Assembly (NCBI RefSeq): GCF_054482595.1 | Contig: NZ_CM137008.1 | Length of the DNA stretch: 64,000 bases | Reading direction: 5' to 3' (one strand) | Shown: piece by piece, positions 1-64,000 of the stretch | Position numbering within the stretch: the first letter of the stretch is position 1 | Layout of the letters: each line of letters begins with the position of its first letter | Notes under the pieces: model-generated | Told to the model about the DNA's origin: nothing | Databases searched by the model: none | What the model saw: only the letters and a program-made list of their open reading frames with translations | Position numbers and translations under genes: made by a program

Positions 1-955
1 GGCGCGCGTCGGGCAATTTGACCCGCAGACCGTACGGATGGTTTTTGAATTAAAGCAAAACGTAAAACCGCAGCTGTTTGCCCTTGCGCCGGTCGCCGGG
101 TTTAAAGAGCGTCTGGTGATGGACCTCTATCCGGCCAATGCACAGGATATGCAGGACCCGCTGCTGGCGCTGCTGGAGGATTACAACAAAGGCGACCTCG
201 AAAAGCAGGTGCCGCCAGCACAAAGTGGTCCACAACCGGGTAAAGCAGGGCGCGATCGTCCTATTGTTATTATGCTTGACCCTGGCCACGGCGGCGAAGA
301 CTCCGGTGCGGTGGGGAAATACAAAACGCGCGAAAAAGACGTGGTATTGCAAATAGCTCGCCGTCTGCGCTCTCTGATCGAGAAAGAGGGCAATATGAAG
401 GTGTACATGACGCGCAATGAAGACATCTTCATTCCGTTGCAAGTGCGCGTAGCAAAAGCCCAGAAACAGCGTGCCGACCTGTTTGTCTCTATCCATGCCG
501 ACGCCTTTACCAGTCGCCAGCCGAGCGGTTCCTCAGTGTTTGCGCTCTCAACCAAAGGCGCAACCAGTACTGCGGCAAAATATCTGGCACAGACCCAGAA
601 CGCCTCGGACTTGATTGGTGGCGTGAGCAAAAGCGGTGACCGCTATGTCGACCACACCATGTTCGATATGGTGCAGTCGCTGACCATTGCCGACAGCCTT
701 AAGTTTGGTAAAGCGGTGCTGAATAAGCTCGGTAAAATCAACAAGCTGCATAAAAATCAGGTTGAACAGGCCGGGTTTGCCGTGCTGAAAGCGCCTGATA
801 TTCCCTCCATTCTGGTCGAAACGGCGTTTATCAGTAACGTTGAGGAAGAGCGTAAACTGAAAACGGCGACTTTCCAGCAGGAAGTTGCGGAGTCTATTCT
901 TGCGGGAATTAAAGCGTATTTTGCCGATGGGGCGACGCTGGCGAGAAGGGGATGA
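1..955 (+). CDS. amiC: N-acetylmuramoyl-L-alanine amidase AmiC, C-terminal part (5' end outside window)
   Basis: ORF track 38..955 is open in frame to the window edge; amidase_3-type motifs ([25 protein letters not shown]); followed by hairpin plus T-run. Confidence 0.85.
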
Positions 956-956
956 T

Positions 957-984
957 AAAAAGGCGCTGAATGGCGCTTTTTTTA
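957..984. terminator. Bidirectional intrinsic terminator shared by amiC (+) and the tRNA-fMet operon (-)
   Basis: aaaaggcgc-tgaatg-gcgcttttttt: GC stem flanked by an A-run on one side and a T-run on the other. Confidence 0.6.
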
Positions 985-1029
985 TGGGAGAGCAGAAACA
1001 AAAAAACACCCGTTAGGGTGTTCAATAAT

Positions 1030-1106
<77 letters not shown>

Positions 1107-1139
1107 TCACCGTATTGCTTTTACTTCATCAAATTTGAT

Positions 1140-1216
<77 letters not shown>

Positions 1217-1249
1217 TCACCGTACTGCTTTACTTCATCAAATTTTAAT

Positions 1250-1326
<77 letters not shown>

Positions 1327-1534
1327 TCCGTGGATGCGCACTATACTCCGCTCGCGTTTTCATGCAACCTTTTTTTTACCCCGATCACGGATTTGGCATG
1401 ATTTTGAACAAAAACAAATCACTAAAGCCTATTTTTTGTGCAAAATTTGCGTCAGGGAGAGGCTGCTCATTTCATTAAACGCGGCGGTTTGTTATCTTCG
1501 TTGCGCCTTATTTTTTAACCTGAAGAAGAGAACA

Positions 1535-2632
1535 ATGAAAGGACGTTGGGTAAAGTACCTTCTTATGGGCACGGTTGTGGCAATGCTTGCCGCCTGCTCT
1601 TCCAAACCAACCGATCGCGGACAGCAATATAAAGACGGGAAATTTACCCAGCCTTTCTCTCTGGTGAACCAGCCAGATGCCGTTGGCGCGCCGATTAACG
1701 CCGGTGATTTTGCCGAGCAAATTAACCATATCCGTAATTCGTCACCGCGTCTGTATGGCAACCAGAGTAATGTTTATAACGCGGTGCAAGAGTGGCTGCG
1801 CGCAGGCGGTGATACCCGCAATATGCGCCAGTTCGGCATTGATGCCTGGCAGATGGAAGGTGCCGACAACTATGGTAACGTGCAGTTTACAGGCTATTAC
1901 ACGCCGGTAATTCAGGCACGCCATACCCGCCAGGGCGAGTTCCAGTATCCTATTTACCGTATGCCGCCAAAACGTGGTCGTCTGCCGTCTCGTGCGGAGA
2001 TCTACGCGGGGGCATTGAGTGATAAATATATTCTCGCTTACAGTAACTCCCTGATGGATAACTTCATTATGGATGTGCAGGGTAGTGGGTATATCGACTT
2101 TGGTGATGGCAGTCCGCTTAACTTTTTCAGCTATGCAGGGAAAAACGGTCATGCCTATCGCAGCATTGGTAAGGTGCTGATCGACCGTGGCGAAGTGAAA
2201 AAAGAAGATATGTCGATGCAAGCGATTCGTCACTGGGGCGAAACACACAGTGAAGCCGAGGTTCGCGAGCTGCTGGAACAGAACCCGTCTTTCGTTTTCT
2301 TTAAACCGCAATCTTTTGCACCGGTGAAAGGGGCAAGTGCGGTGCCGCTGGTTGGCCGTGCTTCTGTTGCCTCTGATCGTTCCATTATTCCGCCAGGTAC
2401 AACCTTGCTGGCAGAAGTGCCGCTGCTGGATAATAACGGCAAATTTAACGGTCAGTACGAATTGCGTCTGATGGTGGCACTGGATGTCGGTGGCGCAATC
2501 AAAGGCCAACACTTCGATATCTATCAAGGGATCGGGCCGGAAGCCGGACACCGCGCAGGTTGGTACAACCACTATGGACGTGTCTGGGTGCTGAAAACGG
2601 CTCCGGGCGCAGGTAACGTCTTTAGCGGCTGA
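1535..2632 (+). CDS. mltA: Membrane-bound lytic murein transglycosylase A (lipoprotein)
   Basis: 365-aa ORF starting MKGRWVKYLLMG with lipobox LAAC; the ORF-track start at 1253 runs through the tRNA gene and is rejected. Confidence 0.9.
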   Translation: MKGRWVKYLLMGTVVAMLAACSSKPTDRGQQYKDGKFTQPFSLVNQPDAVGAPINAGDFAEQINHIRNSSPRLYGNQSNVYNAVQEWLRAGGDTRNMRQFGIDAWQMEGADNYGNVQFTGYYTPVIQARHTRQGEFQYPIYRMPPKRGRLPSRAEIYAGALSDKYILAYSNSLMDNFIMDVQGSGYIDFGDGSPLNFFSYAGKNGHAYRSIGKVLIDRGEVKKEDMSMQAIRHWGETHSEAEVRELLEQNPSFVFFKPQSFAPVKGASAVPLVGRASVASDRSIIPPGTTLLAEVPLLDNNGKFNGQYELRLMVALDVGGAIKGQHFDIYQGIGPEAGHRAGWYNHYGRVWVLKTAPGAGNVFSG

Positions 2633-2720
2633 TGTGATATTCTGTATGCCGTTTTTACGGATATGACAGGGTGAGGGATAACCTCACATCCTGATTATTG
2701 ACTAAGTGCGCGTTGTTCAT

Positions 2721-2818
2721 GCCGGATGCGGCGTGAACGCCTTATCCAGCCTACAAATCATGCAAATCCAAAATATTGCAGGAGTTATGTAGGCCTGATA
2801 AGCGTAGCGCATCAGGCA
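2721..2818. repeat. REP/BIME element (two REP units in inverted orientation)
   Basis: gccggatgcggcgtgaacgccttatccagcctac and gtaggcctgataagcgtagcgcatcaggc palindromic units. Confidence 0.7.
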
Positions 2819-2870
2819 TTTATGCGTTTAGGGTGAGGGATAACCTCGCCCTTTTTAATTCTGAGGTGCT

Positions 2871-3677
2871 ATGTCTGTGGTAATTAGTGATGCATGGCGT
2901 CAGCGTTTTGGTGGCACAGCGCGTCTGTATGGTGAAAAAGCGTTGCAACTGTTTGCTGACGCGCATATTTGTGTGGTTGGTATCGGTGGTGTCGGTTCCT
3001 GGGCGGCGGAAGCGCTGGCGCGCACGGGGATTGGCGCAATCACGCTTATCGATATGGATGATGTGTGCGTCACCAATACCAATCGGCAAATTCACGCTCT
3101 GCGCGATAACGTCGGGCTGGCAAAAGCGGAAGTCATGGCGGAGCGTATTCGCCAGATTAACCCGGAGTGCCGTGTAACGGTGGTGGATGATTTCGTGACG
3201 CCGGATAACGTAGCGCAGTATATGAGCGTGGGTTATTCGTACGTGATTGATGCCATTGATAGTGTACGGCCCAAAGCGGCGCTGATTGCTTATTGTCGGC
3301 GCAATAAAATCCCGCTGGTCACGACCGGTGGCGCGGGTGGGCAGATTGACCCGACGCAGATTCAGGTTACCGATCTGGCGAAAACGATTCAGGATCCGCT
3401 GGCGGCGAAGTTGCGCGAGCGCCTGAAAAGCGATTTTGGCGTAGTGAAAAACAGTAAAGGTAAGCTCGGCGTCGATTGCGTGTTTTCTACTGAAGCGCTG
3501 GTGTACCCGCAGTCAGACGGTACTGTGTGTGCGATGAAAGCCACGGCAGAAGGGCCGAAGCGGATGGATTGTGCATCTGGATTTGGCGCGGCAACGATGG
3601 TGACCGCCACCTTTGGGTTTGTTGCGGTTTCTCATGCGCTGAAGAAGATGATGGCGAAAGCGGCGCGTCAGGGTTAA
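2871..3677 (+). CDS. tcdA: tRNA threonylcarbamoyladenosine dehydratase (ThiF/MoeB-like E1 enzyme)
   Basis: 268-aa ORF with Rossmann motif VVGIGGVGSW; neighbour of csdE/csdA. Confidence 0.9.
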   Translation: MSVVISDAWRQRFGGTARLYGEKALQLFADAHICVVGIGGVGSWAAEALARTGIGAITLIDMDDVCVTNTNRQIHALRDNVGLAKAEVMAERIRQINPECRVTVVDDFVTPDNVAQYMSVGYSYVIDAIDSVRPKAALIAYCRRNKIPLVTTGGAGGQIDPTQIQVTDLAKTIQDPLAAKLRERLKSDFGVVKNSKGKLGVDCVFSTEALVYPQSDGTVCAMKATAEGPKRMDCASGFGAATMVTATFGFVAVSHALKKMMAKAARQG

Positions 3678-3682
3678 ACAAT

Positions 3683-3719
3683 CAGGTCGGATGCGACGCG
3701 AACGTCTTATCCGACCTGG
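3683..3719. repeat. REP element between convergent tcdA and csdE
   Basis: aggtcggatgcgacgcgaacgtcttatccgacctgg imperfect palindrome. Confidence 0.65.
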
Positions 3720-3727
3720 TTCTGTGC

Positions 3728-4171
3728 TTAAACCTGCTTCGCCGCAGCGATAATCGCCTCGCTTAACGCATTCAACCCCTGGCTGCGTGAGGCGCTAAGC
3801 TGTGCACGCAATCCCAGCTCATCAAACAATGCCAGCGGCGACTGTGCCTGCAATTCGGCGGCGGTTTTCCCCTCAACGGCAGTCAACAACACCGCCAACA
3901 GGCCGCGCACAATGCGCCCTTCGCTATCGCCAAAGAAGTGCATTTTACCGTTTTCAGTCACGGTATATCCCAGCCAGACGCGGTTTTCGCATCCGGCAAT
4001 CTCTTTAGCCTGCGCTTTTAACTCGTCTGGCAAAGCCGGAAGCTGTTTCCCCAGCATGATCAACTGGCGATATTTATCTTCCCATTGCGACAACGGAGCG
4101 AAGGTATTGCGTAACGTTTCTGCGGTTACGGTTGTGCCGAACGGATGTCCGGCGAATTGCGGGTTTGTCAT
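3728..4171 (-). CDS. csdE: Sulfur acceptor protein CsdE (SufE-like)
   Basis: 147-aa ORF; its start overlaps the csdA stop by 1 nt. Confidence 0.9.
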
Positions 4172-5376
4172 TAATCCACCAATAATTCCAGCGCGCGGTC
4201 AACGGCATTCACCAGCGCATCCACATCACTCTTTGTATTATATGGCGCAAATGAGGCGCGCAGTGTGCCGGTTACGCCTAATTCTGCCAGTAGCGGCTGA
4301 GCGCAATGTTGCCCGGCCCGCAAGGCAATACCGTACTCCGCCAGCAGCGTCACCATATCGCTATGATGAACGCCAGCAAAATCAAAGGCCAGCAGGCTGG
4401 AATCCTGGCAGCGGAATGAACGAAAGCCTGGACGTTTCGCCAGCGCATCTTCCGCCAGCGTTGCTAAGCTACGGCTCCAGCTTTCGGCCTGGTTGATATC
4501 GTAATCTGCCAGCCATTCCAGCGCCGCGCTTAATCCTATGACACCAGCGACATTTGGCGTTCCAGCTTCCAGTTTCCACGGCGCAGATTGAGTCGTGAAG
4601 CCGTCAAAACTCACTTCGTGAACCATTTTGCCGCCGCCCAGCCAGGGCGACATCGCCTCCAGCAGTTCTGATTTACCATACAGCACGCCGATACCTGTCG
4701 GGCCATACAGTTTGTGACCTGAAAAAGCATAGAAATCAATATCCAGTTGCTGAACATCCGCGGGGAAATGCACTGCCCCCTGAGCACCATCAACCATCAC
4801 CACCATCCCGGCTGAATGAGCAAAGGTAATCGCTCGCGCCAGATCCGGGCAACCGCCAGTAACGTTCGACATCTGACCCAACGCCAGAATCCGACTACGG
4901 GGAGTAATCAGTTCTGGCAACAAATCGACATCCGGCAGTCGCTGCGCATTAAGCGGCAATTTCACCACTTTGGCTCCAGTTTGTTGGGCGACCATCAGCC
5001 AGGGGACGAGGTTAGCGTGGTGTTCTGCCACGCTGACAATAATCTCATCGCCCGGTTGCAGACGCGGACGCGCATAGCATTGTGCCACCATGTTGATGGA
5101 TTCAGTGGTGCCGCGCGTCCAGACGATAGTTTTATCATCCGGTGCATTCAGTAATTGCGCCACTTTCTCTCGTGCAGCTTCATAACGCGCGGTCAGGCGT
5201 TGGGCTTCGGCAAACTGGCTGCGATGGACGTTTCCGGCGCTCAGGCTGTAAAACTGTCGAGTGGCTTCAACCACGGCTTCAGGTTTAAGCGCGGTCGCGG
5301 CGCTATCGAGATAGACGCCCGCATCCTGTAGTGCGGGAAACTGGGCGCGAAACTGCGCGGGATTAAAAACGTTCAT
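4171..5376 (-). CDS. csdA: Cysteine desulfurase CsdA (PLP-dependent class V aminotransferase)
   Basis: ORF 4171..5412; start chosen at [16 protein letters not shown] giving 401 aa; the 12 extra N-terminal codons in the ORF track are probably not translated. Confidence 0.88.
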
Positions 5377-5567
5377 GGTACTCCTCGGCTTGATGCACCG
5401 ATCGTGACGCAAAATTCACTTTGATACAAGGAGAGTGCTAACCATCAGAATTATCTGGATATCCTGGCGAAGCCGCGTAAGTAACATATGCTGAATAGTG
5501 TTAGGCGTTAATTTTAGCCTGTTAATCAATACTATTAAGATTTATTAATCGCTTTAAGGAGAAGATG

Positions 5568-5795
5568 ATGAAAAAGACTGCCGCAATTATTTCTGCCTGT
5601 ATGCTGACTTTTGCCCTGAGCGCCTGTTCCGGTTCGAACTATGTGATGCACACCAATGACGGACGTACCATCGTCTCTGACGGCAAACCACAGACTGATA
5701 ACGATACCGGTATGATTTCGTATAAAGACGCTAATGGCAACAAACAGCAGATCAACCGTACTGACGTGAAAGAGATGGTCGAACTGGATCAGTAA
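5568..5795 (+). CDS. ygdI: Small lipoprotein YgdI (DUF903 family)
   Basis: 75-aa ORF with signal peptide and lipobox LSAC; start could equally be the Met one codon upstream (5565). Confidence 0.8.
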
Positions 5796-5811
5796 TTCGC
5801 GATCGCAAGGT

Positions 5812-6017
5812 AAAAAAAAGCACCGCAATTAGGCGGTGCTACATTAATCACTATGGACAGACAGGGTAAATGTACAGGAAGTGAAAAAAGGTAGCTTTGC
5901 TACCATGGTCTGAATCGCAGACCAATTGCAAACACAACAACACAACATCACAACCGTAAGCCAAAAGTTCACCAGAACACGCATTCCGATAAAACTTTTC
6001 GTTCCGGCTCAGGAAGT
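5812..6017 (-). ncRNA. gcvB: GcvB small regulatory RNA
   Basis: Minus strand reads ACTTCCTGAGCCGGAACGAAAAGTTTTATCGG...GU-rich GTTGTGATGTTGTGTTGTTGTGTTTG...terminator hairpin plus U-run; divergent from gcvA. Confidence 0.88.
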
Positions 6018-6145
6018 GCCGCCACTATAGGTATTTGCTGGTAGAAGCTCAACGGACAATTTATAATGGCTCAGATTAAAAAAACTAATAGGTTACATAG
6101 TGTGATCTAATTGTTAAATTCATTTAACATCAAAGTTTAAAAGCC

Positions 6146-7063
6146 ATGTCTAAACGATTACCACCGCTAAATGCCTTACGAGTTTTTGATGCCGCAGCAC
6201 GCCATTTAAGTTTCACTCGCGCAGCAGAAGAGCTTTTTGTGACCCAGGCCGCAGTAAGTCATCAAATCAAGTCTCTTGAGGATTTTTTGGGGCTAAAACT
6301 GTTCCGCCGCCGTAATCGTTCACTCCTGCTGACCGAGGAAGGGCAAAGCTATTTCCTCGATATCAAAGAGATATTTTCGCAATTAACCGAAGCGACGCGT
6401 AAACTCCAGGCCCGTAGCGCCAAGGGGGCGTTGACGGTCAGTTTACTCCCCAGTTTCGCCATTCATTGGTTGGTTCCGCGACTTTCCAGCTTTAATTCAG
6501 CTTATCCGGGAATTGACGTTCGAATCCAGGCGGTTGATCGTCAGGAAGATAAGCTGGCGGATGATGTTGATGTGGCGATATTTTATGGTCGGGGCAACTG
6601 GCCGGGGCTACGGGTGGAAAAACTTTACGCCGAATATTTATTGCCGGTGTGTTCGCCGCTACTGCTGACTGGCGAAAAACCCTTGAAGACCCCGGAAGAT
6701 CTGGCTAAACATACGTTATTACATGATGCGTCACGCCGTGACTGGCAGACATATACCCGACAATTGGGGTTAAATCATATCAACGTTCAGCAAGGGCCAA
6801 TTTTTAGCCATAGCGCCATGGTGCTGCAAGCGGCTATTCACGGGCAGGGAGTGGCGCTGGCAAATAACGTGATGGCGCAATCTGAAATCGAGGCCGGACG
6901 TCTTGTTTGCCCGTTTAATGATGTTCTGGTCAGTAAAAACGCTTTTTATCTGGTTTGTCATGACAGCCAGGCAGAACTGGGTAAAATAGCCGCCTTTCGT
7001 CAATGGATCCTGGCGAAAGCTGCTGCTGAACAAGAAAAATTCCGCTTTCGTTATGAACAATAA
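6146..7063 (+). CDS. gcvA: LysR-family transcriptional regulator of the glycine cleavage system
   Basis: 305-aa ORF; N-terminal HTH (LSFTRAAEELFVTQAAVSHQIKSLE); divergent from gcvB. Confidence 0.92.
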   Translation: MSKRLPPLNALRVFDAAARHLSFTRAAEELFVTQAAVSHQIKSLEDFLGLKLFRRRNRSLLLTEEGQSYFLDIKEIFSQLTEATRKLQARSAKGALTVSLLPSFAIHWLVPRLSSFNSAYPGIDVRIQAVDRQEDKLADDVDVAIFYGRGNWPGLRVEKLYAEYLLPVCSPLLLTGEKPLKTPEDLAKHTLLHDASRRDWQTYTRQLGLNHINVQQGPIFSHSAMVLQAAIHGQGVALANNVMAQSEIEAGRLVCPFNDVLVSKNAFYLVCHDSQAELGKIAAFRQWILAKAAAEQEKFRFRYEQ

Positions 7064-7081
7064 TTTACGTAGGGTACGACC

Positions 7082-7477
7082 ATGACCAGCCGTTTTATGC
7101 TGATTTTCGCCGCCATTAGCGGCTTCATTTTTGTGGCTCTGGGCGCTTTTGGCGCGCATGTGTTAAGTAAAACCATGGGGGCCGTTGAGATGGGCTGGAT
7201 CCAGACCGGCCTCGAATACCAGGCGTTTCATACGCTGGCGATCTTAGGTCTGGCGGTGGCAATGCAGCGTCGCATCAGTATCTGGTTTTACTGGAGTAGC
7301 GTTTTCCTCGCGTTAGGCACGGTGTTGTTCAGCGGCACCCTTTATTGCCTGGCGCTGTCCCATCTGCGTTTGTGGGCGTTTGTCACTCCGGTTGGCGGCG
7401 TGAGCTTCCTCGCGGGCTGGGCGTTAATGTTAGTTGGTGCTATCCGTTTAAAGCGCAAGGGCGTAAGTCATGAATAA
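7082..7477 (+). CDS. ygdD: Inner-membrane protein YgdD (DUF423)
   Basis: 131-aa hydrophobic ORF; overlaps rlmM start by 8 nt. Confidence 0.85.
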
Positions 7478-8570
7478 GGTTGTATTGCTGTGCCGTCCGG
7501 GCTTTGAAAAAGAGTGCGCCGCAGAAATTACCGATAAAGCCGGCCAGCGGGAAATTTTCGGTTTTGCCCGCGTGAAAGAGAATGCGGGTTATGTCATTTA
7601 TGAATGTTATCAACCTGATGATGGCGATAAGTTAATCCGTGAGCTGCCGTTCAGTTCATTAATTTTTGCCCGCCAGTGGTTTGTGGTGGGGGAACTCCTG
7701 CAGCATTTGCCGCCAGAAGATCGTATTACCCCCATTGTCGGCATGTTACAGGGCGTAGTAGAGAAGGGCGGTGAACTGCGTGTTGAAGTTGCCGATACCA
7801 ACGAAAGCAAAGAGTTACTGAAATTCTGCCGTAAATTTACTGTTCCGCTACGCGCTGCCTTGCGCGATGCCGGGGTGCTGGCGAACTATGAAACGCCGAA
7901 GCGTCCGGTTGTGCATGTATTCTTTATTGCACCAGGCTGCTGCTATACCGGTTACTCATACAGCAACAATAATTCGCCGTTCTATATGGGCATTCCGCGC
8001 CTGAAATTTCCGGCAGATGCGCCGAGTCGTTCCACGCTCAAACTGGAAGAGGCATTTCATGTGTTTATTCCTGCGGATGAGTGGGATGAACGCCTGGCGA
8101 ACGGGATGTGGGCGGTGGATTTAGGCGCTTGCCCTGGCGGCTGGACCTACCAACTGGTGAAGCGCAACATGTGGGTTTATTCCGTCGACAACGGCCCGAT
8201 GGCGCAAAGTCTGATGGATACCGGACAGGTGACGTGGCTGCGGGAAGACGGTTTCAAATTCCGTCCGACGCGCAGCAATATCTCCTGGATGGTATGCGAT
8301 ATGGTTGAAAAACCGGCGAAAGTTGCGGCATTGATGGCGCAGTGGCTGGTTAATGGCTGGTGCCGTGAAACCATTTTCAACCTCAAACTGCCGATGAAAA
8401 AACGCTACGAAGAAGTGTCACACAATCTGGCGTATATTCAGGCACAGCTTGATGAACATGGCATAAATGCTCAGATTCAGGCGCGGCAGTTGTATCACGA
8501 TCGCGAAGAAGTGACGGTGCACGTCCGCCGCATCTGGGCTGCGGTGGGTGGTCGTCGCGACGAGCGATAA
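7470..8570 (+). CDS. rlmM: 23S rRNA 2'-O-ribose C2498 methyltransferase
   Basis: 366-aa ORF, clean six-frame signal, conserved position after ygdD. Confidence 0.88.
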
Positions 8571-8613
8571 CAGGCAAGGCCGGGGCGTCGTCTCCGGCCT
8601 GCTACCCTTTCCG

Positions 8614-9345
8614 TCAGGCTGTTACCAAAGAAGTTGCAACCTGGCGCTCATCAGAAATAATGTGCGTTACCTCATCCAGATGCCCGATGCGGGCTTCCCC
8701 TGAACGATTAAATTTACTTTTATCAATCAATAACAACGATTGCGCGGCACGTTTTAATAGCATCGATTTGTAATCAGCGTTGATCGCATTGGAGTCCCAC
8801 AGTGCGCCGCTGCTATCGATCCCTTCACAAGAAAAAATAAACAGATCGATTTCCAGCGATTTAAGTTGGGAAATCAGCGAGGGATTGACGTAACAGCCAT
8901 ATTTGCGCTCAAGTGTGCCGCCGGAACTGATCAGTTGAATGCGTTCGCGTTTACCGAGTTCATGGCAAATCGGATGGCTATTGGTGAAGACCTGAATGTT
9001 GATGTCAGGCAACTGGCGTGCCAGATACCAGCAAGTTGAACTGGCGTCTAAGGCTATCACCATCCCTTCTTCAATCCACGCGAGCGCCTCGCGCGCGATA
9101 TCTGCTTTATGCGCATAATGGCTTTTCAGCCTGATGTGAAAGGGATCGCCACTGTCTTGATTTTGACGGTGGATATATTTAGCGCGTCCATGATTGCGCA
9201 GAATTTTACCCTGCGTCTGTAATTCATTGAGATCGCGACGAATGGTTTCTTTACTGACCTTTAGCTGTTCAGAGAGAGCTTCCGTGGTCAGGCTGGTATG
9301 GTTCAGCAGCAGGTCGACTATCGCTTGCTGGCGTGCCGCTTTCAT
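8614..9345 (-). CDS. fucR: DeoR-family L-fucose operon activator
   Basis: ORF 8614..9354; start taken at MKAARQQAIVDLL (243 aa); N-terminal HTH and DeoR C-terminal sugar-binding domain. Confidence 0.88.
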   Translation of the reverse strand: MKAARQQAIVDLLLNHTSLTTEALSEQLKVSKETIRRDLNELQTQGKILRNHGRAKYIHRQNQDSGDPFHIRLKSHYAHKADIAREALAWIEEGMVIALDASSTCWYLARQLPDINIQVFTNSHPICHELGKRERIQLISSGGTLERKYGCYVNPSLISQLKSLEIDLFIFSCEGIDSSGALWDSNAINADYKSMLLKRAAQSLLLIDKSKFNRSGEARIGHLDEVTHIISDERQVATSLVTA

Positions 9346-9402
9346 ATTTTTCACCCCATCATTCGATAACCGCCCGCGTCATGCGGGCGTACCGGTATGA
9401 GA

Positions 9403-9825
9403 TTACGGTGTTACCCCTTTTTTTAAAAGAATATTCCCGTACTTCGCTCGTTCGCCTGTGATAACGATCGCAAAGGCTTTTTGCGCCCGTTCATAAAACG
9501 CAAAACGATTGATGCGGATGATGTCAGGACACGGGGCTTGTAGTGAAAGCGCATTACGGTAACGTCGTTCTACTTCAGGATCGAGAGTGTCACCTTCTAC
9601 CGCCGCCATCATCACCAGCGGCGGTGCATAACTGTCCAGTTCAAATAACGGGATAATCGCCTGGAGCAAGTCGCTCACCAACAGGCCATCAGCGCGGATC
9701 ACCTGCGGTCCCATCGAATGGGCGGGAAAGTGAGCATCGGAAAAAATAATTTCATCTCCATGTCCCATCTCTGCCAGCACTTTCAATAGTTCGGGAGAAA
9801 TTAACGGCGAAATTGTTTTCAGCAT
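9403..9825 (-). CDS. fucU: L-fucose mutarotase
   Basis: 140-aa ORF (RbsD/FucU family) directly downstream of fucK. Confidence 0.9.
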
Positions 9826-9826
9826 T

Positions 9827-11275
9827 TCACACTTCCTCTATAAATTCAGGTTCAGTTTGCGGGTAGAAATAACGGTACTGATAATGAATCTGTGCGCGGG
9901 CTTCTTCCGGGCTGTTAAATTCCCCTACGCCATACCAACCGAACAGCGCAGCTCCTGCGACGGTCGTTTCGGCGTCGTCGAGAACTTTTACCGGAATATC
10001 AAGCATATTGGCTTTAATCTGATTCCACAATGTGTTGCGACTTCCTCCACCGACTAACAATAATTCAGAGGCCTTAAAGTGCCCGATTTTTTCCAGCATC
10101 TGTAGATTGCGCTGTAATTGCGCAGTTAACCCTTCCAGCGCCGCGCGATAGAAATGCCCCCGCGTGGTATTAAGCGTCACTCCTTGCCAGCCAGCGTTCT
10201 GACACGACAATAAATCACACTGCATTTTCACGCCATCCGCGCCAGGCGCGATCAGACGAGCCTCTTCAATCAACATTTGCCAGGGTGTTTCAGCCGTCCA
10301 GAACAGTTTTCTCACCCATTCCAGCACGCCGGATGCCAGCCATTGCATACCTGGGTTATACAGCCCTGCCTGGCTATCCAGTTCGCAGGTGGAACCGGCG
10401 TACTGACTTAACAGCGAAGTATCAACCTGGGCGCTACGGACCATTAAAATTTCCCATGTACCGGAAGAGAGCACGGGTTCATTTTGGTCGGCACCAGCGC
10501 CAAAAAGGGCGAACTGGGTATCGTGACCTGCGGAAATCACCGGTATGCCAACGGGTAAGCCGAGCATTGCTGCGGCGCTGTTCTGTAGCGTACCAATCTG
10601 TTCACCCGCTTCCACCAGACGAGGGAAGAGTCGGCGTGGAATACCGGTGGCTTGTAAAATTTGCGGACTGAAATCGCGTTGCTGGATATCCAGCATCTGG
10701 CTGGTTCCGGCCATCGTGATATCAGTAGTGAATTCGCCGGTTAAACGGTGGTTAATCAGCGACGAAATAAAGAGCCAGGCGTGCGCGCGTTCCAGCAGTT
10801 GTGGATGATTTTCTTTCAACCACACCAACTTATATAACGTATTGAAACTAAAGGCTCCGACGCCAGAAATAGCCTGCAACCGCTGTGCGGAGATCAACTG
10901 TTCAATATTGTCCATAACCGCTGCTGTTCGCGGACATTTCCAGCTAATGATCGGATAGAGCAGATTGCCTTGCTTATCTACCAGAGCGCCATCCACACCA
11001 AAGGTGGTGACGGCGATACCGCGGATGTGGCATTCAGTCAGTTCACTATTGATTTGCCGACAGCAATCAGCAAAGCGTTGCAAAATGGCGTCTAAAGACC
11101 ACTGGTGCCAGGTGTTGTTTTCCATCGCGATATCGCTGGCATTAGGCGTTGAGGCGCGGGCAACAATTTTTCCCTGCCGATTAACCGCGATGGCCCTGAC
11201 ATTGGTCGCGCCACAGTCGAGTACCAGGATAACTTCTTGTTTCATAATCGCTCCTGCAATATAGCCGGATAACAT
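9827..11275 (-). CDS. fucK: L-fuculokinase (FGGY carbohydrate kinase)
   Basis: 482-aa ORF; an internal Met at [15 protein letters not shown] (start 11245) is an alternative initiation site. Confidence 0.88.
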
Positions 11276-11353
11276 TGCTTATCCGGCTAACCACTCTTGC
11301 TTGTTCAGGCCCGGTAGCCGGAGCGACCGGGCATCACATCAGGGAGTAATGTA

Positions 11354-13129
11354 TTAACGCTTGTACAACGGGCCGTAGTTCTGGCAAGCGCGGTAATCCT
11401 GGCCTTCAATATCCATGCCGTGCGCAGCCCAGGCAGAAGGACGATACACTTTGGTCTCTTCAACGTTGTGCATACATACCGGGATACGCAGCATGGAGGC
11501 GAGAGTGATAAAGTCAGCGCCAACGTGGCCGATGGTCAGAACCCCATGGTTAGCGCCCCAGTTCGCCATTACCGAGTACACATCCGTAAACGGCCCTTTA
11601 CCGGTGAGGCGCGGTGCAAACCAGGTGGTTGGCCAGGTTGAGTTGGTGCGTTTGTTGAGGATGTCATGCACATCCTTCGGCAATTCCACGCTCCAGCCTT
11701 CCGCGATTTGCAGTACCGGTCCCAGGCCTTTGATGATGTTGACACGAGTCATGGTGAACGGGACGCCGCCTTCGGTAAGGAAGCGGGAAGAGTAACCGCC
11801 GCCACGGAAGTATTCGTGGATCGCCGGGCACCATTCGGTAGCGGCGAGGCAAGCGTCAGCCTCTTTCTGAGAGATTTCCCAGTGCGGCTTCATCGTCGGG
11901 TTACCTTCGCTGTCGCGTTGTTTACAGGAACCGTCCAGCGCAGCAGAACCGGAGTTGATCAAATGGATGATGCCGTGTTCTGCCAGTCCATCGAGTTTAT
12001 GCCCCGTTACACGCTCAATTGCTTCTGGTGACCAGTAGGTACGCACATCGGCAAATACCTGAGCGGTGCCGGTGAGCTGGTGACCCATTAGCATTGCCAC
12101 GCCGTTAAGACTGTCGTTTTCGGTCGCCACGACAAAGGGTTCGCGCACGCCATTCCAGTCAAATGAACTGTTAAGGATCGCTTCGGCGGTGTCACCATTG
12201 GGATATTGATCGGTCCAGTGACGTTGCCCCTGGAAGCCCGCAGCGATGGCGTTGTAGCCAAGTGATTCTTCCACGCGACCAATATCGGCCAGTTTGCTGT
12301 TGCCTTGCATCATGTCGCGGATACACATCGCCATCAGTAAACTTTCGCGCAGAACTGCGCGGCTTTGCTCGGCATTGCGTTGATACTGTTTGTTATTTTC
12401 ATCTTCGCCATAGCGGAAGTTTTTATCAGCCCAGGCCAGTGCCATTTCCAGTTCGGCTTCGTCGTAAATCTTCTGATCGATACGGCGACGCAGTTCGGTC
12501 ATATCCACCGCCTGGACTTTCATTCCCAGCCAGGATTCAAAGAAGTTGTGATCAACAATGGAACCGGCGATACCCATCGAAACGCCGCCCAGCGACAGAT
12601 AGCTTTTACCTTTCATGCTGGCGACGGCCAAACCGGCGCGGGCAAAGCGCAGCAGTTTTTCTTCAACATCGGCAGGAATCGATGTGTCATCGGCATCCTG
12701 AACGTCATGACCGTAAATGGAGAATGCCGGGATGCCTTTCTGGCTGTGAGCTGCCAGAGCCGCTGCCAGGTAAACAGCGCCGGGACGTTCAGTGCCGTTA
12801 AAGCCCCAAATGGCTTTCGGGCGGGTTGGATCCATGTCGATGGTTTCACTGCCATAGCACCAGCAAGGCGTTACCGTAATGGTGAGGCCTACATTCTGAC
12901 TGCTGAATTTTTCTTCGCAAGCAGCGGCTTCAGCCATACCCGCGATACAGGTATCGGAAATGACACACTCGACGGCAGCTCCGCAGGCATGGCGCAGTTT
13001 CTCGGTCAGCAGTGCGGCCGTAGCTTTCGCCATATTCATTGTTTGTTCTTCAAGCGACTCACGAACACCCATGCGACGACCGTCAATAACCGGGCGGATA
13101 CCAATTTTCGGTAAGCTGATTTTTTTCAT
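11354..13129 (-). CDS. fucI: L-fucose isomerase
   Basis: 591-aa [22 protein letters not shown]. Confidence 0.92.
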
Positions 13130-13161
13130 TACAGATTCCTCACTTTATTCGGAAAATATGT

Positions 13162-14478
13162 TCAGTTAGTTGCCGTTTGAGAGCGGAAACGGGCAAAGAT
13201 AAAGATGACCGCGAAGCAGAGTGCGGGGATCAGTTCAGCAGTGGGGATGTTGCCCGCCGCGTCACTGACAAAACCCATGACCGGAGTGACAATACCGCCG
13301 CCAATGATGGTCATAACGATGAAGGACGAACCGTATTTAGTGTCCTGGCCGAGATTCTTAATGCCCAGCGAGAAGATTGTTGGGTACTGAATCGACATAA
13401 AGGCGCTGCATAAAGTCAGGGCTATTAAGCCCACATGACCGCCAGCGAAGGCTGAGATCAGGCACAGTGCCATAGCGATTAATGCGTAGGCGGCCAGGAC
13501 TTTGTGTGGTGCGAAGCGACTGATGAGCCAGGTACCGGTGAAACGACCAATAAAGAAGCACACCATGGTTCCGGTTAAATAGTTAGCGGCAAAGCCTGCA
13601 GTCATACCTGGAATTTCTTCTACAGCGTAGCGAATCAAATAGCTCCAGCAGGCCGTTTGTGCGCCAACGTAGCAGAATTGCGCTAATACTGCCCAGCGCC
13701 AGTGGCGAATACGCGCCAGGCGAGAAAGCGATGCGGAGAACGATCCTTGTTTGGCGTCACTGTGATTATCACTCTGCAATGCCGGGAATTTCGTCAGCAT
13801 GATCAGCAGGGCGACCAGTAACACGATAGCCACGATGATCATATAAGGTGTCTGTACCGATAATACCAGGCTGTGTTTATACGCACTCAATTGCTCTGGA
13901 GACATTTTATCGAGAACGTCTTGCGATTGATGTGGCACGTTAGACAAAATAAGACTTTGCCCAAAGACAACCGCGATAATTGCGCCAAACGAGTTAAATG
14001 TTTGCGCAAGATTTAAGCGGAAGTGACCACTGCTTTCTGGCCCTAATACCGTAACAAAAGGGTTTGCGGCAGTTTCCAGACAACCTAATCCGGCTGCAAT
14101 AATAAATAGGCCAACTAAAAATAAGGTGTAGTTCATTATTTCTGCAGCGGGCCAGAATAATGCAGCGCCCAAGGCATATAAAAATAATCCGGTAATAATC
14201 CCTGCTTTATAACTGAGTTTTTTCATCAATATCCCAGCAGGGATTGGGATAATGAAATAACCAAAGTAAAAGGCCGATTGGATCAGGCCAGCCTGGAAAT
14301 TTGTCAGCGTAAAAGCCTGCTGGAATTGAGGTAATAAAATGTCGTTAAGGTTATTGGCTACCGCCCAAAGAAAAAACAGTGAGCACAGCAGCGCGAATGG
14401 AATAATGTAACTTCTGCTTTGCCCTGCATCTTTATCTACCGCACGGTAACTCTGCGTTTGTATTGATGTGTTTCCCAT
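13162..14478 (-). CDS. fucP: L-fucose:H+ symporter (MFS)
   Basis: 438-aa polytopic membrane ORF. Confidence 0.92.
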   Translation of the reverse strand: MGNTSIQTQSYRAVDKDAGQSRSYIIPFALLCSLFFLWAVANNLNDILLPQFQQAFTLTNFQAGLIQSAFYFGYFIIPIPAGILMKKLSYKAGIITGLFLYALGAALFWPAAEIMNYTLFLVGLFIIAAGLGCLETAANPFVTVLGPESSGHFRLNLAQTFNSFGAIIAVVFGQSLILSNVPHQSQDVLDKMSPEQLSAYKHSLVLSVQTPYMIIVAIVLLVALLIMLTKFPALQSDNHSDAKQGSFSASLSRLARIRHWRWAVLAQFCYVGAQTACWSYLIRYAVEEIPGMTAGFAANYLTGTMVCFFIGRFTGTWLISRFAPHKVLAAYALIAMALCLISAFAGGHVGLIALTLCSAFMSIQYPTIFSLGIKNLGQDTKYGSSFIVMTIIGGGIVTPVMGFVSDAAGNIPTAELIPALCFAVIFIFARFRSQTATN

Positions 14479-15024
14479 AGCATCCTCTTAGGTTCAGAAG
14501 CTTAAGCACGTAATCGGTTATGTTTTCAAAAGTGCAAAACCAGCGAGTTCGGGCTTCATATCAGTGAATATTTGCCTGTCTGAAATGAACTCATGGATTC
14601 ATTTTCAAATAAAAAACGCTCTGTAATATGACGGCGGTCACACTTATTAGCTGGAAGGTGACTTTATGTGACTACCATCACTTTAATAATCGAAATTTCA
14701 TGCCCGTTTCAGAAAATAAATCATAAAAAACACAAACCAGATGACCGTATTAATTGTTTATGCCGAAAACGGGCATTCCTGGCTTGAGTGAATAGAAAAA
14801 TGACCGTTTTGATAAATATTTTTAAGAGCGGTCATTTTTAATGGGGTTATAAAAAGAGAACTTGCAGTTATTTACTGTGATTAGTTGAACCAGGTCACAA
14901 AATATAAGCTTGTGAATTTCTTTCTGGTTAATCAGGAAGAAGATGGTGGGTAATTAAACGGCTAATTCAATAGTGTGAAAGGAACAACATTATTGCCCTG
15001 TTTTGAATCAGAGAGAGGTAGCTA
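14479..15024. promoter_or_regulatory. Divergent fucPIKUR / fucAO control region
   Basis: 546-bp AT-rich gap between divergent operons; contains repeated ATGACCG/CGGTCAT motifs and TGTGA/TCACA half-sites. Confidence 0.6.
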
Positions 15025-15672
15025 ATGGAACGAAATAAACTTGCTCGTCAGATTATTGACACTTGCCTGGAAATGACCCGCCTGGGACTGAACCAGGGGA
15101 CAGCGGGGAACGTCAGTGTACGTTATCAGGATGGGATGCTGATTACGCCTACAGGCATTCCATATGAAAAACTGACGGAGTCGCATATTGTCTTTATTGA
15201 TGGCAACGGTAAACATGAGGAAGGAAAGCTCCCCTCAAGCGAATGGCGTTTCCATATGGCGGCCTATCAAAGCAGACCGGATGCCAACGCGGTTGTTCAC
15301 AATCATGCCGTTCATTGCACGGCAGTTTCCATTCTTAACCGATCGATCCCCGCTATTCACTACATGATTGCGGCGGCTGGCGGTAATTCTATTCCTTGCG
15401 CGCCTTATGCGACCTTTGGAACACGTGAACTTTCTGAACATGTTGCGCAGGCTCTCAAAAATCGTAAGGCAACTTTGTTACAACATCATGGGCTTATCGC
15501 TTGTGAGGTGAATCTGGAAAAAGCGTTATGGCTGGCGCATGAAGTTGAAGTGCTGGCGCAACTTTACCTGACGACCCTGGCGATTACGGACCCGGTGCCA
15601 GTGCTGAGCGATGAAGAGATTGCCGTAGTGCTGGAGAAATTCAAAACCTATGGGTTACGGATTGAAGAGTAA
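15025..15672 (+). CDS. fucA: L-fuculose-1-phosphate aldolase (class II)
   Basis: 215-aa ORF MERNKLARQIIDTCLEM. Confidence 0.92.
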   Translation: MERNKLARQIIDTCLEMTRLGLNQGTAGNVSVRYQDGMLITPTGIPYEKLTESHIVFIDGNGKHEEGKLPSSEWRFHMAAYQSRPDANAVVHNHAVHCTAVSILNRSIPAIHYMIAAAGGNSIPCAPYATFGTRELSEHVAQALKNRKATLLQHHGLIACEVNLEKALWLAHEVEVLAQLYLTTLAITDPVPVLSDEEIAVVLEKFKTYGLRIEE

Positions 15673-15696
15673 TTTCGTAAAGCAACAAGGAGAAGG

Positions 15697-16848
15697 ATGA
15701 TGGCTAACAGAATGATTCTGAACGAAACGGCATGGTTTGGTCGGGGTGCTGTTGGGGCTTTAACCGATGAGGTGAAACGCCGTGGTTATCAGAAGGCGCT
15801 GATCGTCACCGATAAAACGCTGGTGCAATGCGGCGTGGTGGCGAAAGTGACCGATAAGATGGATGCTGCAGGGCTGGCATGGGCGATTTACGACGGCGTA
15901 GTGCCCAACCCAACAATTACTGTCGTCAAAGAAGGGCTCGGTGTATTCCAGAATAGCGGCGCGGATTACCTGATCGCTATTGGTGGTGGTTCTCCACAGG
16001 ATACCTGTAAAGCGATTGGCATTATCAGCAACAACCCGGAGTTTGCCGATGTGCGTAGCCTGGAAGGACTTTCCCCGACCAATAAACCTAGTGTACCGAT
16101 TCTGGCAATCCCCACCACAGCAGGCACTGCGGCAGAAGTGACCATTAACTACGTGATCACTGACGAAGAAAAACGGCGCAAGTTTGTTTGCGTTGATCCG
16201 CATGATATCCCGCAGGTGGCGTTTATTGACGCTGACATGATGGATGGTATGCCTCCAGCGCTGAAAGCTGCGACGGGTGTCGATGCGCTCACTCATGCTA
16301 TTGAGGGGTATATTACCCGTGGCGCGTGGGCGCTAACCGATGCACTGCACATTAAAGCGATTGAAATCATTGCTGGGGCGCTGCGAGGATCGGTTGCTGG
16401 TGATAAGGATGCCGGAGAAGAAATGGCGCTCGGGCAGTATGTTGCGGGTATGGGCTTCTCGAATGTTGGGTTAGGGTTGGTGCATGGTATGGCGCATCCA
16501 CTGGGCGCGTTTTACAACACTCCACACGGTGTTGCGAACGCCATCCTGTTACCGCATGTCATGCGCTATAACGCTGACTTTACCGGTGAGAAGTACCGCG
16601 ATATCGCGCGCGTTATGGGCGTGAAAGTGGAAGGTATGAGCCTGGAAGAGGCGCGTAATGCCGCTGTTGAAGCGGTGTTTGCTCTCAACCGTGATGTCGG
16701 TATTCCGCCACATTTGCGTGATGTTGGTGTACGCAAGGAAGACATTCCGGCACTGGCGCAGGCGGCACTGGATGATGTTTGTACCGGTGGCAACCCGCGT
16801 GAAGCAACGCTTGAGGATATTGTAGAGCTTTACCATACCGCCTGGTAA
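15697..16848 (+). CDS. fucO: L-1,2-propanediol oxidoreductase (iron-containing alcohol dehydrogenase)
   Basis: 383-aa ORF (382 aa if second Met is used); Fe-ADH motifs. Confidence 0.92.
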   Translation: MMANRMILNETAWFGRGAVGALTDEVKRRGYQKALIVTDKTLVQCGVVAKVTDKMDAAGLAWAIYDGVVPNPTITVVKEGLGVFQNSGADYLIAIGGGSPQDTCKAIGIISNNPEFADVRSLEGLSPTNKPSVPILAIPTTAGTAAEVTINYVITDEEKRRKFVCVDPHDIPQVAFIDADMMDGMPPALKAATGVDALTHAIEGYITRGAWALTDALHIKAIEIIAGALRGSVAGDKDAGEEMALGQYVAGMGFSNVGLGLVHGMAHPLGAFYNTPHGVANAILLPHVMRYNADFTGEKYRDIARVMGVKVEGMSLEEARNAAVEAVFALNRDVGIPPHLRDVGVRKEDIPALAQAALDDVCTGGNPREATLEDIVELYHTAW

Positions 16849-16855
16849 ATGCGCT

Positions 16856-17769
<914 letters not shown>

Positions 17770-19137
17770 TTAATCGCAGGCAACGATCTTCATTGCCAGG
17801 CCGCCGCGAGAGGTTTCGCGGTACTTGGCGTTCATATCTTTACCTGTTTCGTACATGGTTTCGATAACTTTATCGAGGCAGACGCGCGGCTCGCTGGTAC
17901 GGCGTAGCGCCATACGTGCGGCGTTCACCGCTTTTACTGCCGCAATGGCGTTACGCTCGATGCATGGCACCTGGACCTGTCCGGCGACCGGGTCACACGT
18001 CAGACCGAGGTTGTGCTCCATGGCGATTTCCGCCGCGATGCACACCTGCGCCGGGCTTGCACCTAACAGTTCTGCCAGACCAGCCGCCGCCATTGAGCAC
18101 GCCACACCAACTTCACCCTGGCAGCCGACTTCAGCACCAGAAATTGACGCGTTCATCTTATAAAGAGAACCAATGGCACTGGCTACCAGCAGGTAACGAG
18201 CCAGTGAGTTAGCGTTCACTTCGCGGATAAACTTATCGTAGTACGCCAGCACAGCCGGGATAATCCCGCACGCACCGTTAGTCGGCGCAGTCACCACGCG
18301 ACCGCCAGCGGCGTTCTCTTCGTTCACTGCCAGTGCAAACATGTTGATCCAGTCAACAACCGCCATCGGGTCAGTGGTGGTTTTATCCTGGCTGACCAGC
18401 ATCCGGCGTAGTGCCGCAGCACGGCGTGGTACGCGCAGTTTGCCAGGCAACACGCCTTCGGTAGAAATACCGCGCTCAATACCGCCGCGCATGACTTCCC
18501 AGACGTTCGCCAGGTGCTGTTCCAGCTCTTCTTTGCTGTGCAGCGCCAGCTCGTTTTTCATCATCAGGCCAGAGAGTGACAGCCCGGTTTCCTGACAATG
18601 TTTTTGCAGATCGGCTGCTGAACTGTACGGATAAGGAACTTCAACCGGTGCGCTATTCTGCTGGCCAAAATGCTCTTCATCAACGATAAAGCCACCGCCA
18701 ATAGAGTAGTAAGTCTGGCTGTAAACGACTTTATCGCCCGCCAGCGCGGTAATGCGCATACCGTTTTCATGCAGAGAAAGGTTGTCTGCATGGAAGTTCA
18801 TGCACTGATCAACCGGGAACTCCACTTCATGCTGACCGTTTGCCAGCATCAGGCGACCATGAGTATTCACATCCTGAATAAAACCAGGGATGGAATCGAT
18901 ATCCACGGTATCCGGCAGGTTACCCGCCAGGCCCATAATAATGGCGATATCAGTGTGGTGGCCTTTACCGGTCAGAGAGAGCGAGCCGTACACGTCAACC
19001 ACCACGCGGGTCACGTCTTTAAGCAGATTACGGGCAATCAGATCGTCGGTAAATTGTTTACCCGCTTTCATTGGTCCAACGGTATGAGAACTGGAAGGGC
19101 CAATGCCGATTTTGAAAATATCGAATACGCTAATCAT
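17770..19137 (-). CDS. sdaB: L-serine dehydratase 2 (Fe-S)
   Basis: 455-aa ORF MISVFDIFKIGIGPSSSHTVGPM. Confidence 0.92.
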   Translation of the reverse strand: MISVFDIFKIGIGPSSSHTVGPMKAGKQFTDDLIARNLLKDVTRVVVDVYGSLSLTGKGHHTDIAIIMGLAGNLPDTVDIDSIPGFIQDVNTHGRLMLANGQHEVEFPVDQCMNFHADNLSLHENGMRITALAGDKVVYSQTYYSIGGGFIVDEEHFGQQNSAPVEVPYPYSSAADLQKHCQETGLSLSGLMMKNELALHSKEELEQHLANVWEVMRGGIERGISTEGVLPGKLRVPRRAAALRRMLVSQDKTTTDPMAVVDWINMFALAVNEENAAGGRVVTAPTNGACGIIPAVLAYYDKFIREVNANSLARYLLVASAIGSLYKMNASISGAEVGCQGEVGVACSMAAAGLAELLGASPAQVCIAAEIAMEHNLGLTCDPVAGQVQVPCIERNAIAAVKAVNAARMALRRTSEPRVCLDKVIETMYETGKDMNAKYRETSRGGLAMKIVACD

Positions 19138-19194
19138 AGGAAATACATCGCGTTAAAACGGAGGAAGCGCCGCCCGAAAGCGGCGCGAAAGGAC

Positions 19195-20484
19195 TTAGCT
19201 GAACAGAGAGTAGAAGATTGCGGAGATTGCAATCAGACCCATCACGACAACGAATACGTTGCTGATGTGACCGCTGTACTTACGCATTGCCGGTACTTTC
19301 TGAATTGCGTACATCGGCATCAGGAACAGGATCATCGCGATGATTGGGCCGCCCAGGGTTTCAATCATACCCAGGATGCTCGGGTTCAGGGTGGCAACAA
19401 TCCAGGTCGTTACCAGCATGAACAGCGCAGTGATACGGTTCAGCTTGTTGATTTCGATAGACTTACCTTTACCACGCAGAGATTTAATCACCATACCGTT
19501 GAAGCCTTCACGTGCGCCCAGGTAGTGGCCGAGGAAGGATTTGGTGATAGCGATAATCGCGATAATCGGAGCCATCCACGCGATAACCGGTGCGTTAAAG
19601 TGGTTAGCCAGGTAAGACAGAATCGAGATGTTCTGCTCTTTAGCCGCAGCCAGGTCTGCCGGAGTCAGGCTCAGTACGCAGCTGAAGACGAAGAACATTA
19701 CGGTCAGCACCATCATGATGTGTGCGAATGCCAGGATCTTCGAGCATTTCTGTTCTGCCATATCGCCGTACTCTTCACGCTTCGCAACGGCGAAAGAAGA
19801 GATGATCGGAGAGTGGTTGAACGAGAACACCATTACCGGAATTGCCAGCCACAGGGTCATCCACAGACCGTTTCCGGTTGCAGATGCAGTGTCCAGAGAC
19901 AGCGTTTCCAGTGCTGCGCCGTTCCACTGCGGGATGAGGTACAGAGCCAGCAGCATCAGTACGCCAACAAACGGGAATACCAGAATACTCATCGCTTTAA
20001 CGATCATCTGCTCACCGAAGCGAACGATGGTCATCATACCCACGATCAGGATCAGCGACAGAATCGCACGCGGCGGTGGCGTCATACCCAGCTGGTGAGA
20101 CATGAAGCTTTCAACTGTATTGGTGATTGCCACGCTATAAACCAGCAGGATCGGGTAGATAGCGAAGAAGTAGAGCAGGGTAATCAGTTTACCTGCGCCA
20201 ATACCAAAGTGTTCTTCTACAACCTCGGTGATGTCTTCGCCCGGGTTTTTACCAGACAGTACGAAGCGAGTCAGGCCGCGGTGAGCAAAAAACGTCATCG
20301 GGAACGCAAGGATAGCCATGATGATCAGCGGGATCATACCGCCAACACCGGCGTTGATTGGCAGGAACAGCACGCCCGCGCCGATTGCCGTGCCGTAAAG
20401 GCCCAGCATCCACATGGTGTCTGTCTTGCGCCAGGCACTACGAGAGTCTTTCGACGCAATCGTGCTGGTTTGAGTCGTTTCCAT
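19195..20484 (-). CDS. sdaC: Serine:H+ symporter (HAAAP family)
   Basis: 429-aa polytopic ORF upstream of sdaB. Confidence 0.92.
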
Positions 20485-21040
20485 CTATTTCTCCTGGAGG
20501 AATGCAAATAATTCAGCTTTTAGCCAGTTCAGCCCGGGAAGGTGCCTGACCGTAAAAATGAAATCTGTCTATCGGCGATGGCTTAATCATTTACCGCCGT
20601 AATAATTTGAGGGCGGAAAGATACACACAAGTTATGTATCTATCAGTGATCTTGATCTCAAATACAATAATCTACTTGGAAGATAGATTATCCCAACGCT
20701 TTACTCTGTAAATCAAAAGTAAAAGAGAATTTAAGGGCAATATTTGCCCATTAAACGACATCTGACTTCTTCCGGGGCGCGCAATATATGTAGGTTGAAC
20801 TGAAAAAATCAATACTTTTAGTTAATCATGGCGATAATTTCTTTTTCATAGCGATAAAATACGGTTTATGAAAATAGGGAAACGTTTGCGTTGCAACATA
20901 AATTGTATGACATATTAACTGTGATGATATTTGTCGCGTGAGGGTGGTAAGAAACATTCATATAACAAATGAAATGAGTTGATGAGTAAGTGACCAAAAA
21001 CGAGAAAACCCGGCAACAAACGTCACCGGGGGAGCGGAGA

Positions 21041-22405
21041 TTACGTGCAGATTTCGTAGCAAGGGATGTAGGCTGAGCCTGGCAACTTCATACGATGCTG
21101 GGCAACAAAACCCTGTAGCAGGTCGTCCATACGACGCATAATCTCTTTATCGCCGTTGATTTTGTAAGGACCAAACTCTTCAATGGCGCGAATACCGACT
21201 TCTTTTACGTTACCCGCCACAATACCGGAGAACGCACGGCGCAGGTCGGCAGCCAGCACTTCAACAGGTTGATCCGGGTAAAGCTTCAGATTAGCCATAT
21301 TCTCGTGAGACGGCTCAAACGGCATTTGCAAATCTGGTGCAATGCGCATTGACCAGTTAAAGCTGTAAGCGTCACCAGTGTCGCGGCGATTTTCTTTCAC
21401 CAGCGGCATCGATTTTTTCATCTGACGAGCGACTTCAGCGGCGTCATCAATGATGATGCGGTAATGGCGGCGCGCGTTTTCGCCCAGCGTATGTACGACA
21501 AACTCGTCCAGTACGCGGAAGTAGTCGGCGCTCTCTTTCGGGCCGGTGAGGATCAATGGTAAAACCTGATCTTTGTTGGCCGGGTTCATTAAAATTCCCA
21601 GCAAATACAGCAACTCTTCTGCCGTACCCACACCTCCAGGGAAGATAATGATGCCGTGAGCGATACGGACAAACGCTTCCAGACGTTTTTCGATATCCGG
21701 CATGATGATCAATTCGTTGACCAGCGGGTTAGGCGGTTCAGCGGCGATAATCGACGGCTCTGTCATACCAATAAAACGACTGTCTTTGTAACGCTGCTGC
21801 GCGTGTCCGACCGCAGCACCTTTCATCGGCGCTTCCATCGCTCCCGGACCACAGCCGGTGCAGATATTCAGCTCACGCAGGCCCAGCTGGTTTCCGACGC
21901 GACGGGCATACAAATACTCATTTTCGTTAATTGAGTGACCGCCCCAGCAGACCACCATATTTGGCGCTTCACCCACATGCAGCGCGCGAGCGTTACGCAA
22001 GATGGAAAAGACCAGGTTAGTGATGTGGACGGAGTTGTCGAGATTCAGGTTGGGAAAACGAACGGTATTATGGATTTGCCCGTAAACGAAGAGAATGTCT
22101 CGCAGAACCGCGAACAAGTTGGCCTGCAAAGCGCGAATAATTCGCCCATCGACAAAAGCCTCTTCCGGGGGATTAATCAGTTCCAGCTTTACGCCGCGTT
22201 CACGGCGCAGGACGTTAATATCGAAATTTTCAAAACGAGACAGCAATTCTTTGCTGTTATCGGTCAAACTACCGGAGTTCAGTACGGCAAGTGAACAGTT
22301 GCGAAACAGTTGATAGAGGTCGCTGCTGGCGGTGCGTTTAAGCATATCCACTTCCAGCTGCGACAACATATCCATGGAGCCAAGCGGGCTAATATGTGTA
22401 ATCAA
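21041..22405 (-). CDS. ppnN: Nucleotide 5'-monophosphate nucleosidase (LOG family)
   Basis: 454-aa ORF; LOG-type PGGxGTxEE motif ([10 protein letters not shown]). Confidence 0.88.
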
Positions 22406-22516
22406 GAAAAACTCCTTATGGGACGAATATCGTCATTCCCTTTGATTACAATAGCCCTGCCTGATGACCTTTCACAACCTTCTGCGTGAATCCAGCACGC
22501 AAAATTGAGAAAAAAT

Positions 22517-23365
22517 TTATTGCCGAACCAGTCTTGTGGTCGATGGGACAAAATCGCTATTACTGCGCCACGGGTTAATGTCCAGACCGCCACGACGGGT
22601 ATAACGTGCGTAAACGCTTAATTTCTCTGGCTGGCAGAAGCGTAACAGGTCATTAAAGATGCGTTCCACGCACTGTTCGTGGAACTCGTTGTGATGACGG
22701 AATGAGACCAGGTAACGCAGCAGTTTTTCTCTGTCAATTTGGCGTCCACGATACTGAATTTGGATCGAACCCCAATCTGGTTGATGGGTGATCAGGCAGT
22801 TTGATTTCAGCAGGTGGCTGACAAGCGTCTCTTCCACTACTTTTTCACCGCTGGTGGCATTCTCCAGATAGTCAGTAGTGAATTCATAGTTATCGATAGT
22901 GATATCCTGGTCATCAATGCAGGTGCCATTGAAATGACCTATCGGCTGGCCTTCCAGTTCATCAAGACGATATAACGCCACGCTAACCTTACCCTGGGCG
23001 CAAGTGCTTAAGTCGCGCTCCAGCGTCTGGCGCACCTCATCCCAGTTATTAAAACGCGTCTGGTTAAAACTGTTGAGATAGAGCTTAAAACTCTTCGACT
23101 CAATCAGATTTACGCTGGTGTAATCAAGTTCAACATGACCGACAGCGACCTGCGGCAAACCTTTCGCATTCAGCCAGGAAAGTTCATACAGCGTCCAGAT
23201 ATCCGTACCGTGAAAAGGCAGGTTATCCGCTTTCAGACCCAGCGGGTCGCGATTCAGGCTGCGTGGAACGCCTTGCAGTAGGCTGGCGTCATAGGTATCC
23301 CGGTAATCGGTTGATTTTCCAAGAGTCAGGCCCGCAAGTGCCTGATGGTTTGCATAAGAAGACAT
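22517..23365 (-). CDS. queF: NADPH-dependent 7-cyano-7-deazaguanine (preQ0) reductase
   Basis: 282-aa ORF, two-domain QueF type. Confidence 0.9.
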
Positions 23366-23432
23366 GTTTCACCGTCATAAACCAGATAAACTAAACGACA
23401 AGTGTATCTGGTTTAAGTGAAGAGAGAAATTA

Positions 23433-23978
23433 GTGGACGATTTGACCGCACAAGCCCTGAAAGATTTTACTGCACGCTACTGCGATGCGTGGCATGAAGA
23501 GCATAAAAGCTGGCCGTTAAGTGAGGAACTGTACGGTGTTCCTTCACCGTGCATTATTTCAACTACCGAAGATGCCGTATACTGGCAACCCCAGCCGTTT
23601 ACCGGGGAACAAAATGTAAACGCGGTTGAACGCGCTTTTGATATTGTGATACAACCCACAATTCATACCTTTTATACGACTCAGTTTGCCGGGGATATGC
23701 ACGCGCAGTTTGGCGATATCAAACTGACATTGCTGCAAACCTGGAGTGAAGACGACTTCCGTCGGGTGCAGGAAAATCTGATTGGTCATCTGGTGACTCA
23801 GAAAAGGCTAAAACTGCCGCCCACGCTATTTATCGCGACGCTGGAAGAAGAGTTAGAGGTCATCTCGGTGTGTAATCTCTCCGGTGAAGTGTGCAAAGAG
23901 ACGCTGGGAACACGTAAACGGACGCATTTAGCCTCAAATCTTGCGGAATTCCTTAATCAACTTAAGCCTCTTCTGTAA
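23433..23978 (+). CDS. syd: SecY-interacting protein Syd
   Basis: 181-aa ORF, divergent from queF. Confidence 0.88.
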
Positions 23979-23997
23979 TCCAAATACCCCATCTGGT

Positions 23998-24015
23998 TGT
24001 GAGAGATCTCTTACA
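23998..24015. promoter_or_regulatory. UvrY (BarA/UvrY two-component) binding palindrome upstream of csrB
   Basis: tgtgagagatctcttaca, an 18-bp near-perfect inverted repeat about 180 bp upstream of the csrB 5' end. Confidence 0.7.
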
Positions 24016-24197
24016 GACTCTGTAGGAGATCGCCAGGAAATAAGCGAATACTTAAAAAGATAAGAATCGTTATTTTCATTTAAAATCAAAATGTTGATTG
24101 TTAATTCTTAACTTTCATATGAAATTTTCCTTAAGGCATTGTCTGTAAGCGCCTTGTAAGACTTCGCGAAAAAGACGATTCTATCTTCGTCGACAGG

Positions 24198-35061: not shown

Positions 35062-37296
35062 ATGGTTGCGGTAAGAAGTGCACATATCAATAAGGCTGGT
35101 GAATTTGATCCGGAAAAATGGATCGCAAGTCTGGGTATTACCAGCCAGAAGTCGTGTGAGTGCTTAGCCGAAACCTGGGCGTATTGTCTGCAACAGACGC
35201 AGGGGCATCCGGATGCCAGTCTGTTATTGTGGCGTGGTGTTGAGATGGTGGAGATCCTCTCGACATTAAGTATGGACATTGACACGCTGCGGGCGGCGCT
35301 GCTGTTCCCTCTGGCTGATGCCAACGTAGTCAGCGAAGATGTGCTGCGTGAGAGCGTCGGTAAGTCGGTCGTTAACCTTATTCACGGCGTGCGTGATATG
35401 GCGGCGATCCGCCAGCTGAAAGCGACGCACACTGATTCTGTTTCCTCCGAACAGGTCGATAACGTTCGCCGGATGTTATTGGCGATGGTCGATGATTTTC
35501 GCTGCGTGGTCATCAAACTGGCGGAGCGTATTGCTCATCTGCGCGAAGTAAAAGATGCGCCGGAAGATGAACGCGTACTGGCGGCAAAAGAGTGCACCAA
35601 TATCTACGCGCCGTTGGCGAACCGTCTTGGGATTGGGCAACTGAAATGGGAGCTGGAAGATTACTGCTTCCGTTATCTCCACCCGACCGAATACAAACGC
35701 ATCGCAAAACTGCTGCATGAACGCCGTCTCGACCGCGAACACTATATCGAAGAGTTTGTCGGCCATCTGCGCGCTGAGATGAAAGCTGAAGGCGTTAAAG
35801 CTGAAGTGTATGGTCGTCCGAAACACATCTACAGTATCTGGCGCAAAATGCAGAAAAAGAACCTCGCCTTCGATGAGCTGTTTGATGTGCGTGCGGTACG
35901 TATTGTCGCCGAGCGTTTACAGGATTGTTATGCCGCACTGGGGATAGTGCACACTCACTATCGCCACCTGCCGGATGAGTTTGACGATTATGTCGCTAAC
36001 CCGAAACCAAACGGTTATCAGTCTATTCATACCGTGGTTCTGGGGCCAGGTGGCAAAACCGTTGAGATCCAAATCCGCACCAAACAGATGCATGAAGATG
36101 CAGAGTTGGGTGTTGCTGCGCACTGGAAATATAAAGAGGGCGCGGCAGCTGGCGGCGCACGTTCGGGACATGAAGACCGGATTGCCTGGCTGCGTAAACT
36201 GATTGCGTGGCAGGAAGAGATGGCTGATTCCGGCGAAATGCTCGACGAAGTACGCAGCCAGGTCTTTGACGACCGGGTGTATGTCTTTACGCCGAAAGGT
36301 GATGTCGTTGATTTGCCTGCGGGATCAACGCCGCTGGACTTCGCTTACCACATCCACAGTGATGTCGGACACCGCTGCATCGGGGCAAAAATTGGCGGGC
36401 GCATTGTGCCGTTCACCTACCAGCTGCAGATGGGCGACCAGATTGAAATTATCACCCAGAAACAGCCGAACCCCAGCCGTGACTGGTTAAACCCAAACCT
36501 CGGTTACGTCACAACCAGCCGTGGGCGTTCGAAAATTCACGCCTGGTTCCGTAAACAGGACCGTGACAAAAACATTCTGGCTGGGCGGCAAATCCTTGAC
36601 GACGAGCTGGAACATCTGGGGATCAGCCTGAAAGAAGCAGAAAAACATCTGCTGCCGCGTTACAACTTTAATGATGTCGACGAGTTGCTGGCGGCGATTG
36701 GTGGCGGGGATATCCGTCTCAATCAGATGGTGAACTTCCTGCAATCGCAATTTAATAAGCCGAGTGCCGAAGAGCAGGACGCCGCCGCGCTGAAGCAACT
36801 TCAGCAAAAAAGCTACACGCCGCAAAACCGCAGTAAAGATAACGGTCGCGTGGTGGTCGAAGGTGTTGGCAACCTGATGCACCACATCGCGCGCTGCTGC
36901 CAGCCGATTCCTGGAGATGAGATTGTCGGCTTCATTACCCAGGGGCGCGGTATTTCAGTACACCGCGCCGATTGCGAACAACTGGCGGAACTGCGCTCCC
37001 ATGCGCCAGAACGCATTGTTGACGCGGTATGGGGTGAGAGCTACTCCGCCGGATATTCGCTGGTGGTCCGCGTGGTGGCTAATGATCGTAGTGGGTTGTT
37101 ACGTGATATCACGACCATTCTCGCCAACGAGAAGGTGAACGTGCTTGGCGTTGCCAGCCGTAGCGACACCAAACAGCAACTGGCGACCATCGACATGACC
37201 ATTGAGATTTACAACCTGCAAGTGCTGGGGCGCGTGCTGGGTAAACTCAACCAGGTGCCGGATGTTATCGACGCGCGTCGGTTGCACGGGAGTTAG
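35062..37296 (+). CDS. relA: GTP pyrophosphokinase ((p)ppGpp synthetase I)
   Basis: 744-aa ORF with RelA/SpoT synthetase, TGS and ACT regions. Confidence 0.93.
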   Translation: MVAVRSAHINKAGEFDPEKWIASLGITSQKSCECLAETWAYCLQQTQGHPDASLLLWRGVEMVEILSTLSMDIDTLRAALLFPLADANVVSEDVLRESVGKSVVNLIHGVRDMAAIRQLKATHTDSVSSEQVDNVRRMLLAMVDDFRCVVIKLAERIAHLREVKDAPEDERVLAAKECTNIYAPLANRLGIGQLKWELEDYCFRYLHPTEYKRIAKLLHERRLDREHYIEEFVGHLRAEMKAEGVKAEVYGRPKHIYSIWRKMQKKNLAFDELFDVRAVRIVAERLQDCYAALGIVHTHYRHLPDEFDDYVANPKPNGYQSIHTVVLGPGGKTVEIQIRTKQMHEDAELGVAAHWKYKEGAAAGGARSGHEDRIAWLRKLIAWQEEMADSGEMLDEVRSQVFDDRVYVFTPKGDVVDLPAGSTPLDFAYHIHSDVGHRCIGAKIGGRIVPFTYQLQMGDQIEIITQKQPNPSRDWLNPNLGYVTTSRGRSKIHAWFRKQDRDKNILAGRQILDDELEHLGISLKEAEKHLLPRYNFNDVDELLAAIGGGDIRLNQMVNFLQSQFNKPSAEEQDAAALKQLQQKSYTPQNRSKDNGRVVVEGVGNLMHHIARCCQPIPGDEIVGFITQGRGISVHRADCEQLAELRSHAPERIVDAVWGESYSAGYSLVVRVVANDRSGLLRDITTILANEKVNVLGVASRSDTKQQLATIDMTIEIYNLQVLGRVLGKLNQVPDVIDARRLHGS

Positions 37297-37299
37297 GCC

Positions 37300-37350
37300 G
37301 AAATTTGCTCGTATCTACAATGTAGATTGATATATACTGTATCTACATAT
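37300..37350. promoter_or_regulatory. mazEF promoter/operator with palindromes
   Basis: atctacaAtgtagat perfect 7-bp-arm palindrome followed by tatactgtatctacatatgata; immediately upstream of mazE. Confidence 0.65.
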
Positions 37351-37373
37351 GATAGCGGTTTGAGGAAAGGGTT

Positions 37374-37622
37374 ATGATCCACAGTAGCGTAAAGCGTTGG
37401 GGAAATTCACCGGCGGTGCGGATCCCGGTTACGTTAATGCAGGCGCTCAATCTGAATATTGATGATGAAGTGAAGATTGACCTGGTGGATGGCAAATTAA
37501 TTATTGAGCCAGTGCGTAAAGAGCCCGTATTTACGCTTGCTGAACTGGTCAACGACATCACGCCGGAAAACCTCCACGAGAATATCGACTGGGGAGAGCC
37601 GAAAGATAAGGAAGTCTGGTAA
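37374..37622 (+). CDS. mazE: Antitoxin MazE (AbrB/SpoVT fold)
   Basis: 82-aa [21 protein letters not shown]; stop overlaps mazF start. Confidence 0.92.
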
Positions 37623-37957
37623 TGGTAAGCCGATACGTACCCGATATGGGCGATCTGATTTGGGTTGATTTTGACCCGACAAAAGGTAGCGAGCAAGCTG
37701 GACATCGTCCAGCTGTTGTCCTGAGTCCTTTCATGTACAACAACAAAACAGGTATGTGTCTGTGTGTTCCTTATACAACGCAATCAAAAGGATATCCGTT
37801 CGAAGTTGTTTTATCCGGTCAGGAACGTGATGGCGTAGCGTTAGCTGATCAGGTAAAAAGTATCGCCTGGCGGGCAAGAGGAGCAACGAAGAAAGGAACA
37901 GTTGCCCCAGAGGAATTACAACTCATTAAAGCCAAAATTAACGTACTGATTGGGTAG
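37622..37957 (+). CDS. mazF: Toxin MazF (ACA-specific mRNA interferase)
   Basis: 111-aa [28 protein letters not shown]. Confidence 0.92.
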   Translation: MVSRYVPDMGDLIWVDFDPTKGSEQAGHRPAVVLSPFMYNNKTGMCLCVPYTTQSKGYPFEVVLSGQERDGVALADQVKSIAWRARGATKKGTVAPEELQLIKAKINVLIG

Positions 37958-38027
37958 TGTTACTAACTCACTTCTATTCTGGTCACAGGTTTCCACCTGA
38001 CAGACCCGCAATTTTCAGGACAATTCA

Positions 38028-38819
38028 ATGAATCAAATCGACCGTTTGCTCACTATTATGCAGCGCCTGCGCGATCCGGAAAACGGCTGCCCGTGGGATA
38101 AAGAGCAGACATTTGCCACCATTGCGCCTTACACCCTTGAAGAAACCTACGAAGTGCTGGACGCCATCGCCCGTGAAGATTTTGACGATCTTCGCGGTGA
38201 ACTGGGCGATCTGCTATTCCAGGTGGTGTTTTACGCGCAAATGGCTCAGGAAGAAGGGCGCTTTGACTTTAATGATATTTGCGCTGCTATTAGCGATAAA
38301 TTAGAGCGTCGCCATCCGCATGTTTTTGCTGATAGTTCTGCCGAAAACAGTAGTGAAGTGCTTGCCCGTTGGGAGCAAATCAAAACCGAAGAGCGCGCGC
38401 AGAAAGCGCAGCATTCGGCGCTGGACGATATTCCTCGTAGTTTACCGGCTTTAATGCGTGCGCAAAAAATCCAGAAACGTTGCGCCAACGTTGGCTTCGA
38501 CTGGACGACGCTTGGCCCAGTGGTTGATAAAGTCTACGAAGAGATCGACGAGGTGATGTACGAGGCACGGCAGGCTGTTATCGACCAGGCTAAACTGGAG
38601 GAGGAAATGGGTGACCTGCTGTTTGCCACGGTCAATCTGGCTCGTCATTTAGGGACAAAAGCGGAAATCGCATTGCAAAAAGCGAACGAAAAATTCGAGC
38701 GTCGTTTTCGCGAAGTGGAGCGTATTGTTGCCGCGCGTGGATTGGAAATGACAGGTGTTGACCTCGAAACAATGGAAGAAGTCTGGCAACAGGTAAAACG
38801 GCAGGAAATTGATCTCTAA
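38028..38819 (+). CDS. mazG: Nucleoside triphosphate pyrophosphohydrolase MazG
   Basis: 263-aa ORF with tandem MazG domains. Confidence 0.9.
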   Translation: MNQIDRLLTIMQRLRDPENGCPWDKEQTFATIAPYTLEETYEVLDAIAREDFDDLRGELGDLLFQVVFYAQMAQEEGRFDFNDICAAISDKLERRHPHVFADSSAENSSEVLARWEQIKTEERAQKAQHSALDDIPRSLPALMRAQKIQKRCANVGFDWTTLGPVVDKVYEEIDEVMYEARQAVIDQAKLEEEMGDLLFATVNLARHLGTKAEIALQKANEKFERRFREVERIVAARGLEMTGVDLETMEEVWQQVKRQEIDL

Positions 38820-39031
38820 GGGAATTACGCGGTCAAGCGCCATTTGTGTCATTTTTTAAATGACAAGCGCTTGATTTGCGTCAAAAACATTTACCCCAAA
38901 GGGGCTATTTTCTCACTCCTGATTTCAATAGTGCGCTGGCGAAGAGGAGGGATAATGAAAGTTTGTGGCACAGGTCATGTTCGGGTATACTGCTTTCCCG
39001 TCCTGGTTATTCCATCGTCTTTTCAACCTAA

Positions 39032-40684
<1,653 letters not shown>

Positions 40685-40756
40685 GTAAAAAAGTTAGAAC
40701 GGCAACGCGTACCCTGGGTACGCGTTGTTTGTCTGGAGTTTCAGTTTAACTAGTGA

Positions 40757-42070
<1,314 letters not shown>

Positions 42071-42088
42071 GACTGACTTTATCTGATT

Positions 42089-42122
42089 TAAAAATGCCAG
42101 CCTCCGGGCTGGCATTTTTTAT
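42089..42122. terminator. Bidirectional intrinsic terminator (eno on +, TPM operon on -)
   Basis: aaaaatgccagcc-tccg-ggctggcatttttt: 9-bp stem with A-run and T-run flanks. Confidence 0.75.
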
Positions 42123-42129
42123 GGTTGAG

Positions 42130-43035
42130 TTACCAGCGGCCGGATGCGCCGCCACCTCCAGAAGAACCGCCCCCGCCGCTAAATCCGCCGCCACTTGAGC
42201 CTCCACCGGAAGAGGATGAAGAAGAACCTTTTCTTGAAGCTCTTTCTTTACTGAGTTTTTTGTATTTGGCGCGTAGCTTTTTATTGACGATAAGCCAAAA
42301 AATAACCAGTGGTACGATCGCAAAAGGCGTTAACATACCGCAGGCAACGATTAAATTGGTCCATGGTCCTGGCTCGGCAACATAGAGGAATACCATCCCG
42401 TAAATGGCGCCAGTGAGAGTGATCCAGGGTAAATTCGACGGATCGGTAAAAACAATAAAATATGAAAGTACCGCCAGCAATATAATTACAGCAAGCGATA
42501 ATGGAATAGGGGGATTGATACTGTAATAATCCCCCCTGTCTTCCGGTAATTCACCATTTAACAGAAGCGCGCCGATATTTTCGCTTGCCAGTGTTAATCC
42601 ACCCATCAGGTCATCACTTTTGAAGGCAGGGATCAATATATCCCTGATAATCTTCGCCGCTTGCAGGTCGGTAACCACCCCTTCCAGCCCGTAGCCAACC
42701 TCAATACGAACAGCATGATCCTCCCAGGCAACCAGAAGTAAAATACCATCGTTTCTCTGCTTATCTCCCAGTTTCCAGCTATCAAAAACCCTTGTAGCAT
42801 ATTGTTCAATGGAATCGTCTCCGGTGGACGGCACTACTAATACAGCGACCTGCGCCCGTGTTTTATGTGTAATATCCTGCAGTTGCTGTGTCAGTGATTG
42901 TTGTTCAGAAGTGCTTAACGTACCAGTAATATCGGTCACCTGTTGGCGCAGTTCCGGCACAGCAATTTGCTGGGCAAGCCCAGGAAGACACCACAAAGTG
43001 AATAGAATAAAGATTAAGCGCATTACGATCACCAA
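42130..43035 (-). CDS. TPM-domain membrane protein (YgcG-like), paralog 3 of a tandem triplet
   Basis: 301-aa ORF: signal peptide, TPM-type region (VAVLVVPSTGDDSIEQYATRVFDSWKLG...LLLVAWEDHAVRIEVGYGLEG), hydrophobic helices, Gly/Ser tail ending SGRW; start may be the internal Met at 43023. Confidence 0.75.
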   Translation of the reverse strand: MVIVMRLIFILFTLWCLPGLAQQIAVPELRQQVTDITGTLSTSEQQSLTQQLQDITHKTRAQVAVLVVPSTGDDSIEQYATRVFDSWKLGDKQRNDGILLLVAWEDHAVRIEVGYGLEGVVTDLQAAKIIRDILIPAFKSDDLMGGLTLASENIGALLLNGELPEDRGDYYSINPPIPLSLAVIILLAVLSYFIVFTDPSNLPWITLTGAIYGMVFLYVAEPGPWTNLIVACGMLTPFAIVPLVIFWLIVNKKLRAKYKKLSKERASRKGSSSSSSGGGSSGGGFSGGGGSSGGGGASGRW

Positions 43036-44177
43036 CGGCCGGATGAACCGCCGCCTCCTGAAGAACCGCCACCACCGCGGAAAGAATTTCTCGACGAAGA
43101 GCGAGAGTGAGCATTACGATTCCCCGTTTTCCTGTTGCTTTTTTCTCCTGATCCCAGCTTAAGATTGCCAGTAAATTTGGCCACAATGATCAGCAGAACG
43201 ATGCCAGCAATGGTTATTGGACCGATAAAATGATCAATTAACCCAATAATTGTTGAGATGAATGCAATATCTTTAATACTGGCGAACACCAGGCACCATC
43301 CCACAATAATTATCAGCATCACGACAAACAATGAATTTCGTCCTGATTCACGAACCTGCGGAGTCTTCTTTTGTTTTTTCACTTTAGCGTTTTTATTTTT
43401 TGGGGCCAGCATCATAGGAAATACGCGGCACAAATTAAAAACTACCGCGAGACGCTGCTTGCAGGTTGTTGCTAACAATAAACTAAAACAAACGATCGAC
43501 ACCCGCCGAATGATGACATCGTCCTGAAAGGAGAAAAACCAGACCATAGGGGTAATCATCGATATCATCCATATGCCACGCCGTGGGCGGCTGGCAAATC
43601 GCCAGAGGACAACGATGGCAACGATCATCAGCAGTGTCCAGGCAAGACATGGCAGCGAACGTTGCGGATTAGCAAACAGATGATTGGCTAAAGCATCCAA
43701 AGGGCTAAGGTTCGCTTTGATATGGGTAAACTGTGCGATGCTTTCAATTCCGCCCGTTAATCCAGCAAAGAGATTGTTTTTTTCGAATTCTGGCTGCATA
43801 TGGTAACGAACAATTTGCGCAGCTTGTTCCGGCGGCAACATCTGTTCCAGTCCATGTCCAATCTTCATTGACGCCAGCCCTTCCGGCCATACGACGAGAA
43901 TTAAGATACCTTCGCCATATCGCTTCTCTCCAACGGGTTTCCAGTGATATACCCCGTATCTCTGCGAGGCTGCAAGTTTAATGTTTTTGCCCCCTGTGGT
44001 CGGCGTAACCAACACGGCCACCTGGAAGTGGTTTTGCTGCTCGAGAGTCTGTAATTGTTGAGTTAAAGCAGTTTGTTCTTCTGTCGTTAATGTCCCGGTT
44101 AAGTCAGTCACTGAAGGCAATCGTTCAGCGAATACCTGAAAACCGCATAGCATCAGAAGTAAGAGAAAAATACGCAT
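43029..44177 (-). CDS. TPM-domain membrane protein, divergent paralog 2
   Basis: 382-aa ORF: signal peptide, TPM-type region (VAVLVTPTTGG...ILILVVWPEG...GHGLEQ), several hydrophobic helices, Lys-rich linker, Gly/Ser tail ending SGRW. Confidence 0.7.
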   Translation of the reverse strand: MRIFLLLLMLCGFQVFAERLPSVTDLTGTLTTEEQTALTQQLQTLEQQNHFQVAVLVTPTTGGKNIKLAASQRYGVYHWKPVGEKRYGEGILILVVWPEGLASMKIGHGLEQMLPPEQAAQIVRYHMQPEFEKNNLFAGLTGGIESIAQFTHIKANLSPLDALANHLFANPQRSLPCLAWTLLMIVAIVVLWRFASRPRRGIWMISMITPMVWFFSFQDDVIIRRVSIVCFSLLLATTCKQRLAVVFNLCRVFPMMLAPKNKNAKVKKQKKTPQVRESGRNSLFVVMLIIIVGWCLVFASIKDIAFISTIIGLIDHFIGPITIAGIVLLIIVAKFTGNLKLGSGEKSNRKTGNRNAHSRSSSRNSFRGGGGSSGGGGSSGRW

Positions 44178-44191
44178 ATCAATTCCTTTTG

Positions 44192-45115
44192 TTACCAGCG
44201 CCCGGAAGCGCCACCGCCACCAGATGAACCGCCACCACCGCTAAAATTGTCATTGTCGAATGAAGAGGATGACGATGATGAATAGTGGGAGAAAGAATTG
44301 CTTCTTGTATGGCGTGATGGCTGGTTGGCATCACGCATCAAATCCCGAACTTTTTTGCCGAAGGGGGTAAAAGCGATGGCGACAGCCAGGAACGGTGTGG
44401 CGAAGCAGAGTAATGTTGTGAGTACTCCCCAGCTTCCGCTGAAACCTGCTATAGGTAAAACAAAGGCCAGTACAATAGCTGCGAAGCAAATTACTCCCAG
44501 CGTTTTGATATATCCTCTGGCAGAAATAAACGTCAGTACTATCGCCCAGGCTAACAAGGCCCACCAACCGCTAAAAGGTAAAGGGTGATCGGCCGGTGCT
44601 ATCGTCGCTAAATTATTCCCTGCCAAACGGTTTTCAATATCGCTGAGTCCCTTTTGCAAGCCGCCAGCAAGATCACCATTTTTAAATGCCGGAATAATAC
44701 TGTTGCGAATAATTTGCCCGGACTGCGCATCCGTAATAATACCTTCCAGTCCGTAACCGATTTCAATACGCACGGTATGATCCTGCCAGGCGACTAACAG
44801 TAGAACGCCATCATCGCTGTCTTTATCACCCGGTTTCCAGCTATCGAATACCCGCGTTGCGTACTGCTCGATGGTTTCATCGCCTGTTGTATCAACCACT
44901 AACACGACCAACTGTGCGTGGTTTTTTTGCGTCAGGGCTTTAATCTGGTTGGTCAGGGTGTTTACTTCGCTGTTTGTTAATGTGCCGGTTAAGTCATTCA
45001 CATACTTGGGGGATTCAGGTACTGGAATTTGTGTGGCAAACACAGATGAACAGAAGAAAGCCATAAGGAAGATAAAATTTCGCACAGAACTTCCCCGCTT
45101 AATGAGCATTAGCAT
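44192..45115 (-). CDS. TPM-domain membrane protein, paralog 1
   Basis: 307-aa ORF very similar to 42130..43035 (LVVLVVDTTGDETIEQYATRVFDSWKPG...LLLVAWQDHTVRIEIGYGLEG), Gly/Ser tail ending SGRW; start codon ambiguous among the first Mets. Confidence 0.75.
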   Translation of the reverse strand: MLMLIKRGSSVRNFIFLMAFFCSSVFATQIPVPESPKYVNDLTGTLTNSEVNTLTNQIKALTQKNHAQLVVLVVDTTGDETIEQYATRVFDSWKPGDKDSDDGVLLLVAWQDHTVRIEIGYGLEGIITDAQSGQIIRNSIIPAFKNGDLAGGLQKGLSDIENRLAGNNLATIAPADHPLPFSGWWALLAWAIVLTFISARGYIKTLGVICFAAIVLAFVLPIAGFSGSWGVLTTLLCFATPFLAVAIAFTPFGKKVRDLMRDANQPSRHTRSNSFSHYSSSSSSSFDNDNFSGGGGSSGGGGASGRW

Positions 45116-45701
45116 TCTGGCTAAAATCTATTGTTGGGGCTTTACTTACTGCGGCGACATCATCCGGTAAATAATTTTTCTTTGGCGTGTAATCCATGAC
45201 CTTTGCGGTTAATACAGCGGGGAATTTGCGGATAGTGACATTATATTGTTCAATGGCTTTAATATATCTTCCTCGCGCAACGGCAATTCTATTTTCACTT
45301 CCTTCGAGCTGTACCATTAAGTTTTGATAGAGTTCCTGAGATTTTAACTCAGGGTAACGCTCACTAATTATCGTTAACTGACCGAGAGTGCGAGTCACCT
45401 GCGCTTGAGCCTGTTGCCAGGCTTGTAATTTTTGTTCATCTCCCGGAGTTTGCTGAAGATCGCTACTGGCGCGATTAGCCTGGCTACGAGCCAATGTTAC
45501 GGCTTCCAGTACATCTCGTTCATGGCTGGAATAACCTTTAATGCTGGCGACAAGATTAGGAATAAGATCGGCGCGACGTTGATATTGATTCAATACCTCA
45601 GACCAGGAGGCGTTAACCTGCTCATCATAGGTTTGAATATCGTTATATCCACAGCCTGATAAATTGAAAATAAATATAATTACGATGAATATTCTGAGCA
45701 T
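45099..45701 (-). CDS. LemA-family protein (predicted lipoprotein)
   Basis: 200-aa ORF; N-terminal hydrophobic segment with lipobox LSGC; LemA-like helical region; first gene of the operon. Confidence 0.75.
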   Translation of the reverse strand: MLRIFIVIIFIFNLSGCGYNDIQTYDEQVNASWSEVLNQYQRRADLIPNLVASIKGYSSHERDVLEAVTLARSQANRASSDLQQTPGDEQKLQAWQQAQAQVTRTLGQLTIISERYPELKSQELYQNLMVQLEGSENRIAVARGRYIKAIEQYNVTIRKFPAVLTAKVMDYTPKKNYLPDDVAAVSKAPTIDFSQNANAH

Positions 45702-45873
45702 GTTTAAATCCCTTTTAATTAATTCCTTAAAACATAATACTCTGCTTCATTTTATTCTTTATGATCTAATCCACTTTTTGCCATAAACCTGCCTGTAACA
45801 GAATGTTAATAAGACATGATTGTTGTGGCAGGATCTGCAATAATTAACAATTATCCACTTCACAGAGAATGCT

Positions 45874-46545
45874 ATGCAGTACCCGATTAACGAGATGTTC
45901 CAGACCCTGCAAGGTGAGGGTTACTTTACCGGCGTCCCCGCCATTTTTATTCGTTTACAGGGATGCCCGGTTGGCTGTGCCTGGTGCGACACCAAACACA
46001 CCTGGGAAAAGCTTGAGGATCGGGAAGTCTCCCTTTTCAGCATTCTGGCGAAGACCAAAGAGAGTGATAAGTGGGGGGCGGCGAGCAGTGAAGACTTGCT
46101 GGCTGTCATTGGTCGCCAGGGATATACCGCGCGGCATGTGGTGATTACGGGTGGTGAGCCTTGCATTCATGATTTGCTGCCACTGACTGACCTGCTCGAA
46201 AAGAACGGTTTTAGCTGCCAGATCGAAACCAGTGGTACTCATGAGGTACGCTGCACACCGAATACCTGGGTTACCGTATCGCCAAAGCTGAACATGCGCG
46301 GCGGCTATGAAGTGTTGTCACAGGCACTGGAGCGAGCCAACGAAATCAAGCATCCAGTGGGGCGCGTACGTGATATTGAAGCACTGGATGAACTTTTGGC
46401 GACGCTGACCGATGATAAACCGCGAGTCATTGCACTGCAGCCGATTAGCCAAAAGGATGATGCCACACGTTTGTGCATTGAAACCTGCATTGCGCGTAAT
46501 TGGCGTTTGTCGATGCAAACCCATAAATATTTAAATATTGCCTGA
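45874..46545 (+). CDS. queE: 7-carboxy-7-deazaguanine synthase (radical SAM)
   Basis: 223-aa ORF MQYPINEMFQTLQGEGYFTGVPAIFIRLQGCPVGCAWCDTK (CxxxCxxC variant cluster). Confidence 0.9.
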   Translation: MQYPINEMFQTLQGEGYFTGVPAIFIRLQGCPVGCAWCDTKHTWEKLEDREVSLFSILAKTKESDKWGAASSEDLLAVIGRQGYTARHVVITGGEPCIHDLLPLTDLLEKNGFSCQIETSGTHEVRCTPNTWVTVSPKLNMRGGYEVLSQALERANEIKHPVGRVRDIEALDELLATLTDDKPRVIALQPISQKDDATRLCIETCIARNWRLSMQTHKYLNIA

Positions 46546-46699
46546 TTAAACATTTATAAGCGTTATAAATGGGTGGAACCTGTAAAGACTTCTACTCATT
46601 TATATTCTTTGTCGTCTCTGAAAAACCTCCATTTTGCCCATCCTGAACTAATCATTATCATTCTCTACAAATTCTGTGGCGTTAATTTTTCGCTGGAGT

Positions 46700-46883
46700 G
46701 AAAATTATTGCGGTAAAGTTTGGTAGATTTTAGTTTGTATAGAGTTATTTTAAATATTTACCTTTTTAATCAATTGGTTAAGTGCTCTTTAACATAATGG
46801 ATGTGTTGTTTGTGTGATACTGTAAAGTTGGTAGATTGTGACTGGCTTAAAAAATCATTAATTAATAATAGGTTATGTTTAGA
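46700..46883 (+). promoter_or_regulatory. CRISPR leader (AT-rich), ending ...aataataggttatgtttaga before the first repeat
   Basis: AT-rich non-coding sequence directly upstream of repeat 1; the degenerate repeat lies at the opposite end of the array. Confidence 0.7.
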
Positions 46884-47339
46884 GAGTTCCCCGCGCCAGC
46901 GGGGATAAACCGGCCTGGCGATTTCTCGTCAGGCCTTGCGGTGTGAGTTCCCCGCGCCAGCGGGGATAAACCGTCAGTAAAGCGGCGCCCACTGATATCG
47001 GATTAGAGTTCCCCGCGCCAGCGGGGATAAACCGAGGGGCAGGGAGTGACGCTGGAGCAGGCGATCGAGTTCCCCGCGCCAGCGGGGATAAACCGGGAAA
47101 TTAGGCAAATGTGAACACGGCGGCCCCGAGTTCCCCGCGCCAGCGGGGATAAACCGCCAGTATTTTGTCGTGGATTGCGGGATCACCAGAGTTCCCCGCG
47201 CCAGCGGGGATAAACCGTTGAGTTTGTTCGTAACAACGCGGGTCATCTGGAGTTCCCCGCGGCAGCGGGGATAAACCGGGTACAAAAGAGGCCCCATTCT
47301 GGCAGGGCTCAAGTTCCCCGCGCCAGTGGGGATAAACCA
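46884..47339 (+). CRISPR. Type I-E CRISPR array: 8 repeats of 29 nt, 7 spacers of 32 nt, no adjacent cas genes
   Basis: Repeat GAGTTCCCCGCGCCAGCGGGGATAAACCG at 46884, 46945, 47006, 47067, 47128, 47189, 47250 (one C-to-G variant) and degenerate terminal repeat aagttccccgcgccagtggggataaacca at 47311; exact 61-nt period. Confidence 0.95.
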
Positions 47340-47809
47340 CCATATAACCCGTTATCTCTTTCTCAAGTTTTTATATTAGCAGTACTCGTAATAAGCAACA
47401 TATCCACGTAACACCTCATGTTCAAAATAGTTCCCCATGCCAGATAAGTTCACAATTATCGATACAAAAAATCAAATTTAATCAAAGTGTTATTTGTATA
47501 ATCCTTAAACCGTTAAGAAATTTTAATGTATTATTTTTTTTAATATTAATTAATGCCTGTTAATTTTTTCTTTAGAATAACAGTGTGTTTTTTAAGCTTG
47601 TTATTCATTGATTAAGTAATAAATCTGGAAATTTGTCTTTGTTTTGAGGCTAATGAGTGGTTTTACATAACCGCCTCTATACGCTGTTGATGAATGGTTC
47701 TTATGAATAAAGATATCCAGTTCATACTTTAAGTGTAAATTGATAAAGTGCGATTCGTATTGTCTTTTATTCTAAAGACATCGAGTGTAGTTAATATTCC
47801 TTGTAAAAA

Positions 47810-47932
47810 CAGGGATAAACCGAACTAGTTAAAGTTTTTATTATGTTCCCTGCATCAGCGGGGATAAACCGGACTTGTTATCATTTTTTAAGTTGTCGAA
47901 CTTATGTTCCCCGCGTCAGCGGGGATAACCAT
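47810..47932 (+). CRISPR. Degenerate remnant CRISPR array (partial repeat, 2 degenerate repeats, one 32-nt spacer)
   Basis: cagggataaaccg (47810..47822), atgttccctgcatcagcggggataaaccg (47843..47871), 32-nt spacer, atgttccccgcgtcagcggggataaccat (47904..47932); a further repeat fragment agttccccatgccag lies near 47429. Confidence 0.75.
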
Positions 47933-47977
47933 TCAGGTATGTTCAGGCCGGGCTGTTTCCCGCCCGGCCTTCCTCAC

Positions 47978-49456
47978 TTACGCATTCGACCAGCTCTGGA
48001 TCGAATCCGCATTTCCCAATTCCCCATGCATCACTTCATACGATTTTTTCAGAATCACATCAGTATGTTTGGTTAGGTCTTTGAAAATGCCTTTATTCAT
48101 CGCGTCGTAGCGTTTGGCATTGCTCTCAATCGGTATAAAGATATCTTTCACGCGAACCATTTTATCGACAGCCGTTGCGTAATCCGGGTATAGCCCCAGA
48201 CCTACCGCTGTATTAATCGCTGCCCCCAGGCTTGCACAACCGTTAATGGCGTTACGTCGTGCCGGAAGGTTGAACACGTCGGCAAAAATCTGCATAAACA
48301 GATCGCTGTTCGAACCGCCGCCAGTAATGATTACATGCTTCGCAAAGTGATTCATTTCATTACACATATTGTCGTAATTGTTCTTCAGCGTCAGCGCCAC
48401 GCTTTCCAGTATCGAACGATATATCCATGCGTAATCCATGCTGGAATCAAAGCCGATCATAATCCCGCGTTTGTACGGTTCCCACGGATTGGTCAGCCAG
48501 TCCAGCACCGTCATCAGCCCATTACAGCCAGGTGGCACACTAGAGGCTTTCTTGTTGAGTAAATCTTCCGGTGAAAGATCCTGCGCCCTGGCATCCTGAA
48601 TTAACGACTCGCCTAACATGTCGCGCAGCCAGCTCACCGTCCACATGCCTTTGCGAATACCGTAACCTTCATACAGCAATGTTTGCGGAATAGAAGACAT
48701 AATCGGCCAGTACGCCACCGGATCTTTCGGCAAGGCTTTGCCGTTCATCATCAATGCGATGTAAGTGCCAAGAGAAATTACCGCAGTTTCATCATCCAGT
48801 AATCCGGCCCCCAGAGCTTCTACCGGTTTATCACTGGTGGTACAAACAACCGGCAGTCCTGCCGGGAAATGTGTCGCCAGTGCGGCTTGTGGTGTGATCT
48901 GTCCAAGGACGGTGCCAGGCATTTGCACATCAAACAGCATATGACGGGGGATATTAAACTTATCCATTACCGCAGCATCTTCACTCCATGCCCAGGTCTT
49001 ATAATCCACCGGCCACTGACCAAAATAGTTGGCGATATTGTCTTTAAACTCGCCGGTTAAGCGATGCGTCAGATAACCCGAAAAAGAGGTGACATAGGCC
49101 ACGTCAGGATTAGTGTGTTCGTAGGGACGCGTTACGCGTGCATCCTGCCAGCTAATCAATGGCGCAGCTGGCGTGCCATCGGCTTTCAATAACGCACGGC
49201 AGCAACGGATGGATCCCAGACCAATACCGACAATATCTTCTTTATTCCCGGCAAACTGACTCATCAAATCGTGACCGGCAAAACATAATGATGCCCATAA
49301 ATCGTCGTCAGGATGTTCTGCGGTATCGGCATCTGGCGTGTGCATCGGCTGCAATAAACCTTTGCCTTCGCAAACCACGTTACCTTCCAGATCGTACATC
49401 ACCACTTTTGTGCTCTGACTTCCGCCATCAATCCCTATGATGTATTTCTTCGACAT
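47978..49456 (-). CDS. ygcE: FGGY-family carbohydrate kinase
   Basis: 492-aa ORF MSKKYIIGIDGGSQSTKVVMYD; FGGY N- and C-terminal domains. Confidence 0.85.
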   Translation of the reverse strand: MSKKYIIGIDGGSQSTKVVMYDLEGNVVCEGKGLLQPMHTPDADTAEHPDDDLWASLCFAGHDLMSQFAGNKEDIVGIGLGSIRCCRALLKADGTPAAPLISWQDARVTRPYEHTNPDVAYVTSFSGYLTHRLTGEFKDNIANYFGQWPVDYKTWAWSEDAAVMDKFNIPRHMLFDVQMPGTVLGQITPQAALATHFPAGLPVVCTTSDKPVEALGAGLLDDETAVISLGTYIALMMNGKALPKDPVAYWPIMSSIPQTLLYEGYGIRKGMWTVSWLRDMLGESLIQDARAQDLSPEDLLNKKASSVPPGCNGLMTVLDWLTNPWEPYKRGIMIGFDSSMDYAWIYRSILESVALTLKNNYDNMCNEMNHFAKHVIITGGGSNSDLFMQIFADVFNLPARRNAINGCASLGAAINTAVGLGLYPDYATAVDKMVRVKDIFIPIESNAKRYDAMNKGIFKDLTKHTDVILKKSYEVMHGELGNADSIQSWSNA

Positions 49457-49482
49457 GATTTTTCTCCTGTAATTTTCCTGGC

Positions 49483-50760
49483 TTACTTGCTGCTAGCCAT
49501 TGCGGGGGCGCTATCAGCAGTACGAATTTTTTGGAACAGCAAAAAGGTAAAGACAATCACCATGGCAAGCGCCGCCATGCCCATCAGCCACATATTGCGG
49601 TAGGCTTCTGCTGCGGGCAGGGTGTCTTGCCAGTGGCCGATAATTGGGTAAACGAAGACATCCGGCAGGAATCCAATCACCGAGCAAATACCTACCGTGG
49701 TGCCCATAATGTAAGACGGTGTTCTCGCTTCGCCAGGGCAGGCCCAGTACAGCCCGCGTGAGGCGTAACAGGTGAATCCCAGCAGTAAAATCAGGCCAAT
49801 CCCCATCGCGACCGATTGCGGGTTAGAGTTCGTGACGAGCAGGGCAGTTAACGCCAGCAGGCCGAGTACGGAAAGGATTTGGATCACGCGGGTAGGGGAT
49901 TTCACTTTGCTGTAGGTGGTGATTATGCCGCCAAGTGGGCCGCACAGCGCGCGGAAGATTTTGTTGATCACAATCCCCATGTAGCTCGCCGCCACCAGCG
50001 ACATGCCGTACATTTCGGTCAGATAGTTGGTGGAGTAACTCAGAATGGCGTAGATGGTGAAGACACCAAAAATCACCATGCTGCAATACCAGGTGGTACT
50101 GATACGCAAAACGGCCAGGATATCGCTAAGCTGGAATGACTGTTTTTCTTCGTTATTGGCACTGCGCAGGTTGTTGTTATCGCTAACAAAAAACCAGCAC
50201 AGAAGCCCCAACAAGATGTAAACCACACTGTAGATGATAATGACCGTTTTCAGGCTGGCGCTGTCATCCGGTGCAAAGCGAGAAAAGACCCACATGGTAA
50301 ACACCGCCAGCGACATTACACCGACGCCGCGCAGCCCTTCCATCCAGCCCATAATTTTCCCTTGCTCGCTATGATCGCCAAGCAACGATGCGGCTTTAAT
50401 CGACACCGACCACAGCATTAAAATCGTCGTTATCGCAAAGGCGACCTGAATACAGAGCATTACCCACAGCGGTGGATACGTTGCCATTAACAGACCCAGT
50501 AATCCGGTAATGATCATCGCGGAAGTAATCATTTTGCGATGTGAGAATTTATCAGCAATAACGCCGCTGGGGGCATAAAGAATAATAGCTGCAATACCAA
50601 AGGTACTCATTATTAAACCTATCTCGGTATTGCTGAATCCCATAAATTTCGCCATGGGAATTTGATAAATATAACGTAAATAAGCCAGGTCGAAACTAAC
50701 GCCGCCGCTAAAACTAATTATCGCGAGGGTTATCCAACGGCGATATGAGTTGTGTTGCAT
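49483..50760 (-). CDS. yqcE: MFS transporter
   Basis: 425-aa polytopic ORF upstream of and co-oriented with ygcE. Confidence 0.85.
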   Translation of the reverse strand: MQHNSYRRWITLAIISFSGGVSFDLAYLRYIYQIPMAKFMGFSNTEIGLIMSTFGIAAIILYAPSGVIADKFSHRKMITSAMIITGLLGLLMATYPPLWVMLCIQVAFAITTILMLWSVSIKAASLLGDHSEQGKIMGWMEGLRGVGVMSLAVFTMWVFSRFAPDDSASLKTVIIIYSVVYILLGLLCWFFVSDNNNLRSANNEEKQSFQLSDILAVLRISTTWYCSMVIFGVFTIYAILSYSTNYLTEMYGMSLVAASYMGIVINKIFRALCGPLGGIITTYSKVKSPTRVIQILSVLGLLALTALLVTNSNPQSVAMGIGLILLLGFTCYASRGLYWACPGEARTPSYIMGTTVGICSVIGFLPDVFVYPIIGHWQDTLPAAEAYRNMWLMGMAALAMVIVFTFLLFQKIRTADSAPAMASSK

Positions 50761-50882
50761 ATCGTATTCCCATTTGTAATAGACAAAAAAAAGAGAAAAG
50801 TAAGCCGCCCTTTCAGGTGGATTACTTTTCTCAGGTCTCTAGTAATTGAAATAATAAATAACATGGAAAGCAGAGGTGTTGT

Positions 50883-50954
50883 GTGAGAGTAATCACGCTT
50901 CTGCTTTTTAAAACTATTTGATAATGCGAATATCACACTGTGATTACGATCACA
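50883..50954. promoter_or_regulatory. Two CRP-like boxes in the yqcE/ygcW divergent region
   Basis: tgtgaGAGTAAtcacg (50883..50898) and perfect TGTGAttacgaTCACA (50939..50954). Confidence 0.55.
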
Positions 50955-51008
50955 TTAGCAGTTATGCCCTTATGCTAAAAATTATCTCCAGTTACCAGAG
51001 ATAATGAG

Positions 51009-51054
51009 AAAGGTAACTTCCCTCTCGCGGGGGAAGTTACCTTTCTTTTTTTTT
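51009..51054 (+). terminator. Strong intrinsic-terminator-like hairpin in the ygcW leader (possible attenuator)
   Basis: aaaggtaacttccc-tctcgcgg-gggaagttaccttt (14-bp perfect stem) followed by cTTTTTTTTT; ends 25 nt before the ygcW start codon. Confidence 0.6.
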
Positions 51055-51078
51055 GCCTTACGGAAATTGGAGCTAACT

Positions 51079-51864
51079 ATGTCAATCGAATCTCTCAATG
51101 CGTTCTCAATGGATTTTTTCTCCCTGAAAGGTAAAACCGCAATTGTTACCGGCGGGAATAGCGGTTTAGGCCAGGCATTTGCCATGGCGTTGGCCAAAGC
51201 AGGCGCAAATGTCTTTATTCCTAGCTTCGTCAAAGATAACGGCGAAACAAAGGAAATGATTGAAAAACAGGGTGTTGAAGTTGATTTTATGCAGGTGGAT
51301 ATCACCGCAGAAGGCGCGCCGCAGAAGATTATCGCTGCTTGCTGTGAGCGTTTCGGAACAGTTGATATTCTGGTTAACAATGCCGGTATTTGTAAGCTGA
51401 ATAAGGTGCTGGACTTTGGTCGAGCCGACTGGGACCCGATGATTGATGTGAACCTGACCGCCGCATTCGAGTTAAGCTACGAAGCGGCAAAAATTATGAT
51501 CCCGCAGAAAAGCGGTAAAATTATTAATATCTGTTCATTGTTCTCTTACTTAGGTGGACAATGGTCACCTGCATATTCTGCCACTAAACATGCTCTTGCC
51601 GGATTCACCAAAGCTTATTGTGATGAACTAGGTCAATATAATATTCAGGTAAATGGTATCGCCCCTGGCTATTATGCAACAGATATTACGCTGGCGACAC
51701 GCAGTAATCCAGAAACCAATCAGCGCGTTCTTGATCATATTCCGGCAAACCGTTGGGGCGATACTCAGGATTTAATGGGCGCAGCCGTGTTTCTCGCAAG
51801 TCAGGCATCGAATTATGTCAACGGGCATTTATTAGTGGTCGATGGCGGTTATTTAGTGCGCTAA
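51079..51864 (+). CDS. ygcW: Short-chain dehydrogenase/reductase (KduD/FabG-like)
   Basis: ORF 51004..51864; start chosen at MSIESLNAFSM (261 aa) after RBS ggag; Rossmann motif TGGNSGLGQA; YxxxK catalytic motif (YSATK). Confidence 0.85.
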   Translation: MSIESLNAFSMDFFSLKGKTAIVTGGNSGLGQAFAMALAKAGANVFIPSFVKDNGETKEMIEKQGVEVDFMQVDITAEGAPQKIIAACCERFGTVDILVNNAGICKLNKVLDFGRADWDPMIDVNLTAAFELSYEAAKIMIPQKSGKIINICSLFSYLGGQWSPAYSATKHALAGFTKAYCDELGQYNIQVNGIAPGYYATDITLATRSNPETNQRVLDHIPANRWGDTQDLMGAAVFLASQASNYVNGHLLVVDGGYLVR

Positions 51865-51933
51865 CCCATAACGGTGGTTTCTGTTTTCTCTTATTAATGA
51901 TTATTCCATTTTTATTATCAGGAAGGAATTACT

Positions 51934-53388
51934 ATGTCTTTATCTCGCGCAGCGATTGTCGACCAGCTAAAGGAAATTGTTGGTGCAGATCGCGTAATTA
52001 CCGATGAAACAGTATTAAAGAAGAACAGTATTGACCGTTTTCGTAAATTTCCGGATATTCATGGCATTTATACTTTGCCGATTCCGGCAGCGGTCGTAAA
52101 ACTCGGTTCCACAGAACAAGTCTCCCGTGTGCTGAATTTTATGAATGCGCACAAAATTAACGGTGTGCCGCGTACCGGTGCTTCCGCCACCGAAGGTGGG
52201 CTGGAAACTGTTGTAGAAAACTCGGTGGTGCTCGACGGCTCCGCCATGAATCAAATCATTAATATTGATATTGAGAATATGCAGGCGACGGCGCAATGTG
52301 GCGTTCCCCTGGAAGTGCTGGAAAACGCGTTGCGTGAAAAAGGTTACACCACGGGGCATTCTCCGCAGTCAAAGCCGCTGGCGCAGATGGGCGGCCTGGT
52401 AGCAACCCGCAGTATCGGGCAGTTCTCCACACTCTACGGCGCAATCGAAGATATGGTCGTTGGTCTGGAAGCAGTATTGGCTGATGGCACCGTCACACGC
52501 ATTAAAAACGTGCCACGCCGCGCGGCTGGCCCGGACATTCGTCACATCATCATCGGCAACGAAGGTGCATTGTGCTATATCACTGAAGTAACAGTGAAAA
52601 TCTTTAAATTCACCCCGAAAAACAACCTCTTCTACGGCTATATCCTGGAAGACATGAAAACCGGCTTCAACATCCTGCGTGAAATCATGGTGGAAGGGTA
52701 TCGTCCGTCGATCGCTCGTTTGTATGACGCTGAAGATGGCACCCAACACTTCACCCATTTTGCCGACGGAAAATGTGTGCTGATCTTTATGGCTGAAGGT
52801 AACCCTCGCATTGCGAAGGCGACGGGCGAAGGGATTGCGGAAATCGTTGCCCGCTACCCGCAGTGCCAGCGCGTGGACAGCAAACTGATCGAAACCTGGT
52901 TTAACAACCTGAACTGGGGACCGGATAAAGTGGCTGCCGAACGTGTGCAAATCCTCAAAACCGGCAACATGGGCTTTACCACTGAAGTGTCCGGCTGCTG
53001 GAGCTGCATCCACGAAATCTACGAAAGCGTTATTAACCGTATTCGTATCGAGTTCCCGCACGCCGACGACATCACTATGCTGGGTGGTCACTCCTCTCAT
53101 AGCTATCAGAACGGCACCAACATGTACTTCGTCTACGACTACAACGTTGTCAACTGTAAGCCGGAAGAGGAAATCGACAAGTACCACAATCCGCTCAACA
53201 AAATCATCTGCGAAGAAACCATTCGCCTCGGCGGTTCGATGGTGCACCACCACGGCATTGGTAAACATCGCGTTCACTGGAGCAAGCTGGAACACGGCAG
53301 CGCGTGGGCGTTGCTGGAAGGGCTGAAAAAGCAATTCGATCCTAACGGCATTATGAATACGGGTACTATCTATCCGATTGAAAAATAA
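51934..53388 (+). CDS. ygcU: FAD-linked oxidoreductase (FAD-binding PCMH type)
   Basis: 484-aa ORF MSLSRAAIVDQLKEIVGADRVITDE. Confidence 0.85.
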   Translation: MSLSRAAIVDQLKEIVGADRVITDETVLKKNSIDRFRKFPDIHGIYTLPIPAAVVKLGSTEQVSRVLNFMNAHKINGVPRTGASATEGGLETVVENSVVLDGSAMNQIINIDIENMQATAQCGVPLEVLENALREKGYTTGHSPQSKPLAQMGGLVATRSIGQFSTLYGAIEDMVVGLEAVLADGTVTRIKNVPRRAAGPDIRHIIIGNEGALCYITEVTVKIFKFTPKNNLFYGYILEDMKTGFNILREIMVEGYRPSIARLYDAEDGTQHFTHFADGKCVLIFMAEGNPRIAKATGEGIAEIVARYPQCQRVDSKLIETWFNNLNWGPDKVAAERVQILKTGNMGFTTEVSGCWSCIHEIYESVINRIRIEFPHADDITMLGGHSSHSYQNGTNMYFVYDYNVVNCKPEEEIDKYHNPLNKIICEETIRLGGSMVHHHGIGKHRVHWSKLEHGSAWALLEGLKKQFDPNGIMNTGTIYPIEK

Positions 53389-53481
53389 TGTGTCAGGCAG
53401 CGTTCCGCGATGATGGGGCGTTGCCTTTTCGGCTTCTCAGGCGAGAAGCCGTTCTTATTACCGGACAATGAAGGGGTAAAG

Positions 53482-54819
53482 ATGAACACTTCACCGGTGC
53501 GAATGGATGATTTACCGCTTAACCGTTTTCACTGTCGAATTGCTGCGCTCACTTTCGGCGCACACCTGACCGACGGTTATGTTCTCGGCGTCATTGGTTA
53601 CGCCATTATTCAACTTACGCCCGCCATGCAACTGACGCCGTTTATGGCGGGAATGATCGGCGGCTCGGCGCTCCTTGGTTTGTTTCTTGGCAGCCTGGTT
53701 CTTGGGTGGATCTCCGACCATATTGGTCGGCAAAAAATCTTCACCTTCAGCTTTTTGCTGATTACGCTCGCTTCGTTCCTGCAATTTTTTGCCACCACGC
53801 CAGAGCATCTTATTGGACTGCGCATTTTGATCGGCATTGGTCTGGGAGGCGATTACTCAGTAGGTCACACCTTGCTGGCTGAATTTTCCCCGCGCCGCCA
53901 TCGCGGTGTTTTGCTGGGCGCATTCAGCGTGGTGTGGACCGTAGGCTATGTGTTAGCAAGTATTGCCGGACATCACTTTATTAGCGAAAGCCCGGAGGCC
54001 TGGCGCTGGCTGCTGGCATCGGCAGCTATGCCCGCGTTGTTGATTACGTTATTACGCTGGGGAACGCCAGAATCGCCACGCTGGCTACTGCGCCAGGGGC
54101 GTTTTGCAGAAGCTCACGCTATCGTGCATCGCTATTTTGGTCCCCATGTTTTACTGGGCGATGAAGTGGCAACGGCGACCCATAAACACATCAAAACCTT
54201 GTTCTCTTCGCGCTACTGGCGGCGCACGGCGTTTAACAGCGTCTTCTTTGTCTGCCTCGTAATCCCATGGTTTGTGATTTATACCTGGCTGCCAACTATC
54301 GCCCAGACTATTGGTCTAGAAGATGCGCTGACTGCCAGCCTGATGCTTAATGCGTTGTTAATTGTGGGCGCGCTGCTGGGATTAGTTCTGACGCACCTGC
54401 TGGCACATCGCAAATTTTTGCTGGGAAGTTTTTTGCTGCTGGCGGCAACGCTGGTAGTAGTGGCCTGTTTGCCTTCCGGCAGTTCATTAACGCTGCTGCT
54501 TTTTGTTCTCTTCAGCACCACCATTTCGGCAGTCAGTAATCTGGTGGGCATTTTGCCTGCGGAAAGTTTTCCTACTGACATTCGCTCGCTGGGCGTCGGT
54601 TTTGCCACCGCCATGAGCCGGTTGGGCGCGGCGGTAAGTACTGGCCTGCTGCCGTGGGTGCTGGCGCAGTGGGGAATGCAAGTTACCTTATTGATCCTGG
54701 CGGCAGTGTTGTTGGTTGGTTTTGTTGTGACCTGGCTATGGGCACCAGAAACCAAAGCACTCCCGCTGGTGGCGGCGGGAAATGTAGGAGGTGCGAATGA
54801 ACATTCTGTTAGCGTTTAA
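53482..54819 (+). CDS. ygcS: MFS sugar transporter
   Basis: ORF 53410..54819; start chosen at MNTSPVRMDD (445 aa); polytopic. Confidence 0.8.
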   Translation: MNTSPVRMDDLPLNRFHCRIAALTFGAHLTDGYVLGVIGYAIIQLTPAMQLTPFMAGMIGGSALLGLFLGSLVLGWISDHIGRQKIFTFSFLLITLASFLQFFATTPEHLIGLRILIGIGLGGDYSVGHTLLAEFSPRRHRGVLLGAFSVVWTVGYVLASIAGHHFISESPEAWRWLLASAAMPALLITLLRWGTPESPRWLLRQGRFAEAHAIVHRYFGPHVLLGDEVATATHKHIKTLFSSRYWRRTAFNSVFFVCLVIPWFVIYTWLPTIAQTIGLEDALTASLMLNALLIVGALLGLVLTHLLAHRKFLLGSFLLLAATLVVVACLPSGSSLTLLLFVLFSTTISAVSNLVGILPAESFPTDIRSLGVGFATAMSRLGAAVSTGLLPWVLAQWGMQVTLLILAAVLLVGFVVTWLWAPETKALPLVAAGNVGGANEHSVSV

Positions 54820-55576
54820 AGCCGAACCGGATGCCGGAATGCTGGCGGAAAAAGAGTGGCAGGCGGCGGCTCAGGGTAATAGCGGACCGGATGTTTCGCT
54901 ACTGCGAAGTTTACTCGGTGCTGATGAACAGGCTGCCGCCGCGCTGCTGTTGGCGCAGAGAAAAAACGGTACGCCGATGTCTTTAACCGCGTTGAGCATG
55001 GGGGATGAACGGGCGTTACACTGGCTGCGCTATCTCATGGCTCTTGGGTTTGAGGAAGCTGTATTGCTGGAGACGGCGGCAGATCTGCGCTTTGCGTCGG
55101 AATTTGTCGCTCGCCATATTGCCGAATGGCAGCGTCAGAATCCGCTGGATCTGATAATTACCGGCTGCCAAAGCAGCGAAGGGCAGAATGGGCAAACGCC
55201 ATTTTTGCTGGCGGAAACGCTGGGCTGGCCCTGCTTCACCCAGGTGGAGCGTTTCACTCTCGACGCGCTGTTTATCACCCTCGAACAGCGTACTGAACAT
55301 GGGCTGCGCTGTTGCCGGGTTCGCTTGCCTGCGGTGATTGCCGTGCGCCAGTGCGGTGAAGTGGCCTTGCCAGTACCGGGAATGCGCCAGCGAATGGCTG
55401 CGGGGAAAGCGGAAATTATCCGTAAAACTGTTGCTGCCGAATTGCCAGCGATGCAGTGTCTGCAACTGGCAAGAGCAGAGCAACGACGCGGAGCGACGCT
55501 GATTGATGGGCAAACGGTAGCAGAAAAAGCGCAAAAGCTATGGCAGGACTATTTACGCCAAAGGATGCAGCCATGA
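54797..55576 (+). CDS. ygcR: Electron-transfer-flavoprotein beta-subunit-like protein
   Basis: ORF 54791..55576; start chosen at MNILLAFKAEPDAG (259 aa); overlaps ygcS 3' end. Confidence 0.8.
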   Translation: MNILLAFKAEPDAGMLAEKEWQAAAQGNSGPDVSLLRSLLGADEQAAAALLLAQRKNGTPMSLTALSMGDERALHWLRYLMALGFEEAVLLETAADLRFASEFVARHIAEWQRQNPLDLIITGCQSSEGQNGQTPFLLAETLGWPCFTQVERFTLDALFITLEQRTEHGLRCCRVRLPAVIAVRQCGEVALPVPGMRQRMAAGKAEIIRKTVAAELPAMQCLQLARAEQRRGATLIDGQTVAEKAQKLWQDYLRQRMQP

Positions 55577-56433
55577 ATATCGCAATTGTGACAATAAATC
55601 AGGAGAATGCCGCAATAGCAAGCTGGCTGGCGGCGCAGGATTTCAGCGGTTGTACCCTGGCGCACTGGCAGATTGAACCTCAGCCCGTAGTGGCGGAACA
55701 GGTGCTGGATGCGCTGGTGGAACAGTGGCAGCGAACGCCTGCGAACGTTGTTCTCTTTCCGCCGGGAACGTTTGGCGATGAACTGTCGACCCGGCTGGCC
55801 TGGCGTTTACATGGTGCAAGCATCTGCCAGGTGACTTCGTTAGAGATTCCAACCGTAAGCGTGCGCAAATCCCACTGGGGAAATGCGCTAACGGCGACGC
55901 TGCAAACAGAAAAACGCCCGCTATGCCTTTCCCTGGCGCGTCAGGCGGGAGCAGCGAAAAACGCCACGTTGCCCTCTGGAATGCAACAACTGAACATTGT
56001 CCCGGGTGCGCTTCCGGACTGGCTGGTTAGCATAGAGAACCTGAAAAATGTTACCCGCGACCCATTAGCTGAGGCCAGACGGGTGTTGGTGGTGGGGCAG
56101 GGCGGAGAGGCAGATAACCAGGAAATCGCTATGCTGGCAGAAAAGCTGGGAGCCGAAGTGGGCTACAGTCGGGCGCGAGTGATGAACGGTGGCGTTGATG
56201 CTGAAAAAGTGATTGGTATTTCCGGACATCTGCTGGCACCTGAGGTGTGTATTGTTGTTGGCGCTTCTGGCGCAGCAGCGTTAATGGCGGGCGTACGCAA
56301 TAGCAAGTTTGTGGTGGCGATTAATCATGACGCCAGCGCAGCGGTATTTTCACAGGCAGATGTTGGCGTGGTTGATGACTGGAAAGTGGTGCTGGAGGCA
56401 CTGGTGACAAACATTGACGCAGATTGCCAATAA
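55573..56433 (+). CDS. ygcQ: Electron-transfer-flavoprotein alpha-subunit-like protein
   Basis: ORF 55540..56433; start chosen at MNIAIVTINQ (286 aa); C-terminal FAD-binding region. Confidence 0.8.
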   Translation: MNIAIVTINQENAAIASWLAAQDFSGCTLAHWQIEPQPVVAEQVLDALVEQWQRTPANVVLFPPGTFGDELSTRLAWRLHGASICQVTSLEIPTVSVRKSHWGNALTATLQTEKRPLCLSLARQAGAAKNATLPSGMQQLNIVPGALPDWLVSIENLKNVTRDPLAEARRVLVVGQGGEADNQEIAMLAEKLGAEVGYSRARVMNGGVDAEKVIGISGHLLAPEVCIVVGASGAAALMAGVRNSKFVVAINHDASAAVFSQADVGVVDDWKVVLEALVTNIDADCQ

Positions 56434-56437
56434 CGTG

Positions 56438-56548
56438 TTGCCGGATGATCCTGCCTACGGTTCTGGACTGGGGACCTGTAGGCCTGATAAGACGCGTTAA
56501 GCGTCGCATCAGGCGCTGAATGTCGGATGTGGCGTGCGGCCTACAAAT
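56438..56548. repeat. REP/BIME cluster between convergent ygcQ and ygcP
   Basis: gccggatgatcctgcctacgg, tgtaggcctgataagacgcgttaagcgtcgcatcaggcgc, gtcggatgtggcgtgcggcctaca. Confidence 0.7.
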
Positions 56549-56580
56549 CAAACCAAATTCAATTGGTTACGATTATCCCG

Positions 56581-57156
56581 TCAAAGCAATTTTTTCGCTA
56601 ACGTCCAGACTCCGGTATTCGTGGTGGAAAGCGCCACGACACCCGCGTTAATCGCATTACGCGCATCTTCTTCATCGCATACCAGCCCGCCAGCAATCAG
56701 CGGTTGGCGGATTTTTTCCGTCACCCAGCCCAGCACTTTGGGCATGCAGCCTGGCAGGATCTCAATACAATCCGGATTCGATTGCGCAACTTGCTTATCA
56801 ATGTTGTGAAACGAAATCGAATCAACAATAAACAGGCGATGAATACAGAAAAAACCTTCCGCTCTTGCCGCTTTCAACATTGAGGCTTTGGTACTGATAA
56901 TGCCGTCCGCCTCGGTCACCAGTTTCAAAAACTGAATCACGACTTCTTTATTTGACGCGCCTTCCAGCAAATCAACATGAATAAAAGCATATTTCCCGGC
57001 GTTCTTAATCTTTTTAACGATATTACTGATGGTGCAGATATTGCCGTACAACACGGAAATAAACTGGCATTCAGAGTCGATTGCCAGTTGTAGGCTGGCA
57101 TTATCTTTAACGGCAGCAATCACCGGATTCTGGCGGAGCAGGTGTAAGAGGGGCAT
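56581..57156 (-). CDS. ygcP: GlpP-like (glycerol-3-phosphate-responsive antiterminator family) protein
   Basis: 191-aa ORF MPLLHLLRQNPVIAAVKDN; last gene of the ygcN-ygcO-ygcP minus-strand unit. Confidence 0.8.
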   Translation of the reverse strand: MPLLHLLRQNPVIAAVKDNASLQLAIDSECQFISVLYGNICTISNIVKKIKNAGKYAFIHVDLLEGASNKEVVIQFLKLVTEADGIISTKASMLKAARAEGFFCIHRLFIVDSISFHNIDKQVAQSNPDCIEILPGCMPKVLGWVTEKIRQPLIAGGLVCDEEDARNAINAGVVALSTTNTGVWTLAKKLL

Positions 57157-57172
57157 AAATTATCCTTATTAT

Positions 57173-57433
57173 TTATCCAAAACGGTAGGTGATGCCGAAT
57201 CCGGAAGGCGGATAGCGCCACTGTTGTAGTGTTGATTCGTCGCACAGCAAACGGCAGGTGCCACACTCCAGGCAACTGCGATAGTCAATACGTAAGTCAC
57301 CTTCCGGTGTGAGCGAAAAAAGACCTGCCGGACAGGCGTTAATCAACCGTTCTGCCGTCTGGCGCTCAACGGAGTCAGCCGGAACAATATGTGGCGCATC
57401 AGCAGCGCGCCAGAGATTACGGGCTACAGACAT
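57173..57433 (-). CDS. ygcO: Ferredoxin-like protein (FixX-like)
   Basis: ORF 57173..57469; start chosen at MSVARNLW (86 aa); Cys cluster CLECGTCRLLC. Confidence 0.75.
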   Translation of the reverse strand: MSVARNLWRAADAPHIVPADSVERQTAERLINACPAGLFSLTPEGDLRIDYRSCLECGTCRLLCDESTLQQWRYPPSGFGITYRFG

Positions 57434-58695
57434 CGCAGACTCCTGATAACGTCGCCCGCCAGATGCCACAGGCCGTGACGACGTAAATGACGCCAGAATA
57501 ACTGGCGCAGCGGTGGAACAGGTTTATCACCCTGATCCCATAAATCGCGGGAAATATCCTGCATTAACGCAGGCCACGCCCAATACCAGCCAGGGCGTTG
57601 CAAAAGCGCCGGAACATGCTGATAACGCTGTAGAACATCCCACAGCAGGCTGCGCTCGACGTTGTGATGATAAAGCGGAAACAGATTTTGCGGCTCGCAG
57701 TGCTGGCAGGCGCTTATCAGCGTTTGTGCCGCCGCCTGTGCGCCAGTCAGCGCCATATCCATGCCGCGCACGGAGATTCCGGTATTGACGCAACTGCGTA
57801 ACGCATCGCCCACCAGCAGCCAGCCGTTACCGGCGTATTGCACTGGCATACTGTGCAAGCCACCTTCTGGCACCAGATGCGCACCATACTCCAGTGATTC
57901 CGTGTTTTTGATAAGCGGGCGCACTGCCGGATACGTTTTAAAGCGAGCCAGCAGCTCGCTTGCCGGAACACGACTTTGCGTAAGGGAAGAGAGCGGGCAA
58001 ACAATCCCTAACGAGAGCGTTTGTTGATTAGTATAAAGAAATGCGCCGCCGGGAAAGTCATCACAGATTCCGCCGCTGAACAGCAACGCTGCGCCTTCGT
58101 TATTCTCCAGATGAAAACGTTCTTCAATAGCGGATGTTTCCAGCGACAGCACTTCTTTGATCCCCAACGCCATCGCTTCGCCAGCAGGACGAGTCACTAA
58201 TCCGTGACGTTCAGCCAGGACGCTGTTGGCACCTTCTGCCAGCACCACATAACGGGCGCGGAGAATATCGTCACCACAAATGACACCACACACTCTGCCG
58301 TTTTCTTCATACAGTGCATCCACCGTCGCTCCGGGGATACATTCGACACCTTCTTTTTCGGCTTCGGCAACCAGCCACGGATCGAACCGTGCACGTAATA
58401 CACTCCAGGATTCACCGCCGGGCTGTAAGCTGGAAAACGTCGTTGCGCCATCCGGCGTTAACAGGGAAAGGCTTTCGTGAGTGATGCGTCGTTCAAGAGG
58501 CGCGGTCAGATGAAACTGAGGGAGGAGTTCCGCGAGTGCATGGGTATATAACCGCCCGCCGGAAAGATTTTTGCTGCCGGGGATTTCAGCGCGTTCCAGT
58601 AACAAAACGGATAAACCCGCTCGCGCGCAGCGTAACGCGCAAGCGGTGCCTGCAATACCGGCACCAATAATAATAATGTCGCAGTCGTCTTCCAT
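57424..58695 (-). CDS. ygcN: FAD-dependent oxidoreductase (FixC / ETF-QO-like)
   Basis: ORF 57424..58725; start chosen at MEDDCDIIIIGAGIAG (423 aa); dinucleotide-binding motif. Confidence 0.8.
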   Translation of the reverse strand: MEDDCDIIIIGAGIAGTACALRCARAGLSVLLLERAEIPGSKNLSGGRLYTHALAELLPQFHLTAPLERRITHESLSLLTPDGATTFSSLQPGGESWSVLRARFDPWLVAEAEKEGVECIPGATVDALYEENGRVCGVICGDDILRARYVVLAEGANSVLAERHGLVTRPAGEAMALGIKEVLSLETSAIEERFHLENNEGAALLFSGGICDDFPGGAFLYTNQQTLSLGIVCPLSSLTQSRVPASELLARFKTYPAVRPLIKNTESLEYGAHLVPEGGLHSMPVQYAGNGWLLVGDALRSCVNTGISVRGMDMALTGAQAAAQTLISACQHCEPQNLFPLYHHNVERSLLWDVLQRYQHVPALLQRPGWYWAWPALMQDISRDLWDQGDKPVPPLRQLFWRHLRRHGLWHLAGDVIRSLRCL

Positions 58696-58772
58696 GTCAT
58701 GCCCCAGATATCCTGAACACAACACCCTAACATAGCGTTACTTAAGGGAAATTGACCGCCGACACACTCTTA

Positions 58773-59138
58773 TCATTCGCCGCGATAGATACAACCAGCG
58801 GTGCAGGTTTCTTTTACCATCACCGCACTTAACAGCGGCACAACGGGTTTAACCTGATCCCAAATCCATTTTGCTAAAACTTCGCTGGTCGGGTTTTCCA
58901 GACCTGGAATATCATTGAGATAATGGTGATCGAGGCGCTCATAAGTTGGCTTAAACGCCGCTTTCAGTTCAGCGAAATCGATAATCCAGCCCGTATGCGG
59001 ATCGACTTCCCCGGTAATTTCCAGTCGCACCATAAAGGAATGCCCGTGCAGGCGACCACATTTATGCCCTTCCGGGACGTGTGGTAAGCGGTGAGCGGCT
59101 TCGAAGGTGAAATCTTTAAATAACGTGGTGGACATCAT
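58773..59138 (-). CDS. queD: 6-carboxy-5,6,7,8-tetrahydropterin synthase
   Basis: ORF 58773..59222; start chosen at [19 protein letters not shown] (about 121 aa); His-motif HGHSF. Confidence 0.85.
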
Positions 59139-59453
59139 AATTTCTCTACAGGACGATAAAACCGCCGTAGAGTACCGGAAAGGCTGTTTTTTCGCATTAT
59201 CTAAAACGACTTTGTTGCGCAAAATCGCTGATTTATCTTAATGATTGGCTAAATTCATTTGTTTTTCATTAGGTTGGTTAATCTATTTTGTTGTTAAAGA
59301 CTATTGCTAAAACAGGTTAGTCGATTTGGTTATTAGTTATCGCTATCCCGTCTTTAATCCACACCGTTCACCCCGTTAACCTTACCTTCTCTTCTGTTTT
59401 ATGGGCGCTGACAGGGCGCAGAAACAGCTTTGCTTACTGGAACATAACGACGC

Positions 59454-61253
59454 ATGACGACACAGGTCCCACCTTCCGCGTTGCTTCCGTTGAACCCGGA
59501 GCAACTGGCACGCCTTCAGGCGGCCACGACCGATTTAACTCCCACCCAGCTTGCCTGGGTTTCTGGCTATTTCTGGGGCGTGCTCAATCAGCAGCCTGCT
59601 GCGCTTGCAGCGACGCCAGCGCCAGCCGCAGAAATGCCGGGTATAACTATTATCTCTGCTTCGCAAACCGGCAATGCGCGCCGGGTTGCTGAAGCATTAC
59701 GCGATGATTTATTAGCAGAAAAACTGAACGTTAAGCTGGTGAACGCGGGCGACTATAAATTCAAACAAATCGCCAGCGAAAAACTGCTCATCGTAGTGAC
59801 GTCAACGCAAGGGGAAGGGGAACCGCCGGAAGAAGCCGTCGCGCTGCATAAGTTCCTGTTCTCCAAAAAAGCGCCGAAGCTGGAAAATACCGCTTTTGCC
59901 GTGTTTAGCCTCGGCGATAGTTCTTATGAATTTTTCTGCCAGTCCGGGAAAGATTTCGACAGCAAGCTGGCGGAACTGGGCGGTGAACGCCTGCTCGACC
60001 GTGTCGACGCCGACGTTGAATACCAGGCTGCTGCCAGCGAGTGGCGCGCCCGCGTGGTTGATGCGCTTAAATCGCGTGCGCCTGTCGCGGCACCTTCGCA
60101 ATCCGTCGCTACTGGCGCGGTAAATGAAATCCACACCAGCCCGTACAGCAAAGACGCGCCGCTGGTGGCTAGCCTCTCTGTTAACCAGAAAATTACCGGG
60201 CGTAACTCTGAAAAAGACGTTCGCCATATCGAAATTGACTTAGGTGACTCGGGCCTGCGCTATCAGCCGGGCGACGCGCTGGGCGTGTGGTATCAGAACG
60301 ATCCGGCACTGGTGAAAGAACTTGTCGAACTGCTGTGGCTGAAAGGCGATGAAACTGTCACCGTTGACGGCAAAACGCTGACCCTGCGCGAAGCGCTACA
60401 GTGGCACTTCGAACTGACGGTTAACACCGCCAATATCGTTGAGAACTATGCCACGCTTACCCGCAGTGAAACGCTGCTGCCGCTGGTGGGCGATAAAGCG
60501 AAGTTGCAGCATTACGCCGCGACCACGCCGATTGTCGATATGGTGCGTTTCTCTCCGGCACAGCTTGATGCTGAAGCGCTGATTAACCTGCTGCGCCCGC
60601 TGACGCCGCGCCTCTATTCCATCGCCTCATCGCAGGCTGAAGTGGAAAGTGAAGTGCACGTCACCGTTGGTGTCGTTCGTTATGACATTGAAGGCCGCGC
60701 CCGTGCGGGTGGTGCCTCCAGCTTCCTCGCGGACCGCGTGGAAGAAGAGGGTGAAGTCCGCGTCTTTATCGAACATAACGATAACTTCCGCCTGCCCGCT
60801 AACCCGGAAACCCCGGTGATTATGATTGGCCCAGGCACCGGTATCGCGCCGTTCCGCGCCTTTATGCAGCAACGTGCTGCCGATGAAGCACCGGGTAAAA
60901 ACTGGCTGTTCTTTGGCAACCCGCATTTTACGGAAGATTTCCTCTACCAGGTGGAGTGGCAGCGCTACGTCAAAGAGGGTGTGCTGACGCGGATCGATCT
61001 CGCCTGGTCGCGCGATCAAAAAGAAAAAGTTTACGTACAAGACAAACTGCGCGAACAGGGCGCGGAGCTGTGGCGCTGGATCAATGACGGTGCCCACATT
61101 TATGTCTGCGGCGACGCTAATCGCATGGCGAAAGACGTTGAGCAGGCACTTCTGGAAGTGATTGCCGAATTTGGTGGCATGGACACCGAAGCGGCGGATG
61201 AATTTTTAAGTGAGCTGCGCGTAGAGCGCCGTTATCAGCGAGATGTCTACTAA
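59454..61253 (+). CDS. cysJ: Sulfite reductase [NADPH] flavoprotein alpha subunit
   Basis: 599-aa ORF with flavodoxin and FNR-like domains; stop overlaps cysI start. Confidence 0.93.
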
Positions 61254-62965
61254 TGAGCGAAAAACATCCAGGGCCTTTAGTGGTTGAAGGAAAACTGACA
61301 GACGCCGAGCGCATGAAGCTTGAAAGCAACTACCTGCGCGGCACCATTGCGGAAGATTTAAACGACGGCCTGACCGGCGGCTTTAAGGGCGATAACTTCC
61401 TGCTGATCCGCTTCCACGGCATGTATCAGCAGGATGACCGCGACATCCGCGCCGAACGTGCTGAACAGAAGCTGGAGCCGCGCCACGCGATGCTGCTTCG
61501 CTGTCGTCTGCCGGGGGGAGTGATTACCACTAAACAGTGGCAGGCGATCGACAAATTTGCCGGTGAAAACACCATCTATGGCAGCATTCGCCTGACCAAC
61601 CGCCAGACGTTTCAGTTCCACGGCATTCTGAAAAAGAACGTCAAACCGGTGCACCAGATGCTGCACTCGGTCGGTCTTGATGCGCTGGCGACCGCTAACG
61701 ACATGAACCGTAACGTACTCTGCACCTCGAACCCTTACGAGTCGCAGCTGCACGCAGAAGCGTACGAGTGGGCGAAGAAAATCTCTGAACATCTGCTGCC
61801 TCGTACCCGCGCGTATGCGGAGATCTGGCTCGATCAGGAAAAAGTCGCCACCACTGATGAAGAACCGATCCTCGGCCAGACCTACCTGCCGCGTAAATTC
61901 AAAACCACGGTAGTGATCCCGCCACAGAACGATATCGATCTGCACGCCAACGACATGAACTTCGTGGCGATCGCCGAAAACGGCAAGCTGGTGGGCTTTA
62001 ACCTGTTGGTGGGCGGTGGGCTTTCTATCGAACACGGCAACAAGAAAACCTACGCCCGCACGGCGAGTGAGTTTGGCTATCTGCCGCTAGAGCATACGCT
62101 AGCGGTGGCGGAAGCCGTCGTGACAACTCAGCGTGACTGGGGTAACCGAACCGATCGTAAAAATGCCAAAACCAAATACACGCTGGAGCGAGTGGGAGTT
62201 GAGACGTTTAAAGCGGAAGTGGAGCGTCGCGCGGGGATCAAATTTGAACCGATCCGTCCGTATGAGTTCACCGGACGTGGAGATCGTATTGGCTGGGTTA
62301 AGGGCATTGATGATAACTGGCACCTGACGCTGTTTATCGAAAATGGTCGCATCCTTGATTATCCGGGGCGTCCGCTGAAAACCGGCCTGCTGGAGATCGC
62401 GAAGATCCACAAAGGTGATTTCCGCATTACGGCGAACCAGAATCTGATCATCGCCGGTGTGCCGGAAAGCGAGAAAGCGAAGATCGAGAAGATCGCCAAA
62501 GAGAGCGGGTTAATGAATGCCGTCACGCCGCAGCGTGAAAACTCAATGGCCTGCGTCTCGTTCCCGACTTGCCCGCTGGCGATGGCGGAAGCGGAGCGTT
62601 TCCTGCCGTCTTTTATCGACAACATCGATAATTTAATGGCGAAACATGGTGTCAGCGATGAGCATATCGTGATGCGTGTAACAGGCTGCCCGAACGGTTG
62701 TGGTCGCGCGATGCTGGCGGAAGTGGGCCTGGTGGGTAAAGCGCCGGGTCGCTACAACCTGCATCTTGGCGGCAACCGTATTGGGACACGTATCCCACGG
62801 ATGTATAAAGAAAACATCACCAAGCCGGAAATCCTGGCGTCGCTTGATGAACTGATAGGGCGCTGGGCGAAAGAGCGCGAAGCGGGTGAAGGCTTCGGCG
62901 ACTTTACGGTGCGTGCGGGCATCATTCGCCCGGTGCTCGATCCGGCGCGCGATTTGTGGGATTAA
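61253..62965 (+). CDS. cysI: Sulfite reductase [NADPH] hemoprotein beta subunit
   Basis: 570-aa ORF; sirohaem/Fe4S4 Cys motifs ([18 protein letters not shown]). Confidence 0.93.
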
Positions 62966-62980
62966 CCATCAGCCCGGTCT

Positions 62981-63018
62981 TGTAGGCCTGATAAGACGCG
63001 TGAGCGTCGCATCAGGCA
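62981..63018. repeat. REP element between cysI and cysH
   Basis: tgtaggcctgataagacgcgtgagcgtcgcatcaggca, nearly identical to the REP unit at about 56478. Confidence 0.7.
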
Positions 63019-63038
63019 AGGCAAACAGTGAGGAATCT

Positions 63039-63773
63039 ATGTCCAAACTCGATCTAAACGCCCTGAACGAACTGCCGAAGGTAGATCGCATTCTGGCGCT
63101 GGCGGAAACTAACGCCCAACTGGAAAAACTGGACGCTGAAGGCCGCGTAGCCTGGGCGCTGGATAATCTGCCCGGTGAATATGTGCTTTCTTCCAGCTTC
63201 GGCATTCAGGCGGCGGTGAGCCTGCATCTGGTGAATCAGATTCGCCCGGATATTCCAGTGATCCTCACCGATACCGGTTACTTGTTCCCGGAAACCTACC
63301 GCTTTATCGATGAGTTAACGGACAAACTCAAGCTCAACCTGAAAGTGTACCGTGCTACCGAAAGCGCAGCCTGGCAGGAAGCACGCTACGGAAAACTGTG
63401 GGAACAGGGCGTTGAAGGCATTGAAAAGTACAATGACATCAACAAAGTCGAACCGATGAACCGGGCGCTGAAAGAACTTAACGCGCAAACGTGGTTTGCT
63501 GGCCTGCGCCGTGAACAATCCGGCAGCCGCGCCAATTTACCGGTGCTGGCAATTCAGCGTGGCGTATTTAAAGTGCTGCCGATTATCGACTGGGATAACC
63601 GAACGATATATCAGTATCTGCAAAAGCATGGCCTGAAATATCACCCATTATGGGACGAAGGATATTTATCGGTGGGCGATACCCATACAACCCGTAAATG
63701 GGAACCCGGCATGGCGGAAGAAGAAACGCGTTTCTTTGGCTTAAAAAGGGAATGTGGGTTACACGAAGGGTAA
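63039..63773 (+). CDS. cysH: Phosphoadenosine phosphosulfate (PAPS) reductase
   Basis: ORF 62886..63773; start chosen at [15 protein letters not shown] (244 aa) after RBS gaggaa; C-terminal ECGLH motif. Confidence 0.92.
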
Positions 63774-63782
63774 ATATTGCCG

Positions 63783-63822
63783 GATAAATTAAACGCCTCT
63801 GTCAGAAATGATGGGGGCGTTT
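63783..63822 (+). terminator. Probable intrinsic terminator after cysH
   Basis: aaacgcctc...gggggcgtttttatttt hairpin plus T-run. Confidence 0.5.
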
Positions 63823-64000
63823 TTATTTTGCGAGCAGCATTCCTGATTTTAAACGTGAACGCCGCTGGAAGAATTATCAGGTATAGAATGGCGTCGGGTG
63901 CTTGAGGCTGTCTGGCGTTAAGCATTCGCGAGGTTCCAGATGGACAAAAGCCCCAGGCGATATTTCTATCAACCTGAGGCTCGCGTTCGAACGTAGCAAT

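Follow-up and report, generated by a model that had tools for sequence, protein, structure and literature searches.

GcvB has been under study since 2000. It is an Hfq-associated small RNA (sRNA) of about 200 nt, encoded divergently from gcvA, and it is induced by GcvA at high glycine and repressed by GcvR (PMC9299463). Three of its regions, R1, R2 and R3, serve in the repression of more than 50 mRNAs, mostly of amino-acid and peptide transport and metabolism. R1 is regarded as the main seed, R2 has been named and given a role, and RNase E degrades GcvB once the RNA has paired with the SroC sponge (PMC9299463). It has also been reported that the RNA has two terminators, t1 and t2, and is not translated (PMC1557403).

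In other pairs, such as oxyR-oxyS, a LysR-type regulator gene lies divergent from an Hfq-dependent sRNA that the regulator activates, with inverted-repeat sites in the shared intergenic region (PMC5002191). The gcvA-gcvB pair differs from these in its regulator, its signal (glycine), its site consensus (CTAAT) and its sRNA family. Moreover, the inverted repeats described for its intergenic region are two in number, not three (PMC5002191). Another related kind of element is the bidirectional terminator between convergent E. coli genes. As cited in a preprint, such an element is a single hairpin to which both 3' ends map and at which they overlap (Ju et al. 2019, via bioRxiv 10.1101/2022.10.23.513370).

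The DNA analysed here, the window, is a stretch of 64,000 nt from contig NZ_CM137008.1 (assembly GCF_054482595.1). When the whole window was scanned with cmscan, a full-length match to the Rfam family RF00022 was found at 6017..5812 on the minus strand. It covers model positions 1-204 of 204 with 199.0 bits and an E value of 1.1e-46, the gathering score being 42. The 206-nt gene, with its 5' end at 6017 and its 3' end at 5812, is identical to K-12 MG1655 b4443 (NC_000913.3 2942696-2942901, 'small regulatory RNA GcvB'). An earlier note on this DNA had proposed that the minus strand between ygdI and gcvA is GcvB, and had named the lack of a covariance-model match as the result that would speak against it. 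The Rfam scan instead gave the full-length match of 199 bits at the same coordinates, 5812-6017, and the identity to the K-12 gene points the same way. The G/U-rich stretch to which the note had drawn attention, CAAACACAACAACACAACATCACAAC on the plus strand, was found at 5929-5954, that is, at GcvB nt 64-89. The ygdI-gcvA intergenic region, which had been described as not empty, is indeed filled by GcvB. Window 5812-6017 (-) is, with hardly any room for doubt, the gcvB gene of Escherichia coli, already known as the reference GcvB.

The resemblance to the K-12 locus goes beyond the RNA itself. The two share the 206-nt sequence, the neighbouring genes, the 16-nt and 128-nt gaps, the promoter and the terminators. 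Across ygdI, gcvB and the 5' part of gcvA, they differ in a single base, at window 6141, where the plus strand has A and K-12 has T. The base precedes the gcvA ATG by 5 nt and may belong to the ribosome-binding region. Of 5426 complete E. coli genomes, 5425 contain the 701 nt from 5500 to 6200, and in 5385 the identity is at least 99%.

With a copy identical to the K-12 reference, the locus matters little as a discovery, and its value lies in a point of annotation. Unlike the K-12 RefSeq record, where gcvB is annotated as an ncRNA, the PGAP-annotated record NZ_CP025916.1, which is 100% identical to the window here, carries no annotated feature in its 350-bp ygdI-gcvA gap (locus 1797-2146, window 5796-6145). 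Thus, GcvB goes unannotated in at least one PGAP record.

According to the ORF list and the RefSeq annotation, gcvB is flanked by ygdI, a DUF903 lipoprotein gene at 5568..5795 (+) that is convergent with it, and by gcvA, the gene of the LysR-type regulator at 6146..7063 (+), from which it is divergent. The ygdI stop codon, TAA, occupies 5793-5795 and is followed by 16 nt (5796-5811) up to the gcvB 3' end, while 128 nt separate the gcvB 5' end from the gcvA ATG at 6146. For a comparison with other species, one genome per species was scanned for a pattern that extends over R1 and R2, which yielded 120 loci. Wherever the flank of a related locus is long enough, gcvA lies divergently upstream of gcvB, an arrangement kept in Enterobacteriaceae, Yersiniaceae, Hafniaceae, Morganellaceae and Pasteurellaceae. 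The divergence from gcvA that had been read from the sequence agrees both with the coordinates and with this conserved synteny. Morganellaceae, Edwardsiella, Plesiomonas and Pasteurellaceae lack the convergent ygdI but still keep the gcvA-gcvB synteny.

In the 54 related loci that have a convergent ygdI, the median distance from this gene to the gcvB 3' end is 16 nt (range 9-162 nt), with 46 of the 54 falling between 9 and 43 nt. The gap is wider in Yersinia and Rahnella (81-162 nt), and several Serratia loci have gaps of 10-28 nt. The tight packing of ygdI and gcvB is mainly a trait of the Enterobacteriaceae.

A consensus scan placed a sigma-70-like promoter for gcvB at 6024..6052 on the minus strand. 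Its predicted -35 element, TTGAGC (6052..6047), is separated by a 17-nt spacer from the -10 element, TATAGT (6029..6024), which ends 7 nt before +1. Of 79 distinct upstream regions, at least 61 retain TATAGT and about 54 retain TTGAG. Further upstream, a pattern match revealed a candidate recognition repeat for the LysR-type GcvA, ATTAAAAAAACTAAT, at 6075..6089. It has the form ATTA-N7-TAAT, contains CTAAT, and is centred at -65, 65 nt upstream of the gcvB +1. The motifs described for GcvA are CTAAT and ATTA-N7-TAAT, in two inverted repeats, IR1 at -65 and IR2 at -43 from the gcvB start (PMC5002191); a 48-bp GcvA DNase I footprint in the gcvA-gcvB intergenic region is cited in the same paper. 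The suggestion that a GcvA site be looked for in the 128-bp gap led to an ATTA-N7-TAAT motif at exactly the published IR1 position, -65, and for this putative site both motif and position are confirmed by sequence. Of the 79 upstream regions, 60 retain the CTAAT half-site, which reads ATTAG at -72 on the gcvB strand, and 28 have the full repeat within 1 nt of -65. IR2, centred at -43 (window ~6053-6067), is a poor match here, with only the ATAAT half recognisable, which fits the statement in PMC5002191 that it is the weaker repeat.

The fold of the RNA was considered next to its family structure. When the RF00022 consensus structure is mapped onto the sequence, 46 of its 47 pairs are standard. 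The 5' part forms stem-loop 1 (nt 9-59, 5959..6009 on the minus strand), in whose helices 1-3 compensatory changes are seen for 17 of 20 pairs. It is followed by R1, the G/U-rich seed region GGUUGUGAUGUUGUGUUGUUGUGUUUGCA (nt 63-91, 5927..5955), which is single-stranded in the Rfam consensus. Stem-loop 2 (nt 94-112, 5906..5924) corresponds to helix 4, with compensatory changes in 7 of 8 pairs. Stem-loop 3 and its U6 make up the internal terminator t1 (nt 114-134, 5884..5904), which was also returned by the terminator scan (5904..5890 plus T6) with an approximate d-score of +8.3; all 6 pairs of its helices 5-6 show compensatory changes. The conserved R2, CACUUCCUGUACA (nt 135-147, 5871..5883), is again unpaired in the consensus structure. 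Stem-loop 4 (nt 145-177, 5841..5873) carries in its loop the R3 seed (about G156, G160 and C162), and the bases at these three positions are those expected from the mutants published for R3, G156C, G160C and C162G. Finally, stem-loop 5 with its U8 is terminator t2 (nt 178-206, 5812..5840), for which the terminator scan gave a stem at 5840..5819 and a U-run at 5819..5812. Its helix 8 has compensatory changes in 7 of 8 pairs. All these elements lie on the minus strand.

The structure is well supported by covariation. A covariance model was built from five enterobacterial sequences and the Rfam structure; it scored gcvB at 258.6 bits, recovered 92 homologues in 100 sources and marked only one site in the window. 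None of 8 chance pattern hits from unrelated phyla was matched by it. In 87 distinct homologues from Enterobacterales and Pasteurellaceae, 92.8% of the cells are standard pairs and 42 of the 47 consensus pairs have changes on both sides, in an alignment that was fitted to the model structure. None of 500 shuffles reached the observed values of pairing and covariation, and when the partners were slid by 1-3 columns, the pairing fell to 35-45%. The energy of the single sequence agrees with this picture: GcvB folds at -62.1 kcal/mol (z = -3.6), and none of 200 dinucleotide shuffles folds as well. Among 42 diverse homologues, nt 74-90 of R1 are invariant, an invariance that is partly selected for, as the pattern used for the collection required TGTGTTTGCA (nt 81-90). 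Nt 133-145 of the R2 region are invariant too, which is largely selected for by the required CACTTCCTGT (nt 135-144). RNAalifold on a plain MAFFT alignment of the 42 homologues gave a near-empty and partly spurious consensus, because the stems are misaligned between Enterobacterales and Pasteurellaceae, and it was replaced by the covariance-model alignment.

What the RNA is likely to do in this strain can be set out from work on the same sequence. Transcription of gcvB would proceed leftward, on the minus strand, from the sigma-70 promoter, which would overlap the divergent promoter region of gcvA. When glycine is plentiful, GcvA would act at the CTAAT / ATTA-N7-TAAT site at -65 and activate gcvB. 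The 206-nt product is predicted to fold into five stem-loops and to end in a Rho-independent terminator whose tail of 8 U is typical of 3' ends bound by Hfq. With the help of Hfq, the single-stranded and G/U-rich R1, together with R2 and R3, would pair with C/A-rich sequences at or near ribosome-binding sites. More than 50 mRNAs would be targeted in this way, coding for biosynthetic enzymes and for transporters of amino acids and peptides (dppA, oppA, sstT, cycA and others), and the pairing would block their translation and promote their decay. Hfq-dependent repression via R1 has been shown experimentally for the K-12 RNA, whose sequence is identical (PMC9299463). The control by glycine and GcvA, the dependence on Hfq, the regulon and the lack of translation are thus carried over from the literature on the identical sequence and probably apply here.

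The pairing of R1 with two targets was also computed. With the C/A-rich K-12 leader of dppA, R1 is predicted to pair at -44..-11 with -26.2 kcal/mol, a value that 49 of 1000 dinucleotide shuffles equal or better; with the K-12 leader of oppA it would pair at -10..+14 with -23.1 kcal/mol (45 of 1000 shuffles). The predicted energies are only modestly better than those of the shuffles, about 95% of which are beaten. This modest margin is to be expected, as the shuffles keep the C/A-rich composition of the leaders. RNAduplex runs with full-length GcvB against 100-nt leaders had returned unrealistically long duplexes, and the calculation was redone with R1 alone.

The convergent side of the locus is where it departs from a simple picture. 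The hairpin at 5819-5840 is about as stable on the minus strand (-13.8 kcal/mol) as on the plus strand (-14.4 kcal/mol), and what follows it is very unequal. In the gcvB direction, the tail is U8, with a T-tract weight of 4.87 and a d-score of +32. On the ygdI side, the hairpin is followed by ACAUUAAUCACUAUG (also given as ACAUUAAUC), with a weight of 0.44 and a d-score of -46; the d-scores are of the d'Aubenton-Carafa type, computed with modern energy parameters, and are approximate. The pattern scan returned no plus-strand terminator, both terminator-like hairpins, t1 and t2, being on the minus strand. Across the 54 related loci, the T weight is at most 1.46 in the ygdI direction and at least 5.1 in the gcvB direction, and a U-tract in the ygdI direction is found neither here nor in any of them. 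Because the tail on the ygdI side is complementary to GcvB stem-loop 4, it is not free to evolve a U-tract. Judged by these features, the hairpin is a predicted canonical intrinsic terminator for gcvB only.

Term-seq data from K-12 were brought to bear on this point with the relation window = 2948713 - K-12 coordinate; the data are thus those of K-12, which differs here by one base. The 'primary' ygdI 3' end at K-12 2942870(-) corresponds to window 5843 (+), 3 nt past the hairpin, and was supported by 36,630 reads in one growth condition and 441,780 in another (PMC7815308, supplementary file 1). The GcvB 3' end is listed at K-12 2942894(+), or window 5819 (PMC7815308). By the transferred coordinates, the 3' ends of the ygdI mRNA and GcvB overlap by 32 nt. 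As both ends map at the hairpin 5819-5840, it is shared and defines the two of them. The earlier note had described a hairpin and U-run about 16 nt from the ygdI stop, which is what was measured (16 nt, 5796-5811, with T8), and had called it a bidirectional terminator shared with ygdI. The sharing is upheld by the two K-12 ends; a U-tract or canonical terminator in the ygdI direction is not found. Like the bidirectional terminators of Ju et al. 2019, as these are cited in the preprint, the element is a single hairpin at which both ends map and overlap. It differs from them, as far as they are described there, in that one direction is a strong canonical intrinsic terminator and the Hfq-binding 3' end of an sRNA. 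A literature search returned nothing specific on ygdI and 'bidirectional terminator', and the ygdI/gcvB pair is not mentioned in the preprint on collision termination (bioRxiv 10.1101/2022.10.23.513370).

How the ygdI transcripts come to end at 5843 can be explained in two ways. The explanation that fares best, and that is considered reasonably probable, is that transcription of ygdI passes the hairpin into the antisense strand of gcvB and is stopped elsewhere by Rho or by collision with the polymerases on gcvB. The end at 5843 would then be made by exonucleases halted at the hairpin, which would serve as a 3' stabiliser. This agrees with the missing U-tract in the ygdI direction and with the short distance, just 3 nt, between the stem and the mapped end. 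For convergent E. coli genes, a non-canonical mode of termination assisted by collision has been reported (bioRxiv 10.1101/2022.10.23.513370), and Adams et al. point out that many mapped 3' ends are processed (PMC7815308). Two observations do not sit easily with such processing. The Term-seq resource lists no Rho termination region on the ygdI strand, the one that it lists, K-12 2943134(+), being on the gcvB strand. Also, very large amounts of the ygdI 3' end are seen in minimal medium, in which a low level of GcvB may be expected, and this would argue against a need for collisions.

Alternatively, the hairpin 5819-5840 may be a true bidirectional intrinsic terminator that releases RNA polymerase from both ygdI and gcvB, an explanation that is held only tentatively. 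The plus-strand hairpin is no less stable than its counterpart (-14.4 kcal/mol), is located 23 nt after the ygdI stop and has no other candidate terminator near it. The dominant ygdI 3' end lies 3 nt after the stem even in a condition for which no GcvB 3' end is curated, so that convergent transcription of gcvB is seemingly not needed for it. However, release at this place would have to occur with a T weight of 0.44 against 4.87 and a d-score of -46 against +32, and the same asymmetry is found in 54 of 54 related loci, where the T weight never exceeds 1.46. Nor is the position of the end decisive for release, as a 3'-to-5' exonuclease that trims the RNA as far as a stable hairpin would likewise leave an end 3 nt past the stem. 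On balance, processing of a longer ygdI transcript down to a stabilising hairpin is judged somewhat likelier than true termination there.

Whichever way the end is made, the 32-nt sense-antisense overlap of ygdI and GcvB could be functional. The ygdI 3' end, or convergent transcription, could modulate the termination, Hfq loading or stability of GcvB, or the reverse could apply. Such a role is regarded as improbable. If true, it would link the amino-acid sRNA network to a lipoprotein gene whose function is unknown. Close ygdI-gcvB spacing across the Enterobacteriaceae is compatible with functional coupling, and equally with genome compaction.

That the region encodes a small protein, instead of or besides the regulatory RNA, is suggested by an ATG-initiated ORF of 46 codons within gcvB (5984..5844 on the minus strand), and can practically be dismissed: among 87 distinct homologues, the 31 in which the ORF persists are all close relatives, and it is lost, truncated or frame-shifted in the other 56, where the RNA structure and R1/R2 are conserved; on a direct reading of the sequence, its ATG falls within the apical part of stem-loop 1 and is not preceded by a Shine-Dalgarno sequence. 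The 46-aa ORF was rejected as a small protein for this poor conservation.

The Term-seq tables hold some further features of the locus. The Rho termination region on the gcvB strand, K-12 2943134(+), corresponds to window ~5579 (-), antisense to the start of ygdI, with a Rho score of 10.25 and a p value of 2e-71 (Adams et al., PMC7815308). It suggests read-through of the GcvB terminator by part of the transcription, which Rho would then stop before csdA. An internal GcvB 3' end is listed within R1 at K-12 2942763(+), which is window 5950 (-) or nt 68, with 1,692 reads in one growth condition (PMC7815308). No end is listed in this table at the internal terminator t1 (nt ~134) (PMC7815308). This is at odds with the statement, attributed to Urbanowski 2000 as cited in PMC1557403, that about 90% of the transcripts stop at t1.

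Other RNA genes were also seen in the window. The CsrB sRNA is present as a full-length RF00018 match at 24198-24557 (+), with 380 bits and an E value of 1e-110. It lies ~18.4 kb from gcvB, which we take to be about the gcvB-csrB distance in K-12. A match of 46.5 bits to the Rfam sRNA family ES036 (CssrF) is found at 2754-2796 (+), the gathering score being 37.6. At the far edge, a sok-type antitoxin RNA (RF01794, 67.5 bits) at 63896-64000 (+) is cut by the end of the window and suggests a hok/sok-like type I toxin-antitoxin locus there. Near the opposite end, three tandem tRNA-Met (CAT) genes with identical scores and a spacing of 110 nt lie at 1030-1326 (-), and these are presumably the initiator tRNA cluster metZWV of K-12.

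What the first reader, a model, noticed from the sequence alone, without database searches (positions are those of the whole stretch)
14479..15024. Repeated ATGACCG / CGGTCAT motifs in the divergent fuc control region
ATGACCG occurs at 14741 and 14800 and its complement CGGTCAT at 14829, the latter two forming an inverted pair about 23 bp apart (aaaaatgaccgttttg...gagcggtcattttta). Further TGTGA/TCACA half-sites lie nearby. These are candidate FucR (DeoR-family) operators and CRP sites for the two divergent promoters; the exact site assignment is my inference.
Basis: partly seen in the sequence, partly recalled or inferred. Interest (0 to 1): 0.3.

Follow-up and report, generated by a model that had tools for sequence, protein, structure and literature searches.

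The report
FucR and CRP sites, fuc region
The repeated ATGACCG/CGGTCAT words are binding boxes for FucR, the fucose activator, in the E. coli control region between fucPIKUR and fucAO; this is already published, and what this work adds is that the full five-box layout is conserved across enteric bacteria.

Summary
ATGACCG lies at 14741 and 14800 and CGGTCAT at 14829, in the 546-bp gap between E. coli fucP and fucA. CGGTCAT is the core of the FucR motif found by DAP-seq (Baumgart 2021). The 14829 copy is the validated operator OFucR3, whose mutation lowers fucAO promoter activity more than 50-fold (Zhang 2024). The nearby TGTGA/TCACA words are the published CRP sites OCrp0 to OCrp3.

The 14770 box is OFucR2, which reads CGGTCAT in K-12.

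All five boxes keep the same order, orientation (- - + - +) and rigid spacing in about 30 of 43 Enterobacterales fuc regions. They form inverted pairs, ATGMCCG-N22-CGGKCAT. Only the linker between boxes 3 and 4 varies in length. This suggests a fucP-side module and a fucA-side module.

Chance is excluded. The hairpin reading fails because the spacers are not palindromic in other species.

One caveat: a published truncation that removes boxes 3 and 4 loses only about 30% of activity, so the pairs are not obligatory.

Novelty: already known, with a modest comparative refinement.

The parts
13162..14478 (-). fucP coding sequence (L-fucose:H+ symporter), first gene of fucPIKUR
   Evidence: 438-aa ORF. 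RefSeq annotation of an identical E. coli locus.
8614..9345 (-). fucR coding sequence, the DeoR-family activator that reads the boxes
   Evidence: ORF. Pfam HTH_DeoR plus DeoRC. NCBIfam equivalog 'L-fucose operon activator', 508 bits.
14601..14606 (-). Inferred -10 hexamer of the fucPIKUR promoter (GAAAAT on the - strand). It implies a start site near 14594.
   Evidence: Inference only. It is a conserved block (T124, T125, T127 invariant or nearly so in 20 genera), and it would put OCrp0 at about -40.5. The papers that mapped the fucP start site were not held.
14624..14645 (.). CRP site OCrp0 (taaTaTGAcggcggTCACActt)
   Evidence: Sequence quoted in PMC11894529. One mismatch to the CRP core. 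Core invariant in 20 genera.
14664..14685 (.). CRP site OCrp1 (TGTGActaccaTCACt), 40 bp from OCrp0
   Evidence: One mismatch to the CRP core. Invariant core. OCrp0-OCrp1 spacing is 39-40 bp in 42 of 43 species. The paper names OCrp1 but the text I could read gives no sequence, so this assignment is mine.
14699..14713 (-). FucR box S1 (TCTGAAACGGGCATG on the - strand; core ATGCCCG 14700-14706)
   Evidence: Conserved 28-29 bp from the OCrp1 centre in 38 of 43 species. PWM score 14.1. No binding data.
14726..14735 (+). Conserved block AAAA[AC]CACA. It lies where a + strand partner of S1 (N22) would be, so it may be a diverged sixth box.
   Evidence: High conservation. Four Photorhabdus species carry a canonical CGGTCAT at this position. 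It lacks the CGG core, so function is unknown.
14740..14754 (-).
   Evidence: One mismatch to the published consensus. S1-to-S2 spacing is 41-42 bp in 30 of 30 species. PWM score 16.1.
14763..14777 (+). FucR box S3, the published OFucR2 (CCGAAAACGGGCATT here, CGGTCATT in K-12)
   Evidence: Mutation costs about 30% of induced fucAO promoter activity (PMC11011485). S2-to-S3 core spacing is 29 bp in 29 of 30 species.
14778..14798 (.). Variable linker ('hinge') between the S1-S3 group and the S4-S5 group
   Evidence: S3-to-S4 spacing ranges from 24 to 52 bp between species, while every other spacing is fixed. Indels and E. coli polymorphisms concentrate here.
14799..14813 (-).
   Evidence: Perfect match to the published 15-nt consensus, one of only two in 64 kb. 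Highest PWM score in the window, 20.8. S4-to-S5 spacing is 29-30 bp in 30 of 30 species. Not tested individually in the papers I could read.
14822..14836 (+).
   Evidence: Identical to the published operator. Mutation lowers induced fucAO promoter activity more than 50-fold. Lies 59-60 bp from the OCrp2 centre in 34 of 43 species.
14881..14902 (.). CRP site OCrp2 (ttagtTGAaccaggTCACAaaa), centred at -70.5 from the fucAO start site
   Evidence: Sequence and 350-fold mutational effect in PMC11011485. Core invariant. Position computed.
14927..14962 (+). fucAO core promoter: -35-like TTAATC (14927-14932, my inference), -10 (T)AATTAA (14950-14956), start site C at 14962
   Evidence: The start site, 63 nt upstream of the fucA ATG by 5'RACE, and the -10 aATtAa come from PMC11011485. 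Coordinates computed. The consensus promoter scan finds nothing here, as expected for an activator-dependent promoter.
14971..14992 (.). CRP site OCrp3 (tagTGTGAaaggaacaACAtta) in the fucA 5' UTR
   Evidence: Published; mutation costs about 30% of activity. Two mismatches to the CRP core. Conserved only within Escherichia.
15025..15672 (+). fucA coding sequence (L-fuculose-phosphate aldolase), first gene of fucAO
   Evidence: 215-aa ORF. RefSeq annotation.

Best explanation
The repeated words are the cores of five binding boxes for FucR. FucR is the DeoR-family activator that responds to fuculose-1-phosphate and is encoded at the end of the same regulon. The box consensus is AAACGG(G/T)CAT(T).

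The boxes lie in the middle of the fucP-fucA intergenic region. Two CRP sites flank them on the fucP side (OCrp0, OCrp1) and one on the fucA side (OCrp2). A weaker CRP site, OCrp3, sits in the fucA leader.

When fucose is metabolised, FucR bound to inducer occupies the boxes. For fucAO, the box nearest the promoter is S5 (OFucR3, at -130). [quoted passage not shown] S3 (OFucR2) adds about 30%.

Shown in the literature: the motif (in vitro DAP-seq), and the effects of mutating S3, S5, OCrp2 and OCrp3.

Shown here:
- All five boxes are conserved in order, orientation and spacing across Enterobacterales.
- Boxes S2/S3 and S4/S5 are equivalent inverted pairs with a fixed 22-nt spacer.
- Only the S3-S4 linker varies in length.

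Inferred:
- S1, S2 and S4 are real FucR sites.
- S1-S3 together with OCrp1 and OCrp0 form the upstream activating module of the fucPIKUR promoter.
- S4-S5 together with OCrp2 form the fucAO module.
- Each inverted pair is bound cooperatively, for example by two subunits or two dimers of one FucR oligomer.
For: Locus identity: E. coli fucPIKUR/fucAO.

Regulator: FucR has HTH_DeoR and DeoRC domains and matches the equivalog 'L-fucose operon activator'.

Published data: the FucR consensus and the operators OFucR2 and OFucR3, with mutational effects of 30% and more than 50-fold (PMC11011485). OCrp2 mutation lowers activity 350-fold, and the start site lies 63 nt upstream of the ATG. PMC11894529 speaks of four FucR operators, OR0 to OR3, all between the IS5 target and fucA.

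Match to the consensus: S4 has 0 mismatches, S2 and S3 have 1, and S1 and S5 have 3.

PWM test: a matrix trained only on non-Escherichia sites puts all five boxes among the top eight hits of the 64-kb window, both strands.

Conservation:
- The five boxes recur in 47 fuc intergenic regions, from Escherichia to Yersinia and Photorhabdus.
- Box cores and CRP cores account for most of the invariant columns in a 20-genus alignment whose mean identity is 49%.
- The pattern - - + - + is found in 30 of 43 species.
- Spacings: 28-29, 41-42, 29, 29-30 and 59-60 bp, all fixed, against 24-52 bp for S3-S4.
- Without any prior motif, ACGGTCA and CGGTCAT are the most recurrent 7-mers that are not purely A/T in 17 divergent regions.

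Negative control: 19 of 34 fucA-like loci without a close divergent fucP have no box.

Module support:
- Serratia sp. DD3 has fucA behind a co-directional gene. It keeps exactly one inverted pair (N22), then 59 bp, then a CRP site.
- Edwardsiella keeps the geometry next to a transporter only 40% identical to FucP.
Against: - No direct binding data for S1, S2 or S4 were available to me. The DAP-seq paper and the older J. Bacteriol. papers are not held.
- The published truncation V6 (-206 to +30) starts at window 14819 and therefore removes both S3 and S4. It loses only about 30% of induced fucAO promoter activity. So S4 is not needed for most activation at saturating fucose, and the S4/S5 pair is not an obligatory unit.
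- The published scheme assigns S3 (OFucR2) to fucAO. My spacing argument groups S3 with the fucP side.
- The core-to-core distance of 29 bp is about 2.8 helical turns. That places paired boxes on different faces of the DNA, which is awkward for a simple symmetric dimer.
- The fucP start site used for my fucP-side positions is inferred, not read from data.
Confidence: 0.82

Rival explanations
1. Only the + strand boxes (S3/OFucR2 and S5/OFucR3) are functional FucR sites. The reader's two ATGACCG copies (S2, S4) and S1 are opposite-strand look-alikes with no regulatory role.
For: Only S3 and S5 have published mutational support. The V6 truncation, which removes S4 together with S3, costs no more than the S3 mutation alone, about 30% in both cases.
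Against: S1, S2 and S4 are conserved about as strongly as the validated boxes across some 40 species, with fixed orientation and spacing. S4 is the best match in the window both to the published consensus and to an independently trained PWM. Non-functional words would not survive in an intergenic region with 49% mean identity. Their effect on the fucPIKUR promoter has never been reported in the papers I could read, and PMC11894529 itself posits two further operators for that promoter.
Confidence: 0.08
2. Orientation model. The boxes are asymmetric, so each serves the promoter it points towards. The - strand boxes (S1, S2, S4) would activate fucPIKUR and the + strand boxes (S3, S5) would activate fucAO. 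The 22-nt pairing would then be incidental interleaving.
For: The motif is asymmetric. The two boxes shown to matter for fucAO are both on the + strand. Removing S4 adds nothing to the loss from S3.
Against: S4 is rigidly spaced to S5 and OCrp2, but variably spaced to the fucP-side elements. This is the reverse of what the model predicts. In Serratia sp. DD3 there is no divergent promoter upstream of fucA, yet the - strand partner box is kept at exactly N22. The 29-30 bp pair spacing is invariant in 64 of 68 adjacent -/+ pairs.
Confidence: 0.12
3. The 14796-14839 inverted repeat acts as a nucleic-acid structure, such as an RNA hairpin, terminator or attenuator between the operons, or a DNA cruciform, rather than as protein-binding sites.
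For: In E. coli the 44-nt palindrome folds well as RNA: -17.6 kcal/mol, z = -5.5.
Against: - It lies upstream of the mapped fucAO start site (14962) and upstream of the fucP promoter region, so neither native promoter transcribes it.
- No terminator-like site was found, and no Rfam family reached its gathering score, the only match being far below it.
- The equivalent S2/S3 pair does not fold better than shuffles (z = -0.6).
- Across species only the box cores are complementary. Mirrored spacer positions pair in just 10-50% of sequences.
Confidence: 0.02
4. The boxes are read by a regulator other than FucR, for example another DeoR-family paralogue or SrsR.
For: E. coli has many DeoR paralogues. 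A SrsR site has been predicted in the fucP leader.
Against: The motif was obtained with FucR protein in vitro, and mutating it abolishes fucose induction specifically. The same paper reports that SrsR has no effect on fucAO (abstract). The boxes track fuc loci across genera.
Confidence: 0.03

Closest known systems
E. coli K-12 FucR operators OFucR2/OFucR3 (OR2/OR3), with the FucR DAP-seq motif (Baumgart 2021; Zhang et al. 2024, PMC11011485; Zhang et al. 2025, PMC11894529)
   Same: Same locus, same regulator, same motif. Window 14822-14836 is identical to OFucR3. Window 14763-14777 is OFucR2 with one polymorphic base. The CRP sites OCrp0, OCrp2 and OCrp3 match the published sequences.
   Different: The text available to me gives sequences for only two boxes and calls two more 'putative'. 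Here five canonical boxes plus one diverged position are mapped, with orientation, pair geometry (N22) and conservation across species. At least one conserved box is therefore outside the published four-operator scheme. If the operators are numbered in order of position, the missing one is probably S4, the best consensus match.
Divergent, CRP-assisted sugar regulons with arrays of activator boxes, e.g. malEp-malKp (MalT boxes plus CRP sites), araBAD/araC, rhaSR-rhaBAD (my own knowledge, not tested here)
   Same: There is a central cluster of activator sites between two divergent promoters. CRP sites lie between the activator sites and each core promoter. Activation requires both proteins. Spacing is fixed, which suggests a defined nucleoprotein complex.
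   Different: The activator belongs to the DeoR family, not the MalT/LuxR or AraC families. The essential activator box sits unusually far upstream, at -130, and 59-60 bp from the CRP site. Direct FucR-CRP or FucR-polymerase contact is therefore not obvious.
Operators of DeoR-family repressors (DeoR, GlpR, AgaR, UlaR, SrlR) (my own knowledge, plus PMC12632272)
   Same: The regulator has the same domain architecture (HTH_DeoR plus DeoRC), the effector is a sugar phosphate, and there are multiple operators per control region.
   Different: Those proteins repress from sites that overlap or flank the -10 and -35 elements. FucR activates from boxes 109-238 bp upstream of either start site. The box sequence (AAACGGKCAT) and the 29-bp inverted pairing are specific to FucR.

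Membership tests
FucR operator (published FucR DAP-seq motif and OFucR sites) | Match to the published consensus [GA][CT][CG][AC][AG][ATC][AT]CGG[TG]CA[TA][TCG], in which CGG and CA are the most conserved positions | tested here: met
   S4 has 0 mismatches, S2 and S3 have 1, and S1 and S5 have 3, all of them in the weak 5' flank. All five keep CGGKCAT. The unconstrained positions -3 to -1 are A in 75-86% of 176 unique sites.
FucR operator (published FucR DAP-seq motif and OFucR sites) | Sequence identity with operators validated by mutagenesis | tested here: met
   14822-14836 equals OFucR3. 14763-14777 equals OFucR2 apart from a G/T polymorphism at the degenerate position. This is met for S3 and S5 only.
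FucR operator (published FucR DAP-seq motif and OFucR sites) | Located in the control region of FucR-dependent operons, with fucR present | tested here: met
   The region is the fucP-fucA intergenic region, and fucR lies at 8614-9345.
FucR operator (published FucR DAP-seq motif and OFucR sites) | Conservation of the site in orthologous control regions | tested here: met
   47 regions were scanned. The pattern - - + - + with fixed spacing is found in 30 of 43 species. Boxes are absent upstream of most fucA-like genes that lack a close divergent fucP.
FucR operator (published FucR DAP-seq motif and OFucR sites) | Physical binding of FucR plus fuculose-1-phosphate to each individual box (S1, S2, S4) | not testable with these tools
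   This needs EMSA, footprinting or ChIP-exo. The DAP-seq paper is not held.
CRP (cAMP receptor protein) site | 22-bp site with core TGTGA-N6-TCACA | tested here: met
   14627-14642 and 14667-14682 have 1 mismatch each. 14884-14899 and 14974-14989 have 2 mismatches each. That is four sites in 546 bp against about 0.24 expected from the window-wide density.
CRP (cAMP receptor protein) site | Centre at a Class I or Class II position relative to a mapped start site | tested here: inconclusive
   OCrp2 is centred at -70.5 from the 5'RACE start site, against the canonical Class I position of -71.5. OCrp0 at -40.5 and OCrp1 at -80.5 rest on a fucP start site that I inferred.
CRP (cAMP receptor protein) site | CRP-dependent expression lost on mutating the site | not testable with these tools
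   The literature reports this for OCrp0, OCrp2 and OCrp3. It was not tested here.
DeoR-family repressor operator (DeoR, GlpR, AgaR type) | Cognate regulator has HTH_DeoR plus DeoRC domains | tested here: met
   Pfam E-values of 6.6e-23 and 1.6e-45.
DeoR-family repressor operator (DeoR, GlpR, AgaR type) | Operator overlaps or abuts the core promoter, so that binding blocks RNA polymerase | tested here: not met
   The boxes lie at -130 to -259 from the fucAO start site, and at about -109 to -238 from the inferred fucP start site. FucR is an activator.
Intrinsic terminator or structured RNA element | Stable stem followed by a T-run, or a structure supported by covariation, on a transcribed strand | tested here: not met
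   No terminator-like site. No Rfam match above a gathering score. Spacer positions are not complementary across species. The region lies upstream of the mapped start site.

The most novel reading that the evidence does not exclude
The fuc control region may be a conserved, rigid array of three inverted FucR box pairs. Each pair reads ATGMCCG-N22-CGGKCAT. The + strand half of the first pair has decayed to AAAnCCACA in Enterobacteriaceae, but is still canonical in Photorhabdus. The array is split by a flexible hinge into a fucP module and a fucA module.

This would imply a DNA-binding mode not yet described for a DeoR-family activator. Oligomers would bridge half-sites 29 bp apart and act at about 60 bp from CRP, perhaps by wrapping or bending DNA to load CRP. 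The best consensus box (S4), S1 and S2 are still untested, and they may matter mainly at low inducer levels.
Probability: 0.3. Interest if true: 0.4.

Novelty: already known. Interest (0 to 1): 0.2.

Why it matters
The fuc regulon is a textbook divergent sugar regulon, and it is the model for IS5-mediated activation of fucAO during growth on propanediol. Knowing where FucR and CRP sit explains both induction and the IS5 phenotype.

The comparative map made here is a modest refinement. It shows five boxes conserved over the whole order, not the two that are sequenced in print. It shows a fixed 22-nt pair geometry and a single flexible linker. It identifies three untested boxes, including the strongest consensus match. 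These give concrete, cheap experiments on how a DeoR-family protein activates rather than represses.

Tried and rejected
- Rfam scan of 14300-15200 at E <= 1 gave only a sub-threshold match to a Staphylococcus sRNA, 20.7 bits against a gathering score of 63. Rejected.
- The sigma-70 and terminator consensus scan found nothing. That is uninformative for activator-dependent promoters, but it does exclude a terminator.
- Hairpin or cruciform reading of the 14796-14839 palindrome: it folds well in E. coli, but the spacer is not complementary in other species and the S2/S3 pair does not fold. Rejected.
- The three further ATGACCG copies inside fucP (13205, 13277, 13435) and the two in fucI (12496, 12707) do not match the extended motif, with PWM scores below 9. 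I treat them as coding-sequence coincidences.
- Isolated strong PWM hits at 50237, 52028 and 2141 lie in coding DNA. Their number is about what chance predicts for a motif of roughly 16 bits in 128 kb.
- The 15-nt published consensus with 3 mismatches allowed is non-specific: 601 hits against 654 expected. Only the searches with 0 or 1 mismatch are informative.
- Attempts to read Podolny 1999, Zhang 2010 and Chen 1989 for the fucP start site and the original CRP mapping failed because the papers are not held. The Salmonella fucose paper contains nothing on FucR sites.
- A PDB sequence search with FucR found no relative at E <= 1e-3. No structural inference about half-site spacing was therefore possible.
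- My initial prediction that S4 is as essential as S5 had to be dropped. The published V6 truncation (-206) removes S4 and keeps about 70% of activity.

Full report
**What is there**

The window is E. coli chromosome. The interval 14479-15024 matches 5,012 of 5,426 complete E. coli genomes over most of its length. In an identical record it lies between fucP (- strand) and fucA (+ strand), with fucI, fucK, fucU and fucR beyond fucP, and fucO beyond fucA. The ORFs agree: fucP 13162-14478 (-) and fucA 15025-15672 (+).

**The observation**

ATGACCG is at 14741 and 14800, and CGGTCAT is at 14829. The last two sit in perfect 11-nt inverted arms separated by 22 nt (item I1).

- Across the whole window the 7-mer is only mildly over-represented: 14 copies against 8.5 expected.
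- Three copies within 95 bp is unusual. It occurs in 54 of 20,000 random placements.
- Allowing G or T at the middle position adds cores at 14700 and 14770, giving five in 136 bp. None of 2,000 random placements, and none of 20,000 shuffles of the region, comes close.
- ATGACCG-N22-CGGKCAT occurs twice, at 14741-14776 and 14800-14835. The chance expectation is 0.00.

**What the literature already says**

Zhang et al. 2024 (PMC11011485) report the following.
- The FucR consensus obtained by DAP-seq (Baumgart 2021) is G(A)C(T)C(G)A(C)A(G)A(TC)A(T)CGGT(G)CAT(A)T(CG).
- Two operators are given with sequences: OFucR2 (CCGAAAACGGTCATT) and OFucR3 (TTAAGAGCGGTCATT).
- Mutating OFucR3 lowers fucose-induced fucAO promoter activity more than 50-fold. 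Mutating OFucR2 lowers it by about 30%.
- Four CRP sites are named. OCrp2 (ttagtTGAaccaggTCACAaaa) is essential, with a 350-fold effect. OCrp3 is accessory.
- The fucAO start site is a C, 63 nt upstream of the fucA ATG.

Zhang et al. 2025 (PMC11894529) add these points.
- OCrp0 is taaTaTGAcggcggTCACActt.
- IS5 inserts at CTAG, between OCrp0 and OCrp1.
[quoted passage not shown] The text gives no sequences for OR0 and OR1.

**Mapping the published sites onto the window**

- OFucR2 is 14763-14777.
- The two + strand ATGACCG copies are the same motif on the other strand. Read on the - strand, 14799-14813 is ATCAAAACGGTCATT. It is a perfect match to the published consensus, and one of only two in 64 kb. 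Read the same way, 14740-14754 has one mismatch.
- OCrp0 is 14624-14645, OCrp2 is 14881-14902 and OCrp3 is 14971-14992.
- A fourth CRP core at 14667-14682 fits OCrp1.
- With the start site at 14962, OCrp2 is centred at -70.5 and S5 at -130.
- The window's fucR (8614-9345) encodes HTH_DeoR plus DeoRC and matches the equivalog 'L-fucose operon activator'.

**What the comparison across species adds**

A genome scan with FucA returned 80 loci. Of these, 47 have a close divergent fucP. In those intergenic regions the boxes recur at corresponding positions, from Escherichia, Salmonella, Klebsiella and Citrobacter out to Yersinia, Hafnia, Rahnella and Photorhabdus.

In a 20-genus alignment with 49% mean identity, most invariant columns fall in a few places:
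- the Shine-Dalgarno complement next to the fucP start;
- a block I read as the fucP -10;
- three CRP cores;
- the five box cores.

OCrp3 is conserved only within Escherichia.

With no motif assumed, ACGGTCA and CGGTCAT are the most recurrent 7-mers that are not purely A/T in 17 divergent regions. A PWM trained only on non-Escherichia sites puts all five boxes among the top eight hits of the window.

**Architecture**

The orientation between OCrp1 and OCrp2 is - - + - + in 30 of 43 species. The spacings are:

| Interval | Spacing (bp) |
|---|---|
| OCrp0 to OCrp1 | 39-40 |
| OCrp1 to S1 | 28-29 |
| S1 to S2 | 41-42 |
| S2 to S3 | 29 (once 30) |
| S3 to S4 | 24-52 |
| S4 to S5 | 29-30 |
| S5 to OCrp2 | 59-60 |

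- S2/S3 and S4/S5 are thus two copies of one unit, ATGMCCG-N22-CGGKCAT. Only the linker between them is free to change length.
- Within E. coli, polymorphisms also pile up in that linker.
- Serratia sp. DD3 has fucA preceded by a co-directional gene. It keeps exactly one such pair, then 59 bp, then a CRP site.
- Edwardsiella keeps the geometry next to a transporter only 40% identical to FucP.
- A strongly conserved block, AAAA[AC]CACA (14726-14734), lies where a + strand partner of S1 would be. Four Photorhabdus species have a canonical CGGTCAT there. The ancestral layout may therefore have been three pairs.

**Mechanism**

My best reading has three parts.
- FucR bound to fuculose-1-phosphate occupies the central box array.
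- S4-S5 with OCrp2 form the fucAO module. CRP at about -70.5 recruits polymerase in the Class I manner, and FucR helps CRP, as Zhang et al. propose.
- S1-S3 with OCrp1 and OCrp0 form the fucPIKUR module.

The fucP-side positions (CRP at about -40.5 and -80.5, boxes at -109 to -179) rest on an inferred -10 hexamer, GAAAAT (14606-14601). They are not anchored to a measured start site.

**A caveat that must be stated**

The published truncation V6 (-206 to +30) begins at window 14819. It removes S3 and S4 and keeps about 70% of induced activity. S4 is therefore dispensable for most fucAO activation at saturating fucose. The pairs cannot be obligatory units; at most they add cooperativity.

An alternative is that box orientation decides which promoter is served. 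This fits the truncation result. It fits poorly with the rigid coupling of S4 to S5 and OCrp2, and with the Serratia case.

**Rivals rejected**

- RNA hairpin or cruciform. The E. coli palindrome folds well (z = -5.5), but the S2/S3 pair does not. Spacer positions are not complementary across species. The region is upstream of both promoters. There is no terminator and no Rfam match above a gathering score.
- Chance is excluded by the statistics and by conservation.
- A different regulator is unlikely, given the in vitro FucR motif and the fucose-specific mutant phenotype.

**Verdict**

The biology is already known. The added value is a five-box (possibly six-box) conserved map with fixed pair geometry, one flexible hinge, and three untested boxes, one of which is the best consensus match. 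I could not determine which boxes the literature calls OR0 and OR1. Five conserved canonical boxes exist against four published, so at least one is not in the published scheme.

Noticed in passing
window 14651-14654: The K-12 IS5 hot-spot target CTAG (-374 to -371 from the fucA ATG), whose occupation by IS5 activates fucAO, reads CTGG in this strain. The window's exact 70-mer around it (14618-14687) is present in 2,478 of 5,014 complete E. coli genomes with a match. About half of E. coli may therefore lack that target, although TTAG at 14647-14650 remains.
   Followed up: partly
window 14773, and linker 14779-14794: OFucR2 (S3) has G at the degenerate core position where K-12 has T. Other E. 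coli polymorphisms in the box region cluster in the S3-S4 linker, and all other box cores are invariant in the four haplotypes compared.
   Followed up: yes
window 14726-14735; L074, L075, L077, L082 (Photorhabdus): A strongly conserved block, AAAA[AC]CACA, lies between S1 and S2, exactly where an N22 partner of S1 would be. It lacks the CGG core in Enterobacteriaceae, but four Photorhabdus species have a canonical CGGTCAT at this position. Its function is unknown.
   Followed up: partly
window 50882-50897 and 50939-50954: A perfect CRP palindrome, TGTGATTACGATCACA, and a second site with one mismatch 57 bp away lie in the divergent yqcE (MFS transporter) / ygcW (SDR oxidoreductase) intergenic region.
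   Followed up: partly
window 50237-50253, 52028-52044, 2139-2155: Isolated strong matches to the FucR box lie inside coding sequences. One of them, at 52030-52044, is a perfect match to the published consensus. They are single and unpaired, and their number is about what chance predicts.
   Followed up: no
window 14909-14914 versus 14927-14932: The text of PMC11011485 gives the fucAO -35 as 'TTGtgA (-96 to -91)'. The only TTGTGA is at -116 to -111, which is 36 bp upstream of the -10. The hexamer with a 17-bp spacer is TTAATC (TTATTC in most genera). K-12 also has a G-to-T change at 14925 that creates TTGTTA. The printed -35 therefore seems inconsistent with its coordinates.
   Followed up: partly
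window 13205, 13277, 13435 (fucP 3' end); 12496, 12707 (fucI): Five more ATGACCG/CGGTCAT copies lie in fucP and fucI coding DNA. None matches the extended FucR motif, with PWM scores below 9.
   Followed up: yes
window 14971-14992: The leader CRP site OCrp3 is conserved only in Escherichia (the window and E. albertii). It is replaced by unrelated sequence in other genera, which is consistent with its weak (about 30%) effect.
   Followed up: yes
L029 (labelled Martelella alba), L009 (labelled Serratia marcescens): Assemblies labelled as an alphaproteobacterium and as Serratia carry Enterobacteriaceae-type fuc loci, with FucA 88-92% identical to E. coli and the full box array. The records are probably contaminated or mislabelled.
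   Followed up: no
L070, L071, L072 (Photorhabdus): In some Photorhabdus species S1, its partner and S4 have decayed (atgctcg, ctgatcat, atgactg). Only the S2/S3 pair remains canonical, and L071 also has an insertion of about 120 bp in the linker. The box array may be eroding in these lineages.
   Followed up: no

Follow-up and report, generated by a model that had tools for sequence, protein, structure and literature searches.

The window analyzed here is a 64,000-nucleotide stretch of DNA in which ppnN (21041–22405) and sdaC (19195–20484), both annotated on the minus strand, flank a gap of 556 bp (20485–21040). The gap is the ppnN-sdaC intergenic region of E. coli K-12 (NC_000913.3, 2927673–2928228), with which it is 100% identical; a K-12 coordinate equals 2948713 minus the window position, and the K-12 plus strand is the window minus strand. 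A 721-nt query over the gap showed 100% identity to MG1655 and was found in 5425 of 5426 complete E. coli genomes. The downstream operon, sdaCB, encodes L-serine import and deamination. An earlier note on this DNA gave the coordinates and minus-strand neighbors exactly (ppnN end at 21041, sdaC start at 20484) and described the gap as AT-rich, in agreement with a GC content of 0.379 versus 0.507 for the whole window, and 0.333 between 20680 and 21000. It was also right in calling the gap unusually long: among the annotated gaps of the window only ygcE-queE (1372 bp) is longer, the ppnN-sdaC gap is the longest between co-directional genes, and ppnN-sdaC synteny with a gap of 436 to 648 bp is kept in 77 of 80 Enterobacteriaceae loci. 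The ygcE-queE spacer (~43967–45338; K-12 2903375–2904746) lies between convergent genes, has no annotated feature, and constitutes the longest unannotated stretch of the window. The curated K-12 record has zero features in the ppnN-sdaC gap, though sokX, ameF, csrB, gcvB, and yqcG are annotated elsewhere in the window.

The comparative set consisted of 80 sdaC loci from different Enterobacteriaceae species, three of which were left out for having too little upstream DNA or no ppnN match. Alignment of the gaps from the 77 species disclosed very patchy conservation; the initial ~100 bp past ppnN could not be aligned, a few islands appeared in mid-gap, and the conservation profile peaked at 20675–20595. 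The stretch from 20677 to 20611, reading AAGTGGATTATTGCATTTGnGATCnnGATCACTGAT...TAAATGTATCTTTCCGCCC, was almost invariant from Escherichia to Buttiauxella and Cedecea.

At the ppnN end of the gap, a terminator scan identified an intrinsic terminator on the minus strand (21004–21030), composed of the hairpin CCCGGTGACGTTTGTTGCCGGG, with a 9-bp stem containing six GC pairs, followed by a T-run. The corresponding ppnN 3′ UTR is ~37 nt. Published Term-seq data place the ‘primary’ ygdH 3′ end at K-12 2927709 (Adams 2021 supplement), equivalent to window position 21004, the end of the hairpin plus T-run. Transcripts that begin at the ppnN TSS (K-12 2926271) and span both ppnN and sdaC were detected by SMRT-Cappable-seq (PMC6131387 supplement), and because of this read-through the terminator is leaky. 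Transcription of ppnN is stopped, incompletely, right past the stop codon. A separate strong Term-seq 3′ end was noticed in the sdaC-sdaB spacer at ~19162 (K-12 2929551), 25 nt upstream of sdaB and behind the hairpin GCGCCGCTTTCGGGCGGCGC, pointing to some termination or processing within the operon between the two genes.

The most conserved block of the gap carries a candidate CRP site on the minus strand, aTTTGAGATCAAGATCACTgat (20642–20663), whose core extends from 20660 to 20645 and is centered at 20652.5. This core, TGAGA-TCAAGA-TCACT, agrees with TGTGATCTAGATCACA at 13 of 16 positions; two matches of this quality occur in the 64 kb, compared with 0.15 expected. Downstream of it lies the −10 hexamer of the proximal sdaC promoter, TATCTT (20618–20623, minus strand), which matches the consensus at four of six positions, including A2 and T6, and is conserved. 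A −35-like sequence, CTGATA (20646–20641, minus strand), overlaps the CRP site. The segment TGTATCTT is near-invariant among the 77 species, and the spacing between the CRP center and the −10 hexamer is identical in 75 of them. Assigning TATCTT to −12 to −7 therefore puts the CRP center at −41.5 and the start of transcription at 20611, and yields a leader of 127 nt. This start, which had been predicted beforehand from the −41.5/−10 geometry and the conservation, coincides with the primary sdaC TSS mapped by SMRT-Cappable-seq at K-12 2928102 (forward), given for both b2796 and b2796-b2797-b2798 transcripts (PMC6131387 supplement). The mapping comes from this one high-throughput dataset, and its operon table contains no sdaC start other than 2928102.

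Conservation, geometry, and the mapped TSS together argue that the proximal element is the native sdaC promoter, presumably a class II CRP-dependent sigma-70 promoter, with its dependence on CRP, stated repeatedly in the literature, taken from there. Class II CRP promoters such as galP1 and the synthetic CC(−41.5) have CRP centered at −41.5 (summarized in PMC10882989). The sdaC promoter shares the essentials of this class, namely a predicted 22-bp near-consensus CRP site at −41.5 from the mapped TSS, a weak −35 overlapped by that site, and a weak −10; what it has in addition is ~390 bp of upstream DNA (YieP, PurR, Lrp) and a weak promoter-like element further upstream. In the proposed mechanism, cAMP-CRP bound at the near-consensus site, over the weak −35, would recruit RNA polymerase to the weak −10 TATCTT, with initiation at 20611.

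Two further observations concern this part of the gap and its CRP motif. An inverted repeat, GATACATT-N9-AATGTATC (20619–20644, −33 to −9), overlaps the −10 hexamer; its arms are 87% complementary over 76 sequences and show no real covariation. A dimeric repressor might use the repeat as an operator, or it may be coincidental. Elsewhere in the window, the CRP consensus is strongly matched only by TGTGATTACGATCACA (50939–50954, plus strand), in which both half-sites are perfect; by coordinate conversion this match falls inside ygcS, ~100 bp from the ygcS start.

Upstream of the promoter, several regulator sites reported by others could be positioned to the base. The two YieP sites given in the Methods of PMC8282354 each have a unique exact match in the window, on the minus strand: site 1, ATTTGTTATATGAAT, at 20956–20970 (−359 to −345), and site 2, ATATGTCATACAATT, at 20901–20915 (−304 to −290). 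Site 2 lies under the published IPOD-HR and ChIP-exo peak, and the sites were supported in that study by EMSA, ChIP-exo, and lacZ reporters with scrambled sites (PMC8282354). Adjacent to them is a PurR operator (PUR box), ACGCAAACGTTTCCCT, at 20876–20891 (minus strand, −280 to −265), which is also unique in the window. We noticed this palindrome by its conservation and then matched it to the motif AGGGAAACGTTTGCGT listed for ‘sdaC-sdaB’ in the PurR ChIP-chip table (Cho et al. 2011, PMC3159470), which is its exact reverse complement. At least 10 positions of the 12-bp core were retained in 49 of the 77 species, compared with 5 of 1540 shuffled controls. Lrp ChIP enrichment has been described at sdaC and ygdH, and EcoCyc gives an Lrp site ~200 bp downstream of the YieP peak (PMC8282354).

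The position of these sites is less typical than their sequence. Like the operators of the PurR regulon (PUR box ACGCAAACGTTTTCNT; PMC3159470), the sdaC box is a 16-bp element under an in vivo PurR peak, according to the data of that paper, and it is conserved over genera; unlike them, it is located 265–280 bp upstream of the mapped TSS, and about −107 from the distal promoter-like element described below. The YieP and PurR sites together span −265 to −359 from the mapped TSS, unusually distant for direct activation or repression. PurR operators usually overlap the promoter. The ~390 bp of AT-rich upstream DNA carries, as additional inputs, the two YieP activator sites, the PurR operator, and Lrp binding, all established by others. 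We infer that these far sites may reach the promoter either through an Lrp-type nucleoprotein structure acting at a distance or through the weak distal promoter.

Downstream of the start, the sdaC 5′ UTR occupies 20485–20611 on the minus strand (127 nt from the mapped TSS) and measures 105 to 132 nt in other genera. The earlier note expected the sdaCB promoter and a long 5′ UTR within the gap. The promoter is present there, as the CRP block and the TSS at 20611 indicate, and so is a 5′ UTR, but the latter is only 127 nt long; because the start maps to 20611, ~430 of the 556 bp belong to the terminator and upstream regulatory DNA. The leader contains the conserved A/U-rich motifs AAAATTA, AAAAAACCG, and ATTTCATATTA. 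It also holds the only covarying helix of the gap, a stem-loop GUCAGG...CCUGAC (20511–20550, minus strand) found by RNAalifold between columns 65–70 and 100–105. In this helix of five pairs, 88.6% of the cells were paired, compared with 77.2 ± 1.9 in shuffles, and changes on both sides numbered 20 versus 7.6 ± 2.0 in shuffles, whereas slid registers gave 9–49%. The arms in E. coli, at about 20550–20545 and 20516–20511, are degenerate and register-shifted, and the segment is missing from the Klebsiella/Raoultella group, where the UTRs are 105 nt. The helix is read here as an ordinary leader stem.

The leader ends with a Shine-Dalgarno sequence, AGGAG (20495–20491), embedded in the ArcZ pairing site CCAGGAGAAA (20488–20497, minus strand; −13 to −4). 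ArcZ is reported to pair with −13 to −2 of Salmonella sdaC (Papenfort 2009, cited in PMC11331407). Overexpression of ArcZ is also reported to lower sdaC mRNA in E. coli. The seed UUUCCCUGG pairs with CCAGGAGAAA at −16.3 kcal/mol, which equals the mean of shuffled seeds, so that support for the ArcZ-sdaC interaction comes from the published experiments only; CCTCCAGGAGA is retained in most of the 77 species. In the ArcZ/Hfq-repressed mRNAs of Salmonella (sdaC, tpx, and STM3216; Papenfort 2009, cited in PMC11331407), the 5′ seed of processed ArcZ pairs with the sdaC SD region; the present site is the same target and no variant of it. The leader can thus be pictured as A/U-rich with one short conserved stem and a strong SD at its end, which according to published work is occluded by the Hfq-dependent sRNA ArcZ with repression of translation as the outcome.

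Some conserved features of the gap stand outside this account. Two DNA islands are shared across genera with no assigned factor, TTTTTACAG at 20808–20800 and AATGGTAGCCTT/CGCCCATAAAT at 20753–20729. In Escherichia, the second island is partly replaced by the palindrome GGGCAAATATTGCCC (20748–20734). The hairpin that this palindrome would form, GGGCAA-ATA-TTGCCC, was considered as an attenuator or terminator and rejected: the terminator scan does not flag it, it is broken in E. whittamii and lineage L005, and other genera have an unrelated conserved sequence at the same place. A further layer of control might be built from such pieces, with a 25-codon leader ORF (described below) and the covarying stem forming a translation-coupled or sRNA/Hfq-docking switch, and with the islands TTTTTACAG and AATGGTAGCCTT/CGCCCATAAAT serving as sites for unidentified regulators or as part of a condition-specific distal promoter for YieP and PurR; we consider this unlikely.

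The distal element just mentioned is a sigma-70-like sequence, TTGATT-N18-TATATT (20783–20812, minus strand), with a GC-rich discriminator and a predicted start near 20776. If it were the main sdaC promoter, the leader would be ~290 nt and the CRP block would lie inside it. This is how recent papers and databases have treated the element: Heyde 2021, Frendorf 2024, PMC10882989, and PMC8282354 take TATATT as part of the sdaC promoter (‘PsdaC’). The promoter scan scored it at 9 of 12 positions of the sigma-70 consensus, and its hexamers are kept in Escherichia and partly in Salmonella (TTGATT-N18-TATCTT). Its −10 is also hit by up-mutations through which cya mutants regain the ability to use serine. 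Of these cya-suppressor insertions (Heyde 2021, Frendorf 2024; PMC10882989, PMC8546631), +A lies at K-12 2927924 and +ATT at 2927928, equivalent to window positions 20789 and 20785, within or adjoining TATATT (20788–20783); they increase sdaC expression. As we read the sequence, inserting ATT behind 20785 would produce a perfect TATAAT. The YieP and PurR sites would lie at a more usual distance from the distal start, about −107 to −187. The long distance from the mapped TSS leaves room for a functionally important distal promoter in unsampled conditions; as an example, sdaC rises ~20-fold in rich medium with glucose, a low-cAMP condition (PMC8282354).

Against a leading role for the distal element, the SMRT-Cappable-seq table contains no TSS for it, while 2928102 was captured for two transcript classes. 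The ‘PsdaC’ TSS cited by Heyde 2021 and Frendorf 2024 is a computational prediction, and their authors state that no sdaC promoter had been verified experimentally. Across the 77 species, the distal hexamers are poorly conserved outside Escherichia and Salmonella, in contrast to the CRP/−10 spacing at −41.5 that is invariant in 75. Gains toward consensus at the −10 are, in addition, the kind of mutation expected to activate a weak or cryptic promoter once the native CRP-dependent one is dead, as in a cya strain. The published PsdaC reporter covers the whole gap and, because it includes both elements, does not tell the proximal from the distal promoter. On balance, we judge it quite improbable that the distal element is the main promoter. 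The element is probably weak or cryptic and normally minor, and in cya mutants the 1–3 bp insertions at its −10 probably make it active independently of CRP; in mechanistic terms, TTGATT-N18-TATATT would be a second promoter of minor output unless such insertions switch it on in the absence of CRP. This places it beside other weak or cryptic promoters activated by −10 up-mutations (PmalT*, PsdaC*; PMC10882989, PMC8546631), in that +A and +ATT in TATATT make sdaC expression cAMP-independent. The difference is that those papers regard TATATT as ‘the’ sdaC promoter, whereas here it is read as a second element 165 bp upstream of the native one. Possibly, the distal element is used under unsampled conditions, with YieP and PurR acting through it.

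With the proximal element as the native promoter, the coding potential of the gap can be set against a defined transcript. The earlier note saw no convincing ORF in the gap while allowing that a small protein might have been missed. The first statement held: of the 22 ORFs of at least 10 aa on both strands, all are intact in just 0 to 4 of 76 other species, with the exception of an 11-aa TTG ORF that falls within the conserved CRP site and precedes the TSS. The second found no support, as that ORF is also the only one of at least 10 aa conserved beyond Escherichia. The only candidate left was a 25-codon leader ORF, MIKPSPIDRFHFYGQAPSRAELAKS (20513–20590, minus strand). Its translation in Escherichia, either to modulate sdaC or to yield a small protein, would fit its position wholly within the mapped leader, with the ATG at +22, GGCGG 4 nt upstream of it, and the end 28 nt before the sdaC ATG. 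The frame is preserved in all six Escherichia sequences, where five changes are synonymous and four nonsynonymous although only ~23% of the sites are synonymous. This excess, however, is nominal (binomial p ~0.03 by hand calculation, before transition bias and multiple ORFs are taken into account) and is built on few substitutions. Further, the SD is weak (GGCGG), the ATG is absent from all other genera, and only three of 76 other species preserve the frame. The ORF is missing from the curated K-12 annotation, which has many Ribo-seq-derived small proteins, it had zero calls in a protein collection of 15 billion sequences, and PGAP calls were absent among the genomes listed. The ORF is probably not a gene, and a translated, Escherichia-specific uORF at this position is, in our view, distinctly improbable.

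Two other frames were rejected. A leucine-rich 29-aa uORF (ATG at 20761, ...NSLLLLIY...), considered as a possible leader peptide of the leu type, is located before the mapped TSS, has an unconserved start, and contains early stop codons in both E. coli APEC O1 and Escherichia lineage L005. A 43-aa ORF (20957–20826, minus strand) appears as a ‘hypothetical protein’ in some E. coli GenBank records, where its cluster comprises 19 sequence variants. None of 76 other species has it intact, it is located upstream of the TSS, and it overlaps YieP site 2 as well as the PurR box, so that a gene-caller artifact is the probable explanation. A survey of intergenic smORFs did not mention the sdaC gap.

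The covarying stem raises the question of whether the leader acts in cis as an RNA sensor, a riboswitch or attenuator answering a metabolite or translation. Its one helix with real covariation and its several conserved A/U-rich motifs would be in line with such a role, and in Salmonella and some Citrobacter, the stem is followed by a U-run and is so terminator-like. This U-run, however, was read from the alignment in only ~7 of 30 species, and in E. coli no Term-seq 3′ end occurs there; nor did the terminator scan find a terminator-like site in the leader. The helix has only five pairs and, as noted, is lost in Klebsiella/Raoultella and degenerate in E. coli. The consensus fold of the leader is weak (−1.6 kcal/mol, RNAalifold), the E. 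coli leader has no extra stability relative to shuffles (z = +0.48), and it matches no Rfam family. A sensor of this kind is therefore very improbable, and the stem is better taken as an ordinary leader stem. An additional 5′-terminal stem, CCGCC...GGCGG, was discarded; the 5′ side of this stem is the promoter discriminator and precedes +1, and the apparent ‘compensation’ arises because different 3′ segments pair in differing registers with one invariant arm.

The remaining suggestion, also raised in the earlier note, was an sRNA gene overlooked in the gap. The length of the gap, its AT-richness, and the conservation of that length could accommodate one, and in a scan of both strands with 140-nt tiles (fold z-scores −2.7 to +0.9), two tiles on the sdaC strand, 20621–20760 and 20551–20690, folded better than shuffles (z = −2.5 and −2.7). 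Both signals, however, could be attributed to two inverted repeats in the DNA before the TSS. The first, ATAATCTA...TAGATTAT (−80 to −56), is E. coli-specific, with 57% of cells paired family-wide compared with up to 50% in slid controls. The second is the GATACATT...AATGTATC repeat at −33 to −9, in which 87% of cells are paired without covariation because both arms are invariant promoter sequence. An Rfam search of 3.5 kb at E ≤ 10 returned noise only, and a promoter and terminator scan of both strands of the gap gave nothing beyond the promoter-like sites already explained and the ppnN terminator. The Term-seq list has no 3′ ends between that terminator, the only one in the gap, and the sdaC coding region, the next same-strand end being inside sdaC. 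As the curated record moreover leaves the gap unannotated while giving four sRNAs elsewhere in the window, an independent sRNA gene, sense or antisense, is exceedingly unlikely. The SMRT-Cappable-seq and Term-seq maps point instead to no more than a simple sdaC 5′ UTR, the outcome that the earlier note had named as speaking against its proposal.

Taken together, the gap is very likely the cis-regulatory region of the sdaCB operon plus its leader, without a separate gene. Nearly every element in it had been published before, and the regulatory DNA is ordinary and largely known; the added value of this analysis is the reconciled position of the sdaC promoter. With the native promoter 165 bp downstream of TATATT, the cya-suppressor mutations can be re-read as activation of a second, CRP-independent promoter, and the relocated start also alters the distance of the YieP and PurR sites to the start of transcription. 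Within ~550 bp, one serine-catabolism operon receives several inputs, from CRP (carbon), PurR (purine/one-carbon), Lrp (amino acid), YieP, and ArcZ (oxygen/growth phase).

Follow-up and report, generated by a model that had tools for sequence, protein, structure and literature searches.

Relation of the locus to described mazEF systems

The closest known counterpart of the locus analyzed here is mazEF (chpAI/chpAK) of Escherichia coli K-12, which lies in the gene order relA-mazEFG (b2784-b2781). The K-12 toxin is known to cleave RNA specifically at ACA and to be neutralised by a labile antitoxin (work cited in PMC8749433 and PMC5888573), and both co-transcription of mazEFG and inhibition of MazG by MazEF have been described (PMC4803016; PMC12541390). 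The role of the module is disputed, with programmed death, growth arrest, phage defence and resolution of rRNA operon conflicts all under discussion (10.1101/048728; PMC7167474; PMC12541390; PMC12151602). Related pairs are chpBIK (chpS/chpB), the second MazEF-like pair of E. coli, whose products belong to the same protein families, and the plasmid-borne mazEF/pemIK (parD/kis-kid) addiction modules, which likewise have an AbrB-type antitoxin gene upstream of a PemK/MazF toxin gene.

Within a DNA stretch of 64,000 nucleotides (the window), we assign positions 35062-38819 to the chromosomal relA-mazE-mazF-mazG locus of E. coli with a probability of about 0.96, as judged from sequence comparison (Table 1); no observation speaks against this assignment. 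Earlier publications already cover the locus, the operator, the antisense RNA and the insertion-type evolution, and the initial annotation was correct in calling the arrangement well described in K-12. That annotation had also proposed the four protein families, the gene order with its coordinates, the 77-bp relA-mazE gap and a one-nucleotide overlap of mazE and mazF. Profile searches with NCBIfam and Pfam returned RelA, MazE, MazF and MazG, all above curated equivalog and Pfam cut-offs, and the layout was confirmed, with the mazE stop and the mazF start sharing exactly 1 nt in TAATG (37620-37624; gtctggTAATGgta). Among the matches listed, 13 RefSeq genomes are 100% identical over the 3758-bp region and annotated relA, mazE, mazF and mazG, and against strain XH990 the window has 4 base differences over 64 kb.

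Table 1. Features of the relA-mazEFG locus (positions in the window).
Feature	Coordinates	Strand	Basis and remarks
relA, GTP diphosphokinase ((p)ppGpp synthetase I)	35062-37296	+	744-aa ORF, TAG stop; equivalog and Pfam matches
aMEF (ameF) antisense RNA	37263-37662	-	coordinate transfer from K-12 RefSeq ncRNA ameF b4844
relA-mazE intergenic region, mazEF promoter/operator	37297-37373	+	77 bp
mazEF cassette	37297-37993	+	697 bp; alignment to empty-site strain GMF054 and other Escherichia
"Alternating palindrome" operator (predicted)	37311-37348		arms c, a, b; repeat search
Shine-Dalgarno-like GAGGA	37362-37366	+	7 nt before mazE ATG; read from sequence
mazE, type II antitoxin	37374-37622	+	82 aa; TAA stop 37620-37622; profile matches
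mazF, ACA-specific endoribonuclease toxin	37622-37957	+	111 aa; ATG 37622-37624; profile matches
mazF-mazG spacer	37958-38027	+	70 bp; final 34 bp common to empty-site genomes
mazG, nucleoside triphosphate pyrophosphohydrolase	38028-38819	+	263 aa; two MazG domains

RelA matches NF008124 over residues 1-744 (1678 bits, cut-off 728), and its full-length Pfam order of HD_4 (42-191), RelA_SpoT (251-360), TGS (406-465), RelA_AH_RIS (483-646) and ACT (665-740) fits the HD(pseudo)-SYNTH-TGS-AH/RIS-ACT pattern of long RSH proteins in a domain-order test. MazG matches TIGR00444 over residues 10-257 (419 bits, cut-off 148) as well as NF007113, with PF03819 found in two stretches, that is, as tandem MazG domains in a full-length protein.

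MazE scores 193.6 bits against NF007312 (cut-off 113) and E=5.5e-13 against PF04014, is identical to the K-12 structures 1MVF/1UB4 at 81 of 82 residues, and has the expected architecture of an AbrB/MazE/SpoVT DNA-binding N-domain followed by a MazF-binding tail, encoded directly upstream of mazF. MazF scores 225.6 bits against NF007386 (cut-off 120), carries the PemK/MazF profile that the initial annotation had made decisive for its identity (PF02452 PemK_toxin, E=1.1e-23, 83.9 bits, cut-off 23.1), and matches PDB 3NFC/5CK9 at 110 of 111 residues. Its residues E24, R29 and T52 are present and are invariant in an alignment with K-12 and with plasmid and phage homologues, even at 53-70% identity; a role for the equivalent Arg and Thr residues has been reported (PMC10893535). 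By sequence, mazE and mazF form a canonical type II toxin-antitoxin cassette, full activity of the V19/Y51 variants described below being assumed. The toxin gene contains 9 ACA sites and mazE 2; the density of 26.8 per kb in mazF compares with 12.3 per kb averaged over the window, in agreement with the self-cleavage reported for mazF mRNA (PMC5888573). Purifying selection on both genes is indicated by the most divergent E. coli alleles, in which mazE has 0-5 synonymous changes and no non-synonymous one, and mazF has 4-6 and 0-1, respectively.

The cross-matches of the chpBIK families to this pair are weak (ChpB, 54.8 bits, cut-off 129; ChpS, 33.8 bits, cut-off 101) and fall far under the equivalog cut-offs; the pair is MazEF proper. 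Among mobile elements, its nearest relatives are mazEF pairs with 60-80% DNA identity carried by 141 plasmids, most of them conjugative. No near-identical plasmid copy was found in PLSDB, where the lone 99% match is a 4.8-Mb record, i.e. a chromosome. The MazF of a Klebsiella IncF plasmid is 70% identical with all catalytic residues kept, and the plasmid modules have inverted repeats upstream of the antitoxin gene as the window does; however, identity falls to 36% for the plasmid antitoxin, the operator sequence is different, and the pair in the window sits on the chromosome, flanked by relA and mazG. A search of the phage collection gave no close MazF, the best match (Pantoea phage G19) being 51% identical. 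The statement in the initial annotation that the window has no other toxin-antitoxin module is only partly right. It stands for protein (type II) modules, based on the annotation of a near-identical genome; however, an Rfam scan gives a match to the type I antitoxin RNA sok at 63896-64000 (RF01794, 67.5 bits, gathering score 59), which is truncated by the window end.

Operator, intergenic regions and antisense RNA

A palindromic operator plus an adjacent repeat had been noted in the relA-mazE gap, and we find both. The palindrome atctacaAtgtagat (37313-37327) consists of ATCTACA (37313-37319) and TGTAGAT (37321-37327), which are 100% complementary around a 1-nt spacer. The direct repeat GTATCTACA occurs twice, at 37311-37319 and 37339-37347, and ATGTAGAT (37320-37327) is 100% complementary to ATCTACAT (37341-37348). 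In the published operator a middle part "a" pairs with an upstream part "c" or a downstream part "b" (PMC4803016), and the three-arm anatomy seen here matches that description, with ATCTACA as arm c, (A)TGTAGAT at 37320-37327 as arm a and the segment at 37341-37348 as arm b. Perfect palindromes with 7-nt arms and a loop of 0-3 nt are found 28 times in the window, but the three-arm arrangement occurs only once, at 37313. Shuffling the gap 20,000 times with dinucleotide content preserved produced it just twice, versus 416 times for a single palindrome. In six divergent E. coli alleles the operator does not vary, whereas the flanking gap positions 37304, 37306, 37308, 37354 and 37356 do.

The literature gives the gap as 77 nt (10.1101/048728) and assigns to it the promoters P2 and P3 and a Fis site (PMC4803016). 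A sigma-70 consensus scan gave 4 matches in 4.7 kb versus 4.4 expected and thus no promoters above chance in the gap, where the sole match (37349-37378) overlaps the mazE start codon; with the scan at chance level, the placement of P2 and P3 comes from the literature only. A terminator scan found no terminator-like site in this gap or in the mazF-mazG spacer, and the RNA fold of the gap (z-score -0.06) gave no sign of RNA structure or a terminator.

The antisense RNA aMEF is annotated in K-12 and its function has been described (PMC8749433); the initial annotation overlooked it. Its transferred 5' end lies 40 nt inside mazF, from where it spans all of mazE and the operator and reaches the last 34 nt of relA. 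The aMEF stretch is identical to K-12 at 399 of 400 positions, the lone mismatch being the base responsible for MazE A19V, and the 75 bp of its promoter fragment (37663-37737) match K-12 exactly. Scanning 36800-39100 against Rfam with E up to 1 gave no match; aMEF has no family there.

Together with the literature, this layout suggests how the module may work. MazF, a PemK/MazF-fold endoribonuclease, would cut single-stranded RNA at ACA, while labile AbrB-type MazE would neutralise it via its C-terminal tail until removed by proteolysis. MazE, alone or with MazF, would repress its own promoters by binding the predicted operator, and the stop/start overlap would couple translation of mazF to that of mazE. 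Downstream, mazG would be co-transcribed across a spacer without an intervening terminator; upstream, read-through from relA may occur, since the gap lacks a terminator. Transcribed from inside mazF back over mazE and the operator, aMEF would be expected to stimulate mazEF expression as it does in K-12.

Variation in MazE and MazF

K-12 has the same gene order, the same 77-bp and 70-bp gaps and the same 1-nt overlap. Both of its intergenic regions, alternating palindrome included, and its RelA protein are identical to those of the window. Over 3758 bp there are 56 base differences, of which 53 are synonymous (40 in relA, which has 0 non-synonymous, and 13 in mazG) and the remainder give MazE A19V, MazF C51Y and MazG V185I. 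The 697-bp cassette thus has 2 non-synonymous and 0 synonymous differences while the flanking relA and mazG have 1 and 53. We initially considered the cassette ratio as a sign of selection but dropped it as under-powered, the cassette lying in a 1.6-kb low-divergence block with 3 differences in total.

MazE A19V arises from C>T at 37429, and the V19 61-mer is found exactly in only 13 of 4418 genomes. MazF C51Y arises from G>A at 37773 and is carried by ~23% of carriers of the cassette, with the exact Y51 61-mer in 1009 complete genomes, the C51 61-mer in 3352, and Y51 also present on at least 1000 contigs. Homologues have C, L or Y at MazF residue 51 and A, T or V at MazE residue 19. Residue 51 adjoins the catalytic T52, and both variants differ from the experimentally studied proteins.

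One could suppose that the module of this strain is attenuated or decaying, with C51Y and A19V, the latter in the DNA-binding domain, being loss-of-function or compensatory changes that precede loss of the pair, as in E. albertii. That species, which retains degenerate scars of both cassette ends, shows that the locus is able to decay, and the contrast between cassette and flanks, the rarity of V19 and the proximity of position 51 to T52 all point the same way. However, both ORFs are intact and far above equivalog cut-offs, E24, R29 and T52 are retained, and the operator and aMEF region are unchanged. Furthermore, the abundance of Y51 marks it as an old, widespread allele, the range of residues in homologues indicates that both sites tolerate change, and two substitutions are insufficient for statistics. 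We therefore give decay very little credence. It is likewise quite improbable that the MazE-V19/MazF-Y51 pair of this small lineage differs functionally from the K-12 pair. If it did, toxin activity, substrate preference, operator affinity or aMEF pairing might be altered, the last because the A19V base also lies within aMEF, and the 2 to 0 ratio would reflect selection and not drift. To our knowledge neither of these two natural protein variants, A19V and C51Y, has had earlier tests.

Position of the cassette between relA and mazG

Not all relatives have a toxin-antitoxin pair at this site. In E. coli GMF054, Salmonella, Citrobacter and Klebsiella the same rlmD-relA and mazG-pyrG flanks and the same last 34 bp before mazG are present, but the place of the 697-bp cassette is taken by a 61-bp spacer, which contains a T-run and a strong hairpin with a 12-bp stem (z=-5.0); UTI89 has the empty arrangement as well according to the literature. 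Alignment shows the left cassette junction flush with the relA stop codon, and common sequence picks up at CACCTGACAGACCCGC (37994). The context of the relA stop (AGT TAG versus AAT TAA) was at one point regarded as part of the cassette, a view we abandoned since empty-site GMF054 also has AGT TAG. Cassette GC is 36-48% versus 54% for relA.

The distribution of the pair was assessed in other species and within E. coli. All 80 loci sampled from other Enterobacterales species, among them E. albertii and two lineages of Escherichia that are filed under the name E. coli, have relA followed directly by mazG without a MazE or MazF match. Counted with cassette-only and empty-junction queries, the cassette is present in 4415 (81%) of the 5426 complete genomes of E. 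coli, and the empty junction in 1007. Whole-locus BLAST (5422 of 5426 at ≥80% coverage) was rejected as a measure of mazEF presence because cassette-less genomes still cover >80% of the 3758-bp query.

The location invites the idea that relA-mazEF-mazG evolved as a stringent-response unit in which ppGpp silences mazEF and frees MazF, and MazG lowers ppGpp and ends the episode. The lack of a terminator-like site on either side of mazEF is compatible with this, as are reports of a relA-mazEFG operon, of ppGpp repression of mazEF and of MazG inhibition (PMC4803016; PMC12541390; PMC7167474), and the cassette is kept in most complete E. coli genomes under purifying selection. We nevertheless regard such a unit as unlikely. 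In the other Enterobacterales loci and the 1007 E. coli genomes relA and mazG do without mazEF, one of these E. coli encoding an identical MazG (WP_001071643.1), and in other taxa the relA-mazG site holds unrelated inserts (Hcp-DUF4225; a fimbrial operon). A 2020 review (PMC7167474), while describing the relA-mazEFG operon, takes the insertion view and sees no functional link of mazEF with the flanking cistrons, and the ppGpp-death model was based on strains mutated in relA and mazG (10.1101/048728). Given its absence from 80 of 80 other Enterobacterales loci and from nearly a fifth of E. coli, mazEF most plausibly came to lie beside relA by insertion and not as part of an evolved functional unit; a 697-bp mobile cassette would have replaced the 61-bp hairpin spacer in an older rlmD-relA-mazG-pyrG order.

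This analysis corrects the tempting reading of a toxin "placed" for a purpose between a ppGpp synthetase and MazG: the site is empty in about one fifth of E. coli genomes and in every other Enterobacterales species sampled. It also gives clean figures for a presence/absence polymorphism, 4415 versus 1007 of 5426 complete genomes.

The relA-mazEF-mazG locus and its products

Inspection of the ORF list and the raw sequence confirmed the gene order relA-mazE-mazF-mazG given in the initial annotation, with barA (-), rlmD (+) and pyrG (+) as neighbours. The 1-nt overlap claimed for mazE and mazF is evident in the motif TAATG, where the TAA that ends mazE and the ATG that begins mazF have one base in common, and a GAGGA lies 7 nt 5' of the mazE ATG. 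All four proteins exceeded their curated cut-offs in profile searches, which upheld the family names proposed for MazE and MazF. The PemK/MazF fold of MazF is supported both by its PF02452 match and by 110/111 identity to the solved E. coli structures 3NFC/5CK9/1UB4; for MazE, 81 of 82 residues match 1MVF/1UB4. An alignment of homologues showed that the catalytic residues E24, R29 and T52 are present in MazF. Among the matches listed, at least 13 RefSeq E. coli chromosomes are 100% identical over the 3758 bp and are annotated relA, mazE, mazF and mazG, and strain XH990 has 4 base differences from the whole window. The interpretation first given to the locus is supported, and every part of the locus has been described before.

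mazEF had also been described as the window's only toxin-antitoxin module. This holds for protein modules, as judged by the XH990 annotation, but mazEF is not strictly the sole toxin-antitoxin-related element since Rfam finds a sok antitoxin RNA between cysH (ending at 63773) and a cas3 gene whose start lies just past the window end. From its sequence, this match is classed as a type I toxin-antitoxin RNA relic. Elsewhere in the window, CsrB, whose transcription is driven by the two-component system of the sensor kinase BarA, is encoded 6 kb from barA. The long inverted repeat just 3' of the mazG stop, within the 227-bp mazG-pyrG spacer, may serve as a terminator or as a leader element of pyrG.

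Features of the relA-mazG locus and of the surrounding window
Feature	Position	Strand	Description	Family match (cut-off)	Differences from K-12 MG1655
relA	35062-37296	+	ORF, 744 aa, TAG stop	NCBIfam NF008124, 1678 bits (728); Pfam HD_4, RelA_SpoT, TGS, RelA_AH_RIS, ACT	40, all synonymous
relA-mazE gap	37297-37373		77 bp		0
mazE	37374-37622	+	ORF, 82 aa	NCBIfam NF007312, 193.6 bits (113); Pfam PF04014	1: A19V (base 37429)
mazF	37622-37957	+	ORF, 111 aa	NCBIfam NF007386, 225.6 bits (120); Pfam PF02452, E=1.1e-23	1: C51Y (base 37773)
mazF-mazG gap			70 bp		0
mazG	38028-38819	+	ORF, 263 aa	NCBIfam TIGR00444, 419 bits (148); Pfam PF03819, two stretches	13 synonymous + V185I
aMEF (predicted)	37662 (40 nt inside mazF) to 37263 (34 nt inside relA)	-	ncRNA; coordinates transferred from K-12 annotation
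Inverted repeat	38833-38874		TCAAGCGC...TGTCATTT/AAATGACA...GCGCTTGA
sok antitoxin RNA	63896-64000	+	truncated by window 3' end	RF01794, 67.5 bits (gathering score 59)
tRNA-Met genes	1033-1326	-	three in tandem
ES036 sRNA	2754-2796	+	upstream of tcdA
GcvB sRNA	5812-6017	-	adjoins gcvA
CsrB sRNA	24198-24557	+		380 bits
barA	30900-33656	-	sensor kinase gene
TPM-domain gene cluster and LemA-family gene	42130-45701	-	downstream of eno; one TPM gene (about 44414-45085) a truncated pseudogene in XH990 annotation
CRISPR array	about 46884-47339 (TRF match 47128-47278)		type I-E repeats (GAGTTCCCCGCGCCAGCGGGGATAAACCG), between queE and ygcE; CRISPR in XH990 annotation

Presence and absence of mazEF between relA and mazG

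We searched one genome per species with MazG, and the resulting 80 loci were then queried with RlmD, RelA, MazE, MazF, MazG and PyrG. relA was followed by mazG in 80 of 80 loci, and protein searches gave no MazE or MazF match in any of these 80 other-species loci, a set that includes E. albertii, Salmonella, Citrobacter, Klebsiella, Enterobacter, distant genera to Pectobacterium and Moellerella, and two Escherichia genomes that bear the name E. coli but belong to other species clusters. Among 5426 complete E. coli genomes, with a threshold of at least 80% query coverage, a cassette-only query (37297-38027) was covered in 4415 and an empty junction from strain GMF054, which lacks mazEF, in 1007, together 5422. 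The polymorphism is hidden in a whole-locus search because a query of that length is more than 80% covered even by a genome without the cassette. In alignments the left junction directly abuts the relA stop codon and the right one falls at 37993/37994, with 697 bp here in place of a 61-bp spacer. These comparisons indicate that the relA-mazEF-mazG arrangement is an insertion polymorphism, which the initial annotation had missed. This view is not new in principle, as Fraikin, Goormaghtigh and Van Melderen (2020, PMC7167474) reported that strains such as UTI89 have relA and mazG in an uninterrupted operon, that mazEF has no functional link to its flanking cistrons, and that the site can carry other elements, e.g. 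parDE in Salmonella.

The GMF054 spacer (3448-3508 of that locus) contains, directly 3' of relA, a hairpin with a 12-bp stem followed by a T-run (-31.4 kcal/mol, z=-5.0). This structure resembles a terminator of relA or a REP element, displaced by the cassette. E. albertii presents a third state (5740-6000 of its locus): ∼35 nt of the left end are kept with a degenerate palindrome (GTGTCTACAAGTAGATTGA), which is the operator palindrome with one base deleted, ∼40 nt of the right end are also kept, and REP-like elements lie between the two. This pattern identifies the E. albertii spacer as a decayed mazEF locus. Unrelated inserts occupy the same intergenic site in three further Enterobacterales loci (L043 4341-5928, L033 710-5960 and L017 5566-5904), each with a similar 109-112-aa membrane protein just upstream of mazG that gave no Pfam hit. 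The Buttiauxella site carries Hcp (PF05638), a DUF4225 protein and a 109-aa small membrane protein, and that of Klebsiella spallanzanii a fimbrial chaperone-usher operon. The nearest mobile relatives, with 60-80% DNA identity, are mazEF pairs carried by 141 plasmids, most of them conjugative; MazF of a Klebsiella IncF plasmid is 70% identical to the window MazF.

The mazEF operator and the antisense RNA aMEF

The palindromic operator with an adjacent repeat described in the relA-mazE gap was recovered by repeat search. The palindrome ATCTACA/TGTAGAT lies at 37313-37327, ATGTAGAT (37320-27) can also pair with ATCTACAT (37341-48), and GTATCTACA is directly repeated at 37311 and 37339. Perfect palindromes with 7-nt arms number 28 in the 64-kb window, but a middle arm partnered on both sides occurs at this single site; when the gap was shuffled 20,000 times with its dinucleotides preserved, the arrangement arose in only 2 of the shuffles. 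The operator is unchanged in six E. coli alleles, whereas nearby gap positions (37304, 37306, 37308, 37354 and 37356) vary. Promoters P2 and P3 are repressed by MazE and MazE-MazF via the alternating palindrome and activated by Fis (PMC4803016). RNA folding found no significant structure in the gap (z=-0.06) and a terminator scan no terminator-like site, which fits the reported read-through from relA.

The K-12 RefSeq record annotates an ncRNA, ameF (aMEF), opposite mazEF, from which we predict aMEF in the window, a feature that had been overlooked. Its span takes in the operator and the whole of mazE. Identity to K-12 is 399/400, and the 75-bp promoter fragment is identical. No Rfam model for aMEF was found. 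Van Gundy et al. (2022, PMC8749433) reported that its promoter is non-canonical, that it raises rather than represses mazEF expression, and that RNase III is not needed for its action. A perfect palindrome inside mazF (GCTGGAC-ATC-GTCCAGC, 37697-37713) spans codons A26-A31, including R29, and lies in the promoter fragment; it may be due to chance, with about one such palindrome per 2.3 kb in the window.

Allelic variation and the role of mazEF

The locus differs from K-12 at 56 positions, and the only two in the cassette are both non-synonymous (2 non-synonymous/0 synonymous versus 1/53 in the flanks). We rejected selection on the cassette as a reading of the 2:0 ratio, noticeable as it is, since the cassette sits in a 1.6-kb block of low divergence that holds just three differences. 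MazF residue 51 adjoins catalytic T52, and the A19V base of mazE lies inside aMEF as well. Exact copies of the Y51 61-mer occur in 1009 complete genomes and of the K-12 C51 61-mer in 3352, each protein being found on at least 1000 contigs; the MazE V19 61-mer is exact in only 13 of 4418 genomes, with the V19 protein on 783 contigs. At MazF position 51 homologues carry C or L, and at MazE position 19 they carry A or T, so both positions tolerate change. The most novel interpretation, that the A19V/C51Y pair differs in function, is unlikely. In the most divergent E. coli alleles mazE shows 0-5 synonymous and 0 non-synonymous changes and mazF 4-6 and 0-1, a pattern indicative of purifying selection on both genes.

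MazF cuts RNA at ACA, and MazE is degraded by ClpAP/Lon. There are 9 ACA sites in mazF (26.8 per kb) and 2 in mazE, against a window mean of 12.3 per kb. The mazE/mazF junction has the geometry for translational coupling. Published work reports that MazF cleaves mazF mRNA itself (PMC5888573), that mazG is co-transcribed and that MazEF inhibits the MazG protein (PMC4803016; PMC12541390). The physiological role of mazEF is contested. The programmed-death model used relA and mazG mutant strains (10.1101/048728), and recent work has proposed RNA-phage defence (PMC12151602) and the resolution of conflicts at rRNA operons (PMC12541390) as its role.

Follow-up and report, generated by a model that had tools for sequence, protein, structure and literature searches.

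Between eno and queE, the analysed stretch of DNA (the window, 64,000 nucleotides of contig NZ_CM137008.1) carries four minus-strand genes that encode a LemA-family lipoprotein and three TPM-domain proteins ending in the same C-terminal peptide. The locus raises the questions of whether this gene set was inserted there or is ancestral, and of what the shared peptide binds. The locus is the full-length Escherichia version of a widespread LemA-YgcG/TPM envelope operon at the ancestral queE–eno site, and it encodes a single LemA lipoprotein together with three TPM membrane proteins that bear the tail and diverged long ago. The best explanation as a whole, to which a probability of about 0.55 is given, is that the ancestral LemA-TPM operon encodes a stress-linked complex in which the tails of the TPM proteins act as latches.

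Reading of the open reading frames in the window identifies lemA (45099..45701), TPM-1 (44192..45085), TPM-2 (43029..44177) and TPM-3 (42130..43032), all on the minus strand. The 297 residues of TPM-1 are counted from a GTG at position 45085, although the frame reaches upstream to an ATG at 45115; provided that TPM-1 starts at this GTG, it is separated from lemA by 13 nucleotides. The gap between TPM-1 and TPM-2 is 14 nucleotides, and TPM-2, a divergent paralog of 382 residues, overlaps TPM-3 by 4 nucleotides. TPM-3 has the canonical architecture and is 300 residues long when read from the GTG at 43032, the start chosen by PGAP. Therefore, the abutting or overlapping arrangement described in the initial annotation is confirmed by the reading frames and their spacing. 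The divergent control region of lemA and queE (45702..45873, 172 bp) is 84% identical to the 5′ end of yqcG of K-12 and the region upstream of queE. At the other end of the operon, the GC-rich hairpin TGCCAGCC-CGGA-GGCTGGCA (42087..42120), located between the convergent stop codons of eno and TPM-3 and bordered by runs of A and T, is probably a bidirectional terminator; it was read straight from the sequence and is absent from the consensus-scan listing. The operon had been described as lying beside the CRISPR leader, which is correct only loosely: the CRISPR array is 1.2 kb from the operon, but queE (672 bp) separates the operon from the leader at 46546-46883.

The 200-residue LemA protein matches the full length of the Pfam family PF04011 (E 5.6e-48, model positions 1-149/149) and the LemA structure 2ETD from the PDB (E 7.7e-32). 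It has a signal peptide with the lipobox NLSG/CGYN read in the sequence, in which GYN follows Cys17; most LemA proteins of proteobacteria have the same arrangement. The predicted lipobox would provide the N-terminal membrane anchor of LemA. The LSGCGYN motif is common to at least 41 of 67 LemA neighbours of TPM genes in other taxa, and the remainder have an N-terminal transmembrane helix.

The Pfam family TPM_phosphatase (PF04536) matches TPM-1, TPM-2 and TPM-3 with E-values of 5.6e-41, 3.7e-21 and 3.9e-38, respectively, each match spanning model positions 1-124/125, so that the initial assignment of the four genes to the LemA and TPM families stands. The previously listed parts, a signal peptide, TPM domain, hydrophobic helices, basic stretch and Gly/Ser tail, are present in all three proteins; TPM-1 consists of a signal peptide, TPM domain, three hydrophobic helices, a basic stretch, a Ser-rich linker and the tail FSGGGGSSGGGGASGRW. 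The AlphaFold model of TPM-1 (mean pLDDT 79.6, above 93 within the domain) has the TPM fold: in the fold comparison, which covers the TPM-1 model only, Foldseek matched 5ANP, 7TBR, 2KW7, 3PVH and 4OA3 with target-normalised TM-scores of 0.75-0.90, the score for BA41 (5ANP) being 0.89. Foldseek also matched the model to a subunit of a mycobacterial CIII2CIV2 supercomplex. The proteins have the architecture of YgcG (signal peptide, TPM domain, approximately three transmembrane helices and a tail of the form ...GGGGxxGGGGASGxW), and TPM-2 varies this plan by two additional hydrophobic segments. Hydropathy and a split alignment to TPM-1 place these segments, together with a very basic loop, in an insert of about 95 residues. 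The TPM-2 domain lacks family-conserved residues (R106S, E108K, Y111H, D119P, E73K); among 35 conserved positions scored, including D31, E73, D102, R106, E108, Y111, E114 and D119, it has kept 22, TPM-1 31, TPM-3 32 and YgcG 31-32. The amino-acid identity is 44-46% between TPM-1 and TPM-3, which had been regarded as near-duplicates, and 31-39% between TPM-2 and the other two. TPM-2 is thus divergent as proposed, but the paralogs are not the outcome of successive recent duplications; identities of 31-44% indicate that their divergence is old.

Existing annotations show the four-gene layout in 1102 of 5426 complete E. coli genomes (20%), O157:H7 Sakai and UPEC 536 among them, whereas approximately 72% of E. 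coli strains have a reduced allele without lemA, TPM-1 and TPM-2. The strain variability of the eno-queE interval and the single ygcG of K-12 at this site were anticipated correctly by the initial annotation; however, its view of the cassette as inserted and expanded has to be reversed. E. albertii has the identical gene order queE-lemA-TPM1-TPM2-TPM3-eno, with amino-acid identities of 96/87/79/90%, and yqcG of K-12 overlies the 5′ end and promoter of lemA (84% over 207 nt). Therefore, the four-gene state is ancestral and that of K-12 is reduced. The layout predates the split of E. coli and E. albertii and has been retained since. A Klebsiella contig has lemA and a TPM gene at the same site.

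The K-12-type reduced allele is composed of a remnant of lemA (yqcG) and one divergent TPM gene (ygcG). It has the same slot, flanking genes and terminator region (97% over 141 nt) as the window, and a homologous promoter region (84%); however, it lacks TPM-1, TPM-2 and all of lemA except the 5′ remnant recruited into the 46-codon yqcG. The near-identical segment of the window, 42071-42211, contains the tail block of TPM-3 and corresponds to the 3′ end of ygcG and the downstream spacer. TPM-3 sits where K-12 has ygcG, and YgcG shares the architecture of the window proteins, but its identity to TPM-3 is only 42% and that to TPM-1 35%. The allele of GABEEC10 is a TPM-3/YgcG chimera, which indicates that TPM-3 and YgcG are alleles of one position.

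The genes of the interval are 79-99% identical, compared with 98-99.8% for eno and queE, and exhibit mosaic alleles, chimeras and copy-number changes. A diversity so much higher than that of the flanks, in the vicinity of a CRISPR array, could reflect an arms race in which the operon serves as an anti-phage or conflict system. Such a role is very improbable, because the PADLOC-DB 2.0 models produced no match to the four operon proteins at E <= 0.1, and because the operon is chromosomal with a fixed position, has never been found on plasmids, is conserved from Firmicutes to Proteobacteria and is under purifying selection. Furthermore, in E. albertii, which also has the operon at this site, no CRISPR array was called in the interval from queE to ygcE.

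The losses in other strains might instead indicate that the operon is a decaying relic, inactive in the strain studied and heading for the fate that it met in K-12. PGAP calls TPM-1 a pseudogene ('missing C-terminus') in the identical strain XH990, and lemA, TPM-1 and TPM-2 have been lost in 72% of strains. The locus of O157:H7 Sakai (ECs_3634-ECs_3638) comprises the same four genes with 96.5-99% nucleotide identity; however, its TPM-1 is interrupted by a nonsense codon at position 225, which makes the full set dispensable in at least that lineage, and its lemA bears a pseudogene annotation even though the reading frame continues through. By contrast, the window copy is fully intact: all four frames are open and, in the TPM genes, read through the family-defining tail. 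Two observations contradict the PGAP flag: the frame of TPM-1 stays open to the end of the tail, and intact orthologues are annotated elsewhere, such as the 297-residue one in FDAARGOS_1292. The dN/dS ratios are 0.04-0.09 for lemA, 0.15-0.25 for TPM-1, 0.35-0.54 for TPM-2, the most relaxed of the four genes, and 0.05-0.06 for TPM-3. Since all the frames are intact and the ratios, 0.04-0.54, are well under 1, the genes are considered functional. Together with a layout older than the split of the two species, this makes a relic highly unlikely.

The three TPM proteins share the ending F[SR]GGGGSSGGGG[AS]SGRW, given as FRGGGGSSGGGGSSGRW in TPM-2, and the common SGRW terminus had been noticed previously. 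Each ending is encoded by 17 codons and a stop on the minus strand, at 44192..44245 in TPM-1, where the block matches that of TPM-2, at 43029..43082 in TPM-2 and at 42130..42183 in TPM-3. The shared block of DNA, formerly given as roughly 45 nt, spans 51 nt with 78-84% identity among the three genes, whereas the preceding 51 nt are 24-27% identical. The codon differences within the block are mostly synonymous (8/8, 8/10 and 7/9), so the similarity of the DNA is explained by selection on the peptide rather than by recent duplication or gene conversion. A deletion of TPM-2 in strain RV06 of O157:H7 has its junction inside this shared tail-coding block. The tail is not special to these paralogs: that of YgcG of K-12 is identical (...GGFSGGGGSSGGGGASGRW), the ending ...ASG[SRGN]W-COOH is family-wide, and 103 of 120 close and 132 of 143 diverse homologues terminate in Trp. 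In the C-terminal sorting signals LPXTG, PEP-CTERM and GlyGly-CTERM, a motif is followed by a transmembrane helix and then by a basic cluster at the extreme C-terminus. The order in the TPM proteins is reversed, with transmembrane helices, a basic cluster, a Ser/Gly linker, the motif and W-COOH, and these signals were therefore rejected as equivalents. A Gly-rich extension in non-photosynthetic homologues is described in a preprint on Psb32 (10.1101/2025.05.08.652833).

It had been suggested that the conserved tail is a sorting signal or binds a shared partner; AlphaFold models and covariation rather point to the TPM domain itself as the partner, with the tail latching onto the outer domain of its own protein. 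In the model of full-length TPM-1, the final seven residues have a pLDDT of 93 and contribute a strand (292-296). When the TPM domain is omitted, the pLDDT of the tail drops below 50 and the strand disappears, the control being built on 33 sequences and the full-length model on 51. The putative contact is thus read from pLDDT and secondary structure, not from coordinates. Tail position -10 is Phe or Ser, and residue 80 of the domain is Phe or Ala/Val/Gly; the reciprocal combinations occur in 93 and 74 cases, and both positions are Phe in none. This pair has a mutual information of 0.73, compared with a median of 0.08, and columns 77 and 76, which rank next, lie on the same face of the helix. 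Tail position -2 and residue 104 undergo a charge swap (99/47/28/1). The swaps have been repeated independently, with approximately 19 parsimony changes on the tree and agreement in 55 of 60 sister-pair contrasts. The dependence of the AlphaFold confidence on the TPM domain together with this strong covariation is the reason for favouring the domain as the partner of the tail.

The predicted topology conflicts with a latch in cis. The TPM homologues have a cleavable signal peptide, most commonly three hydrophobic helices, and a classical charge bias: the numbers of K+R vs D+E are 1.4/2.3 before the first helix, 2.5/0.25 in loop 1, 0.36/0.58 in loop 2 and 2.2/0.67 after the third helix. Judged by hydropathy and charge bias, the tail would be cytoplasmic and the TPM domain periplasmic; in some homologues only 24-28 residues extend beyond the last hydrophobic stretch, which is not enough to cross the membrane a further time. 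The tail might then be a docking or turnover signal for a shared cytoplasmic partner, such as a protease, an adaptor or, in other species, the cytoplasmic tail-less TPM protein encoded by the same operon, and its docking in the AlphaFold model would be an artefact. The shared partner suggested in the initial annotation comes close to this view. This possibility, which is consistent with the invariant Trp at the extreme C-terminus and with the cytoplasmic TPM domain without a signal peptide encoded by canonical operons, deserves attention but is unlikely. Near-perfect covariation in multiple lineages with residues 80, 76, 77 and 104 of the protein's own domain is hard to explain by an unrelated partner, and the operon of E. 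coli has no gene for a cytoplasmic tail-less TPM protein. A TPM-2-like protein from Klebsiella has the tail but no TPM domain of its own, which may speak for a cytoplasmic signal; however, it also fits docking of the tail between subunits.

In the proposed latch, the C-terminal peptide would pack, throughout the family, on strand 104-109 and on that face of helix 72-83 which carries residues 76, 77 and 80, and would gate or stabilise the TPM domain, in cis or between subunits. LemA, a helical bundle that a lipid would anchor in the periplasm, could form a membrane-attached hetero-oligomer with the periplasmic domains of the TPM proteins, which would be anchored through three helices or, for TPM-2, five. 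TPM-1 and TPM-3, which appear to keep the conserved residues of the TPM site, would be accompanied by TPM-2 as a probably non-catalytic scaffold subunit that has lost them. During stationary-phase, envelope or PhoP-type stress, the complex might help to assemble or repair complexes of the envelope or membrane, or act as an accessory to them; this role is proposed by analogy only, with the sole TPM proteins whose mechanism is understood, of which Psb32 on photosystem II is an example. The Foldseek match to a subunit of the mycobacterial supercomplex likewise speaks for TPM folds as accessory subunits. The spacer between yqcG and queE of K-12 contains a sigma-S peak in ChIP-seq and SELEX (PMC4447067, PMC5493296) and is bound by PhoP-P (PMC4974570). 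By analogy with this homologous spacer, sigma-S and PhoP may also regulate the operon in the present strain. YqcG is named an envelope-stress protein by PGAP. The LemA/TPM family is widespread and, as noted initially, has no established function; the literature searched yielded no experiment on the LemA/three-TPM operon, which may constitute a stress-linked envelope module.

In another explanation that was considered, the TPM domains would be metal-dependent enzymes of the periplasm, phosphatases or nucleotidases, whose substrate is a small molecule or a phosphoprotein; LemA would be an accessory, and the three paralogs would differ in substrate. D31, E73, D102, R106, E108, E114 and D119 are kept in TPM-1 and TPM-3, and for BA42, BA41 and TLP18.3, metal sites and a weak activity as phosphatase or ATPase are cited in two sources (10.1101/2024.10.28.620569; 10.1101/2025.05.08.652833). 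Because some TPM proteins have weak activities in vitro, an enzymatic role is equally open. However, the activities cited there are weak, the TPM domain is described as having no consensus function (10.1101/2024.10.28.620569), and TPM-2 is under purifying selection despite lacking the conserved residues. Furthermore, in the one structure considered of a TPM protein at work, Psb32 bound to photosystem II acts as a binding or assembly subunit (10.1101/2025.05.08.652833). Therefore, the phosphatase explanation as a whole is regarded as improbable.

Operons of a LemA and a tailed TPM gene are conserved from Firmicutes to Proteobacteria: lemA adjoins and precedes the tailed TPM gene in the same orientation in 67 of 79 sampled loci from many phyla. 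A tail-less gene for a cytoplasmic TPM protein without a signal peptide is often located downstream, and no neighbour besides LemA and TPM genes is conserved. Like these canonical operons, that of the window begins with lemA, encoding a protein anchored by a lipobox (or elsewhere by a transmembrane helix), and continues with a TPM protein that has a signal peptide, TPM domain, three transmembrane helices and a Gly-rich tail ending in Trp. It differs from them in that its tailed paralogs number three and a gene for a cytoplasmic, tail-less TPM protein is missing. Two tailed copies occur in 4 of the 79 loci and three in none, so the E. coli operon is an uncommon form of an operon type that is known but uncharacterised. 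BA41 and BA42 of Bizionia argentinensis are members of these two types, tailed and tail-less, and their genes are presumably adjacent to a lemA gene. Equivalence to the LemA-like magnetosome protein MamQ was rejected; MamQ shares the LemA domain, and its NCBIfam model (NF040966) aligns over residues 6-192, but the score is 89.9 bits vs a cut-off of 250, and the locus has no magnetosome context. The Psb32 equivalog (NF047379) was rejected with 34.5 and 31.1 bits vs a cut-off of 160, and TPM-2 gave no match to it. Psb32/TLP18.3, which functions in photosystem II assembly and repair, has one transmembrane helix, no Gly-rich tail and no LemA partner, and its client is absent from E. coli; however, it resembles the window proteins in its lumenal, and thus extracytoplasmic, TPM domain with a C-terminal transmembrane tether, and in its fold (3PVH, 8C7I).

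The interval between eno (40772-42070, plus strand) and queE (45874-46545, plus strand) contains four minus-strand open reading frames organized in an operon, as the initial annotation had described. The first, lemA (45099-45701), encodes a protein of 200 residues that matches the full Pfam LemA model with an E-value of 5.6e-48. It is followed by three genes encoding TPM-domain proteins with C-terminal tails: TPM-1 (reading frame 44192-45115), the 382-residue TPM-2 (43029-44177), and TPM-3 (reading frame 42130-43035), which match the Pfam TPM_phosphatase model with E-values of 5.6e-41, 3.7e-21, and 3.9e-38. The matches bear out the LemA and TPM calls for all four proteins, and the family identity of the operon is nearly certain. 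The sequence is 100% identical across the operon to that of E. coli XH990, where PGAP places the GTG starts of TPM-1 and TPM-3 at 45085 and 43032. With these starts, gaps of 13 and 14 nucleotides separate lemA from TPM-1 and TPM-1 from TPM-2, and TPM-2 and TPM-3 overlap by 4 nucleotides. A GC-rich hairpin bordered by runs of A and T is located at 42087-42120, between the convergent ends of eno and TPM-3; a consensus scan for promoters and terminators found no signal above the shuffled background and missed this hairpin. The GC content of 42130-45701 is 0.41-0.50 compared with 0.50-0.53 in eno and pyrG, and is lowest, at 0.40-0.43, in lemA and its promoter.

TPM-1, TPM-2, and TPM-3 have the common C-terminus F[S/R]GGGGSSGGGG[A/S]SGRW. 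Apart from this ending, TPM-1 and TPM-3 are not the near-duplicates they were taken for, because they are only 44-46% identical, and TPM-2 is 31-39% identical to the others. The common 3' block of the genes is 51 nucleotides long with 78-84% identity, compared with 24-27% just upstream. The codon differences within it are nearly all synonymous (8/8, 8/10, and 7/9 in the three paralog pairs). Therefore, the similarity of the block is held by selection on the peptide, and the same differences rule out a recent duplication or gene conversion as its source. The tail had been regarded as a motif of these paralogs; however, the tail sequence of K-12 YgcG is identical, and tryptophan is the last residue in most homologues, both close (103 of 120) and diverse (132 of 143 representatives), with the consensus [FY]SGGGGS[FS]GGGGASG[SRGNK]W. 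It is thus a hallmark of the family. Pfam matches of the tails to a "YxzE-like bacteriocin" (E about 1e-4) were judged to be compositional. The 293-residue TPM-1 orthologues of E. albertii (sequences P0021-P0025) represent a natural shortened variant, in which the tail lacks one GGGG block (...FDNDHFSGGGASGRW). A Klebsiella sp. contig (L090, 5911-6696) encodes a 261-residue TPM-2-like protein with a signal peptide, a transmembrane region, and the exact tail GGGGSSGGGGASGRW, in which the TPM domain is almost absent.

All four reading frames in the window are intact. When compared with three other haplotypes, the dN/dS ratios are 0.04-0.09 for lemA, 0.15-0.25 for TPM-1, 0.05-0.06 for TPM-3, and 0.35-0.54 for TPM-2, the highest of the four. 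The alternative that the operon is a relic on its way to being lost is contradicted by both the intact frames and these ratios, and all four genes appear to be functional. In XH990, GABEEC10, and EC0885, PGAP treats TPM-1 as a pseudogene with the flag "incomplete, missing C-terminus"; the gene is at 44192-45085 in the window, and the flagged segments are 5844-6515, 2636-3307, and 3235-3906 in the comparison loci L001, L086, and L004, respectively. The frame is open through the family-defining tail in the three strains, and the 297-residue orthologue from FDAARGOS_1292 is annotated as intact. The flag is likely to be an annotation artefact, possibly originating from a truncated 224-residue O157:H7 protein serving as evidence. 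In O157:H7 (Sakai), TPM-1 is truly truncated: codon 225 is a nonsense codon, there is no indel, and the protein lacks TM3 and the tail. The Sakai lemA is annotated as a pseudogene, yet it is open in the frame used in the window (TPM-1 and lemA at 4322-4996 and 5010-5504 of locus L085).

The locus was expected to vary among strains, and it does: among 5426 complete E. coli genomes, the four-gene interval, scored at a coverage of at least 80%, is present in 1102 (20%), and the K-12-type combination of yqcG and ygcG in 3929 (72%). Individually, lemA is found in 1454 genomes (27%), TPM-1 in 1451 (27%), and TPM-2 in 1102-1104 (20%). Carriers of the four genes include O157:H7 Sakai (ECs_3634-3638), UPEC 536, and the type strain ATCC 11775, and the existing RefSeq labels are "LemA family protein" and "TPM domain-containing / YgcG family protein". 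A group of about 350 genomes (6%) combines lemA with a divergent TPM-1 (~80% nucleotide identity), after which comes an unrelated membrane protein of 120 residues. This predicted membrane protein adjoins eno in its haplotype (locus L004, 2603-2965), and a 130-residue homologue occupies the matching operon position in the Klebsiella contig (L090, 6721-7113). In some E. coli strains, the K-12-type ygcG is interrupted by IS1 or IS4 insertions (matches H15, H65, and H71).

The gene order in E. albertii, queE-lemA-TPM1-TPM2-TPM3-eno, is identical to that in the window, with amino acid identities of 96% for lemA, 87% for TPM-1, 79% for TPM-2, and 90% for TPM-3. In one Klebsiella contig, this site is occupied by lemA and a TPM-1-like gene. 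The K-12 sequence is collinear with the window only at both ends of the interval: the eno-side spacer and the final 82 nucleotides of the TPM gene are 97% identical, and the 5' end of lemA with its promoter region is matched at 84% over 207 nucleotides. This lemA-like stretch underlies the 5' part of the 46-codon yqcG, whose product has a hydrophobic core, KIIFIFSVL, resembling the LemA signal peptide VIIFIFNLSG. The K-12 yqcG is therefore a relic of lemA. Since E. albertii has the same layout, Klebsiella shares the site, and yqcG overlies a lemA remnant, the four-gene state is ancestral in Escherichia and K-12 a reduction, rather than the genes being an insertion or expansion as previously proposed. 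The comparison corrects the annotation of both the intact TPM-1 genes flagged as pseudogenes in several RefSeq genomes and yqcG. An origin from a mobile element was rejected based on the fixed position, the same site in E. albertii and Klebsiella, and the absence of plasmid-borne copies among the 5426 complete E. coli genomes.

The K-12 ygcG product is 42% identical to TPM-3, and the gene represents an allele class at the TPM-3 position. The third gene of GABEEC10 (locus L086, 358-1230) is chimeric, with about 75 TPM-3-like residues and the remainder similar to K-12 YgcG; the breakpoint is near the conserved IEQYATRVFD block. Deep alleles make the interval a mosaic: between strains, its genes are 79-99% identical, compared with 99.3-99.8% for eno and 97.7-99.6% for queE. 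The O157:H7 "culture mutant" RV06 lacks TPM-2, and the junction is inside a 48-nucleotide tail-coding block common to TPM-1 and TPM-2 (locus L003, 2971-3018). The tail-coding blocks therefore serve as substrates for homologous recombination, through which the gene copy number changes.

A type I-E CRISPR array with eight repeats (GAGTTCCCCGCGCCAGCGGGGATAAACCG) is located at 46884-47339 on the plus strand. Its last two repeats are degenerate, which places the leader (46546-46883) on the queE side, adjoining that gene. This proximity could be read as an indication that the operon is a defence system; however, none of the four proteins has a PADLOC match, the chromosomal site is fixed, and the operon is conserved across phyla. 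Furthermore, the LemA/TPM operon is present in E. albertii (locus L088), where queE and ygcE are separated by about 400 bp and no CRISPR array is called in that gap. A defence role is therefore unlikely, and the adjacency of the array is taken as coincidental.

The structure of TPM-1 was predicted by AlphaFold2 from an alignment of 51 sequences. The model includes a TPM domain with pLDDT above 93, hydrophobic helices 174-191, 196-214, and 218-239, and a disordered serine-rich linker (254-280, pLDDT below 50). Unexpectedly, the last seven residues of the tail are predicted with a pLDDT of 93 and contain a β-strand (292-296). When residues 160-297 were modelled without the TPM domain, the pLDDT of the tail was <50 and the strand was gone. 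Therefore, the confident placement of the tail depends on the TPM domain.

Covariation was evaluated in 175 non-redundant tail-bearing homologues (<80% identity). Phenylalanine is present at residue 80, the third position of the RV[F/A/V][D/E] motif in helix 72-83, in 93 proteins with a different residue at tail position -10, and at tail -10 in 74 proteins with a different residue at 80, whereas eight have it at neither position and none at both. The mutual information is 0.73 nats compared with a median of 0.08, and the next-best columns, 77 and 76, are on the same helix face. Similarly, a positive charge is found at residue 104 of the domain in 99 proteins, at tail -2 in 47, at neither position in 28, and at both in one, with a z-score of 13.9 against 4.9 for the next column. 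In a neighbour-joining tree calculated without the tested columns, each character changes about 19 times. Of the 60 closest sister pairs with a difference at tail -10, 55 also differ at residue 80, the highest fraction for any column; the test left out five E. albertii pairs in which the shortened tail shifts the register. Both rules hold in all four tail-bearing E. coli proteins, and a 296-to-104 contact is compatible with the tail strand pairing in antiparallel fashion with strand 104-109. The domain dependence of the prediction together with the covariation favours a tail that packs against the TPM domain as a latch over one that serves as a sorting signal, and the Klebsiella protein with a tail but hardly any domain hints that tails may act between subunits. 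A sequence search of the PDB found no chain with the tail motif, and the docking thus cannot be confirmed from any solved structure. The coupling is a falsifiable structural hypothesis in which the key residue pairs are 80 with tail -10 and 104 with tail -2.

The coupling clashes with the predicted topology of the proteins, and these two elements are the only surprising ones of the locus. The N-termini are canonical cleavable signal peptides, and three hydrophobic segments are the most common number in the family. In 89 family members with three segments, the counts of K+R and D+E are 1.4 and 2.3 before TM1, 2.5 and 0.25 in loop 1, 0.36 and 0.58 in loop 2, and 2.2 and 0.67 after TM3. The signal peptide, the number of segments, and this textbook charge bias indicate that the TPM domain would be outside the cytoplasm and the tail inside. 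In some homologues only 24-28 residues follow the final hydrophobic stretch, too few to thread back. The hydrophobic region may cross the membrane an even number of times, the contact may form in another state or between subunits, or the covariation may have a cause other than contact. We consider it possible, with a probability of roughly one in four, that the tail of YgcG-type proteins binds their extracytoplasmic TPM domain, in which case the accepted three-TM, C-in topology would be wrong. If so, the hydrophobic region would form even crossings or a monotopic hairpin, or else the small-residue Ser/Gly linker would pass through an oligomeric pore. This very large family (over 26,000 clusters at 50% identity) would then function as a tail-latched and possibly gated membrane device, and in both the three E. 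coli paralogs and the domain-less Klebsiella relative with a tail, subunits would swap tails with one another.

TPM-1 and TPM-3 retain 31-32 of 35 family-conserved domain positions and TPM-2 retains 22. TPM-2 carries the substitutions R106S, E108K, Y111H, D119P, and E73K, and an insert of ~95 residues that adds two hydrophobic segments and a strongly basic loop; it is interpreted as a degenerate, probably non-catalytic, scaffold-like subunit. The TPM proteins may have a periplasmic hydrolase role; the in vitro phosphatase or ATPase activities of TPM domains are described as weak in one report, with no consensus function according to its authors (10.1101/2024.10.28.620569). A sigma-S peak from ChIP-seq and SELEX lies in the homologous K-12 control region (PMC4447067, PMC5493296). 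The region also binds phospho-PhoP, and deletion of yqcG raises queE expression (PMC4974570). PGAP names YqcG a cell-envelope stress-response protein. By analogy, LemA and the TPM proteins may form a stress-linked, membrane-anchored hetero-oligomer that services envelope or membrane complexes, in which the tail would be a latch with a regulatory or stabilising effect. The natural allelic series at one E. coli locus (four genes; lemA with one TPM gene; ygcG with a lemA remnant) occurs in genetically tractable strains, and the function is thus directly testable.

The solved structures of relatives, BA41, BA42, Rhom172_1776, PG0361, TLP18.3, and Psb32, comprise TPM domains only. TPM proteins of known mechanism belong to membrane complexes, in which they are extracytoplasmic subunits with an accessory or assembly role; cryo-EM of Psb32 places its TPM domain in the lumen and its transmembrane helix beside cytochrome b559 (10.1101/2025.05.08.652833). 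In a fold search with the TPM-1 model, ranks 12-16 are a subunit of ~145 residues from the mycobacterial respiratory CIII2CIV2 supercomplex (6ADQ_J, 8HCR_J, 8OVC_V, and 6HWH_O; target-normalised TM 0.62-0.69), which appears to be another TPM-like fold serving as an accessory subunit of a membrane complex. NCBIfam gave only sub-threshold matches, to Psb32 and MamQ. A literature search on LemA, TPM/DUF477, ygcG, and yqcG found no publication on the operon, and the matches were limited to K-12 regulation data, the Psb32 preprint, and the LMTP1 preprint.

A profile of the three paralogs matches 26,319 cluster representatives (50% identity) at E ≤ 1e-3, and Foldseek identified more than 2,300 similar models in the AlphaFold database, named YgcG family, TPM domain, or "glycine rich transmembrane protein", and in some cases labelled with the legacy term "beta-propeller domains of methanol dehydrogenase type". 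LemA with YgcG-type TPM proteins constitutes a large conserved operon family, from Firmicutes to Proteobacteria, that includes relatives of photosystem II assembly factors. Eighty loci from many phyla were selected with the family alignment, and 79 gave matches. A tailed TPM gene (T) adjoins LemA in 67 of the 79, the commonest orders being LemA-T (42 loci) and LemA-T-t (8 loci), where t is a short TPM gene without a tail. Clustering of neighbours identified t-type genes in 18 further loci, in 16 of them downstream of the T gene; no other operon neighbour is conserved in the 80 loci. Most proteobacterial LemA proteins have the lipobox LSGCGYN, and those of other groups have an N-terminal TM helix. 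The t proteins lack a signal peptide and are therefore predicted to be cytoplasmic, so that canonical LemA-T-t operons would supply either side of the membrane with TPM domains. The t genes (143-185 residues; loci L008, L016, L021, L024, L037, and others) often end in an NELPD motif, and in some of the proteins a basic stretch comes after an N-terminal TM helix. The operon itself is ordinary and already annotated, and what sets it apart within a functionally dark family is its three-paralog configuration. Two tailed TPM genes are present in four of the 79 loci and three in none; by contrast, the Escherichia operon has three T genes and no t gene, and is therefore an unusual variant of a known operon type.

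What the first reader, a model, noticed from the sequence alone, without database searches (positions are those of the whole stretch)
46700..47339. Orphan type I-E CRISPR array (7 spacers) with intact leader, about 16 kb from the expected cas locus
Eight 29-nt repeats with exact 61-nt periodicity and a degenerate terminal repeat; the leader is on the queE side. No cas genes lie within the window; from the K-12 map they are expected just beyond cysH. Spacers for protospacer searching: S1 gcctggcgatttctcgtcaggccttgcggtgt; S2 tcagtaaagcggcgcccactgatatcggatta; S3 aggggcagggagtgacgctggagcaggcgatc; S4 ggaaattaggcaaatgtgaacacggcggcccc; S5 ccagtattttgtcgtggattgcgggatcacca; S6 ttgagtttgttcgtaacaacgcgggtcatctg; S7 ggtacaaaagaggccccattctggcagggctc.
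Basis: seen in the sequence. Interest (0 to 1): 0.5.

Follow-up and report, generated by a model that had tools for sequence, protein, structure and literature searches.

The report
E. coli second CRISPR array (CRISPR2.3)
This is the well-known second CRISPR array of the Escherichia coli type I-E immune system, sitting between queE and ygcE about 17 kb from its cas genes; it is real and carries memories of prophages and F-type plasmids, but it is ordinary.

Summary
A 338-bp, 30% GC leader lies on the queE side.

This is the canonical E. coli CRISPR-II locus (array CRISPR2.3). A vestigial CRISPR2.2 array lies 0.5 kb further on, at 47794-47932.

The window differs by 4 bases in 64 kb from strain XH990. 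In that genome cas3 starts 131 bp past the window end, 16.8 kb from the array, followed by casABCDE, cas1, cas2 and the CRISPR2.1 array. "Orphan" therefore holds only in the positional sense.

In all five relatives examined that carry this array, cas1e has the same 1-nt deletion. Spacer uptake is probably dead in this lineage, and the array is a frozen memory.

Three spacers have identifiable targets, each with a correct AWG PAM:
- S2 matches 32/32 (ATG) a lambdoid prophage in 442 mostly ST131-type genomes and 11 IMG/VR viral contigs.
- S5 matches 31/32 (AAG) a lambdoid prophage.
- S7 matches 29/32 (ATG) traD of F-like plasmids.

No self-target was found. The locus is already known and of low interest.

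The parts
45874..46545 (+). queE (ygcF), the gene flanking the leader side of the CRISPR-II locus
   Evidence: 223-aa ORF; annotated queE in XH990
46546..46883 (+). Leader 2.3: AT-rich (29.9% GC) sequence upstream of the first repeat
   Evidence: GC content. 13 differences from K-12 over 339 aligned columns, only one (46822) within 100 bp of the repeat. Literature places the promoter and the Cas1-Cas2 integration signals here (PMC3737337, PMC3903273). The simple sigma-70 scan gave no site above chance.
46884..47339 (+). CRISPR2.3 array: 8 repeats of 29 nt and 7 spacers of 32 nt, period 61
   Evidence: annotated 'CRISPR' at the same bases in XH990
46913..46944 (+). Spacer S1 (leader-proximal, newest). 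No convincing target found.
   Evidence: No hit in phages, plasmids or IMG/VR. One 28/32 chromosomal match with an AAA flank, E=2, was dismissed. S1 is also the first spacer of the same locus in strain Res13-Sevr-PER07-33.
46974..47005 (+). Spacer S2: targets a lambdoid prophage (LprI-family gene)
   Evidence: 32/32 match with ATG PAM in 442 E. coli chromosomes (456 hits minus the 14 array bearers), including JJ1886 and O25b:H4-ST131 strains. The site lies inside a prophage with integrase, Q antiterminator, holin, terminase and portal genes. Also 11 IMG/VR viral contigs, all 32/32 with ATG.
47035..47066 (+). Spacer S3. No target found; the same spacer occurs in cas-adjacent CRISPR2.1 arrays of other strains.
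47096..47127 (+). Spacer S4. No target found; the same spacer occurs in cas-adjacent CRISPR2.1 arrays of other strains.
47157..47188 (+). Spacer S5: targets a lambdoid prophage (DUF1133 gene next to ninG)
   Evidence: 31/32 match (mismatch at position 22) with canonical AAG PAM in STEC384 and STEC379
47218..47249 (+). Spacer S6. No target found.
47250..47278 (+). Repeat R7, variant with C13 to G in the hairpin loop
   Evidence: Same fold and energy as the consensus repeat. The same variant precedes S7 in O145 RM9872 and Res13 arrays.
47279..47310 (+). Spacer S7 (oldest anchor spacer): targets traD of F-like conjugative plasmids
   Evidence: 29/32 match with ATG PAM in 4,680 PLSDB plasmids including F itself. 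Mismatches are at spacer positions 14, 18 and 30; two of the three are synonymous third-codon positions in traD. S7 is the last spacer at the same locus in O145 and Res13 strains.
47311..47339 (+). Terminal degenerate repeat R8 (AAGTTCCCCGCGCCAGTGGGGATAAACCA)
   Evidence: It still folds as a 7-bp stem with one G-U pair, -13.2 kcal/mol.
47428..47451 (+). Decayed repeat relic (TAGTTCCCCATGCCAG..ATAAG), about two periods beyond R8
   Evidence: Read directly from the sequence; also present with small differences in K-12
47794..47932 (+). Vestigial CRISPR2.2 array: three degenerate repeats (47794, 47843, 47904) with 20-nt and 32-nt spacers and no leader of its own
   Evidence: 100% identical to K-12. 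All three units still fold as a 7-bp stem plus tetraloop. The nomenclature, and the statement that leaders adjoin only CRISPR2.1 and CRISPR2.3, come from PMC3903273.
47978..49456 (-). ygcE, the gene flanking the far side of the CRISPR-II locus
   Evidence: 492-aa ORF; annotated ygcE in XH990

Best explanation
This is the CRISPR2.3 array of the E. coli CRISPR-II locus (queE/ygcF to ygcE). It is the second array of the chromosomal type I-E CRISPR-Cas system.

Inferred mechanism, from the K-12 and BL21 literature:
- A promoter in the AT-rich leader transcribes the array from left to right.
- Cas6e, encoded 16.8 kb away, cuts each repeat at the 3' base of its 7-bp hairpin. This gives 61-nt crRNAs with an AUAAACCG 5' handle.
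- These crRNAs load into Cascade (CasA-E).
- Cascade recognises DNA carrying an AWG PAM and recruits Cas3.

In this clonal lineage the interference genes are annotated as intact, but cas1e carries a 1-nt deletion that truncates it after about 158 residues. New spacers can therefore no longer be added, and the array is a frozen record. Its readable memories are two lambdoid prophages (S2, S5) and F-like conjugative plasmids (S7). As in other E. coli, the cas operon is probably H-NS-silenced under laboratory conditions.
For: Shown here:
- Anatomy and significance of the repeats.
- All repeats, including the variant R7 and the degenerate R8, keep the 7-bp stem and tetraloop.
- The leader is about 96% identical to the K-12 leader 2.3, and the flanking genes are the same.
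- The window differs from XH990 at 4 of 64,000 bases.
- XH990, THO-010, W619, Santai and APEC37 all have cas3, casA, casB, cas7e, cas5e, cas6e, cas1e (frameshifted), cas2e and CRISPR2.1 next to cysH.
- The cas3-to-cas2 stretch of XH990 is 97.8% identical to K-12. The cas1 alleles of the five relatives are identical, with a deletion at nt 441.
- Their CRISPR2.1 arrays differ only by internal duplications and deletions, with no new leader-end spacer.
- 3 of 3 identified protospacers carry ATG or AAG immediately 5' of the protospacer, in the orientation predicted by the leader.

From the literature:
- CRISPR-II lies away from cas and has a conserved leader (PMC3903273).
- The BL21-AI CRISPR2.3 leader supports spacer integration in trans (PMC3737337).
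- E. coli spacers mostly target prophages, and the system is H-NS-repressed (PMC10910852).
Against: - The cas operon and the cas1 frameshift lie outside the window. They are inferred from near-identical genomes, not seen in the source genome.
- No expression or processing data are available.
- The consensus promoter scan found nothing above chance in the leader.
- Four of the seven spacers have no known target.
- The S7-traD match has three mismatches and a database E-value of only 0.1 before the PAM and the codon pattern are considered.
Confidence: 0.9

Rival explanations
1. Functionally inert relic. The array is a fossil of past immunity with no present role, because the cas operon is silenced and cas1 is broken.
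For: cas1e is frameshifted in 5 of 5 relatives. The array is identical in 14 genomes from different hosts and countries. CRISPR2.1 arrays change only by duplication or deletion. E. coli I-E is described as H-NS-repressed with stable arrays (PMC10910852).
Against: cas3, casA-E and cas2 are annotated as intact ORFs. All repeat hairpins are preserved. In the searches run on the 5,426 complete genomes, S2 and S5 turned up in a lineage genome only inside the array itself. This fits the anti-prophage interference proposed in PMC10910852.
Confidence: 0.25
2. True orphan array: the source genome has no type I-E cas genes at all, as in phylogroup B2 strains or BL21.
For: No cas gene lies within the 64-kb window (read against the window coordinates).
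Against: The window differs at 4 of 64,000 bases from XH990 and by 1 base in its last 25 kb from six complete genomes. The three of these whose cas region was examined (XH990, THO-010, W619) have cas3 beginning 131 bp past the point where the window ends.
Confidence: 0.03
3. The spacers act on the host's own genome, as self-targeting or regulatory crRNAs, rather than on mobile elements.
For: None found.
Against: No spacer matches elsewhere in the window at up to 8 mismatches. XH990 shows one place only, the array itself, for all seven spacers by megablast and for S1, S3, S4, S5 and S6 by blastn. The S2 blastn search found no extra place attributable to a lineage genome. Three spacers map to prophage or plasmid genes with correct PAMs.
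Confidence: 0.03
4. Not a CRISPR array: a chance or other repeat family (REP/BIME, coding repeat), or an array of another subtype such as I-F.
For: Rfam 15 reports no CRISPR family here. Two ORFs of 80-112 aa on the minus strand overlap the array.
Against: The exact 61-nt period with unique spacers has 0 matches expected by chance. The repeat is identical to the K-12 I-E repeat apart from the known A/T variant (PMC3737337). RefSeq annotates it as CRISPR. The PAMs are of the I-E type.
Confidence: 0.01

Closest known systems
E. coli K-12 MG1655 CRISPR-II locus (CRISPR2.3 plus CRISPR2.2, between ygcE and ygcF/queE)
   Same: Same flanking genes, orientation and leader (about 96% identical). Same terminal degenerate repeat and downstream sequence. 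Identical CRISPR2.2 vestige. Same distance class to the cas operon.
   Different: 7 spacers instead of 6, and none is shared with K-12. Repeats are the 'A' variant (GAGTT...), whereas K-12 has the 'T' variant (GTGTT...) at this locus (PMC3737337).
BL21-AI CRISPR2.3 array, the standard substrate for Cas1-Cas2 spacer-acquisition assays
   Same: Same locus and leader family. An array used in trans by Cas proteins supplied from elsewhere (PMC3737337).
   Different: By PMC3737337 the CRISPR2.1 locus of BL21 derivatives is a repeat array only; that BL21 lacks cas genes altogether rests on my own knowledge. The lineage here has a full operon with only cas1 broken.
CRISPR2.3 arrays of E. coli O145 RM9872 and strain Res13-Sevr-PER07-33
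   Same: They share the anchor module R7(G13)-S7-R8 at the same locus. Res13 also shares S1 as its first spacer.
   Different: The internal spacers differ, and those arrays have only 4 spacers.
Orphan (isolated) CRISPR arrays in general
   Same: Not adjacent to cas genes.
   Different: A cognate cas operon of the same subtype lies 16.8 kb away in the same chromosome of near-identical genomes. The array is a conserved, named part of that system.

Membership tests
Type I-E CRISPR array (E. coli 'type 2' repeats) | 29-nt repeat matching the E. coli I-E consensus, with 32-nt spacers and a 61-nt period | tested here: met
   Six identical repeats and two variants with an exact 61-nt period. 28 of 29 bases identical to the K-12 repeat, differing at the known A/T position.
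Type I-E CRISPR array (E. coli 'type 2' repeats) | Repeat RNA forms the stable stem-loop recognised and cut by Cas6e | tested here: met
   7-bp stem plus tetraloop, -15.1 kcal/mol, z = -3.6. It is retained in R7 and R8. The fold is predicted only; cleavage was not tested.
Type I-E CRISPR array (E. coli 'type 2' repeats) | AT-rich leader upstream of the first repeat, homologous to the functional leader 2.3 | tested here: met
   29.9% GC against 50.7% for the window. 13 differences from K-12 in 339 columns, with 1 in the proximal 100 bp.
Type I-E CRISPR array (E. coli 'type 2' repeats) | Protospacers flanked 5' by an AWG (AAG/ATG) PAM, whose G corresponds to the last repeat base | tested here: met
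   S2 ATG, S5 AAG, S7 ATG: 3 of 3. That AAG and ATG are the E. coli I-E PAMs rests on established knowledge, not on a tool result.
Type I-E CRISPR array (E. coli 'type 2' repeats) | Cognate cas3, cse1, cse2, cas7, cas5, cas6e, cas1 and cas2 in the same genome | tested here: inconclusive
   Not in the window. Present in five genomes carrying the identical array, with cas3 starting 131 bp beyond the window-end equivalent, but cas1e is frameshifted in all five. The source genome itself could not be read past position 64000.
Type I-E CRISPR array (E. coli 'type 2' repeats) | Transcription and processing into crRNAs; interference in vivo | not testable with these tools
   No expression data are available, and the promoter scan was uninformative.
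E. coli CRISPR-II locus / CRISPR2.3 | Located between ygcE and ygcF (queE), leader next to queE, with CRISPR2.2 0.5 kb away | tested here: met
   queE 45874-46545, array 46884-47339, CRISPR2.2 vestige 47794-47932, ygcE 47978-49456. Definition from PMC3903273.
Orphan array in the strict sense (no cognate cas genes in the genome) | Absence of cas genes of the matching subtype from the genome | tested here: not met
   The five examined genomes with this array, out of 14 that carry it, have the I-E operon 16.8 kb away.

The most novel reading that the evidence does not exclude
The array is a frozen but still usable memory. This lineage lost cas1 yet keeps intact Cascade and Cas3. Its crRNAs S2, S5 and S7 could then act as a standing barrier to an ST131-type lambdoid prophage and to IncF plasmids. 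S7's mismatches at positions 18 and 30 fall on the every-sixth bases that Cascade does not pair, so only position 14 would be a true mismatch. Separately, S3 and S4 are adjacent here but occur singly in the cas-adjacent CRISPR2.1 arrays of about 200 other genomes. This could reflect spacer movement between the two loci by recombination rather than repeated independent acquisition.
Probability: 0.15. Interest if true: 0.3.

Novelty: already known. Interest (0 to 1): 0.1.

Why it matters
It matters little beyond correct annotation. The locus is one of the best-studied CRISPR arrays and is annotated as CRISPR in RefSeq genomes with the same sequence. The modest added value is strain-level:
- a spacer set usable for typing this clonal lineage (14 complete genomes share it exactly);
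- evidence that adaptation is genetically dead (cas1 frameshift) while the interference genes remain intact;
- three assigned targets that fit the published view that E. coli spacers mainly record temperate phages and plasmids.

Tried and rejected
- Rfam, at gathering thresholds and again at E<=1 over 46500-48000, gave no CRISPR family. The only hit was a chance Chlorobi-1 match at 17.9 bits. This says nothing about the array.
- The sigma-70 and terminator scan of 46400-48100 gave counts no higher than shuffles, so the leader promoter could not be placed.
- INPHARED phages: no credible hit for any spacer, best E=0.1-5.
- IMG/VR scans of the PAM-proximal 23 nt, with N at every sixth base, found nothing for S1, S3, S4 or S6. 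The same design found S2 in 11 contigs, so the method works.
- S1's 28/32 match beside tRNA-Ile in strain A30 has an AAA flank and E=2, and was dismissed as chance.
- I tried to check whether relatives carry an IncF plasmid bearing the S7 target by guessing neighbouring accession numbers. One belonged to another strain (XH993), one was absent from the collection, and one was an IncHI2 plasmid. The question stays open.
- Two ORFs on the minus strand overlap the array. I read them as artefacts of the GC-rich repeats.

Full report
**Observation**

The + strand between 46884 and 47339 holds eight copies of a 29-nt repeat, GAGTTCCCCGCGCCAGCGGGGATAAACCG. They start exactly 61 nt apart and are separated by seven unique 32-nt spacers. 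A 26-nt repeat core allowing three mismatches occurs 10 times in the 64-kb window, against none in 100 dinucleotide-preserving shuffles.

Repeats 1-6 are identical. R7 has one change, C13 to G. R8 is the usual degenerate terminal repeat (AAGTTCCCCGCGCCAGTGGGGATAAACCA).

The leader extends from the queE stop codon at 46545 to 46883 and is 29.9% GC, against 50.7% for the window.

**What it is**

The window is E. coli core chromosome running from amiC to cysH. It differs from strain XH990 (NZ_CP019359.1) at only 4 of 64,000 positions. The last 25 kb match six complete genomes with a single mismatch each.

The array lies between queE (ygcF) and ygcE. The literature calls this the CRISPR-II locus. 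The leader-bearing array next to ygcF is CRISPR2.3, and a second small array, CRISPR2.2, may lie 0.5 kb away (PMC3903273; PMC10910852). The window shows exactly this layout:
- Three degenerate repeats at 47794, 47843 and 47904 form the CRISPR2.2 vestige. It is 100% identical to K-12.
- A further decayed repeat fragment sits at 47428-47451.

The leader differs from the K-12 leader 2.3 at 13 of 339 aligned columns, and only one difference is within 100 bp of the first repeat. None of the seven spacers is shared with K-12. The repeats are the 'A' variant, whereas K-12 has 'T' at base 2 (PMC3737337). RefSeq annotates the same 456 bp as CRISPR in XH990.

**Where the cas genes are**

In XH990, cas3 starts at record position 1,091,923. 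That is 131 bp beyond the position equivalent to window base 64000, and 16,792 bp from the end of the array. After cas3 come casA, casB, cas7e, cas5e, cas6e, cas1e, cas2e, a CRISPR2.1 array and iap. THO-010, W619, Santai and APEC37 carry the identical CRISPR2.3 region and have the same arrangement. The cas3-to-cas2 stretch of XH990 is 97.8% identical to that of K-12.

'Orphan' is correct only as 'not adjacent'. This is a named, conserved component of the I-E system, and only CRISPR1 has adjacent cas genes in E. coli (PMC10910852).

**A lineage-specific detail outside the window**

In all five relatives, cas1e is annotated as frameshifted. The five alleles are identical, 917 nt long, and lack the A at nt 441 relative to K-12. 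Translation stops after about 158 residues. From my own knowledge of E. coli Cas1, the later active-site residues (H208, D221) lie beyond that point.

The CRISPR2.1 arrays of the five relatives contain the same spacers. They differ only by internal duplications and deletions, and all begin with the same leader-proximal spacer. Together with the identity of the CRISPR2.3 region in 14 genomes from humans, pigs, poultry and a duck in several countries, this indicates that spacer uptake has stopped and the arrays are frozen. This is inferred for the window's own genome. It is a strong inference given the 4 differences in 64 kb.

**Spacer targets**

All seven spacers were searched as one N-separated query against 50,697 phage records and 72,556 plasmids by blastn, and against 5,426 complete E. 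coli genomes by megablast. Follow-up blastn searches used S1+S5+S6, S3+S4 and S2. Pattern scans of IMG/VR were also run.

- **S2** matches 32/32 in 456 genomes. Fourteen of these are the array itself. The other 442 carry the sequence in a gene annotated 'lysozyme inhibitor LprI family protein'.
  - In strain Ecol_AZ153 that gene lies in a lambdoid prophage integrated beside tRNA-Leu downstream of pgsA. The prophage has integrase, replication, Q antiterminator, holin, terminase and portal genes.
  - Carriers include JJ1886 and O25b:H4-ST131 strains.
  - Eleven IMG/VR viral contigs carry the same 32/32 match.
  - In every case examined the three bases 5' of the protospacer are ATG.
- **S5** matches 31/32 (mismatch at position 22), preceded by AAG. 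The site is in a DUF1133 gene next to ninG and the lysis genes of a lambdoid prophage in STEC384 and STEC379.
- **S7**, the oldest spacer, matches 29/32 in traD of 4,680 F-like plasmids including F itself, preceded by ATG.
  - The mismatches are at spacer positions 14, 18 and 30.
  - The protospacer starts in codon phase, so positions 18 and 30 are synonymous third positions and position 14 changes Asp to Ala. That pattern is what a diverged traD allele would give, not a chance hit.
  - Positions 18 and 30 are also among the every-sixth bases that Cascade does not pair (established knowledge).
  - The database E-value alone is 0.1. The PAM and the codon pattern make the match credible.
- **S1, S3, S4 and S6** have no target in any collection searched.

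Three of three identified targets having an AWG PAM on the correct side independently confirms the array's orientation and subtype. No self-target was seen in the window at up to 8 mismatches or in the XH990 chromosome.

**Comparison of spacer order**

R7(G13)-S7-R8 is an anchor module. It is shared at the same locus with O145 RM9872 and with strain Res13-Sevr-PER07-33, and the latter also has S1 as its first spacer.

S3 and S4 are adjacent here. In about 200 other genomes they occur singly, never together, and every sampled hit was annotated as CRISPR. In the two genomes examined the host array is the cas-adjacent CRISPR2.1. This points either to repeated acquisition from an unsampled common invader or to recombination between the two loci. 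I did not resolve which.

**Mechanism**

Shown here:
- the anatomy of the array;
- the predicted 7-bp stem and tetraloop in every repeat, including R7 (loop change only) and R8 (one G-U pair);
- leader conservation;
- cas genes in near-identical genomes;
- PAM-flanked targets.

Inferred from the K-12 and BL21 literature:
- transcription from a promoter in the leader;
- Cas6e cleavage giving 61-nt crRNAs;
- Cascade loading and Cas3 recruitment;
- H-NS silencing under laboratory conditions (PMC3903273, PMC3737337, PMC10910852).

My consensus promoter scan was uninformative, and Rfam holds no matching family.

**Verdict**

The finding is real and correctly interpreted, and it is already known. 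The only additions are strain-level: the vestigial CRISPR2.2, the frozen state implied by the cas1 frameshift, and targets for three spacers. These targets agree with the published conclusion that E. coli spacers mostly target prophages (PMC10910852). Interest is low.

Noticed in passing
window 47794-47932: Vestigial CRISPR2.2 array: three degenerate repeats with 20-nt and 32-nt spacers, 100% identical to K-12. All three still fold as a 7-bp stem plus tetraloop. The first unit keeps the stem through two double (compensatory) changes, C-G to U-A, and one G-U pair.
   Followed up: partly
window 47428-47451: A further decayed repeat fragment (TAGTTCCCCATGCCAG..ATAAG, missing the CGGGG arm) lies about two periods beyond the terminal repeat. 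It suggests the array once extended further. It is also present in K-12 with small differences.
   Followed up: no
L001 31371-32287 (XH990 cas1e); also L005, L006, L007, L008: cas1e has an identical 1-nt deletion at nt 441 in all five relatives that carry this array, truncating the protein after about 158 aa. The other cas genes are annotated as intact.
   Followed up: yes
L001 32679-33805 and the CRISPR2.1 arrays of L005-L008: The cas-adjacent CRISPR2.1 arrays of the relatives have 12 to 19 repeats. They contain the same spacers and vary only by internal tandem duplications (for example spacers 6-7 and 16-18 duplicated in XH990) and deletions. None has a new leader-end spacer.
   Followed up: yes
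L010 1501-1532 (strain 005008) and L011 1501-1532 (ECONIH1): Spacers S3 and S4 of the window's CRISPR2.3 array occur, one or the other but never both, in about 200 other genomes. In the two genomes examined the host array is the cas-adjacent CRISPR2.1. Independent acquisition or inter-locus recombination could explain this.
   Followed up: partly
L003 2239-30032 (Ecol_AZ153): The S2 target sits in a lambdoid prophage integrated next to the tRNA Gly-Cys-Leu cluster downstream of pgsA. The protospacer is present in 442 complete E. coli genomes, including ST131 strains such as JJ1886.
   Followed up: partly
window 63896-64000: Rfam 'sok' antitoxin RNA match (67.5 bits), cut by the window end. It lies between cysH and the position where cas3 starts in relatives, and corresponds to sokX in K-12.
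   Followed up: no
window about 42130-45701: Between eno and queE lies a minus-strand cluster of two TPM-domain genes, a truncated TPM-domain pseudogene and a LemA-family gene. K-12 has yqcG and ygcG at this position.
   Followed up: no
window 1030-1326, 5812-6017, 24198-24557: Ordinary core-genome RNA genes: three tandem tRNA-Met genes, GcvB and CsrB.
   Followed up: no
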